A DNA stretch of 63,987 nucleotides, counting the filler, from Octopus bimaculoides (lineage: Eukaryota): NCBI RefSeq assembly GCF_001194135.2. It is 6 parts of 6 records of this genome, joined end to end, with 100 filler letters (N's around TTAATTAATTAA, not from the genome) between each part and the next. Parts side by side here need not be neighbours in the genome. Positions count along the whole stretch, not along the records: positions 7,897 to 25,629 come from NC_069007.1; 5 more parts are not named here. The stretch is one strand, 5' to 3'. The notes beneath the pieces were generated by a model. The model was not told the DNA's origin and ran no database searches. It worked only from the letters and a program-made list of their open reading frames with translations. Shown in pieces: positions 1 through 63,987 of the stretch (position 1 is the first letter of the stretch; the number at the start of each line of letters is the position of its first letter). The position numbers were made by a program, and so were the translations under genes.

Positions 1-20
1 TAATCCCTGTATATTTATAA

Positions 21-98
<78 letters not shown>

Positions 99-307
99 CC
101 TTTCTATTATAGGCACAAGGCCTGAAATTTTGGGGGAAGGGGCCAGTCGATTATATCGACCCCAGTACACAACTGGTACTTAATTTATCGACCCCGAAAG
201 GATGAAAGGCAAAGTCGACCTCGGCGGAATTTGAACTCAGAACGTAGCGGCAGACGAAATACCACTAAGCATTTCGCCCGGGGTGCTAACGATTCTGCCA
301 GCTCGCC
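99..307 (-). mobile_element. tRNA-derived SINE, family A
   Basis: Reverse strand has a tRNA-like head GGCGAGCTGGCAGAATCGTTAGC...GAGTTCAAATTCC (A/B boxes), then GTCGACTTTGCCTTTCATCCTTTCGGGGTCGATAAA; near-identical blocks recur at 26064, 26747, 33300, 33525 and 36303. Confidence 0.85.
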
Positions 308-624
308 ATGTAGTCTATGTATATGTATATGCATGTTTGTATGTATGTGAGAGTATGCATGCATGGATTTTTGTATGTGTGTATGCCTATGTGTATGTGC
401 GCGCGTGCATGTGTGTGTATGTGAGAGAGAGAGAGATTGTACATAGGTAAGTGAGCTAGTTTCGCAATGGCATAGATTAAAGGTGACACAGAAGCGGTGG
501 GAGGGAGAAAGGTGAGAGTGGCAGGAGTGAAATGGATGTAAAACTCAGGGTGGAGAAAGGGTGGAGGGGTGAAGAAAATGATTCTAGGATAGTGGAGAAG
601 GGGTTGGGATGAAGTTTGATAGGA

Positions 625-960
625 AGTGGTGGTGGTAGTGGTGGTGGAGGTATATTAGAGGGCGTGTTAGGCGGATGGAGGGCAGATGTGATATTCAGGC
701 TGATAGTGGTAGTGGTGGTGGTGGTGGTGGTGGTGGTGGTGGTGGTGGCGGTATTTGGGGGTGAGGACGGTGGTGGTAATGATGATAATAATGATGATTA
801 TGATGATGATGATGGTTATGGTGGCAGAGGTGGTAGTGGTAGTGGTAGTGGTGAGTGTGGTGGTGATGATGGTAATGATGATGGTGGCGGTGGTGGTGGC
901 GATCATGGTAGTGGTGGTGGCGGTGGTTACTGTTGTTGTGGCTGTTGTTATTGATGCTGT
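625..960. repeat. (GGT)n/(GAT)n/(GTT)n trinucleotide microsatellite cluster
   Basis: Directly visible; it produces the poly-G/V/D pseudo-ORFs in the track. Confidence 0.95.
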
Positions 961-1384
961 TGTTAATATTGTTGTCGTTCTTGCTATTGTTTTATCGCTA
1001 AGTAGCAGTGAGAGAGGAGGCCAATTACTCCGATATGGCTTTCTCTCCCCCCCCCTCTCTCTCTCTCTCTCAAATACACATACCTACATTCCCCCACACC
1101 GACTGCACCACCCACATTCTCCCCACCCCACTGACTGCACCATCCACCCTTATAACACTGCCAGCTTTGTATTGTATTAGGGTGGTAAATGGATAAGTGG
1201 GTAGAGGGCAATATAACTCTCTTCAGTAATATGTAACTAAATACCGTTGACACGCACATACATTTACAAAGAGTTAAATATGCAAAGCCCGTCCAGAGTT
1301 ATTGGCTATCTGATGTCATCATACAGATGAAATTACTACTGGGTATACATCAGGAATTCACTAGTATCTTTAGAGTTTATATAA

Positions 1385-1708
1385 ATCTATAGACCCCTTT
1401 GATTACTATTTTATTCTGGTGGACCTCTATTGTCATTCTGAGTTTAAAAACTAGTTTTATAGAAATTTCTTTCAAAATTTCTATTTTGTTTTTCACACAT
1501 TAACTTGTGTGGGTTGAACTATGTGAAAGGTTAAAGAAAGAAACCCAGATGTTTCTTGCAATAAATACCAATGCATACATCTAAAGCAAAATCCTTTCAG
1601 GGGCTTTTAGAATATTATTGTGGGTTTCCAATTTACTGTTTTGCTACGTGGACCACAAAAATCTTATAAAGATTCTCAGGGCCACATGGACCCCGATTGA
1701 GAACCATT
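1385..1708. mobile_element. hAT-like non-autonomous element fragment
   Basis: Ends in GGACCCCGATTGAGAACCATT, whose reverse complement matches the TAGTGGTTCTCAGCTGGGTCC start at 33821 and resembles CAGTGGTTCTCAA-type hAT TIRs. Confidence 0.5.
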
Positions 1709-2492
1709 TATACACGTAAATAGATAAATGATAGAAAATGGAATGAACGACATTCTTTATTTAAAATCATTACAATTGTTTCTACATTACAATTCTTTTG
1801 CGTTTAAATAAAGAATGCCGTTCGTTCCATTTTCAATCATTTATCGACATAAACAGATGTGTGTTTATGCTATTACATACACACGCATAAGTGAATATAT
1901 GCACGTAAATAAATACATGTGTGTGTGTGTGTTTATATGTATGTATAAGAATACATGAACATATGCGTGTGTACACAAGTATATATATATAATATTTATA
2001 CACATATGCGTGTGTGTGTGTATATGTGTGTCTGCGTGTGTGTGTACGTGTGTGTGTTTAATACATATTAGTGAATGTGCATACACACACACGCACATAC
2101 TGAGACACAAACATACAAAATTTCGTGTTTGCGCGCGCGCGCGTGTGTCTAATAATATATAAAATAAAGATATGTGCGTATTCATTTTTCACACGAAAAC
2201 GGCTTCACCAATTGCTTCCATACTTTTGATGCATGAATAATTTGACCTCGGATAAATAATAAGCTGTTCATTTGATTTTTTTAATTAAAAATTAAAAAAA
2301 TATTGCTTTTTATATCATATTCACGTCTTTGAAAATTCTAAAAATATTTACTTCCGACTTTCTAGTGTCAGTGACGTAACATATCTCTTTATGTATATCT
2401 CTCTATCCATCTCTCTCTATTTATCTCTATCTCTCTGTAACATGTCTCTCTATCTTTATTTGTCTGTCTATATCTCCTTATCCATCTCTGTC

Positions 2493-2523
<31 letters not shown>

Positions 2524-3164
2524 CTGTAACATATCTCTCTATTTATATCTGTACCTCTATCTATCTCTATCTCTCTATCTCTATATCTATTTCTCTGTAT
2601 CTATCTGTCTATATCTTATCTATCTATCTATATTTCTCTTATTTGTCTGTCTTACTAGCTCTCCCCCCCCCCCACACACACCTTTCTATATATCTCACTC
2701 ACTCTCTATTGTTCTCACTTTCAATATTCAGACGCCATTGTTTAACTTCAATCGTTATTGTCTTCACTGTAAGTTTATGTTTTCAATCGTTATTTACAAA
2801 CAACGACAAATTACTGACAGAAAAAAATCACTGATGTAATTTCATAATTTACAAACAGAAGTATCTTCATAAATTTCACTTCAATCCGTACGGTTTTACG
2901 TTTTCTGTTGTTGAGGGGTTTTTTCTGGTTCCTTTGATACTGGCTTTTTGGTTCACTGAGTGACAAATTTCGCTTCAACCTGTACAATTCTTTATTTTCC
3001 GTTAAAATTTCTTATTTACTTTCTGTCCGTCGTATTAATAAACAATTTCTGTTACCCAGTTATTTTCATTGTTTACTATCTTCTGCACTCGTGTATTTCT
3101 GAATACGTATATAACTAGACCTAGAAGGAAAGTGTCAGATTTGCCTACAATGTCAAGGTCAGTC

Positions 3165-5003
3165 AAAAGAATGTCTCTGTGCAGGGAAGGAGAGATAGCT
3201 TCAGAAATTGAGCTAGACGCCTGTCATGGAGGAGCTGGACGCTGAAGAACTGAGCAGAGCCATTGATGGCTTGCCTACTGGAAAAGCACCGGGTTGGGGT
3301 GGTATCCCACCAGAGATCATCAGATGCGCAAGGAGATTTCTGCTTAGCCACTTGCTGAAGCTACTGTGTCAGTGGTGGGAGGCAGGATCAGTACCGCAAG
3401 AGATGAGAGACTGCAACATTGTCACCCTATATAAGAATAAAGGAGACAAAAGCGACTGCAATAACTACCGAGGCATCTCGCTGTTAAGAATTGTTGGGAA
3501 AGTCTTTGCCCACGTGACCCTAAATAGGCTACAGGAAATTGCTGAGAGGGTATATCCCGAATCTCAGTGTGATTTCAGAGCAAAACGCTCCACCATCGAC
3601 ATGATCTTCTCTCTCCGACAGCTACAAGAAAAGTGTCGAGCGCAAAAACAACCACTTTTTATCACTTTCATCGATCTCACAAAAGCTTTTGACCGAGTCA
3701 GTAGAGACAGCCTGTTAAAAATCCTTTCCAAGGTTGGCTGTCCTCCAAGACTCCTCATGATTGTTCAATCATTTCACAGACATGAAAGGTGTCGTTCAAT
3801 TTGATGGCTCTTTTTTGGAAACATTCAACATACGTAGCAGCGTGAGACAGGGCTGTGTACTTGCCCCCTCTTTATTTGACAGCTTCTTTACAGTCATGCT
3901 AAAGCATACATTTGAGACATCAACTGAAAGTATTTACCTCCACACCTGATCAAGCGGCAAACTGTTTAGTGAGTTGAGGCTAAAAGCAAAATCCATGGTG
4001 CGACAGGTACTCGTCAGAGAAATACTGTTCACAGACGATGCAGCACTGACAGCGCACTCTGAAGAACAAATGCAGCACCTCGTGGACAAACTTTCAAAGG
4101 CCTGTCAGGAATTGAGCCTGACTATCAGTCTGAAGAAGACCCAAGTAATTGGTCAAATTCTCGAGCACGCTTCCACCATCACCATCAACAACTACAAGCT
4201 AGGATTAGTCCATCAATTCACCCATCTCGACGCTACCATCGCTGATGACCTCTCTCTGGATCCTAAGATCAACAGGTGAATCGGACAAGCATCCCCCACA
4301 TTTTCCAGGCTCACAAAGAGAGTCTGGGAAAACAAAAAGACTGGCTGCAAACACTAAAATTGCTGTCTCTAAGGCGTGCGTCCTTAGTACGCTACTTGAC
4401 GGAAGCGAGACGTGGAGCCTCTACTCTAGACAGGAGCGGCGTCTCAACGTCTTTCACCTTCGTAATTTGAGACGCATCTTGGACATCAAGTGAACCGACC
4501 ACATCACCAACACTGAAGACCTCAACCGATCCAAGATACCCAGCATACACATCTTGCTCCAGCTGCGTCGTCTGAGCTGGTTTGATCATGTTGCCAGACG
4601 GAAGAATCCCAAAAGACCTCCTGTATGGGGAATTGACACAAGAGCACGAGGTCGACCTCATCGTTTCAAAGACGTCTGTGGGAGGGATATGAAGTCGCTT
4701 GGTCTAGACGTCCTGAGATGGGAAGAGGTTGCAAGTGATCGCCCACACTGGAGGCAAATATTGCAGAAGGGAATAAAGAGAGAGGGAGAAAAACAGGAAC
4801 TCGCCATCAAAGAAAAGTGCACTCAACGGAAGGAAAAATCAATAGTGCCGACAGAGAGCGCCTTCAAATACAGACGCTACATGCGTGTCTGCCACTCTCG
4901 TGTGGGTTTGTACAGACGCTGCATCAACATCAGCAGCAGACACGATTCTGGGGGGCGCAGATCCATGGCCTCTCGAGACTGACGGATGCCTACTACTACT
5001 ACT
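3165..5003 (+). mobile_element. 5'-truncated, frameshifted RTE-clade LINE (ORF2 reverse transcriptase remnant)
   Basis: GKAPGWGGIPPE, KNKGDKSDCNNYRGISLL, PESQCDFR, FIDLTKAFDRV, VRQGCVLAP, LFTDDAAL (DD motif), degenerate C-terminal CHSRVGLY zinc motif, and a (TAC)n tail at 4991-5003; several stops and frameshifts. Confidence 0.95.
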
Positions 5004-5254
5004 AAACCTGTCCTGTCCCCCGTCAACATTGATAAGCGGAAAATAGCGTCTAGACTATTAGAAGTGGCCAATGATTGAATGAAAGAATGTTACTTTCTAT
5101 GATGAATCATCATTCACTCTTTCTCCCACTTCGAGACGACTTTATGTCTGGCGAAAGCCCAAAGAAGTCTTCAACCCTGCCGTGATGCATAGAGATGAGT
5201 TGGGCTTCCACATCACAAAATTCTCATGAGCCTTTAGTTCTTCTACGTGGAAGA

Positions 5255-5685
5255 ATTAACACCAAAGATTATCCAAGTATTTTGGCTGATTATGTCCTCC
5301 TATGGAACAAATATGGTTCCCTGATAATAGCACAATCTTCCAAGATGATAATGCGCTGATTTACATGGCTAATGTTATGCAAAATTGGTATGAAGAGCAC
5401 AATACTGAAAATCACTTGGTATGGCCTCCGCAATCACTGCATCCCAAAAAATCTAACATTTATGGTGCATTTTAGAGCAGCAAGTGAGTGGGGGAGCTTC
5501 CATTGGCTAAAGCAGGCTCTTCTTGAAGAATGGCTCAATATTCCTCCAACAACCATTCAGAACTTGTACAAGACAATTCCTCGACGCACTGAAGCTGTAA
5601 TTGATGCCAAAGGTGGACCAACTCCGTATTAAATGATAAAACTTCCATTTATCAAGAGTTTCCCATTATTTTGTCCAACCCCTGA
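5255..5685 (+). mobile_element. Tc1-type transposon 3' remnant (DDE C-terminus plus right TIR)
   Basis: Frames give IFQDDNA, WPPQS, HLWCILE and EAVIDAKGGPTPY*; the end CCATTATTTTGTCCAACCCCTG is the reverse complement of a CAGGGGTTGGACAAAATAATGG Tc1-like TIR. Confidence 0.9.
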
Positions 5686-6076
5686 ATATATCAATTGTGA
5701 GATTTTTGGGATTTTTTCAGGCTTTCGGGGATTTTGCTGCTGATGGCTATGCCTAAGATTACTTCCGATTATAAAACGATATTTACATGTGTGTAGGTGT
5801 ATGTGTATGTGTACATGTGTGTATCTATGTATGTATGTGTACGTGCTTGTGTGGGACACCATCATTTAATGTGTTCTTCCGATTTTTAGACGTTGTGACT
5901 GACGGAATGATTTGACAGAGATTAGGTTGCTATTTCTAGCATTCCAATGAAGTGGTTCCTTCTTTGGTTCTTTATATTGTTCATAAGTACACATGATGGG
6001 GTGTCAGGCTGCGTAATGATCGTCTCCTGACTCTGTTGAAGGAGAGACAAAAAGAGACGTGTGTGTATCTATGTAA

Positions 6077-6114
<38 letters not shown>

Positions 6115-6373
6115 CTAGGTTGTCTTGTCCCCATTCAAGAATGTTACTCAAGGTCATCTTACGTTTGCCTGTGATTGCGTGTGTGCGCGCGCCTGCGTGT
6201 ATGTATCGCGCGTGCGCATGTGTGTTAAGTGAAGTATGTAGGTTAAGTAATGATTCCGTCTGTGCGCGGGATTGTTGAGGCGGAGCAAAAGGGTGGTATC
6301 AGCTGTGCTGCGTGGTTGGAGGTAAGAAACGGGTGGGGGGGTGTTGTTATGAATCTCTATGTAAACGTAGGTG

Positions 6374-6420
<47 letters not shown>

Positions 6421-6571
6421 TTATATATATGCATATTTGTGTGTAATTATATAATTATACACATTGATATATGCATTTGTTAGAAGGTGGAAAATACAGA
6501 CTGGATGTTGCTGATATATACATACATATATATAAGCATAAATTCATATACACTTACGTATATATAAACAA

Positions 6572-6604
<33 letters not shown>

Positions 6605-6803
6605 CATGTATGTATGTATATAAATACAAAGGTATTTACAGATTTATAAATATATACACAAAAGATATGTGTACACAAGAACATAGACAGACAGACAGAT
6701 AGATAGATAGATAGATACATACATACATACATACATACATACATACATGTGCATGCATATACATACAAATATACACACATACACACATATTGCAAACGCA
6801 TAA

Positions 6804-6845
<42 letters not shown>

Positions 6846-7669
6846 GCACACGCACACACAGACATATACACACATACATCAAAATAGATAGATAGAGAGG
6901 GAGAGAGAAAGATGCAAATATTCACATATATACTCAGTTATGTACGTACATACACACATACATATACACATACACATACACATGCACATACATATACACA
7001 AACACATACACATGTACACGCACATACACACAAGTATAATTAGAAACATACATGTATAAACACATACACACATATATACACACCCACACACATACATACA
7101 TACATACATACATAGGCATACACATTGGTATGTGCGCATTTGCGAAGAGAAAAAACTGGGAGTAGATGGTAGAGTTGAATAAGAAGCGTACACGGGTGTG
7201 TGGAGGAAGGTGGGTTACAGAATAGGATGGGGGGGGGGGAGAGTTGAGTAAGATGTAATAGCCAGGTATATGTCTCTCTATGTACGTAGGTAGTAGACAA
7301 GGCGGAACAACAAATGAAGCGAGTTAAGATAAACATAAAAGAGAGGGATGTGACGATAGAATGAGAGAGAGACAGAGAGAGACAGAGAGAGACAGAGAAG
7401 TCAACAGACAGACAGACGAACGGACGGACATACAGATACAACGAGAGAGGATATCAAACCCTGCCTACAGACATACAAGCATTGCCTAATTAATTTCTCA
7501 CCTGCGTGTATTTGTAGATACCTGTGTATGTTTGTTTAGTCTAGCCTGAAAGGTAACACTAACGGCTTAATCAAGCCCCTAATTAATCTTTGATAGCTTA
7601 AAGTGATTATCTTAACCCCTCACTCTCTCTTTCTCTTTCCTCCTCTCTTATTCTCGCAATGTATGTATG

Positions 7670-7712
<43 letters not shown>

Positions 7713-7896
7713 ATACATACACACACACACACACACACATTAATATCGAACAGTGAGAATGAGCGCTTCATACCACGTTGGTGGATATATATATATNNNN
7801 NNNNNNNNNNNNNNNNNNNNNNNNNNNNNNNNNNNNNNNNTTAATTAATTAANNNNNNNNNNNNNNNNNNNNNNNNNNNNNNNNNNNNNNNNNNNN

Positions 7897-7969
7897 GTTT
7901 TAGGGAAAAGAACCAAGTTTCATGATTTTCATCGATGAGTTCATGAAACTTGGTTCTTTTCCCTAAAAC
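7897..7969. repeat. 73-bp palindrome (perfect 29-bp arms) built from an AT-rich interspersed repeat end
   Basis: GTTTTAGGGAAAAGAACCAAGTTTCATGA / TCATGAAACTTGGTTCTTTTCCCTAAAAC; the right half recurs non-palindromically near 47705 and 59685. Confidence 0.85.
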
Positions 7970-9194
7970 TATATATTTATATATATATATATATATATAT
8001 CACATATATTTACATATGCAGCTTCATATGTACAGAAGTAAGCACACAGGTGCAAAATAAGGTGGGAAAAAATAGTACTCAAACACCAAAGGTAGATGAG
8101 TGTTTATAAAATAGCATCTACGTATATATGTATACACACCTATTTATGCAAATATATACATAGATATATTTATGTGACAAAAATACACACACAATCACAT
8201 ATTTATAAATGACAAGCATATATATATATATATTTATGTATGTATATATGTCTATGTATGTATATATATTCATACATATATATTTATATATACATACACA
8301 CATATAAATTCATATATACATACATATTTATCACATATCAGTCCAACCCATGCCAGCATGATGATGCATCTGTAAGGATGGGAGTATATATACACATACA
8401 TACATACATATATACACACAATTATATTTATACATGTTATATATAAACATATAACATATGCAACACATTAACACACACACACACACACACACACATGCAC
8501 AATGTGTCAAGATGATGTAGTAACCAACTGTTTGCCCACACTATATAGCTGTTTCCTGTATCCTGTTGTCCTTTACATTTATTCATCTCTTCAACAATCT
8601 ACTTCATGTAATTCAACAGCTCCCTGCCCACATACCCACCATCCCTACAGTTGTCTTAAACCATTAACCCCCACTCCCTCACCCCCCTTGTTAAGCAGAT
8701 CAATATTTTTCTCCCAACCCTATCAACCAATCTTCCAATCTAACACAGTTAATTAGAATAATAAAGATTTTACATAGATCAAACCCTTTTGTTGTCTTCT
8801 TTTCTTCCTATTTTGTGATTTTAATTTCCCTTTGTTACAGAAAGTATTTTTGTAAAGTTGGAGAATCGCAGCGCAATCCACAGAAAATGGGGCATGTATA
8901 AAAACATCGGAGTTTACATCAAATACTTTCATCTTAAAAGCACGTAGTAATTTAGAATGATTTCACTGGAAACATTTAGAAGACAATTATAAGACGTAAT
9001 GATGTTAAGAAGAGGAGGTTTCGAAAAAATATGCAATTTTCTGAAGTAACAAAAAAGAAAAAAAAATCGAAGAAAATAATATTTTGGCTTCGTTTATACT
9101 GAAACGAAACCAAAATATTATCAAGTAATTTTGCTGCGCGATGGTTTTTGATTTCCCATGGTTTGAATCTAATTAAAAGAAAAATTTGGGAATA

Positions 9195-9414
9195 ATTGTT
9201 TCTGACTGCGTAAAATTATCCAAGGTACTTTTCACAGATGTCACCGGTATGATTCTGACGAAGGGGAGAAAACTTTTCAACGACACCGCGTACCTGTTAC
9301 GTTTCTAATTAAATCATTTAATTAAAAACTCCAGGATGTCTAAAACAAGGAACTGAACCATAATAGGTTATATTTACGGGGATTTGTCCGTTTCTGAAGG
9401 ATTCGAGAATTAAT
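9195..9414 (+). promoter_or_regulatory. Upstream/5'UTR region conserved with the paralogue at 25203-25422
   Basis: Collinear blocks ATTGTTTCTGACTG (9195), TGTCACCGGTATGA (9239), palindrome TAATTAAAT-C-ATTTAATTA (9306-9324) and CTGAACCATAATAG (9353). Confidence 0.7.
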
Positions 9415-10536
9415 ATGGAAGATGTAAGCGAGAAAGACGATGGTGAGAAACAACATTTATCCAGTGAAACATTTACTAAACAAACATCATTAAACAAAAA
9501 TATTACTGATTATTGATGTGAGATTTGTGCGAAAAGATTTTCTTCGAAACACGAAGTCTTCACTCACAAACGAATACACAGAAGAGGAAAAGCCTATCAC
9601 TGCGAGACTTGTGGGAAATCATTTGTGTCTGGCAGTAAATTAACAATTCATAAAAGAACACACACTGGAGAAAAACCATTCCATTGTGAAGTATGTAGGA
9701 AATGTTTTGTCTCTAATGGTGATTTAAACAGACACAGAAGAATACATAAACGGGAGAAACTATTCGACTGCGAAGTATGTGGGAAGTGTTTTGTCTCCAA
9801 AAGATATCTAACGAGTCATAGAATAATACATTCTGGAGAAAAACGGCATCTTTGTCAAATATGCGGCAAATCGTTCTTTTGTAATTCAAAACTTGTTGTC
9901 CACGAAAGGACACATACCGGAGAAAAACCTTACCGTTGTGAGATATGTGGGAAATATTTTATTAGTAATGGTTATTTAGCATGTCACAAAAGAGTACACA
10001 CTGGAGAAAAGCTTCATTATTGTGAAATCTGTGGTAAATCTTACATTAATAATTCTAGTCTTGTTATCCACGTACGTAGTCATACTGGAGAAAAACCTTT
10101 CCACTGCAAATTCTGTGGAAGATCTTTCGTTTCTAACACTAATTTAGCAACACACAAGATAATCCACACTGGGCAGAAACTGTTCCACTGTGAAATATGT
10201 GGAAAGTCTTTTAATTATAATTCAAAACTTGTGATCCACCAAAGGATCCATACCGGAGAAAAACCATTCCGTTGTGAAGTTTGTGGAAAATCATTTGGAC
10301 ATAAGAGTAATTTAACAACTCATAAAAGAATCCACAATCAAGAAAACCGATTTCCTTGCAAAATCTGTGGAAAATCTTTTATTAATAACATTCATCTTGT
10401 TACGCACATACGTAGTCATACTAGAGAAAAACCATTTCACTGTAACGTATGTGGTAAATCATTTGTAACAAACAGTAACTTAACAAGACATAAATTGATA
10501 CACATTGAAGAGAATTCCCTTAATTCTAAAATATAA
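9415..10536 (+). pseudogene. C2H2 zinc-finger gene (12 fingers) with one premature TGA at 9514-9516
   Basis: ATG 9415 gives MEDVSEKDDGEKQHLSSET...NITDY*CEICAKRF; the frame then stays open to TAA 10536 with 12 CxxC-12-HxxxH fingers and TGEKP linkers. No in-frame ATG follows the stop; the track start at 9625 is GTG. Confidence 0.8.
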
Positions 10537-10637
10537 CAAATCCCATTTTGTAAATTGTCATCATTTAAAGTCCATTTTTCCTTGCTGCCCTTCCTTTCAC
10601 GGACTCTCACCCGTTTCCAAGAAAATGATATTTCCCT

Positions 10638-10800
10638 AGGCGCAGGAGTGGCTGTGTGGTAAGTAGCTTGCTTACCAACCACATGGTTCTGGCTTCAGTC
10701 CCACTGCATGGCACCTTGGGCAAGTGTCTTCTACAATAGCCTCGGGCCGACCAAAGCCTTGTGAGTGGATTTGGTAGACGGAAACTGAAAGAAGCCCATC

Positions 10801-10850
<50 letters not shown>

Positions 10851-10884
10851 CTGTGTTTGTCCCCCCACCATCGCTTGACAACCG
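10638..10884 (+). mobile_element. tRNA/CORE-like SINE, family B (cut by gap)
   Basis: GGCGCAGGAGTGGCTGTGTGGTAAG...GGCACCTTGGGCAAGTGTCTT (CORE-like) with an internal (TG)/(TA) tract. Confidence 0.85.
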
Positions 10885-11506
10885 NNNNNNNNNNNNNNNN
10901 NNNNNNNNNNNNNNNNNNNNNNNNNNNNNNNNNNNNNNNNNNNNNNNNNNNNNNNNNNNNNNNNNNNNNNNNNNNNNNNNNNNNNNNNNNNNNNNNNNNN
11001 NNNNNNNNNNNNNNNNNNNNNNNNNNNNNNNNNNNNNNNNNNNNNNNNNNNNNNNNNNNNNNNNNNNNNNNNNNNNNNNNNNNNNNNNNNNNNNNNNNNN
11101 NNNNNNNNNNNNNNNNNNNNNNNNNNNNNNNNNNNNNNNNNNNNNNNNNNNNNNNNNNNNNNNNNNNNNNNNNNNNNNNNNNNNNNNNNNNNNNNNNNNN
11201 NNNNNNNNNNNNNNNNNNNNNNNNNNNNNNNNNNNNNNNNNNNNNNNNNNNNNNNNNNNNNNNNNNNNNNNNNNNNNNNNNNNNNNNNNNNNNNNNNNNN
11301 NNNNNNNNNNNNNNNNNNNNNNNNNNNNNNNNNNNNNNNNNNNNNNNNNNGTGAAGAATCTGGAGAATAATTGAATGTAAATTCAGTCTACACTTGTAGT
11401 CCTCAGATGAATACAGATGGCAGAAAACTACATCAGTTTGAAATATGTTACAAAATCATTTTCTCCATTATGTTCATGTAATCCATGGGTTTTTCCCATT
11501 ATTACA

Positions 11507-11897
11507 CTTTTACTTGTTTCAGTCATTTGACTGAGGCCATGCTGGAGCACCGCCTTTTTAGTCGAGCAGATCGACCCCAGGACTTATTCTTTGGAAGCCT
11601 AGTACTTATCCTATCGGTCTCTTTTGCCGAACCGCTAAGTTACGGGGACGTAAACACACCACCATCGGTTGTCAAGCGATGCTGGGGGGGACAGACACAG
11701 ACTCACAAACATATACACACACATATATATATACGACAGGCTTCTTTCAGTTTCCGTCTACCAAATCCACTCACAAGGTTTTGGTCGGCCCGAGGCTATA
11801 GTAGAAGACACTTGCCCAAGATGCCACGCAGTGGGAAAGAACCCAGAACCATGTGGTTGGTAAGCAAGCTACTTACCACACAGCCACTCCTACGCCT
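11507..11897 (-). mobile_element. SINE family B, near full length, inverted relative to the 10638 copy
   Basis: About 9 mismatches over about 160 bp against the 10638 copy (hand alignment). Confidence 0.9.
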
Positions 11898-12149
11898 ATT
11901 GATGTAAAATTTGTAGAAAATTATTCATAGTATATGTATAGAGGAGGAAAATATTGGATATGACTTGGAAAACATTTTCTATAAATTGAAATAAAAGTAG
12001 AGCAAAAATCACTGAGAAATTCCTGTAAATTTTTATCTTTGACATTTGAGACAATATTTACATTTATTTATTGATTAAAATCTTAATTTTAAATAAAAAC
12101 ATTTTGGTTAAAATTGATTCACCACTGAAAACATCATTATACGATATTT

Positions 12150-12265
12150 ATCTTTTACTTGTTTCAGTCGTTGGACTGTGGCCAAGCTGGGGCACAACCT
12201 TGAAGGGTTTAGCCGAACAAATCAACCCCAGAATTTATTTTTTTAAGCCTGATACTTATTCCCGC
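12150..12265 (-). mobile_element. SINE family B 3' fragment
   Basis: CTTTTACTTGTTTCAGTC...GCCTGATACTTATTC matches 11507-11610. Confidence 0.6.
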
Positions 12266-12471
12266 TGTCATTAATTTATATAATTAATATCAGCAACAAC
12301 TGCAGCAGGAGAGGCAATGGCTGGGACAGAATACTCATTCCTTACTTGACCTCTAACTGACCCTCACTCCCCCACCTCCGCAATCTTTCAACCCTTGACA
12401 ATGACCACTACTATTGCTGCTGCTGTCAGTCTTTCTATTGTTTTTCTAAATGTAGCTCTCTTCTGTAAGAT

Positions 12472-12866
12472 GTGGAGGCGCAATGGCCCAGTGGTTAGGG
12501 CAGCGGACTCGCGGTCATTGGATCGTGGTTTCGATTCCCAGACCGGGCGTTGTGAGTGTTTATTGAGCGAAAACACCTAAAAGCTCCACGAGGCTCTGGC
12601 AGGGGATGGTGGCGAACCCTGCTGTACTCTTTCACCACAACTTTCTCTCACTCTTACTTCCTGTTTCTGTTGTGCCTGTAATTCAAAGGGGTCAGCCTTG
12701 TCACACTCTGTGTCACGGTGAATATCCCCGAGAACTACATTAAGGGTACACGTGTCTGTGGAGTGCTCAGCCACTTGCACGTTAATTTCACGAGCAGGCT
12801 GTTCCAGTTGATCGGATCAACTGGAACCCTCGACGTCGTAAGCGACGGAGTGCCAACAACAACAAC
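12472..12866 (+). mobile_element. Full-length tRNA-derived SINE, family C, with 10-bp TSD
   Basis: A box TGGCCCAGTGG, B box GTTTCGATTCC, (CAA)n tail, TSD TCTGTAAGAT at 12462-12471 and 12867-12876, and a 3' hairpin at 12801-12827. Confidence 0.92.
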
Positions 12867-13499
12867 TCTGTAAGATATAAAATATCTCCCTCCACTTTTT
12901 CGGTGGGGTGGGATTAATAGGTGTAGTTCGCTGCTCAGTTTAGCATCACCTTCTCGTCCTTGGATACGTTCAGTGGCGTTTGCTCCATTGCAAGCATCTG
13001 AACAAGGCCTCTAGCTTGGGCATTTCCATTACCTATTATACGCATCATGAATTACACACGAGCTCATCCTAGGCTTTTAATCTCTTTACAACAATCCACT
13101 CTAAACTAGTTGTCCTCAGACGACACCTAAGCATCACCTACAGCAGTAAATGAAAATACTAAAAACAGAAAACCACCTGGACATGCAAAGGGAACGAAGT
13201 GTTGGTTACTCAGTTGTTTACCTGTAAACCACAAGATTATCATATCATAACTGCCACAAGGCTACATGACAACTTTAGAATGCCAAGTATGCTAACAATT
13301 ATAACTGGTTATTTTATTACTTTAATTTTTACATCAAAATGGGGAAAAAAATTCAAAACAAATTACAAAATATTAACCAACAAAGATACAAAAAACCTTT
13401 GGTTCAATCCTTTTCCCAAAGATATTTCACAATAAGTTTTAGTGAAATCTCTATTCTATTGAGGAAGAACTGAGGAAAAGTGTTTAATGTGAAGCTTAA

Positions 13500-13778
13500 C
13501 CCTTTCGTTACCATATTAAATGACAATGATGATTTCTATGGAAATAGATTATTTCAATTATTTTTGACATTAATGAAGAATTTAGCTGGTGTTTAAGAAG
13601 AAATTAACAAAAAATTTTGATGAAAGATTCAAAAGAAATTAACAAAAAATTTTGATGAAAGATTCAAAAGAAATTAACAAAAAATTTTGATGAAAGATTC
13701 AAATTTAGCTCATTTTAAAACAAGGAGTTTGTATCTTAGAATCAGGGGTGGTCTCAGGAGGAGTCGGTATCAAAAGGG
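13500..13778. mobile_element. piggyBac-type MITE
   Basis: TTAA|CCCTTTCGTTACC ... GGTATCAAAAGGG|TTAA: TTAA on both sides and imperfect CCC-initiated TIRs. Confidence 0.8.
13598..13702. repeat. 35-bp unit x3 perfect tandem repeat inside the MITE
   Basis: AAGAAATTAACAAAAAATTTTGATGAAAGATTCAA in three identical copies. Confidence 0.95.
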
Positions 13779-14134
13779 TTAAAGAAAGGGACATAAGTGA
13801 TCAGAGAGGAGTGAGTGAAAAGGACTCCTGTGAAAATGACAATACAATCAAACTCCAAAAGAACAGAGATTGCTAGTTTCAACAGAAAAAAAATGAGAGA
13901 CAGCAAATTTGTTGGCTGGGTATCGGAAACTTCATGTCAGTCAGTTGGATGGGATTTTTTTTCGTTGAGGGTATGCAGTGCAGAATGTGTGTAACCCTAA
14001 GCAGGCATTTATTTTTTTTGTAATAGTTTGTCCTGTTTACAAGATTTAATAATGGATTAATAAGACAATTACGGAGATGTACTTGCATAGCACGTGACCT
14101 GATCTGAGATCGTGTGCTGGAACGAAAACAATTG

Positions 14135-14379
14135 CAGCGTGGAAGGTGTTTATAAGCCATTTAAAATAACACACAAAGACCGTTAGATTCACTTCAACAT
14201 TTAGATTTAATTTGTCAAAATATTTTCGTCGCTTTGAGATGCAGCACAAAATTTTGTCAGTGAACAGGTCGCGGTCTCAAAGCGACGAAAATATTTTGGC
14301 AAATTAAATTTAAATGTTGAAGTGAATCTAACGGTTTTTGTGTGTTATTTTAAATGGCTTATAAACACTTTCCACGCTG
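14135..14379. mobile_element. Fold-back MITE (105-bp inverted arms, 35-bp spacer), Tc1/mariner-like ends
   Basis: Arms 14135-14239 and 14275-14379 with 4 mismatches; CAG...CTG ends, TA on the right and TG on the left. Confidence 0.85.
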
Positions 14380-14405
14380 TAATATGACAATGTTTACCAC
14401 AAACA

Positions 14406-15440
14406 TCAGACAGTTATAGCCTCTCTCTCATGCAAACGTTTGTGAGCAAATAAATTACCTTGCTGAGAGAATACTTTGTCACAAATGTCACAGTGATATG
14501 GTTTTTCACCTGTGTGAGTTCGTTTATGGTTCAATAAATATGCATTCCGAGTGAATGCTTTGCCACAGAAATTACAACGATATGGTTTCTTTCCTGTGTG
14601 AATACGTTTATGGCTAGATAAATTACTATTTTGAGAGAAGGCCTTACCACAAATATCACACTGGTATGGTTTTTCCCCTCTGTGAATACGTTGGTGTCTA
14701 GATAGAGACAAACTGGTGGAGAAGATGCTGTCACAGATATCACAGTGGTATGGTCTTTCTCCAGTGTGAATACGTTTATGCTTGGATAAAGAACTTCCAA
14801 CAGAGAATGCATTACCACAGATATCACAGCGGTATGGCTTCTCCCCTGTGTGAATACGAATGTGTTTGGATAAATAATCATTGGCCGAGAAAGATTTACC
14901 ACAAACATCACAACAGTATGGTTTCTCTCCAGTGTGAATACGTTTGTGTTTAGTGAAAGAACTACTGTCAGAGAAAGTTTTTTCACAGATATCACAGTGG
15001 TATGGCTTCTCTCCTGTGTGAATACGTATATGCTTGGTTAAGTGACCACTTATGGAAAATGCTTTACCACAAATATCACAGTGATACGGTTTCTCTCCTG
15101 TGTGAAAACGTACATGGATCAATAAATGACTGTTCTGGGAGAAGGTTTTGCCACAAGTATCACAGTGATGTAGTTTCACTCTTGCGTGAATACGTTTGTG
15201 GTTCAGTAAACATTGATTTGTGGAGAATGTTTTATCGCATACGTCACAAACATAGGGTTCAGAATCAGTATGAAGAGATTTTTTATGTCTAATCAAAGAT
15301 GACCTTATTTGGAAAGACTTTGTACAGATGTCACAGACAAATGACATCTTCTTTGTATCATCCTCACTTTCATGGCAAACATCATTCTTCCCAAGCATAT
15401 TTTTCTTGCGCCTCTGATTCTTAATCTGTGTCTCTTCCAT
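14406..15440 (-). CDS. C2H2 zinc-finger protein, 344 aa, 11 fingers, no effector domain recognised
   Basis: Intact ATG-to-TGA ORF; repeated HCDICGKxFS...L..H.RIH-TGEKPY units after a 34-aa charged leader. Confidence 0.93.
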   Translation of the reverse strand: MEETQIKNQRRKKNMLGKNDVCHESEDDTKKMSFVCDICTKSFQIRSSLIRHKKSLHTDSEPYVCDVCDKTFSTNQCLLNHKRIHARVKLHHCDTCGKTFSQNSHLLIHVRFHTGEKPYHCDICGKAFSISGHLTKHIRIHTGEKPYHCDICEKTFSDSSSFTKHKRIHTGEKPYCCDVCGKSFSANDYLSKHIRIHTGEKPYRCDICGNAFSVGSSLSKHKRIHTGERPYHCDICDSIFSTSLSLSRHQRIHRGEKPYQCDICGKAFSQNSNLSSHKRIHTGKKPYRCNFCGKAFTRNAYLLNHKRTHTGEKPYHCDICDKVFSQQGNLFAHKRLHEREAITV

Positions 15441-15531
15441 AATCTCAAATCTTCTTCAAAACAAAAAAAACTACTTTTTTTTTTTTATAATTTTCAACAG
15501 AGAAATGTTTCTCGAAATAATTCCAATCAAG

Positions 15532-15667
15532 AGCATCCAGCTGTAGAAACTCTGCCAAATTAGATTGGAGCCTGGTGTTGCCATCCGGTTTCACCAGTCC
15601 TCAGTCAAATCGTCCAACCCATGCTAGCATGGAAAGCAGACATTAAACGATGATGATGATGATGATG
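15532..15667 (+). mobile_element. SINE 3' tail fragment ending in (GAT)n
   Basis: GCATCCAGCTGTAGAAACTCTGCCAAAT...CCAACCCATGCTAGCATGGAAAGC is nearly identical to 16366-16506. Confidence 0.8.
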
Positions 15668-16085
15668 AAACACTATGTTTTCTTCGAATGAGATTTTCGT
15701 CAAAGTCAAAAAGGTGTTCCAACTGTAAGGAAACATTTTAAAGATGTTTCGGTAAATCTGATTGTTACACCCATCAGTAAAATCCCAAAGAAGTTGTATA
15801 TGAACAGTCAATGTGAAGAATTAATTGCAACTCCCAAGAAATATGTCGCAGCAACAGAACTGAAGTGATATAAATATAAGATCTTCGATACCATTGGTAA
15901 CACCGTTTCTTAGTCTTCGCTACATCATTTCAATATGATCAGATACCCTGAAATATATAAAGATAAATGATAAAGCACCTGTATCCAAGATGGAGATGAG
16001 TACTAGCGTCTCATTTGGCACGCTTGATAATTGCTGAAAATTCTTGGGCATTAACCAATGGTAGCCTTGTTACCTTACAAATAAA

Positions 16086-16117
<32 letters not shown>

Positions 16118-16214
16118 GTGTGTATATAAAAAGTAAAAGAGTCAAAAGGAAGAATAAGTACGGTTAGGCAGCTTTTTAATTGCTACAAATGTTTTGATGA
16201 GGGTTCTGACTATG

Positions 16215-16506
16215 TTGACAGTGCCGCTGGACTGGCTCTTGTGCGGGCGGCACGTAAAATTCACTATTTTGAGTGTGGCCGTTGCCAGTACCGCCTGACT
16301 GGCCTTCGTGCAGGTGGCACGTAAAAGCACCCACTACACTCTTGGAGTGGTTGGCGTTAGGAAGGGCATCCAGCTGTAGAAACTCTGCCAAATCAGATTG
16401 GAGCCTGGTGTAGCCATCTGGTTTCACCAGTCCTCAGTCAAAGAGCCCAACCCATGCTAGCATGGAAAGCGGACGTTAAACGACAATGATGATGATGATG
16501 ATGATG
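16215..16506 (+). mobile_element. SINE/RTE-related 3' domain with (GAT)n tail
   Basis: TTGGCGTTAGGAAGGGCATCCAGCTGTAGAAAC resembles RTE-derived bipartite SINE modules; a microsatellite tail follows. Confidence 0.7.
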
Positions 16507-17594
16507 ACTTCAGTTAAAAAAAAACACAAAGTTAAATGTATGGAATTTTGAAAATTTTAGTTCAAATATAAAAATAAACTGTTAAATGTAACCGACATTT
16601 TTTTTTATCTAACATCATCAACTGAAGATACAGAACTCGTTAATACACAAGAGATTAGTACAAAACTGGAGTGTGATGATATAAGGGTTGTGACTTACAG
16701 ATTTTAATGATTCGTTTTATTTTTCTTCCATAGGAGGGTTTGTTTTTGTTTTTTAACATCCAATTGATTTGCACTTCAAAATAGGAGGGTGTTCTTTTCC
16801 TAATAATTTTTTAAAAAAAGGATGAGATGAAATAAATTTATGCTTTCTTTTATAGACAGTTTGATAGCAACCCTCCTCTATATCAATGCATATAATTCAA
16901 CAAATTTCTTCTCATTTTCTTTTTTAGTCATCTAAAATAAGCTTGTTTTTCTATCCTTTCCTCTGAGTATTTTCTCCCAAACCCCTCGCCCTTTCTGTGC
17001 ACACACACCTGAGATGGGTGGGGCACATTGGGTAATACAGTATTTTTGATTTTGAGAAAAGAAATAGAATTTTTTTTTACAAATGTTCACGATATTACGA
17101 AAACTATCAGCTAGTCAAATAACTTTCTCTAAATGCATTAAAAACATTATAACATATTCTGAACATTATTTCAGAAAATTATCTCCATTCTCTTTGGAGT
17201 ATGCGAAGGACAAATTTAGGTAGGGCAAAATAGGTAGAACAAAAAATAAATTTGCTTTGACTTTTTTAGAATTACATTTGAAAAAAGACAAATACACAAC
17301 AACATCCATCCTTAGACGTCAGAAAGATGAGAAATGTAGCAAAAATTTTAAATATCTTGGCCAAATGAAAGTTCTTGAGAAAATGGCAACTGATACAATA
17401 TTAATGAAACTCAACTACATCTAAAAGTTCAACATTCAATATTTATTTGGAGCAACTCAGACAAAACAAGTCATAATTAAGGTCAATATTTTTAGGCTGG
17501 TATTTTGGGCACCAGTTTTCATCACAAAGGTCACATGTGACCCTGGGATCACCCTTCATTCCTTTGTAAAGTTACCACAATCATTCATAATCGA

Positions 17595-18590
17595 TCACTT
17601 GTTGTCGTTCTCATCTTCTTTATCATCACCAGATGTTTTTTCTTTGTCACCAGATACTTTTTCTTTGTCGCCAGATACTTTTTCCTTGTCACCAGATGTT
17701 TTTTCTCTGCCACCAACTGCTTTTTCCTTGTCACCAGCTGCTTTTCCTTTGCCACTACTTGCTTTTTTTTTGACAGCAGATGTTTTTACTTTGTTACCAG
17801 ATGTTTTTGCTTTATCACCAGATGCCTTTTCTTTGTCACCAGATATTTTTTCTTTCTCTCCAGATGCTTTTTCTTTGTTTCCAGATACTTTCCCTTTGTC
17901 ACCAGATGTGTTTTCTCTGGAAAAAGATTCCCTTCTTTGACTTTTCCTATGTATCCTCTTTTGTGTTTTAGCGTTCTTCTCTTTACTTACATCCCTCTCC
18001 TCAGCTTTCACCTGTAAACACACGGGCTCATCTTCTATAGAAAGGACTTCACTTCGTGAAGGTTGAGCACATTTTCGTTTCCTCTTGGAATTCTGTGAGG
18101 CTTTTTTGTTTTCCTCAGTTGAGTTAGGAGCAATTGCAGAAAGGTCCTTCTGGGCAGCCTTGGTCAAGATATCTGGTTTGCCAGATGCAAGTTTCTGTGA
18201 CCAACGTCGTTTGAATGTTATCATCCAGTCTTTCCCTGGCATATTATTCTTAAAAACGGTTTTCCTGCCAGCTGTATCTAGATACTTCTTAACCATTGTT
18301 TGAATTTCCTTTGTTCCACAAGCCCAGCCAAAAAGAGATGACGAAAGTAAGAGCGCGTCAATAATATCTTTCTCCTCCGTCATTGAAAGCACACTAACGA
18401 AACGCCCGCTGCCAATTCTTTCAGTTTGATTGAGACCATTAATTCGTCTTCGAAGTGTCTCATATGGGACATTTGTTGCAGCTGCAGCATGTGAGACTGG
18501 TTTGCCTTTAGCTACCATGGCGCGAGCTTTCTTTATAGCTTCTTCACGATCTGCTGGAATGGGTCTCTTCCTGATATATTTACGCACCAT
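17595..18590 (-). CDS. pogo/CENP-B-type DNA-binding protein (HTH_psq + CENP-B HTH) lacking DDE, with Lys-rich 7-aa repeat tail, 331 aa
   Basis: AAAATNVPYETLRRRING (psq-like HTH) and LSMTEEKDII...PGKDWMITFKRRW (CENP-B-like HTH); intact ORF; splice-acceptor-like TTTCTTCTCTTTAACAG one base before the ATG; minus-strand AATAAA at 17447-17442. Confidence 0.8.
   Translation of the reverse strand: MVRKYIRKRPIPADREEAIKKARAMVAKGKPVSHAAAATNVPYETLRRRINGLNQTERIGSGRFVSVLSMTEEKDIIDALLLSSSLFGWACGTKEIQTMVKKYLDTAGRKTVFKNNMPGKDWMITFKRRWSQKLASGKPDILTKAAQKDLSAIAPNSTEENKKASQNSKRKRKCAQPSRSEVLSIEDEPVCLQVKAEERDVSKEKNAKTQKRIHRKSQRRESFSRENTSGDKGKVSGNKEKASGEKEKISGDKEKASGDKAKTSGNKVKTSAVKKKASSGKGKAAGDKEKAVGGREKTSGDKEKVSGDKEKVSGDKEKTSGDDKEDENDNK
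17620..17915 (-). repeat. Coding 21-bp minisatellite (about 13 units of SGDKEKx)
   Basis: Units related to TCACCAGATACTTTTTCTTTG on the + strand, all in frame. Confidence 0.9.
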
Positions 18591-18766
18591 GCTGTTAAAG
18601 AGAAGAAATTGTTCAAATTAGTCATTATTCATTTTGCCCCACTTTAGATATTTTTTTTTGTCTTTCTTTTTTTGAAAATTGCAAATTATCAAATTAGACA
18701 TAGCAATCTCAATTATAATCAGCTCAAAGTTGAGGAAAAAATTTAACTAAAAAAAAAAAAAGTACC

Positions 18767-18811
18767 AGGCACAGGAGTGGCTGTGTGGTAAGTAGCTTGC
18801 TTACCAATCAC
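18767..18811 (+). mobile_element. SINE family B head (cut by gap)
   Basis: AGGCACAGGAGTGGCTGTGTGGTAAGTAGCTTGCTTACC. Confidence 0.8.
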
Positions 18812-19246
18812 NNNNNNNNNNNNNNNNNNNNNNNNNNNNNNNNNNNNNNNNNNNNNNNNNNNNNNNNNNNNNNNNNNNNNNNNNNNNNNNNNNNNNNNNN
18901 NNNNNNNNNNNNNNNNNNNNNNNNNNNNNNNNNNNNNNNNNNNNNNNNNNNNNNNNNNNNNNNNNNNNNNNNNNNNNNNNNNNNNNNNNNNNNNNNNNNN
19001 NNNNNNNNNNNNNNNNNNNNNNNNNNNNNNNNNNNNNNNNNNNNNNNNNNNNNNNNNNNNNNNNNNNNNNNNNNNNNNNNNNNNNNNNNNNNNNNNNNNN
19101 NNNNNNNNNNNNNNNNNNNNNNNNNNNNNNNNNNNNNNNNNNNNNNNNNNNNNNNNNNNNNNNNNNNNNNNNNNNNNNNNNNNNNNNNNNNNNNNNNNNN
19201 NNNNNNNNNNNNNNNNNNNNNNNNNNNNGAAAAGATCATTTGCTTA

Positions 19247-19604
19247 TTCTTTTGTTTGCTACTGTCATTTGACTGCGGCCATGCTGGAGCACCACCTTCA
19301 GTTGAACAGTGTCCTCAGAATATATTTTTTGTAAGCCTAGTACTTATTCTATCGGTCTCTTTTGCCGAACCGCTAAGTGACGGGGACGTAAACACACCAG
19401 CTTCGGTTGTCAAGCTGTGGTAGTTTGGGGGACAAACAAACACACACACACACACACACACAAGACTTCTTTCAGTTTCCGTCTACCAAATCCACTCACA
19501 AGGTTTTGGTCGGCCCGAAGCTAGAAGACACCTTGCCCAAGGAGCACGCAGTGGGACTGAACCTGAAACCATGTGGTTGGTAAACAAGCTATTTACCACA
19601 CAGC
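19247..19604 (-). mobile_element. SINE family B, inverted relative to 18767
   Basis: Collinear with 11507-11897. Confidence 0.85.
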
Positions 19605-22600
19605 AACGTTGATATAGTTTTTGTAAGGTTGGGAGCAGTCGTAAAAATTATACTTCTCCTCAAAGTTAGGAATGCAGTAAAAACATCTCATCGTGTGCTC
19701 GGATCATGCAACAAAAATTTTGAGTATTTAGGTCAAATTAAAGTGGGGAAAGTGGATATGAAATTAACGAAACTCGACTCAATCGAGAAACTCAACGTAA
19801 AATGTTGTAGCGACTCTCATCTCGACATATTCATGCACCAATTTAATAAGCAATTACTGAAATTAATCGTGACCCATTTTACCCCGCTTCAGACGTAATT
19901 TTTTTGAAAACAGAAAATTATTAAATAAGAAATTAGTGTGGGAAATATTTGACTTGGAATCCAACAGAGAAAAGAATATTGATTATTAAGCACCAAAAAA
20001 TACACAGATATTTTAATTAGCAACCGTAATTATATCAGGTCAAAGTTGAGGGAAAAATTCTTGGAGAAAGGGGTACCTGTCACCTGACTGTTTCGACTTC
20101 AACAACTGTGCTAATATTATATTAGTAACTATTAACATTATAAACAAGGTGAAAGAAGCACTGAAGTATGTTGCATGTTTATGTACACATTCGACAACTT
20201 AAATATATTGTGTATGTGTGTGGATATATACATATATATATATATATATATAAATATATAGTATTATTATACTGTGGAACTTAATTTAATTTTAATTTTT
20301 AATAAATTGATTTTAATTGAGTTTTTACCTGTAATTTTGGATTTTATCCCTAATATTATTATTATATATATATATATATATATATATAATTGTAATGACC
20401 ATTATTTTTGTCTTGTTTTATTATACATATATGTGTATAATTATTTATATATACCACACACACATAGATATACATTTATATATATTATTAAAAGGAACTT
20501 TGTAGTATACGCACCTTGCTAAAAGTGGGACGTAACGTTCATTCGTGATGGAACATTAACAAACAATGTTGTCACTGTCAAAAACAGAAACAAAGATAAA
20601 ATACAGGAACCGGATGTGAGGCCGATATACTGCACGAAAGGAATTCTGGGTNNNNNNNNNNNNNNNNNNNNNNNNNNNNNNNNNNNNNNNNNNNNNNNNN
20701 NNNNNNNNNNNNNNNNNNNNNNNNNNNNNNNNNNNNNNNNNNNNNNNNNNNNNNNNNNNNNNNNNNNNNNNNNNNNNNNNNNNNNNNNNNNNNNNNNNNN
20801 NNNNNNNNNNNNNNNNNNNNNNNNNNNNNNNNNNNNNNNNNNNNNNNNNNNNNNNNNNNNNNNNNNNNNNNNNNNNNNNNNNNNNNNNNNNNNNNNNNNN
20901 NNNNNNNNNNNNNNNNNNNNNNNNNNNNNNNNNNNNNNNNNNNNNNNNNNNNNNNNNNNNNNNNNNNNNNNNNNNNNNNNNNNNNNNNNNNNNNNNNNNN
21001 NNNNNNNNNNNNNNNNNNNNNNNNNNNNNNNNNNNNNNNNNNNNNNNNNNNNNNNNNNNNNNNNNNNNNNNNNNNNNNNNNNNNNNNNNNNNNNNNNNNN
21101 NNNNNNNNNNNNNNNNNNNNNNNNNNNNNNNNNNNNNNNNNNNNNNNNNNNNNNNNNNNNNNNNNNNNNNNNNNNNNNNNNNNNNNNNNNNNNNNNNNNN
21201 NNNNNNNNNNNNNNNNNNNNNNNNNNNNNNNNNNNNNNNNNNNNNNNNNNNNNNNNNNNNNNNNNNNNNNNNNNNNNNNNNNNNNNNNNNNNNNNNNNNN
21301 NNNNNNNNNNNNNNNNNNNNNNNNNNNNAACCATTTATCATCATAAATATACAGGGATTAGCATTGAGTTGCTTCTCCAACATACTGAAAATTTAGAAAT
21401 AGCAGTCAAAGAACTACTGATTCTAAACTACAAATTTTTCTCTAAACGGATGGCGATATTTATGGCACACATAGAACAAAAAACCGGAGGGAAAAGCACA
21501 AACAAAACAAAACTGCCTTTAGTTAATTGGATACAAACGTTTCATGGTTAAGAGAATGAAATTACTCTATTCCGAATCTTCAGCCCAATATTCTGATAAA
21601 TTTGAAAGTGTCTCTAAAAAAATTCACGGTAATTTTTGGCCACGCGACACCAAAAACCAACAATATTATAAATTAACTACCAACAAAAATAATTGGTAAG
21701 CTAACTCAAAAAATCATCACCAAAATAGCAGAAAAAAACGAGTGAAGGTATGCAGACTCTTCAAGAATTGATCCTTTTGGTTATATTAATAATAATAAAG
21801 GAGTTATGCCGCAAAAACGTATATATTCAAATGAACATATTTATCTTCTTCAATATATATTTCAGTATAAAGAACTCATTAAGCGACTTAATAAATCAAA
21901 ATTTCTTTACACATCTTCAGGAAAAATAAATATAACATCAGAAAAACTACATTCGGTTTAAAAATACAAACCGTTCATGGTGAAAAAATTTGCTGTGCTT
22001 AGTCCACTGTTTCACACTAATACGATCACACATTCATAAACATATGTATATATTTACACACACACACATATATATATATATATAATGTTTAAATAATGAG
22101 ACAGACAGAAGATGGAGGATATGAGAATGTTTATTAATCTCTATAATTGTTTCAACCCATCATATGCCATATGATTTATTAACTAATATATATATATATG
22201 CATATTATCATCATCATTTCGTGTCTGTTGTTCATGCGGGCAAGAGTTAGACATATGCATATGTATAAACATAAATACATACATATATATATATATATGC
22301 ATATATACATACATACATATATGTACATACTTACATATATATGTATATACATATGCGTATATGGGCACAGACAACAAAGTTATTTTATTCCACACGGGTA
22401 GTAATATAGGAAAAATTGAAGTTGCAAATGCGCTGAGAATAGTTCAAATATTTTTTATTATCATATTTAAAGCTTTAACCGGTTTCACAGTTTACACTGA
22501 TTTTCAAGAAGTTCAAATTGAAAGACATGGCTTATGTCGCAGCTGTCTGCCCAAGGGCAGACCACAAATGTAATGGATATAAGTTGCTTACTTAAATACC

Positions 22601-23960
22601 TAAAAAGGGAATTTTGTGCCACAGAAGATCCAAACCAGTTTCAGCTGGAATCACTCCAACCATACGTTTTGTTTTTACTTTTTGCCACCAGGCAGTTAGG
22701 ACAGTAAAAGTCAAGCTACAAACCCATGACATCCTGATTCTACCCAAAGCACAAGACACTGCCTCACACAATTCTCTGATTCCTTACCACATCCACAAGA
22801 TGTTGGTTATCAGCGTGCAAAATGGAAGAAGAACAGTAATTGAGGTTGTAAAGAAATATTTATTTACTGTTACTTTGTATATATCCAAAACCACAATGGG
22901 TTGGTATGTATAATTAATAAATGGAAAAGCATGCGAGGTAAAAAAGAGTTAATTTCGGCCAGTGTGTGTGTATACATGATCTCATAGTGGTATATAGAGA
23001 GATATGGTAATGTTACAGAGAAAAGAAATTGAGTTAGTGAGAGTGATGGGACGAAACAACTGCTTTGTTGGTGAGTTACCATAGTTGTCCCTTTGTACCT
23101 TTTCCTTCAGAGACGGCGTTTTGTTCAGCCGGTCAGCCAGACTCGGTTCTCACCAATTGACTTTGGCTTACAGAGTTCTTGTTTTTATAACTATCCAAAA
23201 CCAGCCAGAAGGACAGACATATTATTGAGAACAATAGATTTTGTTGGTGGTCTGTTATCTCTATTTCTAGATTTTGGTGGCCTGGAAGAGGTTAGAAGGG
23301 TCAAGTGGCAAAGACATTATTCTGCTTAGTGAAGGCATCTGGCAAATGTAATTGTTGTCACTCACAGAAAAATTATTGTTTTACCGTGAGAAAAGTGCTG
23401 TTGAACTGTTAAGTGAAATTTGGCGATCGAGGATCGAATCCACGCCATGCCTGCATGATCCACAACAACTATATAAATGTGCGGCATGTCAACTCATGGA
23501 AATAATACAAGAAACAAACAGCAAGGCTTAATTCCTCTGCTAAATTATACAATGGACCAAATAACACACCATATATTCTGTTGGTTGTATAGTTCATCTG
23601 TCATTTGGATAATTCAACTCTGGCTGTCGTTGGTTATAAGTGCTTAGTTATAAACAGCAGGAAAATATCATGATGCATGCTCCTGGAAAATCTCTCACAT
23701 CACTGCCCATAAATGATTTGACAAAACTATTTATAAGCAGAAGGTAGGTTCTAGTGATGATTCAAGTTGTTTGAGGATGTATTACATGCAACATGATTGG
23801 GTCCAAGATCCTTATCTCGTGCAATACTCAACCAAATGTTCCTAACTCACATGATAGGTCAAACGACCAAAGATTAACGTGGAACCTATTTATGGCTAGT
23901 TGAACATAAAATGTTGGAACAAAAATGGGTCTCACAACAGATTTGCGAAAGAAACAGTTC

Positions 23961-25202
23961 TCATGTTTCACAGTTGAAAAACAGATTCCCTCCAACGTGC
24001 ATTTGTTTGTGCCTTGTTAAATTACTATTATATGCAAAAGATTTTCCACATACTTGACAGTAGAAAGGTTTGCCTCCAGTATGTATTATTTTATGTGCTG
24101 TTATATAACTACTGGCCAAAAAGGACTTGCCACATATATCACAGTGATAAGGTTTCTCTCCAGTGTGACTTCGTATATGGACAACAAGTTTTGAATTATT
24201 AATAAAGGTTTTCCCACAAAATTCACAGTAATGTAAGTTCTCTCCCGTGTGAATTCTTTTATGAGTTGTTAAATTACTATTATCACGAAAACATTTCCCA
24301 CACAATTCACAGCGATAGGGTTTTACTCCAGCATGTAACCTTTGGTGTTTTGTTAAATCACTGTTAGAGATAAAGGATTTCGCACATATTTCACAGTAGA
24401 AGGGCTTTTCTCCAGTATGGCTCCGCTTATGGATTGCAAGATGGGAATTCTGAGTAAAAGCTTTACCACATATCTCGCAGGGAAACGGTTTCTCTCCACT
24501 GTGTATTCTTTTATGTGTTGTTAAATTACTCTTATCGTGAAAAGACTTACCACATACATCACACTGAAACGGATTTCCTCTGTTGTGTATCTTCATGTGT
24601 GTTTTCAAATTACTACTGTTAACAAAACATTTCCCACATATTTCACAGGGATAAGGTTTTTCTTCTGTATGTGTTGTCTTGTGAACTACAAGATGGGAAT
24701 TCTGTGTAAAACTCTTCCCACATACTTCACAACGAAACGGCTTTTCTCCAGTATGGATTCTTTTATGCCTGGTCAAACAACTGCTAGAGATAAAACATTT
24801 CCCACATATTTCACAATGAAAAGGTTTTTTACCCGTGTGTATAATCTTATGTGCTGTTAAATAACTTTTAATGAAAAATGATTTTCCACATATTTCACAG
24901 TGATATGGTTTCACTCCAGTATGACTTCGTACGTGAATAATAAGTTTTGAATTATTATTAAAAGACTTTCCGCAAGTCTCACACTGAAACGATTTTTTCC
25001 TGTTGTGTATTTGTTTGTGAGCGAAAACTTCGTGTTCGGAAGAATATTTTTTCCCACAAATCTCACAACGATGATCAGTGATATTTCTGTGGGATGATGT
25101 TTCACTGGATAAACCTTGTTTCTTACCATTGTCTTCTTCTCTTACTGAATCCCTATTGTTAACAGCTGGGTTACAAGTCTCGAAGTCATTAACGTCTTCC
25201 AT
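23961..25202 (-). CDS. C2H2 zinc-finger protein, 413 aa from the first ATG, 13 fingers
   Basis: The track start at 25226 is TTG; the first ATG is at 25202 (MEDVNDF...). 13 fingers at 28-aa spacing; paralogue of 9415-10536. Confidence 0.93.
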   Translation of the reverse strand: MEDVNDFETCNPAVNNRDSVREEDNGKKQGLSSETSSHRNITDHRCEICGKKYSSEHEVFAHKQIHNRKKSFQCETCGKSFNNNSKLIIHVRSHTGVKPYHCEICGKSFFIKSYLTAHKIIHTGKKPFHCEICGKCFISSSCLTRHKRIHTGEKPFRCEVCGKSFTQNSHLVVHKTTHTEEKPYPCEICGKCFVNSSNLKTHMKIHNRGNPFQCDVCGKSFHDKSNLTTHKRIHSGEKPFPCEICGKAFTQNSHLAIHKRSHTGEKPFYCEICAKSFISNSDLTKHQRLHAGVKPYRCELCGKCFRDNSNLTTHKRIHTGENLHYCEFCGKTFINNSKLVVHIRSHTGEKPYHCDICGKSFLASSYITAHKIIHTGGKPFYCQVCGKSFAYNSNLTRHKQMHVGGNLFFNCET

Positions 25203-25422
25203 ATCAACTCTCGAAGGATTCTTCAAAAACTGGCAAAATTCCGTAAATACAATCTATTATGGTTCAGCTCCTCGTCTTGGAAATCGTGCGGTTCTAATTA
25301 AATGATTTAATTAGAAACATAACAAGTTCCCGGTGACATCGACAAGTTTTCCTCCGCGTCTAACTCATACCGGTGACACCAATGAAAAATCCCTTACATA
25401 ATATAATACAGTCAGAAACAAT
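25203..25422 (-). promoter_or_regulatory. Upstream/5'UTR region conserved with 9195-9414, including a perfect 25-bp palindrome
   Basis: TTCTAATTAAAT-G-ATTTAATTAGAA at 25292-25316; other shared blocks at 25365-25378 and 25409-25422. Confidence 0.7.
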
Positions 25423-25471
25423 ACCGAATTGTATCCAATCTATTATAAATTAAACGATCTTTCGTTTGGAT

Positions 25472-25610
25472 TACATTTTACGTCATTTCTAATCCACGTG
25501 CGTTTGTTTATGTTTCCGTAAAAGGGTTTTAGGGTTAGGGTTACGGAAAGCGACGATCTTGTTCAGAAACATAAAAAAACGCAGGTGGATTAGAAGTGAC
25601 ATAAAATGTA
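25472..25610. mobile_element. Small MITE-like element with 45-bp TIRs and an internal TTAGGG core
   Basis: Arms 25472-25516 and 25566-25610 (about 4 mismatches), TA at both ends; the interior contains GGGTTTTAGGGTTAGGGTTA. Confidence 0.7.
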
Positions 25611-26063
25611 TGGCATAACTACAGGGTTTNNNNNNNNNNNNNNNNNNNNNNNNNNNNNNNNNNNNNNNNNNNNTTAATTAATTAANNNNNNNNNNNNNNN
25701 NNNNNNNNNNNNNNNNNNNNNNNNNNNNNCACCACTGTAATTATATTACTACTACTACTACTTTCCTGTCAAGCGGGATATTGCAAAGTCATCAGTTCCT
25801 GAGGGAGTTGGGATTAGAAGAAAACAAAAAAAAGAAATTCTTTCTATATCTTATTGATGCAGCTGTACGAAAATGTGCCAGACTCTTACAGTTCTGCAAA
25901 TAATGGACTTCATAATAAAGACGTCCCGCCGCGTATTCACAAGTCCTGTAGGTTCCTTAATTAATTTTGTGTTATATTATAAACGCTGTATGTCAGTTAC
26001 GAATGGTTGGATGCATGAGACACTTTGACATTTTTCACTCGAAATACTGTCTTCTTCGAAGTC

Positions 26064-26177
26064 GGCGAGCTGGCAGAAACGTTAGCACGCCGGGCGAAAT
26101 GCTTAGCGGTATTTCGTCTGCCGTTATGTTCTGAGTTCAAATTCCGCCGAGGTCGAGTTTGCCTTTCGTTCTTTCGG
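26064..26177 (+). mobile_element. SINE family A, 3'-truncated
   Basis: Matches the reverse complement of 190-307. Confidence 0.85.
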
Positions 26178-26746
26178 AAAGAGAGTAACTGCAGCGCGTC
26201 CATAGGGGTAGCATCCATGGTTGTGTAATAAGCTAATGAAAGATTCACGATGATTCAAGCCCCCAATTCAGAATCATCATAATGACAATGGATAGCGACA
26301 GAATCATGGGAATCTGCGAAAGCTGCGAAAAAAAAAAAAAGAAAAAGAAAATATTTACATCATATCTTTATGAACGTGTGTGGCGAAACAAATTTAGAGA
26401 TAGTGAAAACCTATTCACGAATCTCATTTCGGACATCAATGACCGTTAAGTTTCCTCGTAAATGTGATTGTTTTTGTCTTATATAAAAAGTATGTTAGTA
26501 CGTTACATACGGTATTTACTTGAAATCATGGAATGTCACTGTCGTCACTTCCGGTTTCTATCGCAATTACTCCATTTTTTAAGGGCAATTTACTTCCACT
26601 ATTTTTACGACGGTTAACTGCATGATAACCTATTTGATGTATTGTAGGTATAAAATACTTGAAAGGCGTGTTTTATAAGTCAGAAAAGGATAATGTCGTT
26701 CTGGACAGCACATTGAATTACAGCAGTAGCACATTGTATTACAACT

Positions 26747-26940
26747 ATCGTTAGCACGCCGGTCAAAATGCTTCGCGTCATTTCATTCGTCTATACGTTC
26801 TGAGTTCAAATTCTGACGAGGTTGACTTTACCTTTTATCCTTTCGGGGTTGATGGAATAAGTAGCAGATACGCACTGATCGACTATTCCCCTCCCCCAAA
26901 TTTTTGGCCTTGTACCTATAGTAGAAAGAATTATTATTAT
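26747..26940 (+). mobile_element. SINE family A, diverged
   Basis: GTTAGCACGCCGG...GAGTTCAAATTC...CCTTTCGGGG...GGCCTTGTACCTATAGTAGAAAG-(ATT)n. Confidence 0.8.
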
Positions 26941-27119
26941 TGTTTCACTCACTGGTTTATTTTATGAATGGAATGTCATTTGTTTAAATCTGTTTGCATT
27001 CAATTATGATTGCAGTGACTGGGTCTTTTTGAGATGGGAATTTAAGACGTTTTATCACAAAGTCCAACAGTTGATATACTTCAAACTGATTCATCCATTT
27101 AAACCGATTTGTCAACCGT

Positions 27120-28268
27120 TTAATAATCAAACATAAAATAGAATGATTCAGGCTGCCTAGTTTGCTGGAAGATAATGGATGGTTCTGGATCATAACCAAA
27201 TATTTTGCAATCTGGTTCAAGAATTCTTTTCAGCCTCAACAATTGTCTGTAGTCGATTTGTCGATAGGCTTCTATGAGAGCCAGCTTGCGGTTTTCGATC
27301 CTTTTATCTCTGGGACCAGAACGTGCGTGAGCATCAAGTAATGTTTTTAAGAAAGTGGAATATGGAATGTAAGCCCGGGAATCGTCTGAATAAGGAAACG
27401 GAATTTCGCGGCTCAAAAGACCACGGATCTGCATTTTCTTCCACACTCGACGTAAGGCTTCTGTAAACGTCATGCATTTTGTGACCGCTAACCTCATGGC
27501 ATAGACGTTATCTGCCGCATCGGTTAAAGCGTCGATTTCGCTCTCTTTGGCAAAATCTGAGAAATGGATGAGAGAATCTACACCAAGTTTTTCCAGAATG
27601 AATATAGTGTCGTTTTTAAATGACTCAAGCTTCCCAATAATATCATACTGAATCTGGCAAGGTCGACAATGATCGTAACTCGGTGTGAAATGGCCGTTTC
27701 TGAATCGATTATGTTCTTCCGAATCTATGAAGTAATCAATAAATTCCGGAAACGTGACGTCATGGCCACACTTGATACTGTGGTTAGACGGAAGTGAACG
27801 AAAGTAACGAACAATATAGGTGCCTGTGTATTTCCAGTAGAACGAATTGGGCGAGAAAAGCTTGTCGACATATCCCGACAAGAGGCGAGCGTACGGTTCT
27901 CTCACGAACAAGAATTTGGTATATTTCTGTAAAAGAACGTGAACTATATCAAAAGAAACCTTTCTCAGAGTATTGAAACTGAAATGCGCTTCCATACCCC
28001 GAATAACAAATGGATTACTAGCGTTCCGTATGCCGATAAGAATTTGCATAGTTCGCTTCCAAAATGTTGAGCCAGTTTTCTCAATGGCACAGTATATAAT
28101 TTTGTGTCTCGAATCAATGTGCATTCGACCTTTGATATTAGCTTCCGTGTTGTTACCAATGAATACATTTTCTTTCCCGTTACAAACTTCTTGCAGTCGT
28201 CTACGCCGTTCTTCGAATATTGAATCTTGCTTGGAGAATTTCACAGATGTTTTTGCATAAGAATCCAC
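27120..28268 (-). CDS. Carbohydrate sulfotransferase (CHST8-14/HNK-1, Sulfotransfer_2 family), terminal catalytic exon
   Basis: 5'-PSB-like YCAIEKTGSTFWK, 3'-PB-like FLFVREPYARLLSGYVDK, and HFTPSYDHCRPCQIQYDIIGKLE. Polypyrimidine tract and CAG acceptor at 28269; the ORF extension to 28421 is (CA)n intron. Confidence 0.92.
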   Translation of the reverse strand: MDSYAKTSVKFSKQDSIFEERRRRLQEVCNGKENVFIGNNTEANIKGRMHIDSRHKIIYCAIEKTGSTFWKRTMQILIGIRNASNPFVIRGMEAHFSFNTLRKVSFDIVHVLLQKYTKFLFVREPYARLLSGYVDKLFSPNSFYWKYTGTYIVRYFRSLPSNHSIKCGHDVTFPEFIDYFIDSEEHNRFRNGHFTPSYDHCRPCQIQYDIIGKLESFKNDTIFILEKLGVDSLIHFSDFAKESEIDALTDAADNVYAMRLAVTKCMTFTEALRRVWKKMQIRGLLSREIPFPYSDDSRAYIPYSTFLKTLLDAHARSGPRDKRIENRKLALIEAYRQIDYRQLLRLKRILEPDCKIFGYDPEPSIIFQQTRQPESFYFMFDY

Positions 28269-28339
28269 CTGATGAAAAAGAGAAAGAAAGGAAGAGGTAA
28301 AATACGTAGATAGAAAGGCAGATAAAGACAGACCAAGAT

Positions 28340-28425
<86 letters not shown>

Positions 28426-28864
28426 TACAGTAATATCAGCGCCAAGCAGTGTTTAGACATAAGCGAACTTTAGGTTAGTTGAATTATGTTTGTGACATAT
28501 TTCAACAGCAAAAGGCAAATTCACTGCAGTTATTGCGGAGAAAAATTCTCTCTTATGGTAAAAATGGTGTAAAAACACCATACCTGTCTAGTGCTGCCAC
28601 CTGTCGGATTCTCAGACATCGATGTATCTAGCTTCTTAGCCGTTATCAATAAGAAATACTGAAGAGAAGCAACTCTTGACAGACTTAATTGAAGCCGAGG
28701 CTTTAACTAAAATACAGTCAATAGCATTGATTTGCGCCAGCAGACCGCCAAGGTCATGAAAATTAGTTGCCTTTAGCAAGTTGAAATATGCCACAAATAT
28801 ATTTTAGCTAACCTAAATTTCGCTTATGCCTAAACACTGCGTAGCGCTGATATTACGGTAATTA

Positions 28865-28866
<2 letters not shown>

Positions 28867-28942
<76 letters not shown>
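28867..28942. repeat. (TCTA)n tetranucleotide microsatellite
   Basis: Directly visible; many similar GATA/TCTA tracts occur elsewhere in the window. Confidence 0.95.
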
Positions 28943-28943
<1 letters not shown>

Positions 28944-29161
28944 GGGAGCTGTCTGTCTGTCTGTTAGTAACCTCCATCTTTTATATTAAGCTCTCACTCA
29001 CCATTCTCTCTTTTGTCGGCTGTTTGTTGCCCAGCATCTCTTTGTCGTATGCTGCACCATTCTAATGCAACAAGTCCTATCTTTCTTTTGCAATCTGCTT
29101 CGGTTCGGTTTTGTGTCTATCAATAGAAGGACATACACACACATACACACAACACATTTTC

Positions 29162-29194
<33 letters not shown>

Positions 29195-31345
29195 TTCACA
29201 TACACAGATACAAAACGTACAAAACGACTGATTCTATGATATACGAAACTTACTTTAGAATGCATCACATGCTGTGGTCCACGTCGTTGCCATGGTTTGA
29301 ATTTCTCATGTGTTGCTGAAAGAAAGAAAAAAAAAAAAAAAATTAAATGAAATTTGAATAAGAAAAGTAAATTAAATATCTCAGGGAGGTTCAGTGTGAC
29401 ACGTGTGACAAGGCTGGCTCGTTTCATTTCTAGTTTGTCATAACCACGTTTTTTGATAACTAAAGCATCTAAATAAGAAACGATAACCTTAAATTTATAT
29501 ACATTTTCTGTTCTCGTTGATGAACAATTGCTATTTGGATGCAAAACTTCAAGGTTAAAATTCGGTATTTGCATATATATTTATTTTCATAAATATATCT
29601 TAATTTGTTTTTATGTATCCCTTTCAGGATATAAGGAAGAATGCAATAATTAGGAAGATAATTAGCTAGCAAACTAGCTAAATATTTGGAAAGATTAAAA
29701 AAGAGGGTGATAGAGTGAGAATGGGTGTGTATGAACAAGACAATTTATTAATAGAAAAATAAGAAAGAAAATAGACCACCGTACGTTCTGGCTTCTTACT
29801 GTGTGTTGAAGAAGTTAATAAAAGACCTGTGTGGAGTTGTCAGACTACTTTCGCAGAAATCCAATTAGAAAAGTCTACTTGTCTAACAATCTTGGAAGAT
29901 TTTATCAAAACAGACTTGATAAATCTTTGAATGTCAGTTTTTGATGGGGCCAAACCACCAACCCTAACGTATAGGTCACTTCTATATTGGAAAGGGGCTT
30001 TGTTTTTAAAAATTATTTTCACGGCATTGTTTTAATGGAGCAGTCATCGACCTTGAGCAGGAGATGAAGGTTGGCAATCGAGTTTTGATCCTCTGATCTG
30101 TTGGATGGAAGTTGTAATAAGACTCGCAGTCTTTTTTTTCTTTTCATACCACAGTGCGAATATTATTAAAACGAAATGCTTTCTTTCTTTTTATTTTATC
30201 GATGTGAGATCTTTCTGTAGTTTAATGGAGAGTCAGAGAATTTCAGCCGATGACGCAAAGATAAAAGATATACAGAGAGATACAGATGGAGGTATATGTG
30301 GTAAGAGATAAATATGTTGATAGACACAAGTAGACAGAGAAGGAAGGGAGAGAGAAATAGAAGGGTGGGGAGAGAAGGAGGAAAGAATGGAATAACTATA
30401 TTAGCTTTAATACTTGGCATCTTTTTGTGACCAACCGGAAGTTTCAATATATTGGACAACCTGATTTACATGTTGTTGTTGTTGTTGTTGTTGTTGCAAC
30501 TAACTAGAGAATTCTGATACAAGACATTGTAAAGACGATGAGTGGTGTACACCTCATATACACACACGTACTTATACACACAAACACATATACATGTATG
30601 CATTCGTGCATACATACACACACATACGTACATTCAGACATACATACGTACATACATACATACACACATACATACACACATACATACGTACATACATACA
30701 TACATACACGTACATACATACACACATACATACATACATACATACATACATACATACATGTACNNNNNNNNNNNNNNNNNNNNNNNNNNNNNNNNNNNNN
30801 NNNNNNNNNNNNNNNNNNNNNNNNNNNNNNNNNNNNNNNNNNNNNNNNNNNNNNNNNNNNNNNNNNNNNNNNNNNNNNNNNNNNNNNNNNNNNNNNNNNN
30901 NNNNNNNNNNNNNNNNNNNNNNNNNNNNNNNNNNNNNNNNNNNNNNNNNNNNNNNNNNNNNNNNNNNNNNNNNNNNNNNNNNNNNNNNNNNNNNNNNNNN
31001 NNNNNNNNNNNNNNNNNNNNNNNNNNNNNNNNNNNNNNNNNNNNNNNNNNNNNNNNNNNNNNNNNNNNNNNNNNNNNNNNNNNNNNNNNNNNNNNNNNNN
31101 NNNNNNNNNNNNNNNNNNNNNNNNNNNNNNNNNNNNNNNNNNNNNNNNNNNNNNNNNNNNNNNNNNNNNNNNNNNNNNNNNNNNNNNNNNNNNNNNNNNN
31201 NNNNNNNNNNNNNNNNNNNNNNNNNNNNNNNNNNNNNNNNNNNNNNNNNNNNNNNNNNNNNNNNNNNNNNNNNNNNNNNNNNNNNNNNNNNNNNNNNNNN
31301 NNNNNNNNNNNNNNNNNNNNNNNNNNNNNNNNATAGAAGCCCGTC

Positions 31346-31381
<36 letters not shown>

Positions 31382-31879
31382 TCATAATCATTTCTATATA
31401 TATATATGTAGGTATATGTGTGTGTGTATATGTTTGTGTGTCTGAGTTTGTCCCCGGAACATCGCTTGACAACCGATGTTGGTGTGTTTACGTCCCTGTA
31501 AGATATATATATATGTATTATTTATATTATTATATGATTGGACGCCACGCATCCTCTTCCAAGTATGTTTTATCTTAATAATTCTAATGCGCACTCTATA
31601 CGATCTTTTTACTCTTTCGTTTTTCCTTCTCTCTGTTTCTTATTCTTTTACCTCCTCTCCTCTCACTACCCTATCCTATTACTATGTCACTCTCTCTCCC
31701 TCACTCTTCCTCCCTTGCTCACCTGGCTCCCACGTAACCATCGGCCATCTTTCTTTCTTCTCCTAACTTGTGTTTTTTTTCTTTCTCTCCGTTGTAGCTG
31801 GAAGACGTGTTCTTCTCTGTCTCCTGTCCAGGCTTGACTTACGCGTTCATACACGCGTACATATATGTATGTATATATG

Positions 31880-31930
<51 letters not shown>

Positions 31931-32509
31931 GTATATATATTTTATTGCCCAGTGGGGGCTAAACACAGAGGGGATAAACATACATACATACATACATACA
32001 CAGACACACACACATANNNNNNNNNNNNNNNNNNNNNNNNNNNNNNNNNNNNNNNNNNNNNNNNNNNNNNNNNNNNNNNNNNNNNNNNNNNNNNNNNNNN
32101 NNNNNNNNNNNNNNNNNNNNNNNNNNNNNNNNNNNNNNNNNNNNNNNNNNNNNNNNNNNNNNNNNNNNNNNNNNNNNNNNNNNNNNNNNNNNNNNNNNNN
32201 NNNNNNNNNNNNNNNNNNNNNNNNNNNNNNNNNNNNNNNNNNNNNNNNNNNNNNNNNNNNNNNNNNNNNNNNNNNNNNNNNNNNNNNNNNNNNNNNNNNN
32301 NNNNNNNNNNNNNNNNNNNNNNNNNNNNNNNNNNNNNNNNNNNNNNNNNNNNNNNNNNNNNNNNNNNNNNNNNNNNNNNNNNNNNNNNNNNNNNNNNNNN
32401 NNNNNNNNNNNNNNNNNNNNNNNNNNNNNNNNNNNNNNNNNNNNNNNNNNNNNATATATATATATATATATATATGTTTATATATATATGTATGCATGTA
32501 TATATATAT

Positions 32510-32553
<44 letters not shown>

Positions 32554-33299
32554 ATATATATGTATATAAATATATATATATATCTAAATATATGTCTGTG
32601 TGTATATATATATATGTATATATGTGTCTATATATATGTATATATAAATATACATACATGCATAAATACATACACACGTGCACACGCACACACATACTTA
32701 CACACATACTCACACACGTACACTTATTTAAGCTTTCTTCAATGAAAACATGACAACCAATATCCTTGAACAGCATCAAAACACAGTCATAACACGTACA
32801 TTAAAGAAAAGCGCCTACAACATTACGCCTTCTTTACTTCCTACAATAACAACCCACTGATAAAACCTGTCTATAAAGTCATAGTTACAACAGCAGACAT
32901 TATTGAAGGGTTGCAGTGAATACTTTTAAAGCTACTAACACAGAAATAGAGACAGAACCAGTTCAACATCTCTGTCTAATACATCTGGAAACTCAAAAGT
33001 AGAGGAAACCATTACAGCGCCAAAAAATGGGGTATCGTATCAAAGCAATACTACTCGCAAAAGTCACTTACTGGTGAAACTTATGTACCACCAAGAAGTA
33101 TCGTATTTTGATAGCGACAGACAATATTTTAACAGAAGACATTCTTGAAAAAGAAACAAAAAAATCCACAGACAATTTAAAATTAAAACAAATTTAAGAA
33201 GTAATTAAGTAGATTTATAGTAATTTCTCCCTTGTCACCAGTCAATAAATTGCATATCTCCGTAGAGTAGTATTCCTTTACGAGCAGTAACTTCCCTAA

Positions 33300-33490
33300 T
33301 ATTGGTTTCAAATTTTGGCACAAGGCCAGCAAAGTCGTGGCGGTCGATGTAATTGACTACATCGACCTCAGTGTTCAACTGGTTCTTTATTTATCGACCC
33401 CGAAAGCATGAAAGGTAAAGTCGACCTCGGCGGAATTTGAACCCAGAACGTAAAGACAGACGAAATGTCGCTAAGCATTTCGCCCGGCGT
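33300..33490 (-). mobile_element. SINE family A
   Basis: Collinear with 99-307. Confidence 0.85.
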
Positions 33491-33524
33491 GAAAATTATA
33501 TTCTTATTATATATATTTAAGAGT

Positions 33525-33740
33525 AAGGCAGCGAGCTATTAGGATCGTTACCGCACCGGATAACATGCTTAGGGACATTTCTTCCGGCACTTTACGTTCT
33601 GAGTTCCAGCACCGACGAGATTGACTTGGCCTTTCATCCTTTCGGGTTTCATAAAATAAACACCATTTGAGCACAGGGGTCAATATAATTGACTTACCCC
33701 CGCCCCTAAAATTGCTGGCCATATATCAAAATTTGAAATC
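33525..33740 (+). mobile_element. SINE family A, head-to-head with the previous copy
   Basis: GGCAGCGAGCT...GAGTTCC...CCTTTCATCCTTTCGGG...AAAATTTGAAA. Confidence 0.8.
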
Positions 33741-33821
33741 GTTATATACAGGCACACCTCGACTTACGTCAACTTAACTTTAAGACGACGTAGCACGAAA
33801 AATCTTTCTAAAAACTTTGTT

Positions 33822-34033
33822 AGTGGTTCTCAGCTGGGTCCCACATGGACTTGTGGGCCCACATAACCTTGGGGCTCCACATGGCTTTAAGAGTCCTCAT
33901 GGCCTTGGGGGTCCCGTGACCTTAGAGGTCCCGTGACCTTAGGGGTCCAAACAAGATTTTGTTAAAATTTATCTGCAATGAATTGGTTATACTTCTACAA
34001 TACATAAAATATTTTAGCAAACTTTTTATACAT
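33822..34033 (+). mobile_element. hAT-like MITE 5' part with a 17-18-bp tandem array
   Basis: AGTGGTTCTCAGCTGGGTCC end followed by six CC(A/C)C(A/G)TG.CCTT.GGGGT-like units; cut by a gap. Confidence 0.55.
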
Positions 34034-34804
34034 TTCCTAATAATATTTATGAANNNNNNNNNNNNNNNNNNNNNNNNNNNNNNNNNNNNNNNNNNNNTTA
34101 ATTAATTAANNNNNNNNNNNNNNNNNNNNNNNNNNNNNNNNNNNNNNNNNNNNATGTTCTTATGCTAACTGTATTGAAAGTGTTTTGCGTAGGATGTGTG
34201 CAGTGCCCAGTAGTGCAATTTTCTGTATGTTATATATATTTGTTGATCCTGGTCGTGGGGGTGGCACCGGTGGTGTGAGCAGTGGCAGCGATAACTGTGG
34301 TGGTGGTGGTGGTGGTTCTGAGGACGACGGTGGCGGGCGGGGATGGTGGTTGTATGGAAAACATATAGTCAATGATTATCTCTAAACACACACACACACA
34401 CACACTCTTACATTCACATTCACAAAACCACAAACACGTTTATACCCACGCAAGCGTCAACACACTGTCTCTTACACATACAAAGAAAACACACACACGC
34501 GTATAAACACATTCAAACACTGAGTCATGCATGCGCAAACACACACACACATACATACATACTTTCATATTCGCATACATACATACAAACTGATAAACCT
34601 ACTCATTTGTATTCACTCTCTCTCTCTCTCTTTCTTTCACACACCCCACTCACATACACACACACAACCCCCCCCCACACTCACATACACACACACATAC
34701 TTGAACACAATACACAAACACGTACACACACACACATACAAACAGGATCGTTTAAACAAAGCATATGCAGACTTACAGATATACGCGCATACACATTTAA
34801 ACAC

Positions 34805-34842
<38 letters not shown>

Positions 34843-34938
34843 TAAACACAACACACAGACAAACACTTAAATGCAAAACAAATTCACACAAACACACACA
34901 CAGAGAAACACATACACACACTTAAACACGAAACACAT

Positions 34939-34973
<35 letters not shown>

Positions 34974-35661
34974 AGCATAAAACACACTTAAACACGAAAC
35001 AAGCACACACACACGTAAATCCAAAATTCACGCAGACATAAACTTAAACACAAAATACATCCACGCATACAAGCAGAAATGTGCAGACATACACACACCA
35101 ACACAAAAGCAGCCGCAGCGAGAGGGACGCTCTCAGAAAATCCTCTTTGAGAACGCCTCCAGGTTATGTAAGTGATAAATACATAAAGTTCAGATTGAGG
35201 AGTTGATCAAATAAAATCTCTTTAGCTATGGCGTCCATGCAGTTTAGGAGCCATATGGCACAAGCTTGTTATATTTTGCAGAGTGTTTGGCGTTCTATAT
35301 AACACACGTTAATTAAAAGCATCTCAGTCTATGAAGCTAGTTCACATCGAGAAGAGCTTTCGACATGATTTGGCTCATTTTCGCTTTTGTGCTTGTTGTT
35401 ATTATTGTTTTTATTGCCTTTGCCAGTTTTTGTTGTTGTTTTTCAAGTGGATATCTTTCGTTAACAATAGCAAGAAGGACAAGAAATTGTCAAAAGAATA
35501 AAAAAAGGGGGAAATTACAAAATGTAAAATAACAATGCAATGCAATTATATACACTGTGTCTTTGTATGAGGTGGAGTATATTATAAATTATATACACAC
35601 CAGATGACTGTATGAGACATGTATGCATACATATACATACAGATACACAACACACACACAT

Positions 35662-35695
<34 letters not shown>

Positions 35696-36145
35696 TACAT
35701 ACACACACATATACCGCTACCTAGTCATATATGTGTGTGTGTGTGTGTGTATTTATATTACAGACGTATGTTTATGTGTGTATAAACGAATTTATGTATG
35801 TAGTTAAGCATACATAGATGTGTATACATGTACATACATAAGCACCCATAAACATACATATATGTGCATACGTATGTATGTATGCATGTAAATATATACG
35901 ATATATATATATNNNNNNNNNNNNNNNNNNNNNNNNNNNNNNNNNNNNNNNNNNNNNNNNNNNNNNNNNNNNNNNNNNNNNNNNNNNNNNNNNNNNNNNN
36001 NNNNNNNNNNNNNNNNNNNNNNNNNNNNNNNNNNNNNNNNNNNNNNNNNNNNNNNNNNNNNNNNNNNNNNNNNTATACATATATATATATATACATATAT
36101 GTATATATATATGTGTATATATGTATATATATATATATGTGTATG

Positions 36146-36194
<49 letters not shown>

Positions 36195-36389
36195 ATATAT
36201 ATATAAAACTGTCCGATGAACGGGAACGTGAAACTCCGAGTAACTTTTATTACTATTATTATTATTATTATTATTATTATCATTATTATTATTATTATTA
36301 TTAGGTTGATTTTGCCTTTCATCCTTTCGGGATCGTTCAAATAAGTACCATTTGAATACTGGCGTCGATGTAATCGACTCGTCCTCATT

Positions 36390-37090
36390 CGTGAGAAACT
36401 GAAGTTACGCCGATACAGACATCGACATAATGACCGCATAGCTCGGGAGTGAGAGCACTGAATTGTGAGAATATTTCGGCCCCAACATGGCCAATGAACA
36501 GGTTCGCATAGTTGGGACTCTTTCTCGTTCCCATGGCCACTCCCGAGCCTTGTTGGTAAAACTTGCCCCCGAATGAGAAGCAGTTGAGAGAGAGGACAAG
36601 TTCGGCAGACGAAGAAGTGTCGAGGTGTCAGGTTGAGGGGCGTGCCGAAGGTCAAGGAAATGTTTAAGTGCAAGAAGGCCTTCGTTGTGTGGGACCACCG
36701 TATACAGAGACCTAATGTCGAAAGTGAACAGAAGTTGTGAGGGGCCAGGAGGGAAGGAGAAAGAGTTAAACAGACGGAGGAGAGCCTGATCAGAATCGTG
36801 AATGTGTGAGCGGAGGGAATCCACCCGGAAGACAAGGAAGACACAGTCGAGGTATTTGGAGACCATTTCCGTGGGGCAGTTGCAAGCGGAGACGATGGGG
36901 CAGTTGGGGTTGTTGGGCTTGTGAATTTTGGGAAGAAAGTATATAGTGGGGGTGCGTGGGGTACGGACAATGAAGTTGGAGGCGGTGGGAGGGAGATGGG
37001 AAAAGGAAATGAAGTCATGAACAGTGGACTCCGTTGGTTGTTCGGCGTGGGGTTGGAAGGCAGAAATGTAGTGGTTTGTCTCGGGATTTG
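36390..37090 (-). mobile_element. Penelope-like element reverse transcriptase fragment (frameshifted)
   Basis: YFLPKIHKPNNP, PIVSACNCPTE, SKYLD, FDIRSLYTVVPH, GVAMGTRKSPNYANLF, YVDV (degenerate catalytic DD). Confidence 0.9.
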
Positions 37091-37638
37091 ACCAGGATCT
37101 TATTCAGTTCCTACTCCTGCATTTAGTTCGCTTATTATTACACAAATGCAGCAGAGTATGACAGTAGCTAAACCTTGCTTCGTGGTTTCGACTGACCAGC
37201 TAAAATCTGTGAGTGAACCCAAGGATTATACCTGAGGGTGGAAATGAAACCTGGAATGGTAGAGATTGTTAAAGAGCCAAACAGGTCAACAGACCTGAAG
37301 ACGTGATTGTGAGGTATTCCATCACATATTATCCAAAAAGAAATGCTTTTACACAGAAGTAGCGAGTATTGGCAAGCCGATGTTTTGAAAGAGGGAGAGT
37401 GCCCTGGCTGGTTGGCTAGCTGGCGAGTTGGTTACAAAAGTAGTAAGAACAAAACAACAACAACAAAAGCAGAGACAACAACACCACTAACAGCAACAAC
37501 AGCGACATGCACCTGCACACATAGACACACACACACACACACACACACGCGCGTGTGTGTATTACATCATTCGCTTCGTTCAGTTTTGTTCATCCATCTG
37601 TAGTCTATATTTTACTAAAAGTATATAATTTATAAATA

Positions 37639-37683
<45 letters not shown>

Positions 37684-37829
37684 GTGTGTGTGCGTGTGTG
37701 TGCGTGTGTGTGTCTACGTCTGTTAGTGCATGTTAGAGACGGAATATCTTTTAACAGATAATGTTATATCATAGATTACGTGCACGCACACACACACACA
37801 CACATGCATACCTATACATATGCATAAAC

Positions 37830-37864
<35 letters not shown>

Positions 37865-38063
37865 CAATATAATATAATATGATATAATATAATATAATAT
37901 AATATAATATATATGTGTGTGTGTATGCATATATTTATATGTATAAAATATGTATGTATACATATTCATATTATATGAAGATACATATATATGTCACATA
38001 CATACAATGTATATGTATGTATACATATGTATATGGAGAGAGAGAGGGGGGAGAAAGAGAGAA

Positions 38064-38129
<66 letters not shown>

Positions 38130-38798
38130 CAAGGGGCCAATGTTTGTCAGTTATTCAGTGTTACAGTTTCGTTTATAGATCTCAGTCTTATTTGTTCTTT
38201 AATTTTTAAAGCCATGTCTAACATTTATATCACAACTCCCTTTTCTTTGTCCATTTTGTTTGTTAGGTTTTTATGAGCAAAGTCATCAAAACCACTCATT
38301 TGTTTATTTTCTTTATCAAATCAGTGTATATACACTTGTTTATTTAAAATAATTCTCTTGTTTTCACTGCCTATTGCATCGTAATAGATGCTAAGAGTAG
38401 AAATAATTGCAGCGAGTTATGCATTTCCGCCTATTTGCCTCATAACAAACGGCGATATCGGGAAAGAATAAGAACACAGAATTCAAAATGGAGCGCGCAA
38501 AGAGGATATAAATTATTGTAGAAGCTTATGTTTATTAACTGTGAGCTTATAATTTGATGTTCAACGTGGGGGAAGGGTGGGGTGGGGTGGGGTTTCTATA
38601 TTTTTGTTGTTGTTGTTTTCTTCCTGTCATCTTTGCTGTTGCTCCTTCCACTCTTATTGTTATTGTAGAATATTTTTTTCATTTTGTTGAAGATTTATTC
38701 TCTTAATTCTATTTTTATTACATTTTTACCACCCAACATGTTTAGATACCAGCGAAATGCATTTTCACGAAGTTACGTAAATAGTAGTAGAAGTAGAA

Positions 38799-38799
38799 A

Positions 38800-38832
<33 letters not shown>

Positions 38833-39018
38833 CAGTAGTAGTAGTAGTAGTAGCAGTAGTAGTAGTAGTAGTAGTTGCACCAACATCAGCAGCAACAACT
38901 TCATTAGCAGCAGCAGCTACGTATTGGTAGTAAGCATGAATCATGGCTCATCCCAATTTCTGCTTCTCTCACTTTCTCTCTATTTCTCTCTCTCTCTATC
39001 TCTCTTTCTCTCTCTCTA

Positions 39019-39053
<35 letters not shown>

Positions 39054-39064
39054 TTCTCTCTCTA

Positions 39065-39100
<36 letters not shown>

Positions 39101-39116
39101 GTCTTTCTCCCTATAT
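38799..39116. repeat. (AGT)n/(AGC)n then (CT)n microsatellites
   Basis: Directly visible; source of the poly-Ser and LS pseudo-ORFs. Confidence 0.9.
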
Positions 39117-39392
39117 ANNNNNNNNNNNNNNNNNNNNNNNNNNNNNNNNNNNNNNNNNNNNNNNNNNNNNNNNNNNNNNNNNNNNNNNNNNNNNNNNNNN
39201 NNNNNNNNNNNNNNNNNNNNNNNNNNNNNNNNNNNNNNNNNNNNNNNNNNNNNNNNNNNNNNNNNNNNNNNNNNNNNNNNNNNNNNNNNNNNNNNNNNNN
39301 NNNNNNNNNNNNNNNNNNNNNNNNNNNNNNNNNNNNNNNNNNNNNNNNNNNNNNNNNNNNNNNNNNNNNNNNNNNNNNNNNNNNNNNNNNNN

Positions 39393-39433
<41 letters not shown>

Positions 39434-40490
39434 CGTATGTATATGTGTGTGTGTGTGAATGCATGTGTGTGTGAATGCATGTGTGCATGCGTGTGCGGAT
39501 GTGTGCCTGCGTGCGTGTTTATGCGTATGTGTGTGTATGCGTGTGTAGGAATTTCAGTGATGTATTTGTCAAGCAAGTGATTTTTATCTGAGATTCCGTT
39601 TTCAAACTAAATTAATTATATCGTGAAAGGCTATTATTTGCCATTCAAACATCAAAACTGTTAACTTTAGTCAACTTTTTAAAGGATAAAGCATTCAAAA
39701 ACTCGAGCGGGATTTTGATTATGAGTAGAGGTATTAGTATTTGTCTAACATTTTTCTTGAACGGTGAACAGGGTTCATCACTCTTGCAAATGTTTTTAAG
39801 GGGTACAGTGTTCACAAAACTGAACGGAACTTTCATTGTGCTTGGGAGTACCAGGGGCTAGTTAGTGGTTGTTTCATATTTCTATTACACAATAACAAGT
39901 CTTGTCTCTTTTGTAACTGCTTCTGTGAGTACAGCGTTCATAAACTCTTGTCAGGTCTTGATTATGACTAGAATGACCGCTTAGTATTTGTCTTATATTT
40001 TTGTTGATGTATTAACACAAGACATGGTTGGAAGCTCTAACGACTCTATCAGTCCGCTGGCCAAAATAACGCTTTCTAACATAAGCACCAAGTGAGGTAT
40101 TTGAGCAGTGGGGCCAGGCAATTAAATCAAACCTGTTCTCAAACTGGAATTTCGTTTTATTTTATCGACCATGGAACGATGCAAGGCAGTATTTGAAGTC
40201 AACGTAAACGACTGTAATTAATGGAAGATTTTCTGACGCTCTCACTATTCTGTCGTTCAAATAACTGTTTTGTAATGCAAAGAACAACGCCACAGACTTG
40301 TGTGGAGGTGGTTTGCAGATTAATTGCCCTTAGTACCTGATTAGTACTTTATTTCATTGACCCTGGAGTATAGAAGATAAAGTTGACTTTAGCTGTATTT
40401 GAACTCGGAATTCAAAAGAATGGAGCAAATAACACAAGGCATTATGCCCGACGCTCTGACCGTTCTGCTATTCCAATAATAATAAATACC

Positions 40491-40535
<45 letters not shown>

Positions 40536-40666
40536 CGTGCGTGCCTCTCTGAGTGTGTGTGTGTGTTTGAGCATCTCTGTATGCATTTGTGTGTGTATGT
40601 GTGTGAGTGTATATCCATGTGAGTGCGCATGTGTGTGTGTGTGTGTGTGCGCGTGCACCTACGCTC

Positions 40667-40711
<45 letters not shown>

Positions 40712-42857
40712 TAGGCCGTTTGTGAGTCTAGTGCTTGTTTAGTTGCCAACTTGCGGTTTGCATATTTCCAATGAATGAGTGAACGCATAAAAGTTTGTGA
40801 TTTTTATTCACTGTTGCGTACAGAGTTGCGTATTTCTGGAATGGCATGTTGATAGAGTGGGGCGGGTGGGGAGAGCAATAGGGAAACGATGAATGTCAAT
40901 TAGACAGAAGAATTAGGCAAAGAAATTGGTGTTTAACGAAGACTAAAATTACGATGAATTGTAGCTGTTGTTATTTAGCCCTAGGCCAGATCTAACTGAG
41001 AACACCTATGATCAATAGCCTTCCAGTTGTGACCATTTGGCTCTTCTCTTGGATACTGGAATCGGGCAACACATTTTCCAATGCCTTCTGTTTCTGAAGA
41101 CAGCATGGTATAATTTAAGGAGCTATTGGCTGCTATTTCTTGCAGAGCGTGCGATCGTGTAGAGGCCATATTGTTGACCACTGAATTAAATAACTGTACA
41201 AAAGTGCGTGTAAAACAAAAGACTTTTTGGTATTTATCGTGACTGTAGATTTGTAACGAAAATATCGGTCGTAATATGAAGGCGTTTTTCTTGGCAGTCA
41301 TCGCACGCGATTTCGAGTGAAAGGAAAAGAGATAGAGTGAACAATATCCGGACTCTGAATTAGAATCACAAATAGTTTCGAATGCATCTTGGAGAGACCT
41401 GATTGAGGGCGACACCGTTCTTCTAAAGTTTAACATGAAACGTTTATGTCACCCCCAGTAATACTGCCAGATCAAGGATTTTAGGACGTTGTCAATGGAT
41501 TTCGGGTTGAAAGTGCTACAGAATTCAGAGTCTATCCCAAACGTCACTCCTGAACATGTTTTCTTTCTCATCATTAAACTTCAACAGAATGCAAGAGTTT
41601 CTATGCCATTGACAGCACTGTGCAACAAGTAAAGAACTGTGAGATAACATTCCAAATTGCAGATGAAAAGTCTTTCACTCTCTCATCTCAGAGCACCTGT
41701 CTTTGCTGCTCCGTGTTTTGTATTGAGAAATTGTGATCACTACTTTTGCTGCAGACACATTGGTAGTGATGTCTTTTATAGTCGTCCTAGTTGCTGACTT
41801 GTCCCACGTCTAACCAATCGTTGTTTCTTTTAGCTATACTCTAAATCTATTAGCTATACTCTAAGCTCTCTTTAAATAAGCACGCCACCGGCTGTTAACG
41901 ATATCTCCCACCGCCACCTCTTTCTCACTAATTTAGTTCCTGTAAGTTTTCCGCACTGCGAATAACATGACCAGCTTGGAGAAACCAGTCCCCGATCTTG
42001 ATTGATTGATCACGTTACAATTTAAGGTCGTTCAGATAAATATGCACACTGCCAATGCCTTACTGATTTCGGCTGACAAGAGTAAACGATGTCGAAACGC
42101 TGTGTCCCAGTCTCCCTTGCACCAATGAATCAAATGTGTTATTAACAAAGCATATTCGTCATAAAGGAGAAGTTGTTCTGTAATGGAACACAGCAGTGGT
42201 TGGCATATTCGCGTTCGAATATGCCTGAATATATTAAGAATAATTATATAAGTCATATTTTAGTTTCTCGCTGTTCGTGACGATTTGTTTTGTCAATAAG
42301 CATACTTTGAAACATTTCGATTCCATGCTGATATCCGCCACCATTATTTGGTTCTTTTGATCTGCACTTTACAAGTTGCTCTTATTTCCCCCTCCGCTAT
42401 TTCGTTTGTTTCTCAATCGCTGACATCCAGGTCAATCATTTCAACCACTTTACCGGTTCTGCTGGCATATTTCACCATTATTTCATTTGACGCTCTGCTG
42501 ATTCTGCTGTCATCCACCACCTTCGATGAACTGAGTTCGAATTGTTTGTATATTTGGGTTTTTATTTGTCCAACAGTAAACAGACTTTCATTTAAGATAA
42601 ACTGTCAATGGAGTGTTGGGGAGGGTGGTCGGTCGGGTGAAAAAGGCGACCAGCTATCAGTAAAAGTTTTCCAGTCTAAAGAGGGTGTTGTGTTTCTTGA
42701 AACAACATGTCACTTAGCAATATCACAGCTAAGGTTATATGAGGGGAGGGCATCCCCATTCAGGCTTCAGGGCTGGGGAAGGGTAGTGAGAAAAACAGAG
42801 AGAAAGAATTTTTTAAAAAATGGAAAGAAGCTAGAAAGAGTAGCAGGAAGAAGGAAA

Positions 42858-42900
<43 letters not shown>

Positions 42901-43117
42901 NNNNNNNNNNGAAAGAGAGAGAAAGAGAGAGATAGAGAGAGAGAGAGAGAAAGGAGGGAGGAATATTAAACACGAAAGAAAGAGAGAAGAAAGAAAAAAG
43001 AAACACTGGGATAAGTGTATAGAAATAATGAAATGAAGAAAAGCAGGAATAAGTTAAGAAACAATGAACGAGAGACAGCGAAGAAATGAATGAATAAATA
43101 AAAGAAAAAGAAAGGAA

Positions 43118-43171
<54 letters not shown>

Positions 43172-44068
43172 CGGAAAGAAAGAAAGAGAAAAAGAGTATG
43201 AAGGGAGGAAAGAGTAAGAGTGAAAGAAACAATGAACGAGAGACGGAGAAGAAATGAAATGAAAGAGAAAGAAAGAAAGAAAGACTGGAGGAAAGAAAAA
43301 GAAAGATGAAAATGNNNNNNNNNNNNNNNNNNNNNNNNNNNNNNNNNNNNNNNNNNNNNNNNNNNNNNNNNNNNNNNNNNNNNNNNNNNNNNNNNNNNNN
43401 NNNNNNNNNNNNNNNNNNNNNNNNNNNNNNNNNNNNNNNNNNNNNNNNNNNNNNNNNNNNNNNNNNNNNNNNNNNNNNNNNNNNNNNNNNNNNNNNNNNN
43501 NNNNNNNNNNNNNNNNNNNNNNNNNNNNNNNNNNNNNNNNNNNNNNNNNNNNNNNNNNNNNNNNNNNNNNNNNNNNNNNNNNNNNNNNNNNNNNNNNNNN
43601 NNNNNNNNNNNNNNNNNNNNNNNNNNNNNNNNNNNNNNNNNNNNNNNNNNNNNNNNNNNNNNNNNNNNNNNNNNNNNNNNNNNNNNNNNNNNNNNNNNNN
43701 NNNNNNNNNNNNNNNNNNNNNNNNNNNNNNNNNNNNNNNNNNNNNNNNNNNNNNNNNNNNNNNNNNNNNNNNNNNNNNNNNNNNNNNNNNNNNNNNNNNN
43801 NNNNNNNNNNNNNNNNNNNNNNNNNNNNNNNNNNNNNNNNNNNNNNNNNNNNNNNNNNNNNNNNNNNNNNNNNNNNNNNNNNNNNNNNNNNNNNNNNNNN
43901 NNNNNNNNNNNNNNNNNNNNNNNNNNNNNNNNNNNNNNNNNNNNNNNNNNNNNNNNNNNNNNNNNNNNNNNNNNNNNNNNNNNNNNNNNNNNNNNNNNNN
44001 NNNNNNNNNNNNGTTGTGGGAAGGCTTTGTCAATGATGATGATGATCATGATCGTGATGATGATGATC

Positions 44069-44099
<31 letters not shown>

Positions 44100-45639
44100 G
44101 GAGGAGGAGGAGGAGGAGGAGGAGGAGGAGTATGTGTTGTTTTTATTTGTGTTTGTGTTTGCACACCCATGGCGCTTGAAACTGGAGTTGGTTTGTTTAC
44201 GTCTCTGTTACTTAGCTGTTTGGCAAAATAAGCCGATAGAATAAGTACCAGATTTTAAGAAGTACTCGGATCAATTTATTCTACGAAAGCTTTCAATGTG
44301 GTGCACCAGCATGGCCTCACCTCTGTGACTGAAACCAGTAACAGAAGGTAAAAGATAAGCTTAAGCGAAATCTACTTTATGGATAGCATGGATCAGGAGG
44401 ACTAAAGTACATTAGAATATGAGAAGATCTCACTGTGAGCTAAATAAGAATGTGAATACATTCACTCTCACTGATGTACGGGCAAAAAGAAAGAGAGAGA
44501 GTTTCCTCACAGATATTATTTAATTAATGGCGAGCCGTCAAAAGCATCAATATGTAAGTTAGAATATCCACTACGATGCTCAGCTAGTTTACGACTGCTT
44601 TATAAGTAGTTGATGTGTGATGATAAAGAACGAAAACTGAGTGTGTATTCTCTGAAGAGTGGTTCATCGGAGGGTTTTCCCCCAACATTTTTGCGCATAA
44701 GTATTATAGAAAAACATTGTTTACATTCTTATCTCACTCGTGGTGAGGCTTTATAATATTTTTCTTTCTGTCTTTTGATTCCGCTGTACCATGGATAAAT
44801 AGGTATTGAGCCGTAGAAATATGTAAATTAGGCTACCTACCAAACTTTAATTCAAAACTACGTCATAAGCAGCTGTTCTGCACTTTTGATTGAGAAAAGA
44901 AGCCGGGTACGCCTCCTCTGAGGAGTGTTTAACAAACTGTGAAACTGTCTGACAGGAGACTCATTCGTTCTTGTTTCAGCATATCAAAAGCATAAAAGGA
45001 ATGTGTTTACATAGTTATTTAACTACAGTGAGGCTTTATAAAATTTACTGAAGAGTAAGAAAGAAAAGCGAAACTACACAACAGCACAAGTGATTATAAT
45101 TAAGAATAAATTTCTAATCTTGCTCAAAAACAATTTCGAGAATTTATCTCGCCATTGACACACAAATAATTGCAATTTTAATCTAGTTATTGCACCTGCA
45201 TACTCCTAATTAAGTGTTATAAACCCAAAATTTGATTAAAGAAAATTAAGAAATATAATTTTTATCGAATCAATTGATTCATAATGCTCCATAGCCTTGT
45301 TAATTAATCTCAGCGTTATGTTGTTCTTGTTGTTCTTATAACTGTTGTTTAGCTCCGGGTCAAACTTGATGCGCCAAAAATATAATCAAAGACATTCTAG
45401 CATTGATAAACAAGGCATTTTCAGGGCAAATCTAAGGAATTAACATAAAGGAATTAAGAGAGTGGTTAGCGTGTCGAATGGATTACCTTATAACGCTAGT
45501 TCCGGTTGGCTGCATTTTGGGTTCAAATCCCTTCGACACACTTTATCCGTTCAGTGTCGATAAATACTGGGGCGATTTATATTCCCCCACTTTCTCCCTT
45601 CCTCAATCTCTCCCTTCCTCAATCTCTCCCTTCCTCAAA

Positions 45640-46552
45640 GGTCATCAATGAAGTGGCCAACCGGGCATGCCTTCATTCAGATCTACTGGCTGTCATCCAA
45701 ACGGCGGAAGAGAATAATATGCTGCTGAACGAGGACACATTTTTGGTAATCCATTTCGGAAAAGAGGATATCTCGAAACTCCCATACTCCCTTCCTTCAG
45801 GTGAAACTCACGTCCAACAACATCAGAGACTTGTGCATAAGCTGGGTTGCTCATGTAAACATGGCCCGCAGAATGTGTTCCTGGATTCTCAGAACTTTCC
45901 AGTCGTGAGTTATCCACACCATTATCCTTCTCTTCTCTACTTTTGTCCGATCCCACCTTGAATATTGTTGTCCACTGTGGTCTCCCCACATTAAACAAAG
46001 TATCATGAATACTGAAGCACCTCAAAGGTCAATTACAAAAAAGATAGATAGCATGACAGGCCCTGACTATTGGGGTCGACTAGAAAAGCTCTAGCTTTAT
46101 TCTTTCCAACGCCACCGTGAGTGTTACATCATTTCTACATCATTTGCATGATGGAGAAAATATTCCATCAGCATTTCCCAAATGATGCTGGCATCACCTT
46201 TAAGATACACCCAAGACTTGTGCCCTGTGTTATTCGCTCACAACATAAATCGCACTGGCATCTCATAACAATTACGGCACAATCATTTCACCTCAATTGG
46301 CCCCGCTCTCTTTAACATTACACCAAAACACCTTAAAGCAGAAACAGTCCCCATAAAGTTCAAGAAGTCTTTGGACAAATTCCTTCAATAAATCCCAGAT
46401 AAATCTCCAAAACTCTGATATGTCTCCGTAAACAATAACTTTCTCCTTGAGTGAGCTATGTTGTCCGATTTCTGATTTGAAGACTTTGCCAGATGGTGCT
46501 ATTAAGTTAGACATGGCCTGGGCCAATACTGGCCGAAATCTATCAAAGTCAA
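45640..46552 (+). mobile_element. CR1/L2-group LINE 3' fragment (RT C-terminus plus 3'UTR)
   Basis: LHSDLLAV...AEENNMLLNED, YWGRLEKL*LYSFQRHRE, GPALFN, FKKSLDKFL..IPDK across shifted frames. Confidence 0.8.
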
Positions 46553-47110
46553 GTATCATGCATATATGCATACACACATACACATACATACACACATACA
46601 CATACACATACATACATACATACATACATACATACATTAACATATTGACAGTTACAGGTAGTAGCACCAGTTTGTATACCTGTAATTAGCTTTAAATGTT
46701 TTCCTTACCAACTCTATTTCTCCGTATTTACTTTTATCTTCCTCTTTTTTTTAATTCTTATTTTTCTTCTTTTTTTTCTTTTTTCTTTTTCTTTATATAT
46801 ATATTTTTCCCCTCTCGCGCTTGTGTCGGTTCCTCGCAAGCCGTAACATTCCGTCACGAAAGATTTGGCGAACTTCTTTTTACAGAAAACGAACAGCTGT
46901 AAATATTACACAAAGACAAAATAGAATGGAGCGAAGGAAAGTAATATGGCTTTGTTAAACAAACAGTTTTGATGGCTACATTCGTTTGTAAGAGAAAGCA
47001 ATGGGAGTGAGAGGTAGAGGCTGGGAGACGTAGGGCGGGGAGACATAGAGATGGAGATACGGAGAGATGGATGGTGGTATCAGCGGAGGAGGAGTCGAAG
47101 TTATTGGTGA

Positions 47111-47150
<40 letters not shown>

Positions 47151-47582
47151 CGTATGATGAATATATTATGCGTAGCACGGAAGGATTGTTGGGTGTATGG
47201 TGGAGGGGTTTTACAAATTTAGTTTTTTCACGTGAGAGAGAATGGGGAGTAAGAGAGAGAAAGAGAGACTGACAGAGAACCGAGAGACGGATATNNNNNN
47301 NNNNNNNNNNNNNNNNNNNNNNNNNNNNNNNNNNNNNNNNNNNNNNNNNNNNNNNNNNNNNNNNNNNNNNNNNNNNNNNNNNNNNNNNNNNNNNNNNNNN
47401 NNNNNNNNNNNNNNNNNNNNNNNNNNNNNNNNNNNNNNNNNNNNNNNNNNNNNNNNNNNNNNNNNNNNNNNNNNNNNNNNNNNNNNNNNNNNNNNNNNNN
47501 NNNNNNNNNNNNNNNNNNNNNNNNNNNNNNNNNNNNNNNNNNNNNNNNNNNNNNNNNNNNNNNNNNNNNNNAATTTCTTTTC

Positions 47583-47757
47583 TATTTGAAAATTGGTTAT
47601 GAAACACGTGTAATCTTTTTATTATATTTATCTTATGATATTTACTTTACTTTATATTATACTCATTTATTGTGCTTTTAATTATTAATTTTTCTATATG
47701 TGATAGTGGATTTTCATCGATGAGTTCTTGAAAATTGGTTATTTTCCCTAAAACTAT
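47583..47757 (+). repeat. AT-rich interspersed repeat (same family as 7897 and 59583)
   Basis: ACACGTGTA...GTGATAGTGGATTTTCATCGATGAGTTC...CCCTAAAACTATATA is shared with 59583-59736. Confidence 0.8.
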
Positions 47758-47758
47758 A

Positions 47759-47789
<31 letters not shown>

Positions 47790-48193
47790 GGGAAAGGCAT
47801 TATTAGTGAAAAGTGAATACAGGTGTATATTTAAAAAGAAAAGTACCTTTGCATGTAAACTTCTTTTTATATACGTATGTATTGACTTTCTTACTGGTGT
47901 GCCTTTCTCTAATGCAAAAATGTAATTTTTCTTCTCAAATAAATTGCCCTCCATATTCGAGGCTCCGATGAAGTTATAGGGTATTATCCAGGCACTCAAG
48001 TATGAGTCCACTGCATCTGAGAGGAGAAACAGCTGTAAGCTAATGGAGCTCATAACATAACCGTTTATTAAATTTTTTTTTTTTTTTTTGTCATCTCTTT
48101 GTGACATTACCGCTCTGTACACTTCTTTCTGAATCATACGTATATTGAGTTTTACACCAGGTTACTAAGCGAAATATTAAGACATATATGTAT

Positions 48194-48348
48194 AGGTGAG
48201 TCTGTGTGGTAAGAACTTTTCTTCCCAACCGCATGGTTCAGGGTTCAGTCCCACCGCGCAGCAACTTGGGCAAGTCTCTTCTACTATAGCCTCGGGCCGA
48301 CCAAATCCTTGTGAGTGGATTTGGTAGACGGAAACTGAAAGAACGTCA
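48194..48348 (+). mobile_element. SINE family B 5' half
   Basis: CTGTGTGGTAAG...TTGGGCAAGT...GCCTCGGGCCGACC...GACGGAAACTGAAAGAA. Confidence 0.85.
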
Positions 48349-48509
48349 TATATATATATGTGTGTGTGTGTGTGTTTGTGTGTGTGTACATATGTATGTA
48401 TGTATATATGTATATATGTGTGTGTGCATACATACATACATACACACATGCACAGACACACAACATACACACGCACGCACATACGCCCACCATCACACAC
48501 ATATATGCA

Positions 48510-48790
48510 TCTGGCATTCCGTCGGTTACGACGACGAGTGTTCCACTTGATCCAATCAACAGAACAGACTGCTCGTAAAATTGACATGCAAGTGGCTGAG
48601 TACTCCACAGACACGCGTGCCTTAACGTAGTTCTGAGGGAGATTCAGCGGGACATTGAACCTGACAAGGCTGGTCATTTGAAATAAAGGTACCACTCATT
48701 TTGCTATACAGGTACTTCTCAACGCGAAATAAAGTGTCTTGCTCAAGGACACAACGCGCCGCCGGGAATTGAACTCACGACCTCACAATG
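48510..48790 (-). mobile_element. SINE family C relative with a CORE-like segment
   Basis: The 3' half matches the reverse of 12700-12855; the head reads GAGTTCAATTCC...GCGTTGTGTCCTTGAGCAAGACACTT on the minus strand. Confidence 0.8.
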
Positions 48791-48921
48791 TTTTTAAATT
48801 TTATAATTTTTTATATATTTACGTGTGTGTGTATGTGTGTGTATTAGGACCGGTTTTGGCCAGTTGGGACTTAAAACACACATACATATATTGAATAGTT
48901 GCTATATTATGAATGTGTATC

Positions 48922-48981
<60 letters not shown>

Positions 48982-63642: not shown

Positions 63643-63924
63643 ATGGCACCAAAGTGGGAAAAGAAAGAGTTAGATCTTCTGTTGCGAGCAAATATGATTG
63701 CTAGTGGCGATCCCCCAAACAACATCATCACTGCTGCACTGAAGAATAATGGCTTTCACAGAACCACTGAACAGATAGAGCGGAAGCACAATGAATTCCT
63801 CCGTTCGTATGCACTCATCAGACCACACATGGACACCCTAGATGTCATAATCGAAAACCATTGTGGAAAGGCTGATAAGGATGGAGAGGAGGAAAAGAAA
63901 AAAAACACCCGGAAGTCTCTCTGA
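63643..63924 (+). CDS. Myb/SANT-like (trihelix-type) DNA-binding domain protein, 93 aa as read (may be spliced or partial)
   Basis: KWEKKELDLLL...IITAALKNNGFHRTTEQIERKHNEFLRSY fits the W..E...LL...I...L...GF.RT..Q...K...L...Y pattern; AAGATGG start context; K/E-rich tail. Confidence 0.7.
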   Translation: MAPKWEKKELDLLLRANMIASGDPPNNIITAALKNNGFHRTTEQIERKHNEFLRSYALIRPHMDTLDVIIENHCGKADKDGEEEKKKNTRKSL

Positions 63925-63987
63925 CCCAGTGGCTCCCCAAAAGAATGGATCACCCACTCCTATGAACAACCAGGCAGAAAAGGATAG

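What the first reader, a model, noticed from the sequence alone, without database searches (positions are those of the whole stretch)
14135..14405. 105-bp fold-back hairpin 26 nt past a ZNF stop codon; all four mismatches are A-C on the gene strand
The MITE lies between the TGA (14406) and the first canonical minus-strand AATAAA (14013-14008). The arms differ at four sites, which would be G-U wobbles on the + strand but A-C mismatches in the ZNF mRNA. A opposite C is the established preferred ADAR context. A duplex this close could also promote editing of the last fingers, or feed Dicer as a hairpin RNA. Caveats: four of four in one direction can occur by chance (about 1 in 8 to 1 in 16), and an ATTAAA inside the distal arm (about 14204-14209) could truncate the duplex.
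Basis: partly seen in the sequence, partly recalled or inferred. Interest (0 to 1): 0.7.

Follow-up and report, generated by a model that had tools for sequence, protein, structure and literature searches.

The report
Fold-back transposon relic behind octopus ZNF gene
A 253-base palindromic, transposon-like element sits just after the stop codon of a zinc-finger gene in the California two-spot octopus; it would fold into a long RNA hairpin that editing enzymes probably attack, but such hairpins are very common in this genome and nothing shows that this one is special.

Summary
Arms 14135-14239 and 14275-14379 (105 nt; 109 nt with the flanking TG/TA plus AT) pair around a 35-nt loop, 26 nt past the TGA of an intact 11-finger C2H2 ORF. 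All four mismatches, and a fifth at 14134/14380, are G:T on the + strand and A/C on the gene strand.

The window is Octopus bimaculoides chromosome CM046627.1. The element looks like a whole-length palindromic MITE: non-coding, TIRs starting CAG, and a possible TA duplication. I found no second copy, so family membership is unproven.

The mismatch polarity is not beyond chance (two-sided 1/8 for four sites, 1/16 for five). It equally fits an RNA made from the + strand. It cannot be polarised without a family consensus.

Comparable fold-backs and close inverted pairs are frequent in Octopus zinc-finger loci: at least nine in 122 kb. Published work already ranks octopus highest for hyper-editing of long near-perfect duplexes.

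If the 3'UTR runs to the AATAAA at 14013-14008, promiscuous ADAR hyper-editing of the 78 stem adenosines is the likely fate. That would not depend on the A:C sites. No transcript, editing or small-RNA data could be reached.

Verdict: real structure, ordinary for this genome, function untested.

The parts
14406..15440 (-). C2H2 zinc-finger ORF, 344 aa, with 11 intact fingers. The stop codon TGA is at 14408-14406.
   Evidence: ORF listing. Pfam zf-C2H2 matches 11 stretches, E = 3.6e-61. All 11 fingers keep the C2H2 pattern. The same 344-aa product is a called gene on CM046627.1.
14386..14417 (-). Vestige of the start of a 12th finger (Y-x-C-D-V-C-G-K). It is frame-shifted and carries an in-frame stop. 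The gene's TGA lies inside it. Zinc-finger homology ends at 14386.
   Evidence: Direct-repeat family D2, 83% identity to the finger unit. nhmmer with a profile of this gene's own finger units, E = 0.002. Many blastn alignments to arrays in L003/L004 start at 14386-14393.
14275..14379 (-). Proximal arm, transcribed first in the ZNF sense. On the gene strand it carries A at 14369, 14336 and 14310, and C at 14299.
14240..14274 (.). 35-nt unique loop. It contains a 12-nt perfect palindrome, ACAAAATTTTGT, at 14246-14257.
14135..14239 (-). Distal arm. On the gene strand it carries C at 14145, 14178 and 14204, and A at 14215. It contains ATTAAA (14211-14206) and TATAAA (14154-14149).
14133..14134 (.). 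Left flank TG, read as a mutated copy of a TA target-site duplication. Position 14134 is the fifth G:T site.
   Evidence: Reading of the flanks: TG|CAGCG...CGCTG|TA. This is inference, and weak because only 2 bp are involved.
14380..14381 (.). Right flank TA, the putative target-site duplication.
14008..14013 (-). First canonical AATAAA downstream of the stop, 393 nt past it. This is the likely poly(A) signal and would put the whole hairpin inside the 3'UTR.
   Evidence: Actual use of the signal is inferred, not shown.
14045..14050 (-). Variant ATTAAA hexamer downstream of the hairpin.

Best explanation
The feature is a 245-253-bp whole-length palindromic, non-coding DNA-transposon relic, a fold-back MITE. 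It is probably of the Tc1/mariner-pogo kind: the TIRs begin CAG and a TA target duplication is possible, with one copy now TG.

It lies at the decayed 3' edge of the finger array of an intact 11-finger C2H2 gene, in a zinc-finger cluster on Octopus bimaculoides chromosome CM046627.1 (record positions 18,488,497-18,488,749).

The arms have drifted apart by four or five transitions (K2P 0.04). Taking the neutral rate of 0.0036 per Myr that PMC13282606 takes from Albertin et al. 2015, that is roughly 5 Myr if the arms began identical.

The one-sided polarity of these mismatches is most likely chance.

The following steps are inferred, not shown. If the ZNF mRNA ends at the AATAAA at 14013-14008, the 3'UTR holds a 105-109-bp, 29% GC duplex. 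The ATTAAA inside the distal arm would be base-paired as soon as it is transcribed, so it is probably a poor signal. In octopus tissues such a duplex would be promiscuously hyper-edited by ADAR at many of its 78 stem adenosines. The five A:C sites would be merely among the best targets. Editing would loosen the duplex. Any effect on the ZNF transcript would be a by-product of the insertion rather than a selected function.
For: - Structure and coordinates.
- Organism and locus: the window matches L001 with 0 mismatches, and the assembly accession is O. bimaculoides.
- Non-coding: no ORF longer than 31 aa lies wholly inside the element.
- Ends: TG|CAGCG...CGCTG|TA.
- A real sequence rather than an assembly palindrome: the arms differ at 4-5 sites and the loop is unique.
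- The class is common here. In 122 kb of Octopus ZNF-locus DNA there are at least nine compact fold-backs or close inverted pairs with arms of 68 nt or more at 88% or better. Examples are L003 8191-8363 (TTAA-flanked), L004 12867-13380, L005 4097-4324 and L007 7917-8393.
- Tc1-Mariner has the most TIR families in the O. vulgaris table of recently active repeats, and MITE families are listed there too (PMC13282606).
- Octopus has the highest hyper-editing signal, and palindromic repeats can be edited on their own (PMC5625713). Most editing across metazoans targets repeats that form intramolecular dsRNA (PMC9989829).
- Adenosine counts and neighbour contexts. Poly(A) hexamers.
Against: - No second copy was found in the 17.7-kb piece, in 113 kb of other Octopus DNA, in three sequence collections, or through translated arms against 5.8 billion proteins. 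Mobility and family membership are therefore unproven.
- The putative duplication is only 2 bp, and one copy is mismatched.
- Zinc-finger homology stops 3-5 nt from the element and does not resume beyond it. A clean insertion into a finger would not give this.
- No transcript, 3'-end, editing or small-RNA data could be reached.
- 5 of 5 mismatches with one polarity (p = 1/16) is suggestive enough that chance is not certain.
Confidence: 0.6

Rival explanations
1. The relevant RNA is made from the + strand, antisense to the ZNF. It could be read-through from the convergent + strand ZNF ORF at 9625-10536, or an independent hairpin-RNA or miRNA-like precursor. Under this reading, only substitutions that keep G-U wobble pairing on that strand have been tolerated.
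For: All five mismatches are G:T on the + strand. The + strand RNA therefore folds as an unbroken stem at -187.3 kcal/mol, against -165.2 for the minus strand. The hairpin lies between two convergent ZNF ORFs. Rfam's best sub-threshold hits score slightly higher on the + strand: MIR8562 86.1 vs 75.1 bits, MIR6140 76.3 vs 71.3.
Against: The + strand ORF ends 3.6 kb upstream, with SINE-like repeats and an assembly gap in between. No Rfam family reaches its gathering score. The higher + strand scores simply follow from the G-U pairs. There are no small-RNA data.
Confidence: 0.07
2. The A:C mismatches on the gene strand are non-random. One possibility is selected high-efficiency ADAR sites, where editing to I:C repairs the stem. 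Another is G-to-A changes tolerated because editing restores G (the 'harm-permitting' idea discussed for coleoids). On this view the 3'UTR hairpin is an editing-tuned element or an editing inducer for the last fingers.
For: 5 of 5 mismatches place A opposite C in the ZNF sense. A:C is the preferred ADAR context. Four of the five adenosines have a non-G 5' neighbour. Octopus edits heavily.
Against: The polarity is within chance. The direction of mutation is unknown without a consensus. The five sites are a small minority of the 78 stem adenosines. Two other sampled fold-backs show no such polarity. There is no conservation or expression evidence. The element looks young and neutral.
Confidence: 0.07
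3. The hairpin is never part of a mature mRNA. Either transcripts end at the ATTAAA at 14211-14206, leaving at most about 50 bp of stem, or they end elsewhere, or the ZNF gene is not expressed. The element would then be inert intergenic DNA.
For: An ATTAAA lies inside the distal arm. No near-identical protein fragment of this gene from any transcriptome-derived source turned up. Only the genome record carries the ORF.
Against: The ORF has 11 intact fingers, which argues for a live gene. The ATTAAA would be sequestered in the stem (inference). The first canonical AATAAA is beyond the hairpin. The protein searches listed only hits up to about 1.75 times the query length and were swamped by other zinc-finger proteins, so their silence is weak evidence.
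Confidence: 0.2
4. The feature is not a transposon. It is a one-off local inverted duplication, or an assembly artefact, at a rearrangement breakpoint that truncated the finger array.
For: No second copy was found. Zinc-finger homology ends at the element's edge and does not resume. The contigs are gap-rich.
Against: The arms contain neither zinc-finger nor flank sequence. The arms differ at 4-5 sites and enclose a unique loop, unlike artefactual perfect palindromes. The CAG ends with TA flanks, and the abundance of similar elements nearby, fit MITEs.
Confidence: 0.06

Closest known systems
Palindromic MITEs with TA duplications derived from Tc1/mariner elements, such as human MADE1 (source of the miR-548 hairpins) and plant Stowaway
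   Same: Short, non-coding and almost entirely two long TIRs around a small loop. When transcribed it forms a near-perfect hairpin (PMC1784062). The TIRs start CAG and a TA flank is present.
   Different: This element is 253 bp with 105-nt arms, whereas MADE1 is 80 bp. It shows no sequence similarity to any known family, no second copy was seen, and there is no small-RNA evidence. The left flank reads TG, not TA.
Self-pairing palindromic repeats and inverted repeat pairs that serve as ADAR hyper-editing substrates (frog palindromic Harbinger, human inverted Alu pairs, octopus repeats)
   Same: A long near-perfect intramolecular duplex, probably in a non-coding part of a transcript, in the species with the strongest hyper-editing signal (PMC5625713; PMC526178, listed).
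   Different: Editing of this locus has not been observed. Whether it is transcribed is unknown.
MITE in a 3'UTR acting on its host mRNA (the rice example of translational repression)
   Same: A MITE hairpin in the likely 3'UTR of a regulatory gene (PMC5338036, title and abstract listed).
   Different: That case is in a plant, and I took it from the title and abstract only. Nothing here shows repression.
Rfam long-hairpin plant miRNA precursor families (MIR8562, MIR6140, MIR8675, MIR6297, MIR812)
   Same: The covariance models align end to end because both are very long, AT-rich, near-perfect hairpins.
   Different: All scores are far below gathering (86 vs 211, 76 vs 140, 45 vs 90.8, 44 vs 114). 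Both strands match, and the sequence identity is trivial. This is structural resemblance only.

Membership tests
MITE (Tc1/mariner-type, palindromic) | Short (under about 800 bp) with no coding capacity | tested here: met
   The element is 245-253 bp, and the longest ORF wholly inside it is 31 aa.
MITE (Tc1/mariner-type, palindromic) | Terminal inverted repeats | tested here: met
   105-nt arms with 4 mismatches, with ends CAGCG...CGCTG.
MITE (Tc1/mariner-type, palindromic) | Target-site duplication (TA) | tested here: inconclusive
   TA on the right and TG on the left. With only 2 bp and one mismatch this is weak. An 8-bp hAT-type duplication is not present (3 of 8 identical, read).
MITE (Tc1/mariner-type, palindromic) | Many dispersed copies forming a family | tested here: inconclusive
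   No copy in the piece, in 113 kb of other Octopus DNA, or in the metagenome, viral and prokaryote collections. The translated arms shared no words with the protein database. No whole Octopus genome could be searched with these tools.
MITE (Tc1/mariner-type, palindromic) | Empty site in a paralogue or orthologue, or an autonomous partner with matching TIRs | not testable with these tools
   No close paralogue or orthologue of the ZNF was recovered. The weak HTH_psq ORF at 17595-18590 has no matching TIRs nearby.
ADAR hyper-editing substrate | Intramolecular dsRNA of tens of base pairs | tested here: met
   Predicted stem of 105-109 bp, -165 kcal/mol on the gene strand, z = -24.
ADAR hyper-editing substrate | Both arms present in one transcript in ADAR-expressing tissue | not testable with these tools
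   Only hexamer positions are available. No RNA data could be reached.
ADAR hyper-editing substrate | Clusters of A-to-G differences between RNA and DNA | not testable with these tools
   No reads or transcript contigs are available.
Known miRNA / hairpin RNA family (Rfam) | Score at or above the family's gathering threshold | tested here: not met
   No match at gathering threshold across the whole piece. The best sub-threshold hit is MIR8562, 86.1 bits against 211.
C2H2 zinc-finger gene (host gene) | Tandem C-x2-C-x12-H-x3-4-H fingers with TGEKP-type linkers in an open frame | tested here: met
   11 intact fingers; Pfam zf-C2H2 E = 3.6e-61 and zf-H2C2_2 E = 4.8e-85.

The most novel reading that the evidence does not exclude
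In a heavily editing animal, hairpins inside transcripts might accumulate substitutions preferentially in the direction that puts A opposite C on the sense strand. ADAR rewrites these sites to I:C, so the change is masked at the RNA level. That would leave a genomic footprint of editing in the mismatch polarity of genic fold-backs. This ZNF 3'UTR hairpin, with 5 of 5 sites in that direction, would be one instance.
Probability: 0.05. Interest if true: 0.55.

Novelty: new member of a known kind. Interest (0 to 1): 0.15.

Why it matters
As it stands, little. It is one more fold-back repeat in a genome full of them, next to one of roughly 1,800 octopus zinc-finger genes (gene count from my memory of Albertin et al. 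2015). It belongs to a class of sequence already known to be the main ADAR substrate in animals.

Its modest value is as a clean test locus. It is a single compact hairpin with five defined A:C sites, immediately after a coding region. With it one could ask whether octopus ADARs share the mammalian A:C preference, and whether a 3'UTR duplex induces editing in adjacent codons.

The polarity idea only becomes interesting if it is tested genome-wide.

Tried and rejected
**Looking for other copies**
- blastn of the element against the piece found only itself.
- blastn against L003/L004 (O. bimaculoides) and L005-L007 (O. vulgaris, O. sinensis) gave nothing above chance.
- Exact 21-25-mer scans of metagenome, viral and prokaryote collections gave nothing, apart from two 21-27-nt chance matches in bacterial MAGs that do not extend.
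- A three-frame translation of the arms against 5.8 billion proteins shared no words with any of them.

**Looking for transcripts**
- Exact look-ups of the ORFs that overlap the hairpin (93 aa and 67 aa) are not on record.
- A search with the C-terminal 120 aa of the ZNF, meant to fish out transcript-derived fragments, found nothing above 64% identity.
- The full-length ZNF search was swamped by generic zinc-finger proteins.
- P0043 is not on record.

**Looking for an internal empty site**
- I joined the flanks and searched them with a profile of the gene's own finger units. Homology stops at 14386 and does not resume, so no clean empty site exists.

**Other readings rejected**
- hAT-type 8-bp duplication: 3 of 8 identical.
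- Membership of any Rfam miRNA family: far below gathering, with both strands matching.
- Assembly-artefact palindrome: the arms differ and the loop is unique.

**Literature**
- No paper in the library describes this element or a MITE near octopus ZNF genes.

Full report
**What is in the sequence**

The inverted repeat is real. The arms are 14131-14239 and 14275-14383 (109 nt, 95% complementary) around a 35-nt loop.

All five are G opposite T on the + strand. On the minus strand they are A or C opposite C or A. As RNA, the minus strand folds at -165.2 kcal/mol with five one-base interruptions. The + strand folds at -187.3 kcal/mol as an unbroken stem. Both are more than 24 standard deviations beyond shuffled controls.

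The 344-aa ORF on the minus strand (14406-15440) ends with TGA at 14408-14406, which is 26 nt before the 105-nt core. On the minus strand, ATTAAA lies at 14211-14206 inside the distal arm. TATAAA is at 14154-14149, a second ATTAAA at 14050-14045, and the first AATAAA at 14013-14008.

**Where it comes from**

The exact 344-aa product is a called gene on record CM046627.1 of assembly GCA_001194135.2. The fetched locus matches the window with no mismatch, and the window's internal N runs are the assembly's own gaps. That accession is Octopus bimaculoides. Record coordinate equals window coordinate plus 18,474,366, so the hairpin is at 18,488,497-18,488,749.

The neighbourhood is a zinc-finger cluster, with further C2H2 ORFs at 9625-10536 (+) and 23961-25226 (-). 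The host ORF has 11 intact C2H2 fingers.

**The 3' edge of the gene**

Finger homology does not end at the stop codon. A frame-shifted vestige of the start of a 12th finger (Y-x-C-D-V-C-G-K) runs from about 14417 to 14386, and the TGA lies inside it. Three results show this:
- the direct-repeat family D2;
- a profile of the gene's own finger units (E = 0.002);
- many blastn alignments to arrays elsewhere that begin at 14386-14393.

Homology stops 3-5 nt from the hairpin and does not resume beyond it, whichever boundaries are used to excise the element. The element therefore sits at a breakpoint of the array, not in a cleanly interrupted finger. I cannot explain this without a paralogue or orthologue.

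**What the element is**

It has no coding capacity; the longest internal ORF is 31 aa. It is almost entirely two long terminal inverted repeats. Its ends read TG|CAGCG...CGCTG|TA.

CAG-initial TIRs flanked by TA are the signature of Tc1/mariner-pogo elements and their MITEs (established knowledge). On that reading the fifth mismatch is a mutated copy of the TA duplication. An 8-bp hAT-type duplication is absent.

The arms differ, so this is not an artefactual perfect palindrome.

I found no second copy:
- none in the 17.7-kb piece;
- none in 41 kb more of O. bimaculoides or 72 kb of O. vulgaris and O. sinensis;
- none in the metagenome, viral and prokaryote collections beyond two 21-27-nt chance hits;
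- none through translated arms against the protein database.

No whole octopus genome can be searched with these tools. 'MITE' therefore remains the best label, not a demonstrated one.

**How unusual it is**

It is not unusual. In 122 kb of non-gap Octopus DNA around zinc-finger genes I counted at least nine compact fold-backs or close inverted pairs with arms of 68 nt or more at 88% identity or better. They include:
- a TTAA-flanked 173-bp palindrome (L003 8191-8363);
- a 514-bp element with 145-nt arms at 99% (L004 12867-13380);
- palindromes of 228 and 244 bp (L005 4097-4324 and 23295-23538);
- a pair with perfect 105-nt arms (L007 7917-8393).

None is related in sequence to the present element.

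This agrees with Porath et al. 2017. They found that 4.4e-3 of random octopus loci lie in long near-perfect dsRNA, that octopus has the strongest hyper-editing signal of the species surveyed, and that palindromic repeats can be edited on their own (PMC5625713). In the table of recently active repeats for O. vulgaris, Tc1-Mariner has the most TIR families and MITE families are listed separately (PMC13282606).

**The mismatch polarity**

A transition in a base pair yields G:T or A:C on a given strand with equal probability if mutation is strand-symmetric. The two-sided probability of uniform polarity is therefore 1/8 for four sites and 1/16 for five.

The same data fit two opposite stories: A:C sites in the ZNF mRNA, or tolerated G-U wobbles in a + strand RNA. 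The two other fold-backs I examined in detail have mixed mismatch types. Without a family consensus, the direction of each change cannot be inferred.

I therefore treat the polarity as chance, with a small reserve.

**Likely behaviour (inferred)**

If the mRNA uses the AATAAA at 14013-14008, the 3'UTR is about 410 nt and contains the whole hairpin. The ATTAAA in the distal arm would be paired with the proximal arm as it emerges, so it is probably a poor signal. Even if it is used, about 50 bp of stem would remain.

On the gene strand the two arms hold 78 adenosines, 69 of them without a 5' G. Mammalian ADARs prefer A opposite C (Wong 2001, cited in PMC10244592). A long near-perfect duplex, however, is edited promiscuously, so the five A:C sites are not needed for the hairpin to be a substrate.

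Arm divergence (K2P 0.04), with the neutral rate of 0.0036 per Myr quoted for O. bimaculoides, suggests an age of roughly 5 Myr if the arms began identical.

**Comparison with known things**

The element works like palindromic MITEs such as MADE1, the source of the miR-548 hairpins (PMC1784062). It also works like self-pairing repeats that are ADAR substrates. A MITE in a rice 3'UTR is reported to repress translation of its host mRNA (PMC5338036, title and abstract).

It is not a member of any Rfam family. Nothing reaches gathering over the whole piece. The sub-threshold hits to long plant miRNA hairpins (MIR8562 at 86 bits against 211, MIR6140 at 76 against 140) occur on both strands and reflect structure only.

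**Verdict**

The polarity argument is within chance, and every functional step is untested. This is an ordinary feature for this genome, and interest is low.

Noticed in passing
window 10623-10844 and 11691-11912: An inverted pair of SINE-like repeats (222 nt, 85% complementary) lies 846 nt apart across an assembly gap. It begins about 90 nt after the stop of the convergent + strand ZNF ORF (9625-10536). The neighbouring gene's 3' flank therefore also has dsRNA potential.
   Followed up: partly
window 11853-11897 and 18767-18811: 45-nt inverted arms (93%), cut off by an assembly gap, bracket the whole ZNF gene at a distance of 6.9 kb. They look like further copies of the same abundant repeat family in opposite orientation.
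   Followed up: no
window 17595-18590 (-): A 331-aa ORF, called as a gene in the record. It has a weak N-terminal HTH_psq match (E = 0.0056) and a C-terminal run of SGDKEK-like heptad repeats that spuriously hits an antifreeze beta-roll family. It is possibly a remnant of a pogo/Tigger-type transposase fused to a low-complexity tail.
   Followed up: partly
window 15529-15668 and 16362-16501: A 140-nt direct repeat (92%) lies upstream of the ZNF ORF. The same sequence recurs at up to 98% identity on other chromosomes (L003, L004), so it is an abundant short interspersed repeat.
   Followed up: no
window 12473-12860: A 388-bp stretch is 94% identical to L004 19657-20040, on a different chromosome. 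It is another dispersed repeat, in the region downstream of the ZNF.
   Followed up: no
L003 8191-8363: A 173-bp palindromic element (81-nt arms, 93%, 11-nt loop) is flanked by TTAA on both sides and starts CCC, which is piggyBac-like. Its own flanks are again inverted repeats, suggesting that fold-backs are nested here.
   Followed up: partly
L004 12867-13380; L005 4097-4324 and 23295-23538; L007 7917-8393: Further compact fold-backs occur near Octopus ZNF genes, with arms of 105-145 nt at 95-100% identity. They are unrelated in sequence to the window's element.
   Followed up: partly
window 14246-14257: The loop of the hairpin contains its own perfect 12-nt palindrome, ACAAAATTTTGT.
   Followed up: no
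window 10885-11350, 18812-19228, 20652-21328: Runs of N inside the piece are gaps of the public assembly itself; they are also present in L001. Repeats abutting them are truncated.
   Followed up: yes

What the first reader, a model, noticed from the sequence alone, without database searches (positions are those of the whole stretch)
17595..18590. Intact pogo-derived ORF with the DDE core apparently removed in frame: candidate domesticated factor or KP-like repressor
The psq-HTH and CENP-B-HTH run to ...KPDILTKAAQKDLS, where pogo/Tigger/Fot1 transposases continue into the N.DETG catalytic domain. The frame instead continues into KRKRK..SRSEVLS..., which resembles the basic post-catalytic region of such transposases, and then a new repeat tail. 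It is open for 331 codons while every other TE here is broken, and has an acceptor-like site at the ATG and a downstream AATAAA. DNA-binding-only derivatives are established both as repressors (P-element KP) and as host genes (CENP-B, JRK).
Basis: partly seen in the sequence, partly recalled or inferred. Interest (0 to 1): 0.75.

Follow-up and report, generated by a model that had tools for sequence, protein, structure and literature searches.

The report
Octopus gene from a gutted pogo transposase
An Octopus bimaculoides gene made from a pogo-type transposon kept the DNA-binding head, lost the cutting domain, and has been held under strong selection since the split from O. sinensis (about 34 million years by a published estimate); this is a known kind of event, not a new one.

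Summary
Window 17595-18590 (- strand) is an intact 331-codon ORF.

- **Head:** residues 1-151 are homologous (40-44% identity) to the N-terminal two-HTH DNA-binding region of DDE_1 (pogo-type, DD35D) transposases.
- **Deletion:** the homology stops at ...KDLS. It resumes at once with the family's post-catalytic block (..SP....NSKRKRK....EVL.). About 267 residues carrying all three catalytic Asp are missing, in frame.
- **Tail:** a 21-nt x 13.9 repeat encodes SGDKEKx heptads.
- **New here:** the ancestral C-terminal 8-Cys zinc finger survives as a frameshifted relic just after the stop codon. The ancestral stop codon lies inside the AATAAA.

The genome is Octopus bimaculoides. O. sinensis has the same gene at a colinear locus (XP_029652752.1, named "axoneme-associated protein mst101(2)" in NCBI's protein record). 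It shares the deletion, the stop and the frameshift.

Between the two species the HTH region has 34 synonymous but only 2 nonsynonymous differences (dN/dS 0.013, p about 1e-21). The linker and tail evolve neutrally.

So this is a domesticated, DNA-binding-only transposase derivative. It is a new member of a known kind. Expression, target sites and orthologues in further species could not be tested, because the run-finder for public reads was closed.

The parts
17595..18590 (-). Intact ORF, 331 aa, colinear with a pogo-type transposase minus its catalytic core and C-terminal zinc finger
18138..18590 (-). aa 1-151: two-HTH DNA-binding region. This is the only part under strong purifying selection (34 synonymous, 2 nonsynonymous differences from O. 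sinensis)
18441..18548 (-). HTH 1 (helices aa 15-27, 32-39, 43-50), psq type
   Evidence: AF2 model, pLDDT 93-97 here; Pfam HTH_psq 16.8-18.2 bits on this protein, matched by 27/44 homologues; profile hit to LCoR 2cob at E=8.9e-6
18189..18383 (-). HTH 2 (helices aa 70-87, 93-107, 120-134), Tc5/CENP-B-like. The assignment is weak.
   Evidence: HTH_Tnp_Tc5 in 3/44 homologues; Foldseek 1hlv and 6pax, probability 0.82-0.87
18135..18143 (-). Deletion junction (aa 150-152, ..L-S-A..). The end of the HTH homology and the start of the post-catalytic homology meet here with no residues left over.
18030..18143 (-). aa 150-187: post-catalytic block of the transposase family (..AP.STEE....NSKRKRK.AQ..SEVL..). 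It contains the basic, NLS-like KRKRK at 18072-18086.
   Evidence: profile hit of 21.9 bits, 0/5000 shuffles reached it. The NLS role is inferred.
17907..18029 (-). aa 188-228: charged linker. The measured stretch that contains it (aa 152-228) evolves at about the neutral rate, dN/dS 0.86.
17626..17916 (-). 21-nt tandem array, 13.9 copies, encoding SGDKEKx heptads. O. sinensis has 25.7 copies. The + strand ORFs over it are by-products of the repeat.
17444..17594 (-). Relic of the ancestral C-terminal 8-Cys zinc finger, now untranslated. SIMNDCGNFTKE* is in the ORF frame after the stop; YKGMKGDPRVTCDLCDENWCPKYQPKNIDLNYDLFCLSCSK* is in frame +2. The stop and the frameshift are shared with O. sinensis.
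   Evidence: tblastn with P0011 E=8.6e-6 and with P0006 (Argonauta hians) E=2e-4; translations
17443..17448 (-). AATAAA. It overlaps the ancestral transposase stop codon (TAA at 17444-17446) and sits in a stretch that is nearly identical between the two species.
18591..18765 (-). 5' flank, about 94% identical to O. sinensis. It ends in a polypyrimidine tract plus AG (18592-18593), 1 nt before the ATG.
17036..17107 (.). 3' arm of an inverted repeat that frames the gene. It ends TA|CAGTATTTTTGATTTTGAG on the + strand. Possible terminal inverted repeat (TIR) relic.
   Evidence: Inconclusive.
19614..19679 (.). Upstream arm of the inverted repeat in this assembly. It is orthologous to a distal arm copy in O. 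sinensis (L003 7879-7924). The counterpart of the proximal arm (L003 9662-9727) probably lies in the N gap at 18812-19228.

Best explanation
What it is. This is a domesticated derivative of a pogo-superfamily (DDE_1, DD35D, Passer-like) transposon in Octopus bimaculoides.

Origin. An internally deleted element lost about 267 codons, and with them all three catalytic aspartates, in frame. It then lost its C-terminal zinc finger to a stop codon and a frameshift. It became fixed before O. bimaculoides and O. sinensis split, which a published estimate puts at about 34 million years ago.

What is preserved. The two-HTH DNA-binding head plus the adjacent basic KRKRK block (aa 1-177) is what selection keeps. 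The rest is a fast-changing, lysine- and acid-rich heptad tail.

How it most likely works (inferred, not shown). The protein enters the nucleus through the basic block. It binds specific DNA through the paired-like HTH pair, most plausibly sequences descended from the ends of its own transposon family, fragments of which lie beside the gene. Without any cutting activity it would then act as a repressor, a competitor or a recruiter.
For: Shown.
- The ORF is intact.
- aa 1-151 are homologous to the N-termini of DDE_1 transposases, with 724 relatives. Every full-length relative scanned (8) scores 80-95 bits on DDE_1, and five of the seven whose triad could be located keep D/D/D intact, all with 35 residues between the second and third position.
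- aa 150-183 match the family's post-catalytic block at 21.9 bits; none of 5000 shuffles reached that.
- The zinc-finger relic lies after the stop codon.
- The AF2 model has pLDDT 85 and shows two three-helix bundles. Its best fold matches are the Pax paired domain, the CENP-B DNA-binding domain and the Tc3 DNA-binding domain.
- The family profile hits the LCoR psq-HTH structure.
- The O. sinensis orthologue XP_029652752.1 sits at a colinear locus with the same deletion, stop and frameshift.
- Nei-Gojobori dN/dS on aa 1-151 is 0.013: 34 synonymous against 2 nonsynonymous differences, Fisher p=7e-22. The nonsynonymous divergence of 0.6% compares with about 5-13% in the adjacent non-coding DNA.
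- Both 90%-identity protein clusters hold one member on one contig.
- No DDE fragment lies within 10 kb either side in either species.

From the literature. The split is dated at about 34 Mya (bioRxiv 10.1101/2023.05.16.540928).
Against: - There is no expression evidence.
- Only two species were compared, so selection is measured on a single pair.
- The linker and tail look neutral (dN/dS 0.86 and about 1.4). Their staying open has a chance of about 0.12, so only aa 1-177 can be claimed as functional.
- Synonymous divergence in the HTH region (pS 0.33) is higher than in the flanks. CpG decay explains only about half of that. Gene conversion from an unseen paralogue is not excluded.
- DNA-level copy number in the whole genome was not measurable with these tools.
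- DNA binding, nuclear localisation and the targets are all inferred.
Confidence: 0.75

Rival explanations
1. It is a dead, internally deleted transposon copy. The element became fixed by drift, and the ORF is open by chance and does nothing.
For: - The linker and tail evolve neutrally, and their openness is not significant (probability about 0.12).
- The C-terminal zinc finger is visibly decaying.
- Inverted-repeat arms and a second copy without coding sequence lie at the locus.
- There are no expression data.
Against: - In aa 1-151 there are 34 synonymous but only 2 nonsynonymous differences across about 34 My. Under neutrality about 28 of the 36 differences should be nonsynonymous (binomial p=7e-20).
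- All residues that are invariant across the family's HTH region are kept.
Confidence: 0.05
2. The ORF is one exon of a larger gene. An upstream exon would splice into the AG just before the ATG, or alternative splicing would join the HTH head to other domains such as BTB or C2H2 fingers. In that case the 331-aa protein is not the real product.
For: - A conserved polypyrimidine tract plus AG lies 1 nt before the ATG.
- The gene sits among C2H2 zinc-finger ORFs on the same strand.
- Fusions of octopus CENPB/psq-type genes to BTB are reported (PMC10027918).
Against: - The ATG and MVRKY... are the ancestral transposase start, shared with relatives. An upstream exon would therefore most likely be untranslated.
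- The HTH head and the post-catalytic block are contiguous in one exon.
- O. sinensis has no zinc-finger ORF within 10 kb of its copy.
- The public O. sinensis protein record has the same start and the same stop.
Confidence: 0.12
3. The low dN/dS reflects selection at the level of the transposon or a paralogue family. The two loci would then be members of a still-mobile or gene-converting family of DNA-binding-only elements (true KP-type elements), not a stationary host gene.
For: - Synonymous divergence in codons 26-100 is well above that of the flanks.
- Element-derived fragments are duplicated upstream.
- DDE-less gene models exist for relatives in a jellyfish and a scale insect.
Against: - Colinear unique blocks lie on both sides of the gene in the two species.
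- The stop, the frameshift and the first-Cys loss in the relic are shared.
- The protein clusters are single-member and single-contig, unlike the multi-copy relatives, which have 4-8 members.
Confidence: 0.08

Closest known systems
DNA-binding-module co-option of Tc1/mariner and pogo transposases (Drosophila CG4570 and cag; the pipsqueak HTH family; vertebrate LCoR/LCORL HTH)
   Same: Only the N-terminal HTH module of the transposase is kept and is under purifying selection, and the catalytic domain is gone. The first HTH is psq type, and the family profile hits the LCoR HTH structure 2cob. This pathway is described as one of two routes of domestication in PMC13548663.
   Different: It is an independent event in octopods, from a DD35D DDE_1 family. 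It keeps both HTHs and the post-catalytic basic block, is not fused to BTB or a homeodomain, and carries a heptad-repeat tail. Relics of the lost zinc finger, and possibly of the terminal repeats, are still visible, so it looks comparatively young.
P-element KP repressor (an internally deleted element that encodes a DNA-binding-only protein)
   Same: An in-frame internal deletion removes the catalytic region and leaves the DNA-binding N-terminus. The gene is still framed by inverted-repeat arms.
   Different: KP elements are mobile and multi-copy, belong to a different superfamily (THAP DNA-binding domain), and have demonstrated repression. Here the locus is stationary and orthologous in two species. 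No repression, and no active cognate element, has been shown.
Vertebrate pogo-derived genes CENPB, JRK/JRKL, TIGD1-7, POGK and POGZ (POGK and POGZ are Passer/DD35D-derived)
   Same: The source is the pogo superfamily, relatives have DD35D spacing as Passer does, and the DNA-binding domain is under strong purifying selection (PMC7386202).
   Different: According to that paper these genes derive from complete transposase genes and keep the DDE_1 domain. This octopus gene has lost it entirely.
Octopus 'HTH-Psq' and 'CENPB' TE-derived transcription factors catalogued by Mukherjee and Moroz 2023 (PMC10027918)
   Same: Same species and same general class: 12 HTH-Psq and 7 CENPB genes are listed for O. 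bimaculoides.
   Different: Whether this gene is in that list was not checked. Its HTH_psq score is below Pfam's cut-off, so it may have been missed. That survey reported no one-to-one homologues in related species, whereas this gene has one in O. sinensis.

Membership tests
pogo-superfamily (DDE_1) transposase lineage: descent | N-terminal DNA-binding region homologous to that of DDE_1 transposases | tested here: met
   43% identity over aa 1-151 to P0002 (E=1e-32). There are 724 phmmer relatives, 67 of them at E<=1e-10. The full-length ones carry DDE_1 at 80-95 bits.
pogo-superfamily (DDE_1) transposase lineage: descent | HTH_psq or CENP-B_N domain followed by an HTH_Tnp_Tc5 domain, by Pfam | tested here: inconclusive
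   On this protein HTH_psq scores 16.8-18.2 bits, below the cut-off of 20.4, and there is no Tc5 hit. Among 44 homologues, HTH_psq matches 27, CENP-B_N matches 4 and HTH_Tnp_Tc5 matches 3. The family profile hits LCoR 2cob at E=8.9e-6. Foldseek matches to 6pax and 1hlv have E about 0.1.
pogo-superfamily (DDE_1) transposase: active enzyme | DDE_1 catalytic domain with a D-D-D triad (DD35D in the relatives) | tested here: not met
   There is no DDE_1 hit. tblastn with 9 relatives finds no DDE fragment within 10 kb either side in either species. The missing segment corresponds to P0007 aa ~148-414, which holds D178, D286 and D322.
pogo-superfamily element | Terminal inverted repeats flanked by a TA target-site duplication | tested here: inconclusive
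   Inverted-repeat arms frame the gene in both species: score 65 against a shuffle maximum of 51, and score 52 reached by 1 of 500 shuffles. The 3' end reads TA|CAGT. However, the upstream arm is duplicated, its similarity runs past the putative terminus, and the proximal arm falls in an assembly gap.
Domesticated (exapted) transposase gene | Orthologous copy at a syntenic locus in another species | tested here: met
   The O. sinensis locus L003 is colinear on both sides and shares the deletion, the stop and the relic frameshift. Only one other species was available.
Domesticated (exapted) transposase gene | Purifying selection on the coding sequence | tested here: met
   dN/dS is 0.013 on aa 1-151 (p=7e-22). 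It is not met for aa 152-331, where dN/dS is 0.86-1.4.
Domesticated (exapted) transposase gene | Single copy, no longer mobile | tested here: inconclusive
   The 90%-identity protein clusters hold 1 member on 1 contig. No whole-genome DNA search was possible. Homologues between 50% and 90% identity would be hidden inside the 50% cluster.
Domesticated (exapted) transposase gene | Transcribed and translated | not testable with these tools
A literature search for the public protein name found nothing.
KP-type transposition repressor | Internal deletion leaves a DNA-binding-only protein in frame | tested here: met
KP-type transposition repressor | Represses a cognate active element present in the same genome | not tested
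   No closer full-length relative than about 40-55% identity was seen. The nearest one from a named octopod is Argonauta hians P0006, at 41%.
CENPB/JRK/TIGD/POGK/POGZ-type pogo-derived genes | Whole transposase retained, including the DDE_1 domain | tested here: not met
   DDE_1 is absent. The criterion comes from PMC7386202.

The most novel reading that the evidence does not exclude
The locus is a KP-type repressor caught in the act of becoming a host gene. An internally deleted Passer-like pogo element, still framed by relics of its own terminal repeats and sitting next to a copy without coding sequence, would make an HTH-only protein that binds the dispersed ends (MITEs) of its family across octopod genomes. 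The protein would then serve either as heritable immunity against that family or as the hub of a regulatory network wired by transposon ends. The excess of synonymous change in the HTH region would come from exchange with unseen sister copies.
Probability: 0.15. Interest if true: 0.6.

Novelty: new member of a known kind. Interest (0 to 1): 0.4.

Why it matters
It adds a clear invertebrate case to the DNA-binding-only route of transposase domestication. Every step can still be read in the DNA: the in-frame loss of the DDE core, a premature stop, a decaying zinc-finger relic in the 3' UTR, an ancestral stop codon reused inside the poly(A) signal, and possible terminal-repeat relics.

It corrects a misleading public name for the O. 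sinensis orthologue ("axoneme-associated protein mst101(2)"), which probably comes from the low-complexity tail alone.

It gives cephalopod biologists a concrete candidate DNA-binding factor, with a defined 177-residue functional core, that can be tested for targets among transposon-derived sequences.

It does not change any general view. Both pogo-derived HTH genes and KP-like derivatives are well established.

Tried and rejected
**RNA evidence.** No read mapping, splice-junction check or expression check was therefore done, and no other tool was tried in its place.

**More orthologues or paralogues.**
- The search for homologous proteins was used three times.
- It never returned the 98%-identical O. 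sinensis protein that the exhaustive search found.
- Once it did not even return the query itself.
- Its negative results are therefore not evidence of absence.

**Global alignment.** A MAFFT global alignment with full-length relatives smeared the C-terminal half of the window protein across the DDE domain. I replaced it with a local profile of the post-catalytic block.

**Searches that found nothing.**
- phmmer of the single sequence against PDB.
- Rfam over 15500-20500 on both strands.
- A literature search for the public protein name.

**Pfam LbR_Ice_bind hit on the tail.** I rejected it as a low-complexity artefact. The "mst101(2)" name looks like the same kind of artefact; I did not compare the protein with Mst101(2) itself.

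**Fusion to the neighbouring zinc-finger ORF.** I rejected a transcript that fuses this ORF to the downstream C2H2 ORF, because O. sinensis has no such ORF within 10 kb of its copy.

**TIR and TSD call.** At first I read the upstream arm at 19614-19679, with its TA, as the element's 5' terminal repeat and target-site duplication. Searches showed that the arm is duplicated in O. sinensis and that the similarity runs past the supposed terminus. I downgraded the call to inconclusive.

**Species of locus L002.** A test for the octopus SINE in L002 was negative and uninformative.
Full report
**1. What is in the sequence**

Window 17595..18590 on the - strand is an open frame of 331 codons that starts at an ATG. 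Its last third is a 21-nt tandem array (17626-17916, 13.9 copies, 77% matches). The array encodes heptads of the form S-G-D-K-E-K-x. The + strand ORFs that overlap the array are by-products of the repeat.

The protein is on record for Octopus bimaculoides assembly GCA_001194135.2, chromosome CM046627.1, near 18.49 Mb.

The large ORFs around it are intact C2H2 zinc-finger genes at 9625-10536 (+), 14406-15440 (-) and 23961-25226 (-). They are not broken transposons. Fragments of the common octopus SINE sit on either side of the assembly gap at 18812-19228.

**2. The N-terminus is a transposase DNA-binding head**

On the protein alone Pfam gives only a sub-threshold HTH_psq match: 16.8 bits against a cut-off of 20.4, over aa 16-58. 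There is no DDE_1 match.

An exhaustive phmmer search with aa 1-166 against 1.84 billion representative proteins found 724 proteins at E<=1e-3 and 67 at E<=1e-10.

The full-length relatives are P0007, P0011, P0162, P0019, P0023, P0030, P0035 and P0006 (P0006 comes from Argonauta hians). All begin M-[VP]-R-x-Y like the window protein, and all carry Pfam DDE_1 at 80-95 bits.

I could locate the catalytic triad in seven relatives. Five keep D/D/D intact, at about residues 178, 286 and 322 (203, 312 and 348 in P0019). All seven have 35 residues between the second and third position. According to PMC7386202 that spacing is typical of the Passer and Fot families of the pogo superfamily. I did not build a tree, so "Passer-like" is a lead and not a placement.

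BLASTP to the DDE_1 protein P0002 gives 43% identity over aa 1-151 (E=1e-32), and the match ends at ...KDLS.

The type of each HTH was checked at family level.
- Of 44 N-terminal homologues, 27 match HTH_psq (best 2e-10), 4 match CENP-B_N and 3 match HTH_Tnp_Tc5.
- A profile of the 44 hits the solved psq-type HTH of human LCoR (2cob, E=8.9e-6) and Drosophila CG11849 (2elh, E=9e-4).
- An AlphaFold2 model of aa 1-160 built on that alignment has mean pLDDT 85. It shows two three-helix bundles (aa 15-50 and 70-134) joined by a flexible linker.
- Its best Foldseek matches in the PDB are the Pax6 paired domain (6pax), the CENP-B DNA-binding domain on DNA (1hlv), Pax5 (1k78) and the Tc3 bipartite domain (1u78). 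The E-values are weak (about 0.1, probability 0.82-0.87), as expected when two domains are joined flexibly.

The first HTH is therefore securely psq type. The second is probably Tc5/CENP-B type.

**3. The catalytic core is cleanly missing**

In full-length relatives the DDE domain is followed by a conserved block of the form ..A-I-I-x-x-[LI]-S-P......N-S-K-K-R-R-x-R-V-Q...G-E-V-L-T-S. I built a profile from this block in 17 relatives.

The profile matches the window protein at aa 150-183 (LSAIAPNSTEENKKASQNSKRKRKCAQPSRSEVL) with 21.9 bits. It matches the O. sinensis protein with 23-25 bits. None of 5000 shuffles of aa 140-230 reached the real score; the highest was 11.1.

The match starts at the residue where the HTH homology ends, so no residues are left unaccounted for. 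Measured against P0007, the missing segment is about aa 148-414, roughly 267 residues, with all three catalytic aspartates.

tblastn with nine relatives finds no DDE-coding fragment anywhere in the 17.7-kb piece, nor within 10 kb either side of the gene in either octopus species.

**4. New: the lost C-terminus is still visible after the stop codon**

Several relatives end in an 8-Cys zinc finger. One example is P0011...ICLNCGQIWSTYEGTDSEVWLICDICDKYVCPKCIPPDTDLSEDYFCMDCVK. The Argonauta protein P0006 ends in the same way.

tblastn finds this finger just downstream of the window ORF's stop codon, with E=8.6e-6 for P0011 and E=2e-4 for P0006.

Translation gives two pieces.
- SIMNDCGNFTKE*, in the ORF's own frame right after the TGA (17556-17594).
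- YKGMKGDPRVTCDLCDENWCPKYQPKNIDLNYDLFCLSCSK*, in frame +2 (17444-17568).

O. sinensis shares the premature TGA, the frameshift and the loss of the first Cys. Each species has also added private damage: a 4-nt deletion in O. sinensis and a Cys-to-Tyr change in O. bimaculoides.

So the finger was already dead before the two species split and has been decaying since. The ORF is colinear with the ancestral transposase from its start codon onward. The order is HTH-HTH, missing DDE, basic block, Lys-rich region (now an expanded heptad array), acidic stretch, a new stop codon, then the dead zinc finger.

**5. It is a conserved gene, not a decaying copy**

The best hit of the exhaustive search is a 414-aa protein, 98% identical over aa 1-166. 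It is XP_029652752.1 of Octopus sinensis, named "axoneme-associated protein mst101(2)". That name probably reflects only the Lys-rich repeat, because the rest of the protein is a transposase-derived HTH head.

Its locus (L003, CM016886.1 at 9.10 Mb) is colinear with the window locus. There are unique matching blocks upstream (L001 8347-8948) and downstream (L001 11593-12084 and 12378-12478).

The O. sinensis protein has the same junction and the same stop. It differs mainly in the repeat count, 25.7 copies against 13.9.

Nei-Gojobori counts between the two species:

| Region | Synonymous differences | Nonsynonymous differences | dN | dS | dN/dS |
|---|---|---|---|---|---|
| aa 1-151 (HTH head) | 34 | 2 | 0.006 | 0.43 | 0.013 |
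| aa 152-228 (linker) | 5 | 17 | | | 0.86 |
| tail (repeat alignment unreliable) | | | | | about 1.4 |

- For aa 1-151 the excess of synonymous change gives Fisher p=7e-22. Seeing 2 or fewer nonsynonymous changes out of 36 has binomial p=7e-20.
- Of the 36 differences in the head, 32 are at third codon positions.
- Within the linker, aa 152-177 (the conserved block and KRKRK) have a single change.
- Adjacent non-coding DNA differs by about 5-13%. Nonsynonymous sites of the head (0.6%) are therefore at least ten-fold slower than any local neutral yardstick.
- The two lineages are reported to have split about 34 Mya (10.1101/2023.05.16.540928, citing Jiang et al. 2022).
- The 90%-identity clusters of both proteins have one member on one contig. 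Transposon relatives in the same collection show 4-8 members.

**6. What is not under visible selection**

After the 55 substitutions observed, the linker plus tail stays free of stop codons in about 12% of simulations. Changes in repeat number are automatically in frame. I therefore claim function only for the HTH head and the basic block. The tail may matter through its composition (charged, disordered), or it may not matter at all.

**7. Relics of the element's ends (tentative)**

In O. sinensis an inverted repeat frames the gene. Its arms are L003 9662-9727 and 11704-11771, and its score is 65 against a shuffle mean of 31 and maximum of 51.

In the window the 3' arm is at 17036-17107. On the + strand it begins TA|CAGTATTTTTG, which resembles the TA target-site duplication and CAGT terminus I recall as typical of pogo/Tigger ends; this was not checked against a source. 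An upstream arm lies at 19614-19679. The pair scores 52, a value reached by 1 of 500 shuffles.

Three points weaken a terminal-repeat reading.
- The upstream arm in the window is orthologous to a second, more distal arm copy in O. sinensis (L003 7879-7924).
- The similarity between the arm copies runs about 16 nt past the supposed terminus.
- The counterpart of the proximal arm probably lies in the N gap at 18812-19228.

The stretch upstream of the gene (window about 19700-20060) is a mosaic of short pieces similar to the gene's own flanks.
- 19706-19744 resembles 17334-17372.
- 19899-19933 resembles 18667-18701.
- 20034-20059 resembles 18718-18743.

This mosaic amounts to a second partial copy of the element without coding sequence, and both species have it. 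The gene's flanks are therefore element-derived. This fits an origin as a whole, internally deleted transposon rather than a retrocopy. The exact ends and the target-site duplication are not established.

**8. Mechanism**

Shown:
- the protein's architecture;
- loss of catalysis;
- selection on the DNA-binding head;
- orthology between the two species.

Inferred:
- nuclear import through KRKRK;
- sequence-specific DNA binding by the paired-like HTH pair, as in CENP-B, Pax, Tc3 and LCoR;
- targets descended from the family's terminal repeats;
- a non-catalytic outcome such as repression, competition or recruitment.

Whether selection favours transposon control (KP-like) or a host regulatory role cannot be decided here.

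**9. Comparison with what is known**

Co-option of only the DNA-binding module of Tc1/mariner or pogo transposases is an established route. Examples are Drosophila CG4570, cag and toy in PMC13548663, and the pipsqueak family and LCoR.

Pogo-derived HTH-Psq and CENPB genes have been counted in O. bimaculoides (PMC10027918).

The vertebrate pogo-derived genes (CENPB, JRK, TIGD, POGK, POGZ) differ in that they keep the DDE_1 domain (PMC7386202). KP elements differ in being mobile and in belonging to another superfamily.

This is therefore a new member of a known kind. Its value lies in how completely the steps of its formation can still be read.

**10. Unexplained**

Synonymous divergence in the HTH head (pS 0.33, concentrated in codons 26-100) exceeds that of the flanks and the linker (about 0.05-0.13).
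- Half of the differences lie in a CpG context, with each species keeping CpGs that the other has lost.
- The changes are asymmetric. About 25 sites are A/T in O. bimaculoides and G/C in O. sinensis, against 8 the other way. GC3 is 0.36 against 0.46.
- CpG decay of a CpG-rich ancestor explains part of the excess.
- Gene conversion from an unseen paralogue, or biased gene conversion, remains possible.

This does not touch the deficit of nonsynonymous change.

**11. Limits**

- Only one other species could be compared.
- The word-indexed protein search was unreliable for this query.
- No whole-genome DNA search of octopus assemblies was available.

Noticed in passing
window 9625-10536 (+), 14406-15440 (-), 23961-25226 (-): Three long intact ORFs encode arrays of C2H2 zinc fingers, so the gene sits inside one of the octopus C2H2 clusters. 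O. sinensis has no such ORF within 10 kb of its copy.
   Followed up: partly
L003 10001-11245 (O. sinensis, XP_029652752.1): The orthologue's public name is 'axoneme-associated protein mst101(2)'. That name probably comes from the Lys-rich heptad tail alone. The N-terminal 187 residues are a pogo-type transposase head and post-catalytic block.
   Followed up: yes
window 18138-18590, codons 26-100 above all: Synonymous divergence from O. sinensis (pS 0.33) is several-fold above that of the flanking non-coding DNA. Half of the differences are in a CpG context. O. sinensis has the higher GC3 (0.46 against 0.36).
   Followed up: partly
window about 19700-20060; L003 7673-7925: Upstream of the gene lies a short mosaic of pieces similar to the gene's own 5' and 3' flanks, plus another arm of the inverted repeat. 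This is a second partial copy of the element without coding sequence, and both species have it.
   Followed up: partly
window 18777-18811 and 19573-19607 (either side of the N gap at 18812-19228); also L001 16710-16732 and 17915-17937: These are copies of the abundant octopus SINE (GTGGCTGTGTGGTAAGTAGCTTGCTTACC...). One was inserted about 190 nt upstream of the ATG in O. bimaculoides but not in O. sinensis.
   Followed up: partly
L003 11775-13279: O. sinensis carries about 1.5 kb of extra DNA, including a SINE, starting exactly where the 3' inverted-repeat arm ends. O. bimaculoides has 39 nt at that point.
   Followed up: no
relatives P0061 (Sanderia malayensis) and P0076 (Parthenolecanium corni): Two gene models in a jellyfish and a scale insect also run from the second HTH straight into the post-catalytic block, with no DDE domain. 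Either DDE-less derivatives recur in this family, or gene predictors splice out decayed cores.
   Followed up: partly
relatives P0023, and P0007, P0011 and P0006: Full-length family members carry different C-terminal additions: an OTU cysteine-protease domain in P0023 (Pfam 35.9 bits), and an 8-Cys PHD/RING-like finger in the others. No Pfam model caught the finger.
   Followed up: no
L002 8001-9175: P0002, the nearest DDE-bearing relative in the word-indexed search, is itself a frameshifted copy. It lies among LINE-type (RVT_1, Exo_endo_phos) and IS1595-like ORFs in an unidentified ENA eukaryote assembly.
   Followed up: no
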